A stretch of 64,000 bases of DNA. It comes from Ascidiella aspersa. Lineage: Eukaryota. How positions within the stretch are numbered: position 1 is the first letter of the stretch; each line of letters begins with the position of its first letter. The stretch lies in the NCBI GenBank assembly GCA_963924565.1, contig OZ004609.1:31744001-31808000 (forward strand), given 5' to 3'. Under the pieces are notes generated by a model, which searched no databases, was not told the origin of the DNA, and was given only the letters and a program-made list of their open reading frames with translations. This document shows, piece by piece, positions 1 to 64,000 of the stretch. Both the position numbers and the translations under genes were made by a program.

Positions 1-482
1 TATTGATGAACGTGTCGAACAATCTGGGTAAGTTGCCTTTTACTAATTGAAAATAGCCTCTGGTAATTATATACGTTATACAAAGTTTCCGCGACCAATT
101 CAAGTCTCCTAGCCTTCCTTCGGGTGAATGATCGCTTGGAAAACTATATATGTTTATTTTAACGAATATTATGCCTAGTAGCAACAATTTACATAGTTAT
201 TATTATTACGTTGTTACGAATTGTAACAATAATAATTCTTGGTTGACAGCGGCATTTTCTTATTTAAAACTAAAAAATGTATTTGTGACAAATTGTGTGT
301 CAATTTTGATGAGCTCTATATTTTACCTTATTTTATCTTACATTGACCTTATAAGGCAGGAATGTGCAAAATGTTGTCCGCAACAATGAAATAAAATAGG
401 ATCGAGATTTCCTGCAGAATCTCTTTCTAGTGTTTAACGGGCATCTAACTATATGTAAACTTTTGTTAACAAAAATACTTAC

Positions 483-1352
483 AGCCGGTCCGGCTTTTCC
501 TGGTCTACCGATGTCACCCTTTTGACCACGAACTCGATTAAGGAACGAAGATGCCTATAAGATTAGAGATTGGTCATCTAAGTCGAATATTATTTGACCA
601 ATTGTTCCCAATTTGTTGGCAAATTAGTAGCCAGCAATTAATTGGAGTCGGTATTGACTACACAAGATAAATGCTATACAAGTAGCTTTCTCATTAAATA
701 TGCTATACGCGGGTAATTGTCTTACGCAATATTTTGTGATAATACCAGACAATGTCCAATATCCTGTAATGATTGTTCTATCATGTGAGTGATTTGATCT
801 ATTTAATGTATATTTACTCGTTTTTATTGCACGTAGTCCCAAATTACACCAGGAAACCAAATGTCAAATTCTAAATGTATCAAATTCAATTAGAACTCTT
901 AAGTTGTAGTCTAGCTAAGCGTATATGAAGAACGCTGTTGCATTCTGTTTCGTATACAGTATTCTTTACGTGGCGGCCGAATGTGCACATGTGACTAATT
1001 GTGCAAAGTGGCACACAATTAAAGTGATGAAACAAGCTTCAAACCAACTGAACTCGGCTTTTAGGCCCTTATCGAAGCCGCTTAACTATAGTAAATGAGA
1101 TTTGCGTGATATTTATATGGCAAGTTAATCGTGGTACGTTTAACAAGCGTTACAAAGGGTATAGAAATTATTCTTTAGCGGTACAGTCTATTTCGCACTT
1201 ACGTCGGTCAAGCTTCCACCTGGACCGATTACGCTTCCCGTGTTAGGTCCTCCGATTCCGCACATGCACCCACAGCTCCCCATGTCGACACCTAACGGCA
1301 ATCCGGTGTGCAGAAGGCACGCCGCTAGGGCGAGCCAAAGATATTGGCGCAT
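483..1352 (-). CDS. 5' part of a secreted collagen-containing protein, probable paralogue of the collagen-intelectin at 31587-44352; continues off the left edge
   Basis: Exon 1352-1203 encodes MRQYLWLALAACLLHTGLPLGVDMGSCGCMCGIGGPNTGSVIGPGGSLTD (signal peptide, then GTAAGT donor). Exon 554-483 encodes ASSFLNRVRGQKGDIGRPGKAGPA (Gly-X-Y; TTATAG acceptor, GTAAGT donor; phase 0-0). DMGSCGCMC matches DMGDCVCMC of the downstream intelectin. A third exon near 143-75 is possible but uncertain. Not in the ORF track. Confidence 0.8.
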
Positions 1353-2924
1353 TTTTGTATGTAATTTATGCTACAAGGAATTTTGGTAATATAATGTTTT
1401 ACTTATTTTGAATTGCAGAGAATAATATTGAACAAATTATATATTGTAAAATAAAAAAACTAACAGCACGAACTTCCCTACTTTTTGCATTGCCTGAAAA
1501 TGATCTATATAACTTGTTTGTTCGACTGTGGATTTTCCATTAGATGAAAAAAAATTCTAGCGAAATTTAAGAATGAATTTTAGTGTTTTTAACCGGCCAA
1601 ACTAGTTTTTTGTGGTTTCGAAACCCATAAAATTCCGCTGCATCTTTCGATGTTGCTAAAACAACCTCTCAATTCTTCACACACAAACCTTAAACATTTT
1701 ATGCCATCTTGTCAATGTTTTAACACTATAACGAGCTTCAAGATGCCTCTCCTGTCTTATGAACACCAGCAAGGCCACTACCCTTAATATAATCTATCTT
1801 CGCCAAAGTGAAAAAAGGAAAAAAAAATTACTCGTGATAAGATGCTTAATTTAATCATGTTTAATCCACCGTGAGCAATAACTTCTTCATCTTACGGATT
1901 GTTGGCCTATACTTGCGATAAAACGTTAATCACTTCCTATCTCTCCTTGAATTAGTACATGAGCCTAATAAATCGTTAACCGCAATTAATTAAAATGATC
2001 TACAATTTGTATCTTAACGCAGCTGATAGTTTATAAGCAGTAGACGTTCGCTCTTAGGAACTTCTTTTTTACACAACCTGATTTCTAACTGCGTTTGGTA
2101 GACTACATGGAATGCGCGGTATTAAGGATGCAGTCATTCTGTCGTGATGCTTAAAAAAAAGCCATTTTAAACCGCAAACAACCGTTCACCCGCGGTGTTC
2201 AACGGCTAGGTTCATACCCGCTGCCAGATGGACGACTTTTAATACTGAAAGACTACCACTCGCCCCTCACTGCTCGTTGCCTTGTCCTATATACGTCGAC
2301 ACGGGCTGTCCATTGCAAAGTAAGTTTCGAATCCGTTCAGCAAATCGGTGCGACAAGACTCCTTATCGGGCGAACAGGATTAAAAGTCAGTCGTCCTAGA
2401 TCGGTCGGCGCTCAATGTTTAACTTGTTTATCGCGTTTCTTGCTGATCCGGTAAAAAACAGACCCCATGTAGGATCGTGTTATGTAGCTGGAAGACCGCT
2501 GGGAGGCCGCTGACATCATTAAAACCTTGTAGTGCGCCGATGTCTACACGACTAGTGAATCACTGACTGATGGCCCCGATTTCAGTTCACCAAAACGCCA
2601 ATACCGCACAAACATCAACAGTTTCGCTTCCTATTTGTGTTTGGACTCTCTTTTAATCGCTGCTGTTTGTTGATGGTTTCGGAAAAACAATTTTGCGGCA
2701 GATATGATGGGGTCCGTCACAGACAAGCCATGTTTTGGAAGTTAAAGTTTACGCCGTGCAAAATTCAAACCACTTTTAATACCTAACTGTATAACCAAAT
2801 TTTATGATTTTCCGCTATACCAGACTTTGTAATTGTCTTTTGTTTTGTTGCTAATTTAAAAATACTCAAAATTATTCACAAGCAACTGATCAACCAAACA
2901 ACCACAGTCAGAATGAAAACAAGA

Positions 2925-3295
2925 ATGCTTTAATTGCCTTCTTACTCTCTATGATAATAATATAAAAATGTAATGCCAATGCGACCGGTCGAATAAAAAT
3001 TTCTAACATTAACTTGTAAAATTGTTTCTACTAGTCGTAATATACACTAATTGCCATAGATCAGTCACACATCGGAACAGAATTAGAATCGATGCGAAAA
3101 CGCTTGGCAATTATAAGTCGGTGCAGACTGCATAGGTGCTAAGTACGCGACAAATTATTCCCCGGACATTCCGGTAGCTGATACACTAAATACAAGTCGA
3201 AAGGTGCAAATGATTCCGTCTCAGGGTGATGTGGTGCAATAAGGTAATCCGTAAGGCGAAAATCGCGTTCGCAATTCTAAACCTACATAAACGAT
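2925..3295 (+). promoter_or_regulatory. Putative Mesp proximal enhancer/promoter with T-box-like and homeodomain TAAT sites
   Basis: TCACAC (~3064), AGGTGCTAA (~3133), AGGTGCAAA (~3202) and GGTGATGTGGTG (~3225), with TAATT/AATTA sites at ~2931, 3048, 3081 and 3109, just upstream of a 5' exon ending at the AAG|GTAAGC donor (3361/3362). Resembles the Tbx6/Lhx3 enhancer known for ascidian Mesp. Confidence 0.45.
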
Positions 3296-4254
3296 TTCCA
3301 ACAAGATGTGCATGTATATTTCAAGTGCAGTTTCTCAGCAACAGCGAATATTACATTGAAGGTAAGCGAATTTTTAAAGCCAATTGTCTAAATCGGGTTT
3401 CAGTATATAGGCCTATTTAGGCTGCTTAGTTAAACACAAAATAGACAATGATTCGTAAAAAGGTTCAACTTGTTGAAGGCTAAACTTAGAGCAATAACCA
3501 GAGTTTACAAATGGGTCAAATAAGTCAAAAGCAAGGCTATACGTTTTAGTCTACAAGCCCGTTTAGTTTATTTAAATTGGTGCGATCTTTTACCTCATAC
3601 GCAATAACTTGTTGGCTGTATACGCACTTAGGAAGCTGTGTTTAAATCAGGTAGTTCGTGATTAGCATTACTTTCGAAATTGCATATTAAATCAAGATGT
3701 TTTTTGTAGATATAACACTTTGAGGCCTATAATTACCGTAGGCCTAATAAACATTCCGGTATAATGACTCTACTTCGGGAAACTCTGGTTTAAATGAAAA
3801 CAAATTTTCGGCAAATGTTATTGCAATAACGATTGTTAATAACTACAGGAATGACGCAAAAAAGCATATAGCCTAGGCTAATTATGTTTTTGATTACGTG
3901 TTGAATAACGTCCTCGGCGTTGTTAAAAGTTAAAGCCTGGATTCTTGAAAGTGTCCGTACTGAACCAAAGCCAAAGCATAAACAACAACAAAATTACTTA
4001 GCCAAATTGTCCAAGATTATTTTGCAATATGTCTATGCGGATATTTTCCAATTATTATTAATAAGTACTCTTTTTAGGAATAAGTTTCTCATTGTGCGGG
4101 GTTTCTCATTTGTGCGGTCTACATTTCTTGGTTTTGCAGTCTGGTTACGGCCCTGATTTGAAATACCGATGTTAGTTTAAGAACTTAATGTTTATTGTTA
4201 GCCATTTTCCAGGCTAAGTAGCACTTTTACATTTCTATAATTGTGTTTCAGGTA

Positions 4255-4977
4255 ATGGATATCGACTCTATGATTGACAGCTGGCTTGCTGAACTCAATG
4301 ACCAGGCTTCGGAAGAAATGTCGCAAAATCAGCTGCCGGAAGTGACTAGCTCGCAGGCTGAAAAACGGTTTCATCAAGCGCCAAGAGTTCCTTTCCATGA
4401 ATATCTTCCACTTGGAGAAATACCCGTTAACACCGCGGTCTCGAGGTTACAGTTGTCTCATTATTCTGGCTTAATGGTTGGAAACCAACCACGGTTTAAG
4501 AGGCATCGTGGTCAATCCAGTGTAATTTGCAAAGATCAAGACAATCTTGGAAGTGCAGCGTTTCATCTACCATCGCTTTCCGAAGATGTCCACACCAGTT
4601 TCCCAACCAACACTTTTTTGTCGTCAAATGAATCAATTTATTTTGCCGGTAGATGTCGCACTGGCGCTCACAATCCACCAGTTTCGAAGAAGCGAAAGGT
4701 ATGTCGTTCGTTGCTCACCAACGATGATTTGGATAAGCGATCGAGCAAACGCAAGGCCGCAAGCGACCGGGAAAAAGCTCGAATGCAAAACATTTCATCC
4801 CAGTTGAACGTTTTAAAGCAGCATTTGCCAGAGAACTACCTAACCGACAAAAATCCCTCGAAAATTGTCGTGCTACGCCAAGCAATCGATTACATTCAGT
4901 ATTTAACTGAAACTTTGAACAACTACTCTCCTTTAACAGGTTCCATTCCTTGCCTAAATACTGTTTCTTCCACGTGA
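4255..4977 (+). CDS. Mesp: Mesp/Mesogenin-family bHLH transcription factor, about 240 aa, single coding exon
   Basis: C-terminal bHLH KRKAASDREKARMQNISSQLNVLKQHLP...SKIVVLRQAIDYIQYLTETL matches the Mesp pattern (ASEREKxRM...TKIETLRLAIxYI). Acceptor TTTCAG ends at 4251, first ATG at 4255; AATAAA at ~5016. Confidence 0.85.
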   Translation: MDIDSMIDSWLAELNDQASEEMSQNQLPEVTSSQAEKRFHQAPRVPFHEYLPLGEIPVNTAVSRLQLSHYSGLMVGNQPRFKRHRGQSSVICKDQDNLGSAAFHLPSLSEDVHTSFPTNTFLSSNESIYFAGRCRTGAHNPPVSKKRKVCRSLLTNDDLDKRSSKRKAASDREKARMQNISSQLNVLKQHLPENYLTDKNPSKIVVLRQAIDYIQYLTETLNNYSPLTGSIPCLNTVSST

Positions 4978-5098
4978 TTGATTATGAAGTGTTTTTTACA
5001 TTGTTTCGTTTTTGTAATAAATTTGTCTTTCATATTGGGGAATTACCCTGATACGAACTAATTTGTATTTCATTTAAAATTGAGATTGGGAATCAGGA

Positions 5099-5649
5099 CA
5101 GGGGTTCTTAAACTTGTTTTACCGCGGACTCGTGGACCACTGTAGGCGAAAGAAATTACAAAATGATGTCATAAATGGACTTCACAATATAAATAGACTT
5201 CATAAATTTGCTAATTTTGGTCTAAAAATGTGAAAGTGAACTGGAGTCTATAAATACATTGGGTAACACTAATTTACGGAATGATGAATGGTCGGAATGG
5301 TCGGAACGCTCACAGTATTATTATTAAATATAATAACACTTGACCCACCTTCACCCAAACGCTAACCCCACCCTAAACCAAATACTGTGCGTTGGGTAAA
5401 TAATTGTTTTAATGGGGTAACACTTAAATTAGTGAGCGTTCCGACCATTCCGACCATTCATCATTCCGTAAATTAGTATTACCCAATACATTCAGTGCAA
5501 AACCGTTTTATTTTTGATTTAATTGTTTTCTTTAATAATCTGATTACTCCCGAAATATACACTATTATTTCAAATATACCTTCATGGACCACCTAAAACT
5601 AGTTCACGGACCCCCAAGGTGTCCATGGACCCCAGTTTAAGAACCCCTG
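5099..5649. mobile_element. hAT-type MITE carrying a nested MITE
   Basis: TIRs CAGGGGTTCTTAAACT / AGTTTAAGAACCCCTG; 8-bp TSD AATCAGGA (5091-5098) / AATTAGGA (5650-5657). Confidence 0.85.
5261..5484. mobile_element. Nested MITE with ~52-bp TIRs
   Basis: GGGTAACACTAATTTACGGAATGATGAATGGTCGGAATGGTCGGAACGCTCAC and its near-perfect inverse; perfect 8-bp TSD AATACATT on both sides. The internal part recurs in inverted orientation at ~44600-44665. Confidence 0.85.
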
Positions 5650-7282
5650 AATTAGGATGACTGTTCTGTTTCAAAACAGGGTGTGGTTCAAAGTATTTTT
5701 TTAATTTCACCCTTACAAATCCAAATACTGTAATTTCCTCCCCAGCAAAAATCACAAAAAACTGTATTTCAGTAAACCCTGCAGACAGATAAACCTACGG
5801 TAAAACAGGCTTTTGCAGCTTTAAGTTGCGTGGCTGTAACAACATTTCCGCCGAAATTTGCGCGGCTGTTGTATATTTCAACAGGTAAGACATGACCACC
5901 GTACTATATGACTCCACTAAATCGAAACTAAAACAAACTTTCATTGTAATTTAAGGAGCATACTGTCAGGTCACTTTAGGACGCTTTTTTTCAGGTCGCT
6001 TAAAGACGCTTTTTACATAATTTAGCATATTTCGCTTACAATAAAATAGCTTACAGCGCAGTAAAAACACATGTTGCCAATAAGGCGTGCATTGTCGACT
6101 GTTTTGCAGTAGAAAGGACACAACTAACATTGCATTCAAAGCGAATGCATTGAGGATTAAAACTGGCCAGTTAACGAGCAGGATGCAGGGAAAGGAAATA
6201 TACCAGAACGATTTAAACAGGCATTTAGCACACGCACAACGAACACAGTAAATAACAAATACAGATGGTGGGACCTCTACACTGTTATAACGTTATTTGT
6301 AAAATTTGCACGGCTAAAAATGGAGTAATATACTGAAAACAGTTAGCGCGACGTAAGTTTTGCGCGTTTGAGCGATTTTTCGCGGCTGGCCGCATTTTGC
6401 GTTGATTTTACATAACTTGCGCGGCTGAGCGGAAACCTGCATCCCCCGCGCAGGCCTCACTTTCCAACCTGGCACTAGACTAGATAAAGAGCTTTGGCTG
6501 TGAAGACAATTGATTGTTTGCCTAACAGAGTTTTGTTGGGATCTAATTTTTTACAATCGGTTAGTTGCTTGACTAATATGCAAGAAGCATTTATTTTAAT
6601 ATCAACAACTAATAAACACTCCATGATTTAGTACACTAGTACCTTTTACAGAATTATATATTACAGAAAAAATTGCAGAACTATATAACATTTACCCTGG
6701 TTTCTTAAATAATATAATACAAGAAGTTAATTAATTTTAAGACTTTGTAATATTTAGACTGGATTTTTATCGCAACATAATCACACATCGACTTCTGTTG
6801 TAAGAAAAACAAAGGCTGACTGCATTTAATAATATGAACTTGTAAGATTAGCAACAAAAATCAATGATTTTTTTCGGAAATTGACTTAAGTTACTTTGTT
6901 AGCCTGTCTGGAAAGTATGGCAGATCTCGACAAGATCTCACATGTGCACTTTCCACAGTGGTTTGTTAGCTGGGTAAATGGCCTCAGGAGGTGACCAACT
7001 ACTTAGGTGTGTGGGTGATTGGCTCTTTCAAAAATATTTTTTGTCAAAATGTTACACCAAATCTGCCATACATTCTCCAAAAAATAGTTTTTTTTAACAA
7101 AACTACAATAGGTTTTTAATCTTGTATTCCAATGTTTTTTGTTTTGTTTTCCTACCTTCTTTTCATCATTTGAAATTTTATTCAAAAACAGGATCACAGG
7201 TCAATGAACAATGCTGTAACTTTTGTATCATTTCGGCCCATGTCCTAAGAATCCTGTTTGTTTATTTGGGTTTTTGAGAGAG

Positions 7283-9782
7283 ATGTCAACAGATCCAACA
7301 TCTGCTGAATTTGACCCGATAAGAGCGCTTTATTCATCGCAAGCAAATGAACAGCCCACAACTTCAGTTAAAATCTATGACAACGTCGCAACATTCGAAG
7401 CTAAACTAAAGAAAAATCAACTGAACCAGGATGAAGAGGTAAGGAAAGGGGTTTCTAATTGGTTGTTCTCTGACAAATCGAATTTGTAATTGTCATTATG
7501 ACGTTAAAAACCTTCATTGTGACGTTCAGTAAAGTTTTCCAAACCTTAAACCAGGGGCCGCAAAATTGTAAAAACCTATTAAAAGGGGGCCACAACTTAT
7601 TAAGGTTTGATAACAACTGGTTCGAGATACCTCTTTATTTGGTATTTTTTATCTGAAATCAATATTTTTGTATTTAAAGTTTATTCTTGTTTTATGGTTT
7701 ATGTTAATTCCTACTGTACTTACATTTTGCTGTATGTTTCAGGTTGTCAAAAAGTCGTCGCGGAAAAGCAAAAGTTTTTCACAGAACAAAAAGTTAAAAG
7801 CAGAAGCGGAAAAAAGAGATCTTAGTAAATTAAAGGAAATGATGGAAAAGCGGAAAAAGATGGATCGGCAGCAATTGGGAGAAGATGAAGTAGGTAGTGT
7901 GAGATCATTTTATTATTTTATTTAAACTGCTTTATATATATATATGAAGGTCAAGTATCAATATTAGCAGTTTGTATTTATGTTTTTTTTGTTAATGAAA
8001 ATGATTCCTTAATTAGAGTATTTTGTTAATTTTGCATGGTAAAGTTACAAGGTTAGTGCATAACACCCATAGCTTAACATGGTTTTAAACTTTTTTGTAT
8101 AATGATGTATTTTTAAATATTTGAACAAGAAACCATTTGAAAACTCACAAAAAATTGTAAATTTGAATATGACATTTTACAAATCTGTTTTTCACAAAAA
8201 AGTTGTTCAACAAAATCAAAAAAAAAAAAGTCAACAAAATGTTTTTGCTGCAGAAGAAGAAGTTGCCCCTAAACGAAAAGAGAAACAAAAAAAGAATGTG
8301 CTTAATTCAATGGCGAGTAAGTTCTTCCTTTTTGGACAATAATAATTTTTTGGTTTCCAAATTAATGGAGACAAGTACAAAATTATTCATAGAAGAAAAT
8401 GTAGAATTCATCTAGTGACAAACATGTTGATGGTATGGCACAAAAACACACATCAGATTAAAAAAAAACCTCACCTCATAAAAAAAATCTCGGGCGAATA
8501 AAACTTTAATGTATATACATTATCCAAATAGATCACCTCTCACACAAACCCACTAAAACATCAATAGCTTAGAAGAATGTACTATTTTAGACTTTTAAAG
8601 CTCGCACTACCATCTATTTTGTTTGTTGATAGACCTCAGTGAGGGTCCCATGAAACTTCTGCACGAGGTTTTTTCAAAACGCAAGCGTTGTGATGTCTAC
8701 ACGAGAAACTTCTGTGGTATCCGTGGAGTTCTTTCGGGTTACATTGTGGCTTTCGACAGATATATGAATTTGGTTTGTATAAGTTTTTGAAAAATCAGTT
8801 TGGTATATTACAGCTGTTTTAAAAAAGGACAATATGCATACTTCAATACAAATTAGGGTTATATTATACTAAAATCGGTAAATTGTGTATGGAATGTTAT
8901 AACCGTTTTACAACCGTTCTTTGAATAGCGGTATTTTTTTCACTACTAAATTGTATTTGGTAGAACTCAATTGTAAGACTATGAGACCCATAAAGAATAA
9001 AAAAAATGTTCAAATAAAAATATCTGTTGTTTCAACATGTTTTTATAATATGTAACATTTAGATAATGGTTGATGTCGATGAAACTTTTTGCAATCCACC
9101 ACTTGGTAAAGTAAAAGAACACCAGAAAAAATTAACTGTTTCACAGGTAGGAATTTTAAACGTGATTTAAGTGGCACTTTTAAAGAATATTATTGTAAAA
9201 AAATTATTAATTTAATTTTTAGTTTTTCTATTTAGGCATATGACTATTTTTTGCAATACATTTATTTTTTTAGCTGCAACAATCGATAGCAAACCTTAAG
9301 TTAGAAGATCGAAAAAGAGGTAAGTGTGATAAACAAGAGTATGTTTAATATTATGTTAGCTGTGCATCTGTTTTGATTATAAAACAACTGATGTTTTTCA
9401 TTCAAGCTACAGAAAATGTCATAAGGAAATGTAATATAATGGTAATCGAAAAACTGATAATAAACACTATTTGTTCAGGGGGATTGGTCAAATATTTTGT
9501 ACGGTTGCTCTAAATTTTCGGCGGCAAACACGAGTTTTAAACTCATCCCTGATTTCTTCAGATTCGAAGCCTCGTCGCCCCAGGGAAACCACCGGGGTTA
9601 CTTTCGTCGACAAAAAGGAGACCCCGAAAGTTGTTGGGGACACACCGTCCATTAAACGACTAAGAAACCACAAGAAAAGACTCGAAACTTTCAGCGGCGG
9701 TTCGGCTCAGCTCTATCAGCGCCATTTAAAGCAGGTTTACGTGCGAGGAGACAGCATTGTGTTAATATCGTCGCCCGACTGA
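7283..9782 (+). CDS. LSM11: U7 snRNA-associated Sm-like protein LSm11, about 303 aa
   Basis: Exons 7283-7438, 7743-7893, 8203-8316, 8633-8772, 9063-9146, 9274-9319 and 9562-9782; all introns GT-AG and phase-consistent. N-terminal EFDPIRALYS...YDNVA; Sm1 GPMKLLHE...YTRNFCGIRGVLSGYIVAFDRYMNLIMVDVDET; long spacer; Sm2 QRHLKQVYVRGDSIVLIS. Confidence 0.93.
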
Positions 9783-9829
9783 GGATAAACGCTTTTCGCT
9801 CGGATTCTCTTGCGACGCGCAGGTCAGGT

Positions 9830-10380
9830 AGAGACCTGTCACCGGTGTGAGGACATGACCACACGTGGACTCTGTTGATTCTAGACAGGGACAATAAAAA
9901 GCTTTTCCATTACTGCTGTGAAGGACACGACCACGCGTGGAGGCTTCTACTCGCAGAAACCGGGCGTTTTTGCCTTCCTTTTAGAAGCTTTTCCTTGGCA
10001 GGCCTGTCACTGCTGCAAAAGAGACGACCACGCGTGGACGCTGCTACTTACAGAAACCGGGCGTTTTTACCTTCCTTTTAGAAGCTTGTCCATGTCTGTT
10101 CTGCTTAATCCTGTCACCGATGTAAAGGACACGACCACGCATGGACTCTGTTGCTTCTAGACACGGACACAGAGCGTCTTGGATTCCATTGAGAACCTTT
10201 TATATGTCTGCTCTGCTTAGACCTGTGACCGATGTGAAGGACACGACCTTTCTTGGACCCTGCTGCTTACAGACACTGAGAAGCTTTTCTGTGTCTGCTC
10301 TGGCTTCGACCGGTCACTACTGTGATGGACACGACCAAACGTGGTCGCTGCTGCTTGCAGACACCGGACGTTTCGTCTTT
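9830..10380 (+). repeat. Degenerate tandem repeat (~6 units of roughly 75-110 bp) in the presumptive Lsm11 3' UTR
   Basis: Recurring core CCTGTCACyGxTGTGAAGGACACGACCACGCGTGGAC..CTGCT.C..AGA.AC..AGAAGCTTTTC, with units starting near 9835, 9909, 10003, 10110, 10222 and 10310. Confidence 0.85.
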
Positions 10381-13300
10381 GTTTAATACTCTTTTCTATG
10401 TATGTCTACTTATTCGGCGATCACCAATATTTAACTCGAAGAATATTTGACACAGCTTTTTGTTTTGTTTTGCCTTCTGCTTTTCTTAGAGTTCGATTTT
10501 CGTTTACTGTGAGCTTGCATTTTCGAATTTAAATGTTAAAAGGTAAAATCGAAAAGATTGAACTTGTATATAAGTTATCTTGACGTACGTCTTGTAGAGA
10601 GGAAGCTAAAGAGTGGTTGATACGTTTTTATTGGCTTTTTCTTAACATCGCTATGACGAACCTAATATAAACCTCTTTTTTTCGAAAAATGTTCTAATGT
10701 CAAACTATTTAGAAATTGAAACTTTCTCCCATCAAAAGGGGTCTATGCTAAAATGAATATTTCTCTATTGTATTGCGATAATCTTTCGTCTAATGGATTA
10801 GACATTTGCGTTATAATTGTCTTGGAAACGTTTTGCTTTTGCATTGCGGTTTTTGACAGTTATTTGTCGCGTACATTTTTATCGCTTGGTGGCGGTAAAG
10901 ATCACAAACTTATCCCCAAAAGTTAAAATGTTCAACTATCGTTAAAATTCGGATACATTTTGCTGAAATATTCAAAAGACAGGGCTTAGTTGAGAAATTT
11001 TTTTATACTCTCTTGCTGGGTAGGGAAACGTTGTTTCCTGCAAAAATTAATTTGTTTTTCACCAAAAACACTGAAACTTAAATTAAATCCCTAACAGTAT
11101 ATTTTTTAATCGCCTTTACCTCCGCTTTAGCAACTGTTAAAATATTAAAACTTCCTGAATGTTCGGAAGTCTTGCTCACCTTTTTTATAGGATGGTGGAG
11201 CCTACAGAGTATTAAACTCTCACCTACGAAGATTTACGTCTTTCGATAGTTTAATGAAACTTATAGCACTACATTTGTTTTGTTTTTGAAGAAACGTCAT
11301 TTTAACCGCGGGTGATTCTAGGAATGTCCACAACGCGTAAAATGTTAAAAGTGCTTTTGACGTTTAATGTAATATTGCGACAAACGTACTGGGTTGGATC
11401 AAGAAATAATCTTTATAGGCCCTTCTGCCCAGCGACTTTAAATGTCACTGTTCAAGGGTCCATCCATGTATCTGATTCGCTTACGTTCCTCCGTTATTGG
11501 CATTTGTTCAAATCGATAACTCGGCCAGCGTTTTTTATGCTCTTTGTACGATATGCTACAGAGAGGCAATCTTATTGCGTTCAAAGGGTTAAGAAATACA
11601 CTTTCATACGCTCGATATGGATCCCACACGGCCAAAAGAATCTGTTCTCCAGTAACGTATTCGCGCATTTCATACCGAAAACTGTTCAGTTAAAAACAAA
11701 TTTTTCTTCACAATGCAATTTTTCGTGTATCTAATCAAACTATTTTTCGTGTTTCTTATTTAACAAGCGCCTGCAGGCCCTATTTTTAAGTTTTTTTTAA
11801 CATTTAGGCCTAAAATGCGATTTTAATTTTAATGAAGTATACACTATACAGGCTAATATGGAGTCTAGTGAATCGTTAACAGACTAAGAGATGTGTACGT
11901 TGACCTTTAATTTCCTTATGTTTTTATAAACCAAGTGATTGTATTTCGTTAATCACCATATGGAATGATCATATTATGGCGGCTGTCAATTTTCTTCATT
12001 GGTTGCTCATTTTATGACAAACCCTTTGAATTAAATGACAAACCTCTTACTTTGCTTTTTAGCAATAACCCAATACTACTTATTCATTTCCTACTTTTTA
12101 CTGTTGTAACTGTGTCGTAGTTTTTCTTGGACGTTGTAGAGAAGTTTTTAAGCTATTTTCAACATATTTATCCATTTTGGACTTCATTAACGACAATGAA
12201 AGCGCTTATAGTCCATTTGTGCGCTCTGAATTGACAAGACCACCAAAAAGATTTGCTCTAGTGCTGTCTGGCGATGTCCTACAATTCTGGTTTGAGCTGC
12301 ACCTAGAGAAATTTGCGATCTGCAAGCCCAGGCCACTTTAAAATAAAATAGGCGCGCGCTTTTCACATCATACCTTAATGCATTTTGCACCCTTAATCAA
12401 GGCTTTTTCGGGAAAATTTTTGTTTTTGCAATTTCCAGGACAAATTAGGGGCCGTTTCCGCGTTTTTTCGAGATATTTCTACACATAGGGGAGCCGACAA
12501 TTTCGCAAAATAGCCAGAAAACAACGGCACAACTTCGTATTCACTAGCAAGAGTTCCTGGCCAGGAATTTAAGATTTAAATGGACCGCCCGGGGCGCTGG
12601 AAGATGCGCCCGGGCATCGATTTTCGTGGGAGAACGCCGAACGTTCCGGAACTTCGGGCGTTGCCATTTAGAACGCTGCCGCTCGCTGCACAACGCCATT
12701 GTGATGTCACAATGCGATACGCCGCAGGTGGTGAATCGCGTCGTCAACGATTTGCGCGCGGGGCCCCTCTTTCATCTTTTTCGTTTTGCTAATCGCCGCT
12801 GATGATTGCCTAAGAGACTTTGGATCTGTCCTACAAATCCTAAAAAAATCTAACGTTGAGATTAATCGTTTTTCACACCCTATTTTCTTTTGTTCTGTGG
12901 CAGATTAAGCTTTGAAAAATATTACTGGTCTTAAAGGGCCTTTTAAATTATTAAACTACCCTAATTTTTATGGCTGCAATTTATAAAGTTTGTTCGTTAC
13001 GTTTTGTTATATGTTAGCAGTTTATTGTTTTGTGACGTTTTGTTTTATTTAGAAGTATGTTTATTTGTAACTTGAAATGTTGTTTAAATTTTTGTTTAGT
13101 TACTGCTGGTCGTTTTTGTTTAAGTAACAAACGCTATGGGAAAAAATAAACATCGATTTCCAAAAGTCTGATTAATACGAATATAGCAAATTAAGGAAAC
13201 ATTTAAATCAGTCACCGTTATACATTAAACTGCAAAAAAGATACCTCGCAATGCAGGGGCGTCCACCTAATAAAATTTCCTACATTTTAAAGATTGCAAA

Positions 13301-13604
13301 TCAGTTTGTCAATACTTTGGAAAACGTGTATCAAGTAAATCACTCTAGTTTCAACCTAACAAACACCAAGATTTTTGTTCAATTCTAACACGTTTAAACT
13401 CAGACCAGGTTAAGTTGCATTGCACGGCTTGTAAAGTTAAAATCGGCATCAAACTACAAGCAAAAAACTTCGACCAAACTGGCCAGACGTTTTACGGTCG
13501 CGCTTGGTCAGCGTTGCGTGACCGCTGTGTCGACGTTTCGGCTCGACTTCGCTCTCCCATGACCACCATTCCAGCACAGCACATTCCTGCCGGTTGCCTA
13601 AAAG

Positions 13605-14050
13605 CAGGGGTGGATCCTAGATTTTTTTGTGGAGGGGATTTAAAACATTTCGCAAATTGCGCCATTAAATATGTAACTTAAAAACTTTAGAGCGAACTGA
13701 CTGTGACAAAATGGGGTGAAACCAATCTGATAGCGCGAAGCGCGAAAAAAATGGGCTTATTTGGTTGAAACTGGCAAAAATTGAACTTGAAAGCTGATGT
13801 GACGCCTTAGGCACATAAAAAATTTGCATATTGCCTAAAATAGCAGCATTTGTAGTCTAATATCTAATTTAACACAAATGGCACTTCGAACAGTGGGGGT
13901 CACACGGCGCAACCCCATTCCTTGAAACGAAACAGAAACATAGATATCTCTCCACCAAGTACAGATAATGTTTGTATTTGTACGGTAAGGATGGAAAAAT
14001 AATATTATTTGGTGGGGGCCGTGGCCTGATGCCCCCCTGGATCCGCCCTG
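13605..14050. mobile_element. hAT-type MITE
   Basis: Ends CAGGGGTGGATCC / GGATCCGCCCTG; perfect 8-bp TSD CCTAAAAG (13597-13604, 14051-14058). Confidence 0.85.
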
Positions 14051-14182
14051 CCTAAAAGTTAAGTGTTCAGGACACGGCAGGCGTTGGGTGGCTGCACATT
14101 GAACATCCATTATAACTTGGTGCAGCTCGTAAATTGAAAATTTAAAACAAAATTGTATGGCTTGACTTTTGTTTCTCTCGGT

Positions 14183-14551
14183 TAGGGATATCCGATACTT
14201 GACATTTTGTTCCGAAGCCGATACCCGATATTTTGGACAAAAATTATCGCGATCCGATTCTACACCAAATGACGTCTTTAGTATGCCCAAAAAAGATGAA
14301 ATTAAATCGTTTAAATGTCATGTTTTCAGGTCAATATGTCAAGTTTTTTTTTAGTGTTATTAGGTTAGTTACCTCCAGCTGTTAACCTTATATTATTTGA
14401 CAAATTTGTGTTTGTAGATGAAATTTGCTGGTTGGATCGCAATTACAGGCTGATCAGACAGGCACCGATACCACCGTATTATCGGACTAGCACCAATACT
14501 GAAACTTGGCAAAGGGTATCGGCTCCGATCCAATATTATCGAACATCCCTA
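14183..14551. mobile_element. hAT-type MITE with TAGGG termini
   Basis: TIRs TAGGGATATCCGATA / TATCGAACATCCCTA; perfect 8-bp TSD CTCTCGGT; internal CCGATA subterminal repeats. Confidence 0.85.
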
Positions 14552-16334
14552 CTCTCGGTGCGTTTTTTTGCTTAAACGTCTCAGGGCACTTTACTAACTA
14601 TTCAGCATGCATTTTGTGCATTGTGGCGTCGGTCAAAAAGGCGAATTGCATGTGTCGTAGCAACAAAAACTATATGACCATTACTTGGTGGAAATAGTCA
14701 TATATATAATGGGAAGATATTGCTGCACAACCCCAAAGACCCCAAATCGGCTTCACGCCTGGAAAAGGCTTCCAACTCATAAAAGCCTGAAGCGAGGTTC
14801 TACCAATTATAATGCCTGCAAGTGGTTTAGTAATTTTAATCATAGCTTTTGTCAAAGATTTTTTTATCAAATCAATGTTTTTCTGTTACATTTTAGATTA
14901 AAAACAAAGCTTTCAGTAGCCAGGAGTTTTATATTTGCAACATTTTTAGACTAACAACTCGCCGCATTTTATCGTATCAATATATCGTCTTCAGTTTGCC
15001 ACTCATTAAAAGTCTGAAAAGCGCCGTGTTGATACTCCTCCCGTGTTTTCAAGAAATTGAATAAAAACAAAAAACTTTTCGCCGTTTATGTCGTCATAAA
15101 AGCCGCACAATGGGCGAGGGGTTGGTGTTTCGCGCCGTTTCGCATCAATGCAACCACCACACGGGTTGCCTTTGATCGCCCAAGACGCCGCCGAAGGTGC
15201 CTGTCAAGCGCAGCGCAACCCCGCAATTATTACGTCATCGCGTCTCTGAGTTTGGGAGGCTCAGTCGTTATCCGTTTTCTGGCCAGAGGAAAAATTTACT
15301 CAGACAAACGGGAGGTAATTCCTAAAGTAAAGTTCACTTTAAGTTCAACTTTACTTGTACATCTAAAATGCGGCCCAATTTTTTGCCTTACTAAAAATGA
15401 GGTTTGTTTGCGATGCAATAAATTTTATTAAAGGCCATAGTTCAATTAAGACGTCTTGTGTAACGTGTCTATGTCACCAGCCAGGATTGTAGAATATAAT
15501 ACGACCAGCCGCTTATACAGTTTCCACTAAACCGGTCAAATTCTGCCAAACGCTTTGAGAGCAAACGAGACAAAAAAACCGAGGATTCGCAATGCCGCAT
15601 TCCGTTGGTTTACTGAGCGGATTTTGGCGGTTTCCGTACATTTAAGCGACCCAGAATAGCGGGCATACCAGACTGCCGCAGGCGCACAAAACCAGCTCGG
15701 GTATGCTCCTCCCCGCTACGCTTGACCGCTCGTCACGGTCCCGCGCAATCGTGACGTATGGAGAGAGAGGAAGAGGAGGGGGAGAAAAGTGAGAGGAGGC
15801 AATTGCGAAATTCCGCTGGTCCATTTTTGGGTTGGGCCGATGCTGTAAACGGATCCTTATCTAGTAGGTCTAAGGTTTAGCTCATGGTTTACGTAAGACC
15901 ACCTTTTACTTACGACATACAATAAGGCCTTTAAGTACCCATTTGGTATAAATTCTTAAGCAAGTCATATTCTCACACTTAAGTCAATCCTTTTCAAGCA
16001 ATTACTTTTTTTTTATCTTTAAATCAATTTCGCAAGCGTTTTTTTCAAAATGACTTCACTTACATTTTTTTGCAGCCAACGTTTTGGCATGACTTCGCTT
16101 GGTTCAGTTATAACTCAGCTAGGACTTGACAATTGTTTAACGCCTTCCTAAAAATGCATGTGACGTCGTGACAAGTTCTCCAGTTTCCAGAAGAATTTCT
16201 CGAGTTCGCAGAAAAAAAAAATCAAGTGTGCTACGGCTGCACAGTTTCAACATATTTATTACTACCCATGAGAAACATATAAACGACCAGGTTTGGAGAC
16301 ATTAGCATCAAACAATATGTAACTGTCGTTGGGG

Positions 16335-17705
16335 CTAATTTAACTTCAAATGTATCACTTTTTGCAGATGACACAGCTTTATACTATTCTTCCAAATGTC
16401 CGTTTATACTTCACAAAACTTTAACAACCGATCTCAAAGTTCTTGAAAAATGGGCATCCATCTGGGCGGTAAATTTTAATCCAATTAAAACATCTGTGCT
16501 CACAATATCTAAAAATCAAACTCGCCATCCGAAAATAACTTTCAAAGGTTCCATATTACCTGAAGATGACAGTCACAAATACCTAGGTATTATATTTACT
16601 CCTTCGTTATCCTGGCTTAAACATATCTTATATGCTTGTCATAAAGCACGTACCCGCCTAAACATTCTACGTAAAATTTCCACAACTGTTTCGCGCCACA
16701 TACTCCTTGTTTTCTACAAAGCTCGTATTCTTCCAATACTGGAATACGCGGACATAATTTATGACAATTGTAGTAAGTCCGACAGTGACCTACTTGAAAG
16801 TGTTCAATACGATTCAGCTAAGCTAATTCTAGGGTGTATGAGAACCACATCGCACAGTAAAACTTTACTTGACCTTGGTCTGACTCCTCTTCATTTGAGA
16901 CGAAACGTTCATGCTTTGTCACTATTCTTTAAGTTAATTCATCACATTGGATCATCGTACTTACAATCATACATACCTAAATTTATAAAATATATTGTTA
17001 GCTACGAGTTTCGCTAACCCATTAACAATGCCCGTAGTCCGCTCGAAAACCCAAATGATGCATAACTCGTTTGTTTGCAAGTCAATTCGACTCTGGAATA
17101 GTCTCCCGGCGAAATTACGGGCTGTATCTTCAGTTTCAATATTTTTAAAAAATATTAAACGTCATTTTTTCTATAAATCGACCAATACACGCCACCTTTA
17201 CCGAAAGAATCCTAAAATTACTGCTGTCCTTTGCATGTTGAGATTAGGCCACAGTCCACTGAATATAACATATACGTTTCGTACTTGTATTTGCGGAGCT
17301 TCTGAAACTCCAATACATTTGTTTTTTGAGTGTCCACTATTAACCGCCGAAAGGTCCGTTTTAATGAGCGCAATTTGTTCTCTGTTTGTCGATAAATCTG
17401 TAATGTCACCGACTGCGTTGTTTTCCTTGTCTAATGCTACTTTGTTGAATTACATTCTGTTTGGACATCCTGATTTAATTTGCTCTGAATCTCTCATTTT
17501 ATTTAACGCTGTACATGACTTTTTGTTAGCTTCTCGTAGATTTTGATGCAATTTCTTTCCAGTGTCCAGTATTAATTTATTACGTGTTGTTCCTTAAAAT
17601 TGTTTGTTACTCGCTGTAATTGGTGTCGCGGCAAAAGGTTTTCTTCAGTCGTAAGACTGCCACCTGATTGTCGTTAAATCAATAAAAAAAAATAAATAAA
17701 AAAAA
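16335..17705 (+). mobile_element. 5'-truncated CR1/L2-group LINE (RT C-terminus to A-rich tail), frameshifted near 17000
   Basis: SLFADDTALY (RT catalytic motif), KWASIWAVNFNPIKT, KYLGIIF...LSW..HI, ILPILEYADII, C-terminal LRLGHSPLN...CICGASETPIHLFFECP; AATAAA/poly-A tail at 17680-17705. Confidence 0.9.
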
Positions 17706-18017
17706 GTTAGTCAGGGATTTTGGTTCGTGCCCCAAACAGGTTACAAACAAGGCGCTAATAATTAATAACCAAGTCAATGTTCGGTTTGAACAAAGTCCCA
17801 AACTGTGTTTTCTGTTAGGTCAAGGCGTCCACGTCATTACCACCAGGCATGTTGCACATTTTTGCGCCTTCTCAGAAGAGAATCGGCGGCGCTGTGCTGC
17901 ATTACAGACGACGTCATCGAATTTTGAGCTGCTTCGTATTGGAAACCCACACCTTTCGTTCCAGTCACGGACATATTCCGCAACGCAACCACGAGCCACA
18001 TAAATGCGAACGAAGTA

Positions 18018-18088
18018 TGCGTGCGTGAGTGTAAGCGTGCGTGAGTGTGCGTGTGCGTGTGTGTGTGTGTGTGATCGTGTGTGTGTGC
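18018..18088. repeat. (GT)n/(GCGT)n microsatellite
   Basis: Imperfect GT dinucleotide run. Confidence 0.9.
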
Positions 18089-21000
18089 ACAATTCGACCG
18101 ACTAGCCAATAGCCGGAGGCCGCAAAAAACGATCGAGTTCACTTTACCAACAGATAAGATCTGAGTTATTTTGGGCCGAAATATGTCAACTTTTTTAACG
18201 TTCAGCGTAACCCTTTTTACCCAATTTTTGTTAGTTTGCATTGCCACTCCAGAAGTAGTCGCCTTATACCTTTGCGTAGCCAAAGGACCAGGGGAACATA
18301 AAATAGGTAGCTAATGCATCTGTCTGTAGAAAACGATTGGCTAAATTGTTTCCTAACATTGACTTGTTTAATTTTTTTAAATCTTTTGCACTCCTTATTA
18401 CAGAACCTGTCTTACAAAAAGTAGATTTGGCATATTTGCAGAAAAACTATTTAGCCTCTTTAGGGCAATCACGTGATTTCATCTAATTATATATTTAAAC
18501 ATTATTTTGGATTTTGTTCACATATTGGCCAATTAATATTGCAGCCCTCAAAAGTCACCCCTATTAGTCTCTGATTTCGTTGAAAATAAGGAAAGGATCT
18601 TGTCACAAACCTATTTTCATGTCTCCTTTTTGACTTATTTTAAGTGGTCGTTTTGATTTCTCGATCAAATTAAACAGCCGTCACATTAAAAGCCTGCATT
18701 GTCTTAAGAGCTACCACAAGCTCAAAAAGGGTCGTCAATGTTCGCAACCGGCCAACGAAATAAGCCTGTATACTAGCTGGATAGAAGTGCACAGATGAGT
18801 TTTTTTCGATCTGCTGATAGAAGAAACGCTTTGTCGCAACAAACCCGAAATGTTCTGCTATTTCCGCAGCCCACTTCTCGGAAGAACCTTAATTAATCTG
18901 ATCGTGTCGAAATCCGGGAACAGATTTTCTCCTTTCAAATTTCTAAGTTCGAATTTAATTTAACGCAACGGATTTAAGCGCCCGGGAACCGGCGGTTTGG
19001 AAAACAGGTCTTCTGATTGTAGATAGCATCGCGCGGCGGTTGTTTATCATTATCGCGCAGTTTGTTTGTTATGGTAACAACGGGTTGTGCATCAGTTAGT
19101 ACGTATGTTGGTCAACGTGGAACATTCTCACTTTAACACATCAACAAACCAGGCGAAAAGCGTGCCTGTGACCTACATAATTATGCAATCATTGCTGGAA
19201 TTCTTTTTAGTCTACATTTTTCCGAGTAAAATGGCTTTTTTCTATATAATACACGGCGAACATCTTAGATGCAATCTGTGAGGAGGTTGCAATTGTAAAT
19301 TTCCACCTGGATTAAACTGACTGACACTGCGATGAGCCGTTTTAGTTTGTGGTGATTTAATATCGGTAGAAAAGGATATAAAGATGTGACACGGTAGAAA
19401 CTTAGCATTTAATCTGACATCGTTAAGTCCTGGACATCAGTGGTTGTCAACCTTTTTTGAAAAGAATATATATATGATATTTTACAACTACAGATCTTGT
19501 TTGGTGAAAATTTGTTCCACTCTAAATTACCTTGTAGCAAATGTTGCTTTTCCGTACTTCGTTGTTAGATGAAGGAACCAAAAAATTGTTCGAATAATAG
19601 AAATGTACGTTTGTTCATCAATAAAACAAAAGTGTCCATATCACTAATCAGCAATGCCATTAATACGAAATAACATAAAAAAGGCATAGTACACTGTACC
19701 TCTGAAATGTATTTATGTTTCTGACGCCTCTTTTTGCGATACACAGGGCTAATCTTTTCCATATTCCACCAAACAAAAGTTCGTGATATTTGCTAAAGGT
19801 TGACCGAGTTTGCATTACTAATAGCTCTAACGAGACACGGGTCACGTCGGCTTACGCCCACCATGAAGTATGAGTTAAACTTAAAATAGGTTTTAGCCCA
19901 CCAAAATCAGTAATCTAGACTCTAGAGAACGCAGTTTTAGGCTTAATAATTGGAAACTTTGCGATAGACTATTGCTCGAGCAAAGGTCAAAATGGACCTA
20001 CAACGCGATTCAGATGTCCCCCTTGGGGAGAAATGATCATTCTGGAAGTGCCTTATTAGCCTTAGATGACTAGCAAATCAGGCCAATGCTGTGTCTTTAA
20101 CGATTTCCTAAGAGGAAACGTTACTAATTCACGGAGTCGGAATCTGCGAGGAATAGGGAACAAACATTCCTGTGAATCATATCCGTCTGGAAAGAACAAA
20201 AACTCCCACCCACAGACAAATACATATTTGATTAGGTGAATTACGCCGTAACGCTTTCGCGCCGAAAACCGATAAGTCCTACACTAACACTTTCTCCTAT
20301 CAATTCGAATTCAATGAAAGGATCATTCAAGAGTTGTATTGTATCAACCCTATTGATACAACTTTTCATTATGTTGGTATTGCTGCAACGGAAATCTAGA
20401 TAAATAAAAATGGTAGAAACAAATTATATCAGCTGTGACAAATGTGCTCCGATAAGCAAGTTTCTAGAAAAAATACTGTAAGCATGATTTGATGTTTTCC
20501 AGTGCACAATATTACATCTGTCCCCTTCTAGATAATATGGCAGGAAATGGGGGTATTAGGTGAAGGTTAGTATCTTACTACCTATAGACTCTGTTTATCG
20601 GCATACCTTTCTACAAGCGTACAATAGATGAGTCACACGGTGGATACGTAATTGACATTCAAATGCCGAGGTCACTTAGTCACGCAGAGCCAGTTGCGAA
20701 GGCCGGTAAGTTATGTGATCCCCGAAGTTCGAGTCAGTTGTATTAAAGGTAATTTTCCTAAAGCGCTGCGTAATTCTTCCTTAAAAAAGCTACAACATTA
20801 GGGGTTCCCAAAGCTCTGAATCACCAACGTCTGGTATATGTATGCTTAGTTTTGGTGGTTTGGCGTTTTTAAACCAGTGTCGAATGCTGCGAAAATTATA
20901 TTGAATGGTGTAACGCTTTGTATGTTTTGAACGTTCGACGAGGCTTCGTATATTGTATTGTACGGTGAACGCTAGTGCGTGCAGCCCCCAGTCAATACTG

Positions 21001-21624
21001 TGCAGTTATATGGATGTATAATAAAATTATCCGCGGAAATTCGTGAGATAGGTTGTCAATTTGCCAAAGAAATGACACAAGGCCAGCACATTATATGTAA
21101 CCGGACATGTGTAAAATCTTAAACTCAGCAACGAAAATAGGCTACCTCAAACCACTTAAAACATGGCTATAGCCCACTGTGTTGTAAGTCTGCGTGATTT
21201 TATGAACCTGTTTTCTGGGCGTCTTCTGAACTCTGCATTCAAAATCAATCATTCTTAGAAAAAGCAAAACGGGCATAGGATTGATCTGCAAGGGGCCTCT
21301 ACGACTACTCAAGAGTCGCTAAAGTTGTTTGTGGCAAGCACTCTAAACTCGCCGAAGTGAGGCATTTAAACAAAGCGGGTCTGACCACGGACAAGGTAGT
21401 ATACAAGGAAGGGCCAAGACGCCACGTGAAATCTGTGTCAGTCGATGGGACCCAATTACATGTACAAACAACGACGCTTTAAGAGACGGATTACCAAATT
21501 GGTATAAGGAGTTAAAGTAAAGCATGTCAGCACCTTGACAAACGTAGCGGCCCTGTGCGATTTCCAAACATATACATCCAACCAGCAGAGCATGGCCTTA
21601 CGGATGTGTTGGACGGTTTAAGGG

Positions 21625-21981
21625 CAGGGTTGTAAACAAAACATTTTGCTTTAACTTGTCACAGTTAAATCATAATTAGAGCAACTCAATTTCAAGTCAA
21701 GTCCTTCTCAAAAAAAGTAAACGTTAAATTGATTTTATTAAAGTAAACTCTATAGATTATGAATAACCACTCAACTAAAAAATAACGTAAACGCAACACA
21801 TAGCAAGCGAATTGATTTATGTGCAGAAAATAGGAGAAATAACTCGATTTTATAAAATAAATGCCTCATGACAACACTTCATTTTAACCCAAGTCATTTT
21901 TCCAAAAGACGCAAGTCAAGTCAAACCAATTGAAAACTTACTTAGGTACATTGACTTAAGTCATTACAATTTACAACACTG
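21625..21981. mobile_element. Degenerate hAT-like MITE; family members at ~15960-16140 and ~46690-46816
   Basis: Ends CAGGGTTGTAAA / TTTACAACACTG; TSD TTTAAGGG / TTAAAGTG (6 of 8 match); CAAGTCA subterminal repeats shared with the other copies. Confidence 0.6.
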
Positions 21982-22499
21982 TTAAAGTGGACTGAAAAAT
22001 GTAACGTCCGAGGTCACGAAAATGTCAAAAAAATTGGCATTCTACCGGAGAGTGCCAAAATCCGGTGTGCGTCAGTTAACGTTGCTTACTTGTATCGGTG
22101 CATTTTTACGTCATTTCCCAACGTTGGGGTGCTTTAGCAATTTGTTACTCGCTATCATTTGTGCGTGTAACTTGCCAAAACATGCTAAACAGCTGACGTA
22201 ACTAGTTTTATCCAGTTTTAAATTGGCTTAAGTATAGCTTTCTATCGAAATATCAATCCGGTAACTATAACCACTATAAGGTAGCAATAAATTCCGCTAA
22301 GGCGTATCTAACACTTATGAAAAAATAAAGAATGAGTAACAGCGGGGGGGGTATATTCTATAGAAAGTGGTGAACAGTTCAATATAAATGTACTAAGAAT
22401 TCTCAAATGGTAAAAGTGTGTATTTATACATTCGGTTTCATTTACCGACTTATGATTTTATCGGCCTCAATACAGCTTCTTTCATGACATACGGAACTT

Positions 22500-45951: not shown

Positions 45952-48900
45952 TCACCTCGAATTTAAGGACTTCGCCTTGACGAGCTTCTTAATTTCACCA
46001 TGAGATTTCTATAAAACAGGGAAAACATTGACGAAAAGTTTATAATAAAACTTAAAAATTTAACTGAAGATGATACAATCTCGTATCGAAACGTCTTAAC
46101 CAATAGAATGTCACACTACTCGACCTTTTTGGCTTTGTAATTCATTATCAAGCTACATTACAGATCCGTGCATAGACTACCCAAAATTTGGAAACATTTT
46201 ACAAAAATATTTTTTAGCTTACTCTTATTGAACTCTTTTCGAAAGTTATAGTAATCTTACCTCGAACTTTCGAATGAACTTGTCGAAAATGTTAAAGAAC
46301 TGTTGCATGCCGATGTTCTTGGGGTTTTCCCCGAAGTACTGCGCCACCTTGTTGAACTCCTTAAGCGTCGAAGCGTGAAGTTGTTCAAGCCGCTTGATGG
46401 AGCCATTGGTGCGCACCAGGCACGTTTCCATAGCGATCCTGGAAAGAAATAGAAACAATTTGAAGAGGTGCAATGTTGGGATTCCACTGATTTCCAGAAT
46501 TTTATAACTTCAAAAGTAGCTTGTTTGATTAAATCAGTGTTTATTTTTCGAAAAGTTGAAATAAAGACATACTGTCGTTTATAACACCCCAGGTAAGATA
46601 AAAAGAAAGCCATCATTATGTAAATAGTTTACTGAAGAATGACACAAGCACATATTGCGGTTGGGGCTCATACCAATGTTGTATAATGGCTAAAGTCAAT
46701 GACTTTATAACTTAACGTGTAATTTTTATCACAAAGACTTGACTTGAACTTAAGTTAGTTTACATATGACTTGACTTAGACTTAAGTTATTTCACAAATG
46801 ACTTGTTTAGCACACTGGGAAATTCTATGAATCAACTATAGGTAAAAGGACTACACATTTCTCTGTTTAAGTAAGTGATTTTTGGGTACGGATTCCTCAA
46901 CTATTATCTGCTATCCTTAAACCGATAGTGGAACTTTCACAACATAGTCCACAAAGGCTCCAGGCTGATGAACACACGTACTTGAAGCGGTCTTGTTTAT
47001 TCTTGGAAGCTGTCTCGAGAAGGTGATCCCGAATATGGAGCCAGACGCGACGCAACTCTTGCAGCTCTTGCAAAACAGCCGGGTACACGACTAGAAAACA
47101 AATTTAGGACATAAGGCTAGGATCGTGCAATAACACACTAAACAAATCAATACAAACAGCAAAATCACAGCAAAATCACAACGAATTCAAATTAAAACCT
47201 AAATACTAACAAACAAAAAACGTTATCAATACTTTACCTAAAATAGCTCGAAAAAATGTATTTATGGTATGATGAATTCAAATTTTATGATATCTATCTT
47301 TTAATATTTTAAGTAGGACATTTATTTGTTAAGCGACGAGTTGATACTAATATTACTCGTTTAACATAATAAATCGTTCATTATTATCAATTAAAAAGTT
47401 TCAGGGTCGACTGACCTAATAGTAATTTTATGTTTTTTAATCTGTTTGATACTGTGTTCGAATTTGTGACAACAAACAAACAGTTATCATATGGAGATTC
47501 TTTTCATAATTAACTCACTTCTGGCGGCTGCTGCTACGTCACTCAGCTCGTCACCAAAGGTAAGAACCTCAGGGAACTTTGAGAGCACAGCTCGCGCGAG
47601 GATGTGCATGAAAGTTAACTTGTTGTCGCTCGTCTTTGTGTGATCCATCTAGTGACGAAATTTAAAAAAATTAAACCAAAGCGTTTTTTTGAGAAAAAAT
47701 AACTAATTTAATATCTTTTGGAAATTGTATGTTAAAAAAATAATTTACTTTAATTAAAGTTATTTATGGCAGTTTACACAAAGTTTGTTTAAAGAGTATT
47801 TATGTAATCGTTTTTTTAAGATTATTGTTACTAAACTTCTAAAGTAAAGTATTCAGACATTGGGCTCAGTAAAGTGGTTCTGATGTACACCTAAGCTTAG
47901 TTGTTGACTCGAAACACTGAACATAAATAGCCTACGGGGTAAGTTATCATAAATATATCCATTGCCCATAAGCATGATTTTGGGATTTGACATTTTTTTA
48001 GGCTCGAGATTGCAGATTTGGAACTGTTCTCTAATTAAATTGATATAAAAACGTTACTCTAATAAAAATACTAAAGTAATTATATTCGATAAAATTGTTA
48101 TTTCGTTGTTTACTAATGCGTCGGCAATCCTCGAGACATTGCCGAAACTTTTATAAACAAATAAATTACGATTTTGTCGAGTATAATAGCTTTAGTATTT
48201 TTATTAAAATTACTAAAAAACGTGTATTGTGTTGCAAAACATTAGTTCCATCACTGCCTCAGCGGGAAATTCAATTATTTATCACTTACGTCTGCGAGAA
48301 AGTGGATCCTGAACCCGGTCGCCTTGGCAACGCGGTTGTGACCCCGGTTCATGTAGTTGCCCATCGCGAGCACGAATTCGAGGATCTTGGCCAGTTTCCG
48401 GCTCTTACGTAGCTGGTTGGACGCGCGCTGGACGGTCTCCAAGTTCTGCGTGACGTAACAATGGATGTGGTTAACGAGAACAATAGAACGATTGTTAGAT
48501 TGCTATGGAACTGCATTTATGCTCCAACAACGCGTCAAGGTCGTTTTTTATAAATAGAACATACATAAATCGCGTGTTAATTAATGTTAGATTTCGAAAA
48601 CTTTAACCGTTTGTATGCTATTTAAATTGAAAACACTAAATTCTCAATTTTGTTTCCTAAAAATGAGACCCTTTTTTTCGGAATTATTTTTGTACGCATG
48701 CCGAATATATAAACTCCTTTCACCGCAATACAAACATAGGGGCTAGAGGTATTTTTCACAATTTTGGGACACTAATGTTAGAATTGGCACAAGTTTGTTT
48801 CATCCGGCCTGTACCCAGTTAAACATATTTAAAAAATTTAAAATCTTTCCTCATCTTGACTACAAACTGTCAAATTACCTTTCGAACTTCTTCCTCCTTT

Positions 48901-51900
48901 TCAGCAAAACTGTGCTTGAAAACCAACGCTTTTAATCTTAACTCGTAACCAGGAATTCTGACGAGCTGTGAAATAAAAACAAAACGTTGTTGGGGGCAAG
49001 CGTGGCGAGTTTTGTGTCCAATGGCTCCCGTTGTTTTACGTTGCTCTTTAGGAAAATTTGACCAGTAGAAAAAAATCATCAATAATAATAATTGGCTTAT
49101 TCCCCAAAATTTGTGCTCGTTGAGTTGTTTTCTGGTGGCTCTTTTGGAATGCTAAATACTAATCATAGTCGAATGAGAATCGATTTAATTAGTTGATAAT
49201 TTTTGACATTTACCTCAACTTGGGTTGTTGTGGTAATATACTGGGCCATTGTAGTGTTATATTACACCTTTTGTTTCAATGCTGTTTTATCAAGTATGTA
49301 TCGATTGCAAACTGGGCCGATTTTTTCACAATGTTTTGTATGGTGTGCAATTATTTTGCAGATAGCTTGGACTTTTTAGATAGTCACCTCGACCTTGATT
49401 AAATGACTTGTTTATACCACAAAAAACCTTTTAAAAAATTAGAGATAAAAAAATACCCCATCAACGATTTACCCAACTAATTGCTTCCAGAGCTACAATT
49501 TTTAGAGCACTGCCCAGTCTGGCCTTTGCGGAACGGTCGCGCTCGGGCGCTTTCGGGCAGTGACAACGCGCGCGCGTTGAGCGCCTTGTTAAGATTTCTA
49601 TTCTGCGAGAGATTACGTCACAAGCAAAACGCGCCGAGCCGCGTCGACGCGCCTGAATTGAGTTACAAGGAGCTCCAGACCGCAAAAATGCGAGGTTGGG
49701 CGAAATCTAGCCCCGGGGATGCGCGAAGCTGAGGCGATTCTGTGATTATGTGTATAGGTGCTTAATGCTGAGCGCAAATTGCCTATTGGAGCACCGATTT
49801 TGCAATTTCGGTCTCAAAACAAACGCATCTCGATTTAGTGCATAGTCATGGTAGAAAACTTTTGCTTTCTACGCTTACTTTATTAAACTTAAGACAAACG
49901 ATGTCAGGGGGTTTGTGTTGTTTCATTGGGTATTGATGGTTTGGGTTGACTTTTCTAAAAAAACATTAATATATACACTTTGGAGATATGATTCTTCTTC
50001 TTTTAAGTTTGAAGTTTACAACAAGTTACAATCAGTCACTGCCATATTTGTCAAGCGTAGCAACACATTTTGCAACATGAATGTTTTCTTTCATTCAGCA
50101 AAAAAGGTCCATTTTATTTCAAGTTTGGCATTACAATGTTTTAGTTGACCACACATGGGATGTGTAGCAATTTGAAACTGATATTGAGCACACAAATATG
50201 CTAACAAAGCCTAAATAACATATTGATCCCATATTTGATCCCACCGTCCATAAACTGCCGGCGCTTAAAATCAGCTCTCCCTATTTACCGTATGTAAGGA
50301 CCAACAACACATAACAAGCAGTAAATCCCATTTTTCAATCCATTATCTCAATTAGAACCAAGTATTCTAGTCTTTCTAAAAAACGTACCTTAAGAGCCAG
50401 CTTGTCGGCTTCGTTGAGGACAGTCGGACTTCCTTCGAAGGCCAGAATCTTCGCAGCCTCATCCTTGTCGGGAGCGTAGAGGAGGAGTTGCTGGAAGTGA
50501 GCCGAGTCCATCCTCTTCCGCATCATCTCGGATCCGTTGATGGTGAGGCAGTTGAAGATCTCGTCGCTTGAGAGCTTCAAGTGGGCAAGGAGGATCGCTG
50601 TCATGGCAACAGAAGAGGTTATAATACTAAAAATGTGGCCACTGTCTGTTTTTGTGCTGGCATCAGGAAATTTAGCTTTAAAGTTAAACTGTTACAGTTT
50701 GGCTTTAACTTTCACGTATGTGAAACTGTTTTAACCTAAACGTATGTGTAGCTGTTTTAACAAACACAACCGACCATTGCAGTGAATGAAAATAGTATAG
50801 CCATAGGCAGCCGAAGATCATAATTGGGCCCGACTATAGACAGTATAAGATTGGTATTTTGTAGCACTACGAAAAGAGCAATCAAAACAAACGGTCCTGG
50901 GCGGAATTTTCTTTAGTAGCAAAATATGTCTTATCCTACGAGGAACATTTTATGTTTTCGCTGTTACAACAATGGAAATGCGAGCGTATAATTAGTATAC
51001 GACCTAATAATCTCTAAGTCTGTCCTTTTTTAAAATATGTTTTAAATGTTTGTTTATTACAACAGAATGTGATACATCATTTACTTACACATGTTGTAGG
51101 CCTTTTTGTGTGGCAGCAGCGTCACCACGTCTTTGCTTACAATTTGCTTCTTTGGTTCTAGACAAAATCAAAATTTTTAGAATTACATAGATGTCACAGA
51201 AATGGGAATAGATGTACTAGTTTGCTGATCATGTTGTAGTAAAGAAAAATTAACATTTTTTGATTTACAAATAGATATCTATGCCTTTAATTGATTAAAA
51301 AGGTTTGTTGCTTATCAAATAGGGTTAACATAAAAAAGGAATTTAAAAATAATTTAAAAATGATAATGCGTCTTCGGACTGTTTTTTTAGTTATTTTGTT
51401 ACAAAATGGATTAAAAATTAGATTTACATAAACCCAAGTTATTTTTTTGATATTAAGACAACATTGCAACGTTTTCTCTTTTTTTGAACTTTAGGACAAA
51501 TTTTTCCTTGACACACAAGCCTTTCATGCTAAAAAAGGCAGATTTCAACCAAATAAACAAACCTCACACACCAATATTGTTGCGTGATACAAATGCATTA
51601 GGAAAACTCACTGAATTTCGAAGTCTTCTTGGTGGCGAAGTGTTCCTCCAGGTCTAGGTACTTTACCACGTCGTTGATCGTTTCGAAATCCTCGTCCAGC
51701 TGGCCCCAGACCGTATTGCCGAGATCTACCGGTTCGATCTTCTCCCAGTTGATTCTCTTCACTGCCAGACGCGCCGGGCTGTTGACCGGGGTGTTTTGGA
51801 AGAGCGACGGGGGTGGTGGAGGAATAGCCGAGGCAGGAGGAGGCGGGGGAATAAAGGATTCAGGAGGAGGAGGAGGGATCATCGGAGGAGGTGGAGGAAT

Positions 51901-54900
51901 GTCTTCAAAAGAGTTTAGAGTATTTAATTTACCAGTTTCTCTATTGATTGAAACGTGACCTATGAAAAGTAGGAACTAAATGTCGACATAAATCTTCAAA
52001 GGGGCGCAAATAAAAATTACCAGTTTCTCCATGAAATGTAATGTGACCTATGAAAAATAGGAACTAAATATCGACTGCAGATTTCCAAAGAGCGAAACTA
52101 AAATTTACTAGTTTCTCCATACAATGAAACATGACCCATGAAAAAACCATAGGATCTAAAATATCGACTGTACATCTCCAAAGGGCGAAATTAAACGTTA
52201 CCAGTTTTCTCCATGCTTTAAAACCTTATCGATGTAAAAGTAGGAACTGCATATTGTGAAGATATAACATATTGGTAAGTAGTATTTGAAACTTTAGCGA
52301 GTATCTAACTTAATCTGACACGCATTCTAGTAATATACAGCTTCTAAGATATTTTATGTTGAAATTCGTTTAAAACTCTTTTAATGAGTGGTCAGGTATT
52401 TCCGTATCGCCAAAAGCCAACTTTATGTGTAAAGCTATCACTGCAACGCCAAACGCAACGTAATATAGTAATTTATGACCCTGGTGGTAAAAGTCCTTTT
52501 CGATTTCAATTCTTGTCATATAAAAACTTCACTCACCAGACGGAATCGATTGTGTTCCAATCGAGGAAGTTTGTGGATGTTCTTCTTCTTCATCTTGCTC
52601 GTGCTCATCATAGGCAAGTCCTAGAGCAAGAACCTCCTCATGGAGGGGAGCGTAGATCTCGTCGGGGTCCGCAAGCTCCTGCTCCTGCTCCAGGATGCTT
52701 TCCTGGGATCCTCGCTGCCTCCGACGCGTGTGAAGGTCCTCCTCCGCCTCCGAGAAGATGTCCTCCATGTCGACGCTGATTCCGGAAACCCGGTAGTTTC
52801 GTTTCTATGGATAAAAGTATTTTGATGCTATTTTCAATAAAGAATCATATTATTAATCCAAAAACAGCTCTTCTGGTAATTGGAATTGAATTACAAAATT
52901 ACAATTAACGACAGTTTATATATAGAGTCATATTTTTGAGAATGTCGAAACTTTATAGTTTTTTTCTACCATAACACATAAAAGAGAAAAGAAGCCCAAG
53001 TCTCTTGCTTTGGCTTTGTCCAACAAAGGGGCGAGTGGCTACGAATACTTTTTCTATAATCTCTTTATGCACACTGTTGGATTTTAACTTTCGTCGAAAG
53101 CCTTATTTGTGTTATTGAAAAGCTAAACTGATTGAATTCCATTATCAAAAAAATTAAGAAAGAAAAACCAGTAATCGAAATAAGACCCCTCACCTTAGCT
53201 TTGTCCAGCAAAGTGACTTGGTTAGTTGGCGAGTGGCTCCTAAGACGAGCTTCTCCGAAGACGTGATTTTTGTGCGGCGCCTCGCCTAGGTCGTCCTGCA
53301 TCCAGACGTGCATCTTCAGCTCAGTAGAGTTCCTCTTGGCTGACATCGAGAGCGGACGCGGGTTAGTGCGGGAGCGTCGTGTCCTCCGCTCCACAACATT
53401 GTTCCGCCTGTCCACGTTGATGTGCGGCTGGCGTCGGGTGTTGATCGGCTTTGGGACGTCGTAGATTACTTCCTCCTCAACTGGCTTGGGAGCAGGATCC
53501 GATATCCTCTTAACCTGCTGCTCGCTGGTTTCGTAGAGAGTCTCCGCGTTCCTGCCTCCCTCTACATTCCTCCTGCGTCTTCTTCGGACACCCCGGCGAT
53601 CCAGGGTGGCCGTTTCGGTCACCACGCTGTTGCTATGGTTATAGTTCGGGGCTAGCTCTTCAGGCGGAGGCAGGGATGCGGGGAAACTGTTCTGAACGGC
53701 TTCGTCCACCTCAGCGATGGTTGGAGTGGATGCGGTAGGCGAGAACCCGTTGTCCTCCTTCGGAAGATAGCTCCACTTCTCACCGAACTTGAGCTCCTGC
53801 TCTTCCTCGAGCAGCTTCACGTCGCCGACCAGCTTCATCTCCTTGTCGAACTGCGTGTTCAGCTCCCGAAGGAAGGTGTCCGTGTCGGCGTTCTTGGGTG
53901 GACGCGAGAAGGTGAGCTTCTTCTTAAGCGACTGCAGGTAGCCGTTCTTGCGCTGGTCGTCGCAAATGAAGTCATTGAAGTTGGACGGCTCCATTTCGCT
54001 CGACGTCACCGGTTCGTTAAAGCCGTTGCTGCTGGCGCGGTTTTCCTGTGGTGAGCTCTCCACAGGGACGAAGGAAGAAGTCTGGATTGGCTCTTCCACA
54101 GCGGGCACGCGCCTACGGCTGTAGTCGTCACGCTCCTCCGATTCACGGAGTCGCGATTTTGAAGAGGTGGAGGATTTGATGTAGGGGTCATCATCATCGC
54201 GGTCAACCAGTCGCTTGGATGGAGGCAGGTATTCCTCGAAAACGATGTCTGGAAAAGACAAGCAAGCGTTTTAACTTCTGTCAGTTTAACTTAAATGTTA
54301 TACACGAAAGCGGTTGCTAAACTACGTGATTTCTAAATATATATCAATTGTTTATTTCAGAGATATGATTTTGTTACAAACTTTGCCTCGCTGTGTTTAG
54401 AAAGGAAACCGTCAGGCTGCTACAAGTGGAACATTTGTGATTCACTGTTTGTTTGTGGCCTACCAACACTCAGACACCAAATATAATAGCACCGGTTTCT
54501 GTCTTCATATTTCCACCGCCAATTGACGTAGGGACAAGGCCAAGTTCGACATGATTTAGACGACAAAAATGCTGGACCTCATATTAAAATGAGTGGGCGC
54601 ATCCAAAGCCACGCATCATCAAACGGACGGCGATCGCGGCAATTTCCCACCGAGTTTACAGTAAATAGCGGTGGGTAGACGGCGGAGAAGTGAGTCGGCG
54701 TCTCCCTGCTCTGCGCCATCGTGTTTACGCGATAAATTCCTGTCACCGTTTCGACCGTGCTTCTAACGTTTCGCCATCAATCGTCACGATGACTGGGCCG
54801 CCATTGTGAAGGTGAGGGATTAGTTGTTTCTCGCTTTGCCACCCGAGAAGCGGGCTTTCATGCATTGGGGTTAGTGGCCTGTCTAAACTGTAATTGTGCT

Positions 54901-57900
54901 TGATGGTTTGAATGCAAGTCGACCTAAAGTTCACTGATTTTAACCATGGCTGCTAAACAAGGATCACACAGGTTCTTAAGATTTAATGATGAAATCACAT
55001 GATTTTAAGGCGAAGTTATTGCCGTGTCTTAACATCTGTTTTGAACATTCGTTACTGGGTACAGTTTTATTGACAAAATGAAAAAAACTTTTACTGAATA
55101 ATGGAAGGATTTTCTTAACTTCTTCATTCGCAGTATTGTATGTTATTTAATAAGCCAGGCGTAGTGAATGTTTGTTTGTTTAAAAATTATCGATTTGACC
55201 AACAACTAAAGACGGTTTAAAGTTACTGGTAATTGCAAGAGAAGCGTAAAGCCTTCAACAAAGGTGTACACGAGTCACTGTATTTGGGGCGTATAAACTT
55301 GTTCCCCGAAGTGAAGCTACAAAAAAAATATATTGATGACCAACTTGTGGCCTATTATGATTATACAGTTCTCTATAGTTTTAGCATGCCAATTTTTCAA
55401 TGTGTTATGCATTTTGAACTCATAACAGTATACCACAAATTTCATTGCTTCTCGAGTTACAAGAAAACTCTAATTGCACGTTGAGTATTTCACACCTGGT
55501 GCTTGTTATGTACGGTTAGGGATGGACTCGTGGGAAGCCAAAGACTCGCCTGTTGAAATTACAATTTTCCCTTGTTAGAATAGCCTCGGGTTGCAACGTA
55601 ATTTCACCGTGAAATAGTTACTAAACCGACGCAGTGGCTTAGTTTAAATTTGATTTCCGTCTTCGAATTATTCGAATTTTGAGCGGCATTCGAATAAGGT
55701 ATCACAGCAAAGCATAAACGCGGGACGCGGGTGTCTTAAAAACGAACATGTTCGATATTTGCGTGTAGATAAATGTTGGATTTATAACAACACGGACGCG
55801 CTTGGCTTAAGCTTGAAATACAGGTTTGGTATCGTGTGTATACATTGTCATTCTAATGCATTTTCAGTCAAAAATGAACAAAAATAGAATAACTTGCCTA
55901 TTGGCCTAGTTAACAAATGTTTCGGGCAGCAAAGACAACAGCATTGCATTTTCATTTTAAGTGACGTACGAATCAACAAATAGTCGAATTTGAATAAACG
56001 CTTTTCACAAAAATAGCATGGCATTTATAGTTCCGCCGTGACCTTAGTACCACGCTTGTTTTCTTTATCTATTTTGGCACAGGACTCAGCAAGCAACTTG
56101 TAAAGACGTCATACATTTTCTGGCGCATTTCCTAATTCGGCAAACGCCGGCGTGACAAAAACGGCTGAAAAAAACCTCGTGAGCTGGGCGCGATTGGTCA
56201 GGCTAAGATTCAGCGGAGATTTACACCTGAACGGCGCTAAAATGGCCAGTTCTATTGGCGCGCGCTAATCCTCGATTTGCATGAGTGAAATCGTGACGTC
56301 AATCCGTGCACCTCGGGCTATCAACTGATTAGTGACGTCAACGAATCGACTAGGTTCCTTCCAAAGCTTAAAGAGATGTTCGGGCGATTGCCTTAGCACG
56401 ACTGAGCTTAGACATACAAAATTGGGGCCGCTCGAATTATATGGTTTACACTCGCGGCATATTTTCACCATGAATAGTTTTGTTGAGGTTTCCATTAATC
56501 AGATGCTAGACAGCGACGTTTTTTATCTTATGTTATTTTAATTCGAATAAATAATCAACCTAGGAAAGTAATTTAGCTTTTTTATATCCTTATTAGTTGC
56601 CTTAATATAGAAGTTATTACATTACATTACATTATGGCGTGCGATTTGTTTTAAAATCATTGTGATCAATTACCACAAAGGCAACGTTAGCTAGTACAAA
56701 CCTAGTAAATCCAATATCAGTTTGTTTGGATTAATTGGAATGGTATCCTTTTAAGATACTGATGATGCTTTTATGAGCAAGATATATCTATTATGCAATA
56801 TCCAAACAAGCTCATTTTCGGTTCAGCAAGTTCTGTACTGAGTTTAATCTTTATTCTTATAGAAAACAATGCACCAAATTCAAAACAAAAACTTCACCAA
56901 ATCCATAAAACCAAAGCGGATTAAGATTTTATAGCTCCCAGAATAGGCGTAAAGGCAAATCGGCTATGAGGCGTAGACTTTGGGGTCAGGTGCATTTAAT
57001 CGAGCCGCCAAGCGTGAAATCGCAAACCCTACAAAAATCGCCGTTGAAACGGGGTTTGCAATGTATCGAGTGCTCACGAAAGCTAAGCGCCGATCGAGTG
57101 TTGGTAAATTCGAGACCTCCGCTGAAAACGATGCTGAAATCAAACCCGTTTCGCCCCGTTTGAGAGACTGCTTAGCACGAAAGGAAACCGTAGGTTAAGC
57201 GTCGCTTTAGCAAGCCTAGCGCGACCTGCTGTGAGATCAAACATCTATTAGAGGTACATAGAGACCCGCTGCTGGTCGCGCTGATAATGCTTGTAGCTGG
57301 TGTTGATCGTAATCGGAGGATGTCGATTGATCGAAGTCGTGTCCGCATAGCGCCGTGCGTTCGGGACATTTATGAACGTATTTGTCTCATACGGGAGTTT
57401 TAAACGTTTTTTTAAATGACTATTTCGTATGGATTTTTGTAATATCGTAATGGTTTGGCCCAGTTATAGATTTAAAGCAGAACTTATAATATCGCTAGTT
57501 TGATAGTACACTTCGGGCCTGTTAAAAGGCTAAAGAGTGTACACAAAAGAAACATTGTTTAGTTTAGTAGAAATTAGTATTAGGCACTGGATTTGTTTTG
57601 AGTAATTTCACAACGTTTAGGCTGATTACTTAATAAAAACTAAGCCAAAATAAACTGTTAAATCCAAAACGATTTTTGTATGTCAAATAATACAGACATT
57701 GCTCACCTAAAGAGGAGTCCGTCTTTAAATAAATCATAAAAACAGGACGTTGAAATCCGAGGCTTGGTATTGGAATTTTAGGCTTTTAAAGTGCGGTTAC
57801 GAAATTGCAACGCAGGCTCAAATGTTGTCAACATGTACAACAGGCTTATACGCGCTAATCCGAAAAGCACCAACAAAACGCCTCTTCGGCAAGATACACA

Positions 57901-60900
57901 AACGATTAAGAGCCTATTTCCCCCATTTCAGCTGAAGGTAACCGATACAGAATTTTGGAGGCTTCAAGAAATAAACAGCACAAATTTTCTCATCACTGGC
58001 AAACATTACCAGGAATGCTCAACTACATCGACAAAGTATTTAGCGAATGCTCTCCTTCAAAACGGAGCCTTGGGGCAAGTCAGAAAACAATTATCTTATT
58101 CCCTTGAATCCAACTTAAAATGCATAGGTTTGTAAAATTATTCTACCGTCAACCTCAAATGACCTCAGTATACAATTGCTTGTTTGATGAGTTACCTTTC
58201 TTTAAATATTAAATTCCCTTTGTTTTAATATCAACAGCAATTCAGGCAAAATAACTATTAGCTGTCGTATAGCTTTACAGTGAACTATTAACATAAAATG
58301 TTGTATAAAACATTGCCCAAAAATCCGCATATAAGAGGACATTTATTATCGATCTCTTTTCGTGTAAAACTGGTTTTGTTCTTTACAGAAAACTAAGATA
58401 AAACTTCTAGCCCATTTTTCATACAAACTAAAACTGTAAAGTAGCTTGATAATGAATTACAAGGCCCAAACGGTCGAGTAGATCAACAGCATCTTGATTA
58501 AGACGTTTCGATACGACTTTGTATCATCTTCAGTTAATGTGACTCATTGTCCATGTTGTTATCGAAAAGCATTAATCAAGATGATGTCGATTTACTCGAC
58601 CTTTTTGGTCTTGTAAGTCATTACAAAACGGTAAACTTTTTAACATAAATACAAATCCTTCGAGATTCATACTAAATAATATAAAGGAAATTTCGATCGA
58701 AATGTGAACAAACTTAGAAATAGCCAAGATTACAGGGCTTCAGGCATTCTGACATTCTCTTTATAAAAAATGAACAAATCTTAAAAAAAAAAATTATTTT
58801 ATTTATTTATTTTTTTATTTATATAATTTTTTTTTATTTCAAAAAGGGTACTCACCGTCGATGCTTGACACAGGAGGGGTTGAAACTGGTTGGGGTGAAA
58901 CCGGGGGCGGCGTCGACGTTTCCGCTTTGGGTGCCTTCGTTTCCTTGATCACCGGGGTCACTTCCTGTTGTTTCTTCTTGTTCGAACTCTTCTTGTCCTT
59001 GTCGCCTGCGAAAAATACGGGGGAAACGAACCGTGAGATTCTGGCACTCTTAAACGCAAAAACAACACCTGAATTTCGCGAGCTCTATCTATGTAAGCTA
59101 TTGGTTTTACGGTGGCTGAAAAGATAAACTGCCAGCGCATTGAAATAAAAACAGTGCGGCTTTTTGATTTTGTTTTAATTTAACTGCAGCTATGTAAGCA
59201 TACCTCTTAAAACAGCAAACCTGTACGATAAGCTTTTAATTTTCCATACATTTAAACAAACCTTGGGTACATAATGCACGTATCTGTAATGTGGCTTAAT
59301 ATAATAAATTGCATAAACAAAATGTCGGGTAGATCGTCATCATCTTGGTTAAGACGTTTCGATACGAGCTTGTATCATCTTCAGTTAATGTGACTGAGAA
59401 ACAATTCAGCAAATTCCTTTTACTTCTCGGTCACATTAACTGAAGATGATACAAGCTCCTATCGAAACGTCTTAAACAAGATGACGTCTCGACCTATTTG
59501 CCTAGAGTTCCTAGACAATCCTTGATTTAAAACTACAAAAATTTGAACTTATTTTCTCTGTTCCAACCTGTAACTGCTGCCTTGAACTTTTTATATTTCT
59601 TCAACATCTTTGCGACAAAATATGGCAAACGTTCGGACAACGACGAACCAACACAAGTGTCAAAATCACCAAATCGCTATCTTCTGATTCTCTCCATACA
59701 TCCGCGCAAGCAAATATCGGCGCAAGAAAAAACAACCAAGTTTTTCTAGCCTCAAGATAGTCCGTCGAATCCAGCAGGCTTAAAGAATCCCAGCAAACAG
59801 CAGAACTTAAACTGGGTATAAGTCCGATTCGCCTGCAACCGTCTGAAGAAAGCCACAACAAGTTAGGTACGGCGAGCGCGGCTAAACTGAGCTTGGCGGT
59901 TCGTTCGGTCGACTGGCGAAAAAAAAACTTTTCGGGACAGACACAGACTGCCAAGAAAACAGCGAGAGAGGCGGGAGAGTGGCTGAAGGCAAGAGAGAAA
60001 GGAAAAGAGAAGGAAACGGCGTTAAAAATGCTAAAAGTTAACTCGTGTTCGCCGCTTCTTATCGCCTGACAGATCTCGCAACCGAGAGAATTGGTGCCTG
60101 GACCTCAAACTGCCCAGTTTTACTGTTACTGCAAAACAATTTTAATTTTCTTCTTAGCTGTTTTATATAACTCTGATTTGAGGATAAAATTAGCAATTCA
60201 TGGTATGAAATTTAGTATATGGTGGCAAGGTTGCCGATGGCATGGTTTGTGGGTGCAAAAATGACATAAAACGGTGACAGACTGATATCTAACTAACTTT
60301 GTTTTCAAGGAGACTAAGTCGGGCGCAAACAACATGAAATTTTATAATATTTTCTACAGTTATGAAACGCATGCTCCTTTAATTGTTTTTAGTTTCAATT
60401 TTGCGAAAAAATTAAGCGTCTGTTAACTATATTTAAAAATCCTTCCAATTTTTTTTTACTCTGTGTCTTACAATAATCCAATTATGTAACGATATATATT
60501 CTGCCGTATCCAATCAGTTCAAAAGCCACCACTTCCTTATTAAAAACGAGCGATCGCGTTTTCGGGGTGGTCGTGCCGCTTTGTTAACCCGCAACAACAA
60601 ACACCTGGCGATCGGAGGCGGTGGCCAACAGTTTTTTAGACAGTCGCGACGCGAAAGCCTAATTCCTAATTTGGCGGCAAGAGATTTTTGAAAGTAAACA
60701 CGCGCGTTGCCTGCATCACTGCCGGACTGACGCGTGCAAGAGTGGTCTTGGACGATCGATGTACAAAACACCAAAGCACTGCTATTGTTCTTAGGACGGG
60801 TCATTGAATGTTGGGTCTACCGCTGCTGTTGCTGATGTCAACAGAATTAATGAGTTTCTTGGATGCTCTTGCTTCTTAAATACCGTGACATCAATCAAGC

Positions 60901-63732
60901 GTTGAGCGTAAAATTGTCTTCAAGTTCTCGGGTTTTGTGTCACAAAAATGCCTCGCCTTTCCATTTCTCTTTTTTCTCTTACATTTAAAGTTGTCTTGCT
61001 ACCACTTGTCGTAACTGATGACTTTGGGTGCGCAAGATCAATTAGCAATTTATTTGCCTATTTCTCTTGTTATCGACTGTACAACATTTTACTTTAGTTT
61101 TCCAGTTTTGTTTCCAAGCCTCTGCTTTATAATGTTTTCGATAGTTTCCTCGTGATTTGATGTGCTTTTTAAAGAAAATTAGTATAAATTTTAAAGTTTG
61201 CCCGTCCGATAAATGACGTCTTGCATGCCACAGCTGATCTAACTGCGCAAATGACATTAAATCGTCCGGCATCAACAATAACAAAATTTTCACAACCAAC
61301 TTTTCAATAAAATCTCCTAGATCTTATCACAATACCTATCACTAGCGCTGCATGTTTTTGCTATTTCTGGCTATAACATGAACAAACTTGACACAATTAG
61401 CGTCGACTGTCGAGCGACAACATAAACCCAAGGCAAAGGTTAGTGAGCCGGGGGGCAAGGGGAAAAGCTGACAAGCCTAAAGTCAACTGTAGCATACGCA
61501 TCAGCTGCCAGCGCGGATCGTGTATCAGGAGAAGCAAGCCAAGCTCCGCGAAGCGTCTCGCTTTAAGCGTGAAGACATGCCGTTGTTCCTGACGGTAATG
61601 CATCCGACGCTAAAAGCAGAGGAAAAACTCATAACAACCCGCAAGGCGCGGGGCCAACGTTACCACACAACAATGGCTAGACTGTCCTCAATTGTACTGT
61701 GTTGGTTGTTTGACGACAACTCGTCTACTTATGTGAAACTGACAAATGGCGGCTTTCGTTTGCAACTATTTGCATTGTGTCTTCTCAGGAACCAGGTCAA
61801 AGAGAAGTTTAGCTTTTAGGCAACTGAATAATTATTTTAGCCTTTTGAGTCGATAGTTTATCACCCTTACTAAAGTATTTACATTTTTTTAGCATTTAAA
61901 AGCTTGATCCGAGACCAAAATGACTCATTTTGATCAATGATTTTGACCCGAGAAAATAGGTGGATCCGCCATTTAAAAAAGGCATCGTTATTCCGTTTTT
62001 GAATATAATTTTATAGTTTATAATAAATGCAAACCTGTACATCTAGTTTGCCCTTTAAAGGGCGTTGAATTAATTTTGTAAGAATTTCTAGTTTAAAAAT
62101 ATAATATTATAAAGACGGATACCATAATTATAAAATAGACCGAATCTCATGATTCCTTTACTTTGTTTGCTGTTATGAACGCTGCTATATTTCTCTTTTT
62201 TAATAAAAAGGTGTCACTCTGGCACAATGTTTTTGTTTACAAATCGACCTTTTCGCAATCGAAGTGCGAAGAGAAAAATAGTTCTCTGACAAATCGTCAA
62301 CCTTCATTCAGAGCTGTCGAGCGCAAAATTGGGCTCTTTGCAATTTTCAGCCATCCGTTTATGCTCTCTACACGCGCACCGAAGCGCCAGTCGCAAATTA
62401 TCACTTTCCCTTTTATGATGGCACGCCAATCACGCACTTGACCTATGACATAATCACGATGGAGAGCTTTTCACGAACACATTTCCCAGACGCTGTTGGA
62501 GGTGAGTTTTGAAAGAGCCTGTACGATATTGCTGACGAAAAACGACGTGAAAAATGACATTTAACAAAATGTCGGATTACATGTGCATGTGCCGAAACGA
62601 AATCTGATTATTACTTGTAAGGCTAACTATATATGTTATTTAGGTAGAGTAAGCAGAATATATAGTTTGTACTGGTAGTACATTTTGCCAACCGGACTGT
62701 CCATAGCCATAAGATTTTCCATTATTCTGAACAAGGCTTTACAATAGTTGCATTTAAAAACAATTCCATTAAATTATGTTTTGGACAATGGATAGTATGG
62801 GGTATGATTTCCTAACGTTGAAAATGGTTTTAACGTTACAAAAATTAAACCGAGGCATTTGGTCGTTAGATGAGTCAACGTTGTATAGCCTAGATTTGCA
62901 CTATACTAATCTGGCACGATAAAAAGCTTTATTATTAGCACACTCAGATTCCACACAACGCCACCTACCATTTTTTGCCATTTTAGCGGATATATCATTA
63001 AGTAAAATGCCAAACCTTGCGTTGAATGGATCAGAGTTTCCTCAGTGGTGGTCGTAGTTGTCGTGGTCGTGAACACCTCCACGCCCTTGCGCAATGACCT
63101 TCTTCGACCTCCCCTCCGCTTCCCTTCCAGGTTTATCCTGGCGTACAGCTGCCCGTCATCCGCGTTGGCACCGCTATCGACCAGTTGCGGGGAAGTCCTT
63201 TGCTGCTGCTGGGCGACCACAACCCCGACACTTTTGCGGCGCCTGGCGTCCGAAAGTTCCCGGCGCCGTCGGCGGGCCAACTGCTGCTGCAACTCGCCAA
63301 AGGCGTCGGCGCCCGGCGTTGAGACGCCCGATGACGTAAACATTACGTCACTGGCGCTTTTCACCTGGCGATTATACGGCGTCTTGCCAATGCCGCTACT
63401 GCTGTTATATAAGGCGTCCTGCGACGAGGCTACGTCACTCGAAGTGGCGCAGTGGCTTGTGACGTCATCACTGCCGAGGGTGCGCCGTCGCCGGTGCCGC
63501 TTGGTGGCGCTAGAGTTGCTCTGAGAGGGCAAGGTTGCGGTCTGTAGCAGATAGGGTTTGGAGTGTGGTTGTGGCTTGGCCATGACCGCTGGAGGTTCGC
63601 TTAAAAGGTTGCTGGCCGCATTTTTGTTCTTGTTTGCGGATTGCGAGGAAGTTTTTATCGCCTTTGCCCTGTTGTTGTCAGATCTGCGTTTGTGTCCGGT
63701 GACGGTGTCGCTTGATGAAGAATTTCCGTAGT
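45952..63732 (-). CDS. GRID2IP: Delphilin/GRID2IP-like formin (FH1 + FH2); 5' part lies beyond the right edge
   Basis: Exons 63732-63016, 59005-58856, 54248-53194, 52804-52537, 51959-51612 (poly-Pro FH1; VKRINWEKI...VWGQL...DVVKYLDLEEHFAT), 51157-51089 (HKKAYN), 50597-50389 (ILLAHLKLS...QLLLYAPD), 48965-48879, 48445-48290 (SRKLAKILEFVLAMGNY), 47648-47519, 47090-46982, 46438-46261 (YFGE...FF.IF..F..KFE) and 46008-45952. Phases are consistent. VKYLDLE and HKKAYN.SILLAHLKL are delphilin-type FH2 signatures. AATAAA at ~45683-45678. Confidence 0.88.
46060..46157 (+). mobile_element. Penelope-like repeat fragment with a minimal hammerhead ribozyme motif (46060-46099)
   Basis: TTAA-CTGAAGA-T-GATAC(aatctc)GTATC-GAAA-CG-TC-TTAA. 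Confidence 0.7.
51929..52250. repeat. Tandem repeat (~4 x 88 bp) overlapping the FH1-exon splice acceptor
   Basis: Unit TTACCAGTTTCTC...GTGACCTATGAAAA.TAGGAACTAAAT.TCGAC...CAAAG.GCG.AA repeats at about 88-bp spacing. Confidence 0.85.
58451..58622 (-). mobile_element. Inverted-repeat element with a minimal hammerhead motif (58538-58497, minus strand)
   Basis: Terminal inverted arms; the minus strand reads ATTAA-CTGAAGA-T-GATAC(aaagtc)GTATC-GAAA-CG-TC-TTAAT. Confidence 0.75.
59327..59495. mobile_element. Palindromic element with two oppositely oriented minimal hammerhead motifs
   Basis: Minus-strand copy 59388-59349 is intact; plus-strand copy 59436-59475 has one stem-II mismatch. The arms form a ~70-bp inverted repeat. 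Confidence 0.75.
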
Positions 63733-64000
63733 CTGCAAAAAGGCATTTGGTAAATTAGTTTAGTTCAAATAACTTCGTATTATTTTGGTTATTGGCAACG
63801 TCGTTTTTATAGGAAGTATTCGTTTTGGGCAGGTTTCAGTAATTGGCTAGCACTAGGTTTAAACCATAGTTACAAATGTGTACCTTGCTCTGTCTGTTAC
63901 AGCAGGACTTGAATAGCCAGTAAGTTTGCTAAACATCAAAACCCCGTATTCCGCGCTTAATTTCCGCTACCAGTTTCCGAATTAAATTAAACTGTTTACG

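What the first reader, a model, noticed from the sequence alone, without database searches (positions are those of the whole stretch)
46060..59495. Family of short elements carrying minimal type-I hammerhead ribozymes
Four motifs (46060+, 58538-, 59388-, 59436+) have the full core CUGAAGA...GAAA...GUC. Stem II (GAUAC/GUAUC) is constant in three copies while its loop varies (aatctc, aaagtc, aagctc). Stem I is UUAA/UUAA, and stem III is replaced by palindromic ACGU, the form described for Penelope-like element hammerheads thought to cleave as dimers. Here they sit in ~170-bp inverted-repeat units with no ORF, resembling a non-autonomous ribozyme-bearing element.
Basis: partly seen in the sequence, partly recalled or inferred. 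Interest (0 to 1): 0.7.

Follow-up and report, generated by a model that had tools for sequence, protein, structure and literature searches.

The report
Penelope stubs marking a capped start
These motifs are the known minimal hammerhead ribozymes of a Penelope-type jumping gene, left in short broken insertions, and the ends of such insertions pile up at the ribozyme's front edge, which likely marks where the element's capped, uncut RNA begins.

Summary
All four motifs are real, and 188 exact copies lie genome-wide. They are not an independent ORF-less element. They are 5'-truncated ends of a Penelope-like retrotransposon (PLE) family whose RT/GIY-YIG ORF stops about 95 nt upstream. They show the textbook inverted arm, a one-sided 30-nt tail and 9-14 bp target duplications. 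Four sister PLE families carry the hammerhead in the same register with compensatory stems. Copies decay neutrally, and the head-to-head arms are predicted to pair rather than form a ribozyme dimer. The scan has noted such stubs before (92 findings, at least 21 genomes).

For families C and E the position was predicted before looking. A non-templated G precedes 29 of 54 such ends versus 32 of 189 others, the cap signature known from L1/SVA. The hammerhead is therefore likely the first ~36 nt of the capped mRNA, and uncut RNA is what gets inserted. No cleavage or start site was measured.

The parts
46060..46185 (+). Copy 1: single PLE family-A end, from the hammerhead 5' edge (+1) to the long 'tail' end (+125); antisense to a formin gene, just past an FH2-coding exon
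   Evidence: 87-90% to natural copies L007, L045 and L059 over 122-126 nt; FH2 exon at 46258-46458 minus strand, E 1.6e-10
46060..46099 (+). Minimal type-I hammerhead, intact core; predicted cut between 46095 and 46096
   Evidence: cut site inferred from hammerhead numbering
58434..58544 (-). Unit 2, arm with full hammerhead (58498-58537), element positions -6 to +104
58560..58623 (+). Unit 2, opposite arm, starts mid-hammerhead (+25 to +88), core incomplete
   Evidence: (I7)
58430..58635 (.). Unit 2 bounded by an 11-bp target duplication with one mismatch (58430 and 58625)
59263..59408 (-). Unit 3, long arm with tail (-19 to +125) and intact hammerhead at 59349-59388
59420..59503 (+). Unit 3, short arm (-15 to +75), hammerhead at 59436-59475 with a stem II mismatch; candidate 10-bp target duplication at 59256 and 59515 (one mismatch)
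   Evidence: (I5)
48053..48238 (.). Fold-back stub of sister PLE family D, both arms truncated inside the hammerhead
   Evidence: (I3)

Best explanation
The four motifs are minimal type-I hammerheads carried in 5'-truncated, partly inverted end fragments (pLTRs) of a Penelope-like retrotransposon family, and they are likely inert where they now sit. Shown: order in the element is ORF stop, ~60 nt, TATA box, hammerhead, conserved AUG 5-14 nt after the cut site, then two 3' end points 30 nt apart. Inferred: Pol II starts about 30 nt after the TATA box, at the hammerhead's 5' edge, giving a capped mRNA whose 5' UTR is the ribozyme. The RT/GIY-YIG protein would nick both target strands and prime inside the first ~50-80 nt of the ORF, at the short site on one strand and the long site on the other. 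This gives head-to-head arms with a tail on one side only. Priming at the RNA's 5'-most copy of that site would run off the capped end after 90-125 nt and copy the cap as an extra G; priming at a downstream copy gives longer, randomly truncated arms. The inserted template is uncut RNA. The ribozyme is likely selected in master elements and would need a partner RNA or the PLE protein; cutting would remove the cap just ahead of the AUG.
For: PLE link: the GIY-YIG-type ORF P0001 ends 94 nt before the motif. Family-A copies cover aa 209-847 of the intact sister protein, about 51% identical over the RT-bearing parts, with RVT_1 hits. Anatomy, in a sample chosen on +58..+92 rather than on the ribozyme: inverted arm in 57 of 84 insertions; exactly one tailed arm in 49 of 57 pairs and never two; exact duplications of 9-14 bp in 26 of 84. 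This matches PMC8557442 and PMC3846280 (passages). Structure: five families in ungapped register; 7 of 8 pairs change on both sides; covariation 0.78 vs 0.30 shuffled (0/500) and <=0.12 slid; family C has the U3-A8 core swap described in PMC4209133. 5' ends at the edge: A 25 of 85 vs 4.2 expected; B 18 of 98 vs 6.5; C 24 of 51 vs 2.5; E 10 of 56 vs 4.0 (C and E predicted in note). At the cut site: 4 vs 3.0, 4 vs 4.0, 0 vs 1.8, 1 vs 2.8. Extra G at TATA+30(+-1): 29 of 54 vs 32 of 189, P 2e-7; in L329 and L333 the G lies between the target duplication and the element. Family C has two TATA registers (-30, -28) and two start peaks (0, +2). PMC11167929 (parts 1-2): internal RT initiation, both strands nicked, protein-assisted hammerhead, uncut RNA as dominant substrate.
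Against: No start site, cap or cleavage was measured. In family B the main arms alone are not enriched (7 of 58 vs 4.5, P 0.16) and the G excess is not significant (2 of 5). In A the G excess is modest (7 of 16, P 0.04). Windows for A were chosen after seeing the data, and about half of each sample starts elsewhere. A and B also have a predicted hairpin ending at -3/-4 (z -1.5 to -2.7) that could stall RT. Family D has no TATA box and was not tested. No intact full-length family-A copy was found. One RNA run (6% read) shows no pile of ends and almost no ORF coverage for A or B. Stem I is only 2-4 bp and one A subfamily breaks its third pair. The monomer MFE forms stem II but not the hammerhead. 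D. virilis Penelope uses a TATA-less promoter with an intron before the hammerhead (PMC2377424 passages; PMC4209133), so this layout is not universal.
Confidence: 0.85

Rival explanations
1. The stubs are a self-standing non-autonomous element (retrozyme- or SINE-like) that is transcribed, self-cleaves as a dimer, circularises and is mobilised in trans.
For: Most copies are short and ORF-less, many start at one point, and no intact family-A ORF was found. Animal retrozymes derive from PLE pLTRs (bioRxiv 10.64898/2026.07.22.740005, part 1 and passages).
Against: No same-strand 150-450-bp tandem among the first 100 of 188 places. 5' junctions differ between insertions. Edge-starting and long copies share alleles at +21, +49 and +57. 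Edge-starting copies lack the TATA box. No ends cluster at the cut site. RNA reads lie on both strands and 94% run into unrelated flanks.
Confidence: 0.06
2. The stubs are PLE ends, but the 5' pile-up marks RT stalling at the foot of an upstream RNA hairpin, or microhomology joining, not a transcription start.
For: Predicted hairpins end at -3/-4 in A and B. The pile-up in A is stronger in inverted pairs (21 of 57) than in solo arms (4 of 27). Some junction G's could come from the inverted arm.
Against: Families C and E have no significant hairpin (z -0.7 and +0.1 over 60 nt) yet pile up where TATA+30 predicted, C most strongly. Stalling does not explain the extra G (16 of 24 vs 3 of 24 in C) or the two peaks matching two TATA registers.
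Confidence: 0.15
3. The window copies are exapted ribozymes acting on the host formin pre-mRNA.
For: They lie in or near a formin gene; three of four keep an intact core and full stem II.
Against: Copy 1 is antisense to the gene. Unit 3 is predicted to be locked in a duplex. 28 of 40 sampled copies have intact cores, so intactness is the default, and core and non-core decay equally.
Confidence: 0.03

Closest known systems
Minimal hammerheads of metazoan PLEs (Cervera and de la Pena 2014, PMC4209133; parts 1-2 of 4 read)
   Same: No helix III, palindromic 15.2-16.2, extra base between A9 and G10.1, G10.1-C11.1, short helix I, U3-A8 variant, mostly single dispersed motifs, some as opposite-strand pairs 100-700 bp apart.
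   Different: Helix II is 4-6 bp here, not the 7-8 bp given for Schistosoma. The parts read do not place the ribozyme at the transcription start.
Poseidon PAc of Anolis (Frangieh et al. 2024, PMC11167929; parts 1-2 of 4 and term search)
   Same: Single RT + C-terminal GIY-YIG ORF; hammerhead at the pLTR-ORF junction; insertion 3' ends inside the ORF at two sites that define the tail; uncut RNA as template.
   Different: PAc's AUG is at stem II, upstream of the cut. Here the AUG conserved in all five families is 5-14 nt downstream of the cut. 'TATA' and 'transcription start' do not occur in that main text.
EN+ PLE insertion units of Adineta vaga and general scheme (PMC3846280, PMC8557442; passages)
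   Same: Head-to-head inverted pLTR, 31-bp one-sided tail, 8-10-bp TSD, pLTR including the first codons, TATA plus Inr-like sequence in the pLTR.
   Different: Those passages explain the inversion by self-priming, possibly on antisense RNA. Here both arms vary independently and carry sense-RNA start marks.
Animal non-LTR retrozymes (PMC7229834; bioRxiv 10.64898/2026.07.22.740005; passages)
   Same: Type-I hammerhead, no coding capacity in the short units, PLE ancestry.
   Different: Retrozymes are head-to-tail tandems of 150-450 bp giving circular RNAs; these stubs are solo or head-to-head.
Cap-derived untemplated G of full-length L1/SVA insertions (PMC4859970; two passages)
   Same: Extra G at the 5' junction when RT reaches the RNA start.
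   Different: There it marks rare full-length copies; here it marks the shortest copies, because priming is internal and near the RNA 5' end.

Membership tests
EN+ Penelope-like element | Single ORF with RT followed by C-terminal GIY-YIG endonuclease | tested here: met
   Family-A pieces give RVT_1 and the GIY-YIG-type motif; intact 848- and 843-aa open frames in sisters B and C. Pfam GIY-YIG hit only on C and below its cut-off (20.2 vs 22.6 bits).
EN+ Penelope-like element | pLTR extending into the first codons; partial tandems; inverted 5' copy; 30-40-bp one-sided tail; TSD | tested here: met
   tandems seen in B and C, not in A.
EN+ Penelope-like element | Intact autonomous copy of the same family | tested here: not met
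   None for family A in three searches, which score only the best candidates; longest piece covers about aa 209-847 with frameshifts.
Penelope/Poseidon clade | DKG and N-terminal GxxF motifs, CCHH-type EN, no CX2-5CxxC linker | tested here: met
   Motif scan of B and C and A translations against criteria in PMC8557442.
Penelope/Poseidon clade | Grouping with named members in an RT tree | not testable with these tools
   No named PLE references among homologues or in PDB.
Minimal type-I hammerhead | Conserved core with covarying helices I and II and palindromic helix III remnant | tested here: met
   the structure was read from these related sequences, so the controls are indicative.
Minimal type-I hammerhead | Self-cleavage after NUH | not testable with these tools
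   No pile of read ends in one fragmented RNA-seq run, which cannot decide it.
Non-LTR retrozyme | Head-to-tail tandem of 150-450-bp hammerhead units | tested here: not met
   None among the first 100 of 188 listed places or in the window.
Non-LTR retrozyme | Abundant small circular RNA | tested here: inconclusive
   No RNA joint listed among the 15 joints shown (54 not shown); library type unsuited.

The most novel reading that the evidence does not exclude
In this PLE lineage the minimal hammerhead is the entire 5' UTR of a TATA-driven capped mRNA. The abundant 90-125-bp stubs are complete run-off cDNAs (a strong-stop analogue) from the internal priming sites to the cap. The ribozyme's job is to decap the element's own mRNA just before the AUG, switching it between insertion template and translated or degraded RNA.
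Probability: 0.5. Interest if true: 0.65.

Novelty: new member of a known kind. Interest (0 to 1): 0.45.

Why it matters
The element itself is ordinary: PLE hammerheads and their inverted stubs are described. What may matter is the record in the junctions. The role of PLE hammerheads is stated to be unclear (PMC8557442), and in vitro cleavage is not needed for insertion (PMC11167929). If the pile-up plus extra G marks the cap, then genomic copies map PLE start sites without RNA data, support in vivo use of uncut capped RNA, explain why so many copies are ~100 bp with a whole hammerhead and why helix I is so short, and recast the ribozyme as a likely self-decapping switch. I found no such report in three paper searches (listings only) or in this scan's notes. 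The library lacks most subscription papers, and I read no supplements.

Tried and rejected
Rfam: no hammerhead hit; the mir-1781 match is the fold-back, below threshold. Cleavage-defined 5' ends: no excess at +35..+39 in any of four families. 'One arm always comes from the 5' RNA copy': arms are independent (Fisher P 1.0 and 0.18). Upstream sequence sequestering the core as a switch: not above shuffles in any family (fraction 0.12-0.87). 3' splice site at -4 as the cause in A: the mode is -2 and upstream sequences are not shared. Cofolding two copies did not give the ACGU-bridged dimer as minimum; the energy model is poor for this. Full-length family A: not found. Run search: no RNA holder listed. 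PDB: no PLE relative. Rows dropped as duplicates before counts: 5-6 of 90 in A, 2 of 60 in B, 7 of 60; same-flank duplicates and arms reaching the reference end (C 51 to 48, E 56 to 54, A 84, B 57). Five evenly spaced, probably duplicated family-E sites were skipped when fetching. Samples are the first listed places (A 90 of 189, C about 50 of 1090, E about 55 of 417; B 60 of 149 protein hits), not random. The alignment had one row on the wrong strand and was replaced. Junction letters tallied by hand were recomputed by script, which is the figure cited.
Full report
Observation. The four motifs are present with the stated cores, stems and loops; one coordinate is off by one (58537). The 40-nt pattern occurs 188 times in the 309-Mb genome and 0 times reversed. 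Rfam does not recognise them. The units are about 126, 195 and 260 bp rather than 170 bp, and copy 1 has no detected inverted arm. Positions below count from the first base of stem I (+1); the predicted cut is after +36.

What they belong to. Walking upstream from genomic copies leads through about 95 nt of UTR into an ORF ending in a GIY-YIG-type domain, then thumb and RT. The longest family-A pieces cover aa 209-847 of an intact sister protein with frameshifts or stops. No intact A copy was found (these searches score only the best candidates). The same protein search revealed four sister families (B-E); B and C have intact 848- and 843-aa open frames in partial tandems. Motifs fit the Penelope/Poseidon clade by the criteria in PMC8557442; no tree with named members was possible.

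Insertion anatomy. In 84 family-A insertions sampled on a segment 3' of the ribozyme, 57 have an inverted arm upstream. 3' ends fall at about +92 or +122-125. In 49 of 57 pairs exactly one arm has the long end and none has two. 26 of 84 show exact 9-14-bp duplications. This is the inverted pLTR with one-sided tail of PMC8557442 and PMC3846280 (passages), and fits the two internal priming sites and double-strand nicking of PMC11167929 (parts 1-2). The window's units 2 and 3 are such pairs, with 11- and 10-bp candidate duplications.

Is it a ribozyme? All five families align without gaps over 48 nt. The core is invariant except a C3-G8 to U3-A8 swap in family C, and 7 of 8 stem pairs change on both sides (covariation 0.78 vs 0.30 shuffled, <=0.12 slid; 8 related sequences). 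So the fold is likely selected in master elements. Among 40 family-A copies, core and non-core positions differ from the majority equally (15/440 vs 55/1680, P 0.88), so inserted copies drift. Monomers are predicted to form stem II only, and unit 3 a long duplex that buries the ribozyme. Activity was not measured; PMC4209133 reports none for a monomer and low activity for dimers.

The 5' ends. If cleavage made the template's 5' end, arms should start at +37. They do not: 4 vs 3.0 expected (A), 4 vs 4.0 (B), 0 vs 1.8 (C), 1 vs 2.8 (E). Instead A arms pile at -5..+1 (25 of 85 vs 4.2; mode -2; inverted arms 18 of 57 vs 2.4), 30 nt after a TATA box. Four of five families have a TATA box at -28 to -37 and all five a conserved AUG 5-14 nt after the cut site. 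I predicted B's peak before looking: partly met, 18 of 98 vs 6.5 overall, but main arms alone not significant. A hairpin foot at -3/-4 in A and B offered a stalling rival, so I predicted C and E, which lack one. C gave 24 of 51 at -3..+3 vs 2.5, with peaks at 0 and +2 matching its two TATA registers; E gave 10 of 56 vs 4.0. The base just 5' of arms starting at TATA+30(+-1) is G in 29 of 54 against 32 of 189 elsewhere (P 2e-7; C 16/24, A 7/16, E 4/9, B 2/5). In two solo C insertions the G sits between the target duplication and the element. An untemplated G is the accepted sign of cap copying in L1/SVA (PMC4859970, passages).

Mechanism. Shown: element layout, insertion anatomy, end distributions, G excess, covariation. 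Inferred: the pile-up is the Pol II start; the hammerhead is the 5' UTR; short stubs are run-off cDNAs from the 5'-most priming sites of capped, uncut RNA, made independently on the two nicked strands; longer arms come from the downstream pLTR copy. Speculative: cleavage acts as self-decapping. Of the window's arms, copy 1 starts at +1 (within the pile-up, no extra G); the others start at -6, +25, -19 and -15.

Expression. One 2026 RNA run under the same species label as the best DNA holder (6% read) gave 1197 reads on family A, concentrated on the 3' end, on both strands, 94% running into unrelated flanks, with no pile of ends. It gave 55 reads on intact family B, none across the body of the ORF. 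This fits passive read-through; fragmented RNA-seq cannot show starts or cuts.

Verdict. A new family of a known kind, found many times by this scan elsewhere. The start-site and cap signature was not found in my searches, though supplements of PMC11167929 and PMC8557442, which I did not read, may bear on it. It makes the open question of PLE hammerhead function directly testable.

Noticed in passing
window 48053-48238: Second PLE fold-back stub, from sister family D, both arms truncated inside the hammerhead.
   Followed up: partly
window 44808-45471, minus strand: Three identical tRNA genes with anticodon GCA (Cys), two within a 226-bp direct repeat.
   Followed up: no
window 46258-46458 and 51601-51975, minus strand: Exons of a formin gene (FH2 hits; polyproline FH1-like stretch).
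   Followed up: partly
window 5253-5492 and 33050-33447: Terminal inverted repeats of 61 bp (95%) and 37 bp, MITE-like.
   Followed up: no
window 9850-10373 and 51926-52207: Degenerate tandem repeats of about 90-110 bp and 88 bp.
   Followed up: no
L075 2629-2676; G000 (1090 exact 33-nt matches): Family C is young and abundant, has intact tandem copies and a U3-A8 hammerhead core; its inferred RNA start lies inside stem I, leaving a 2-bp helix.
   Followed up: partly
L087: A family-A inverted unit sits directly behind a family-D hammerhead end, suggesting insertion of one PLE into another's pLTR.
   Followed up: no
family B (L202-L261) and family E (L292-L361): Secondary clusters of 5' ends at +24 and -17 in B and at +42 in E, unexplained.
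   Followed up: no
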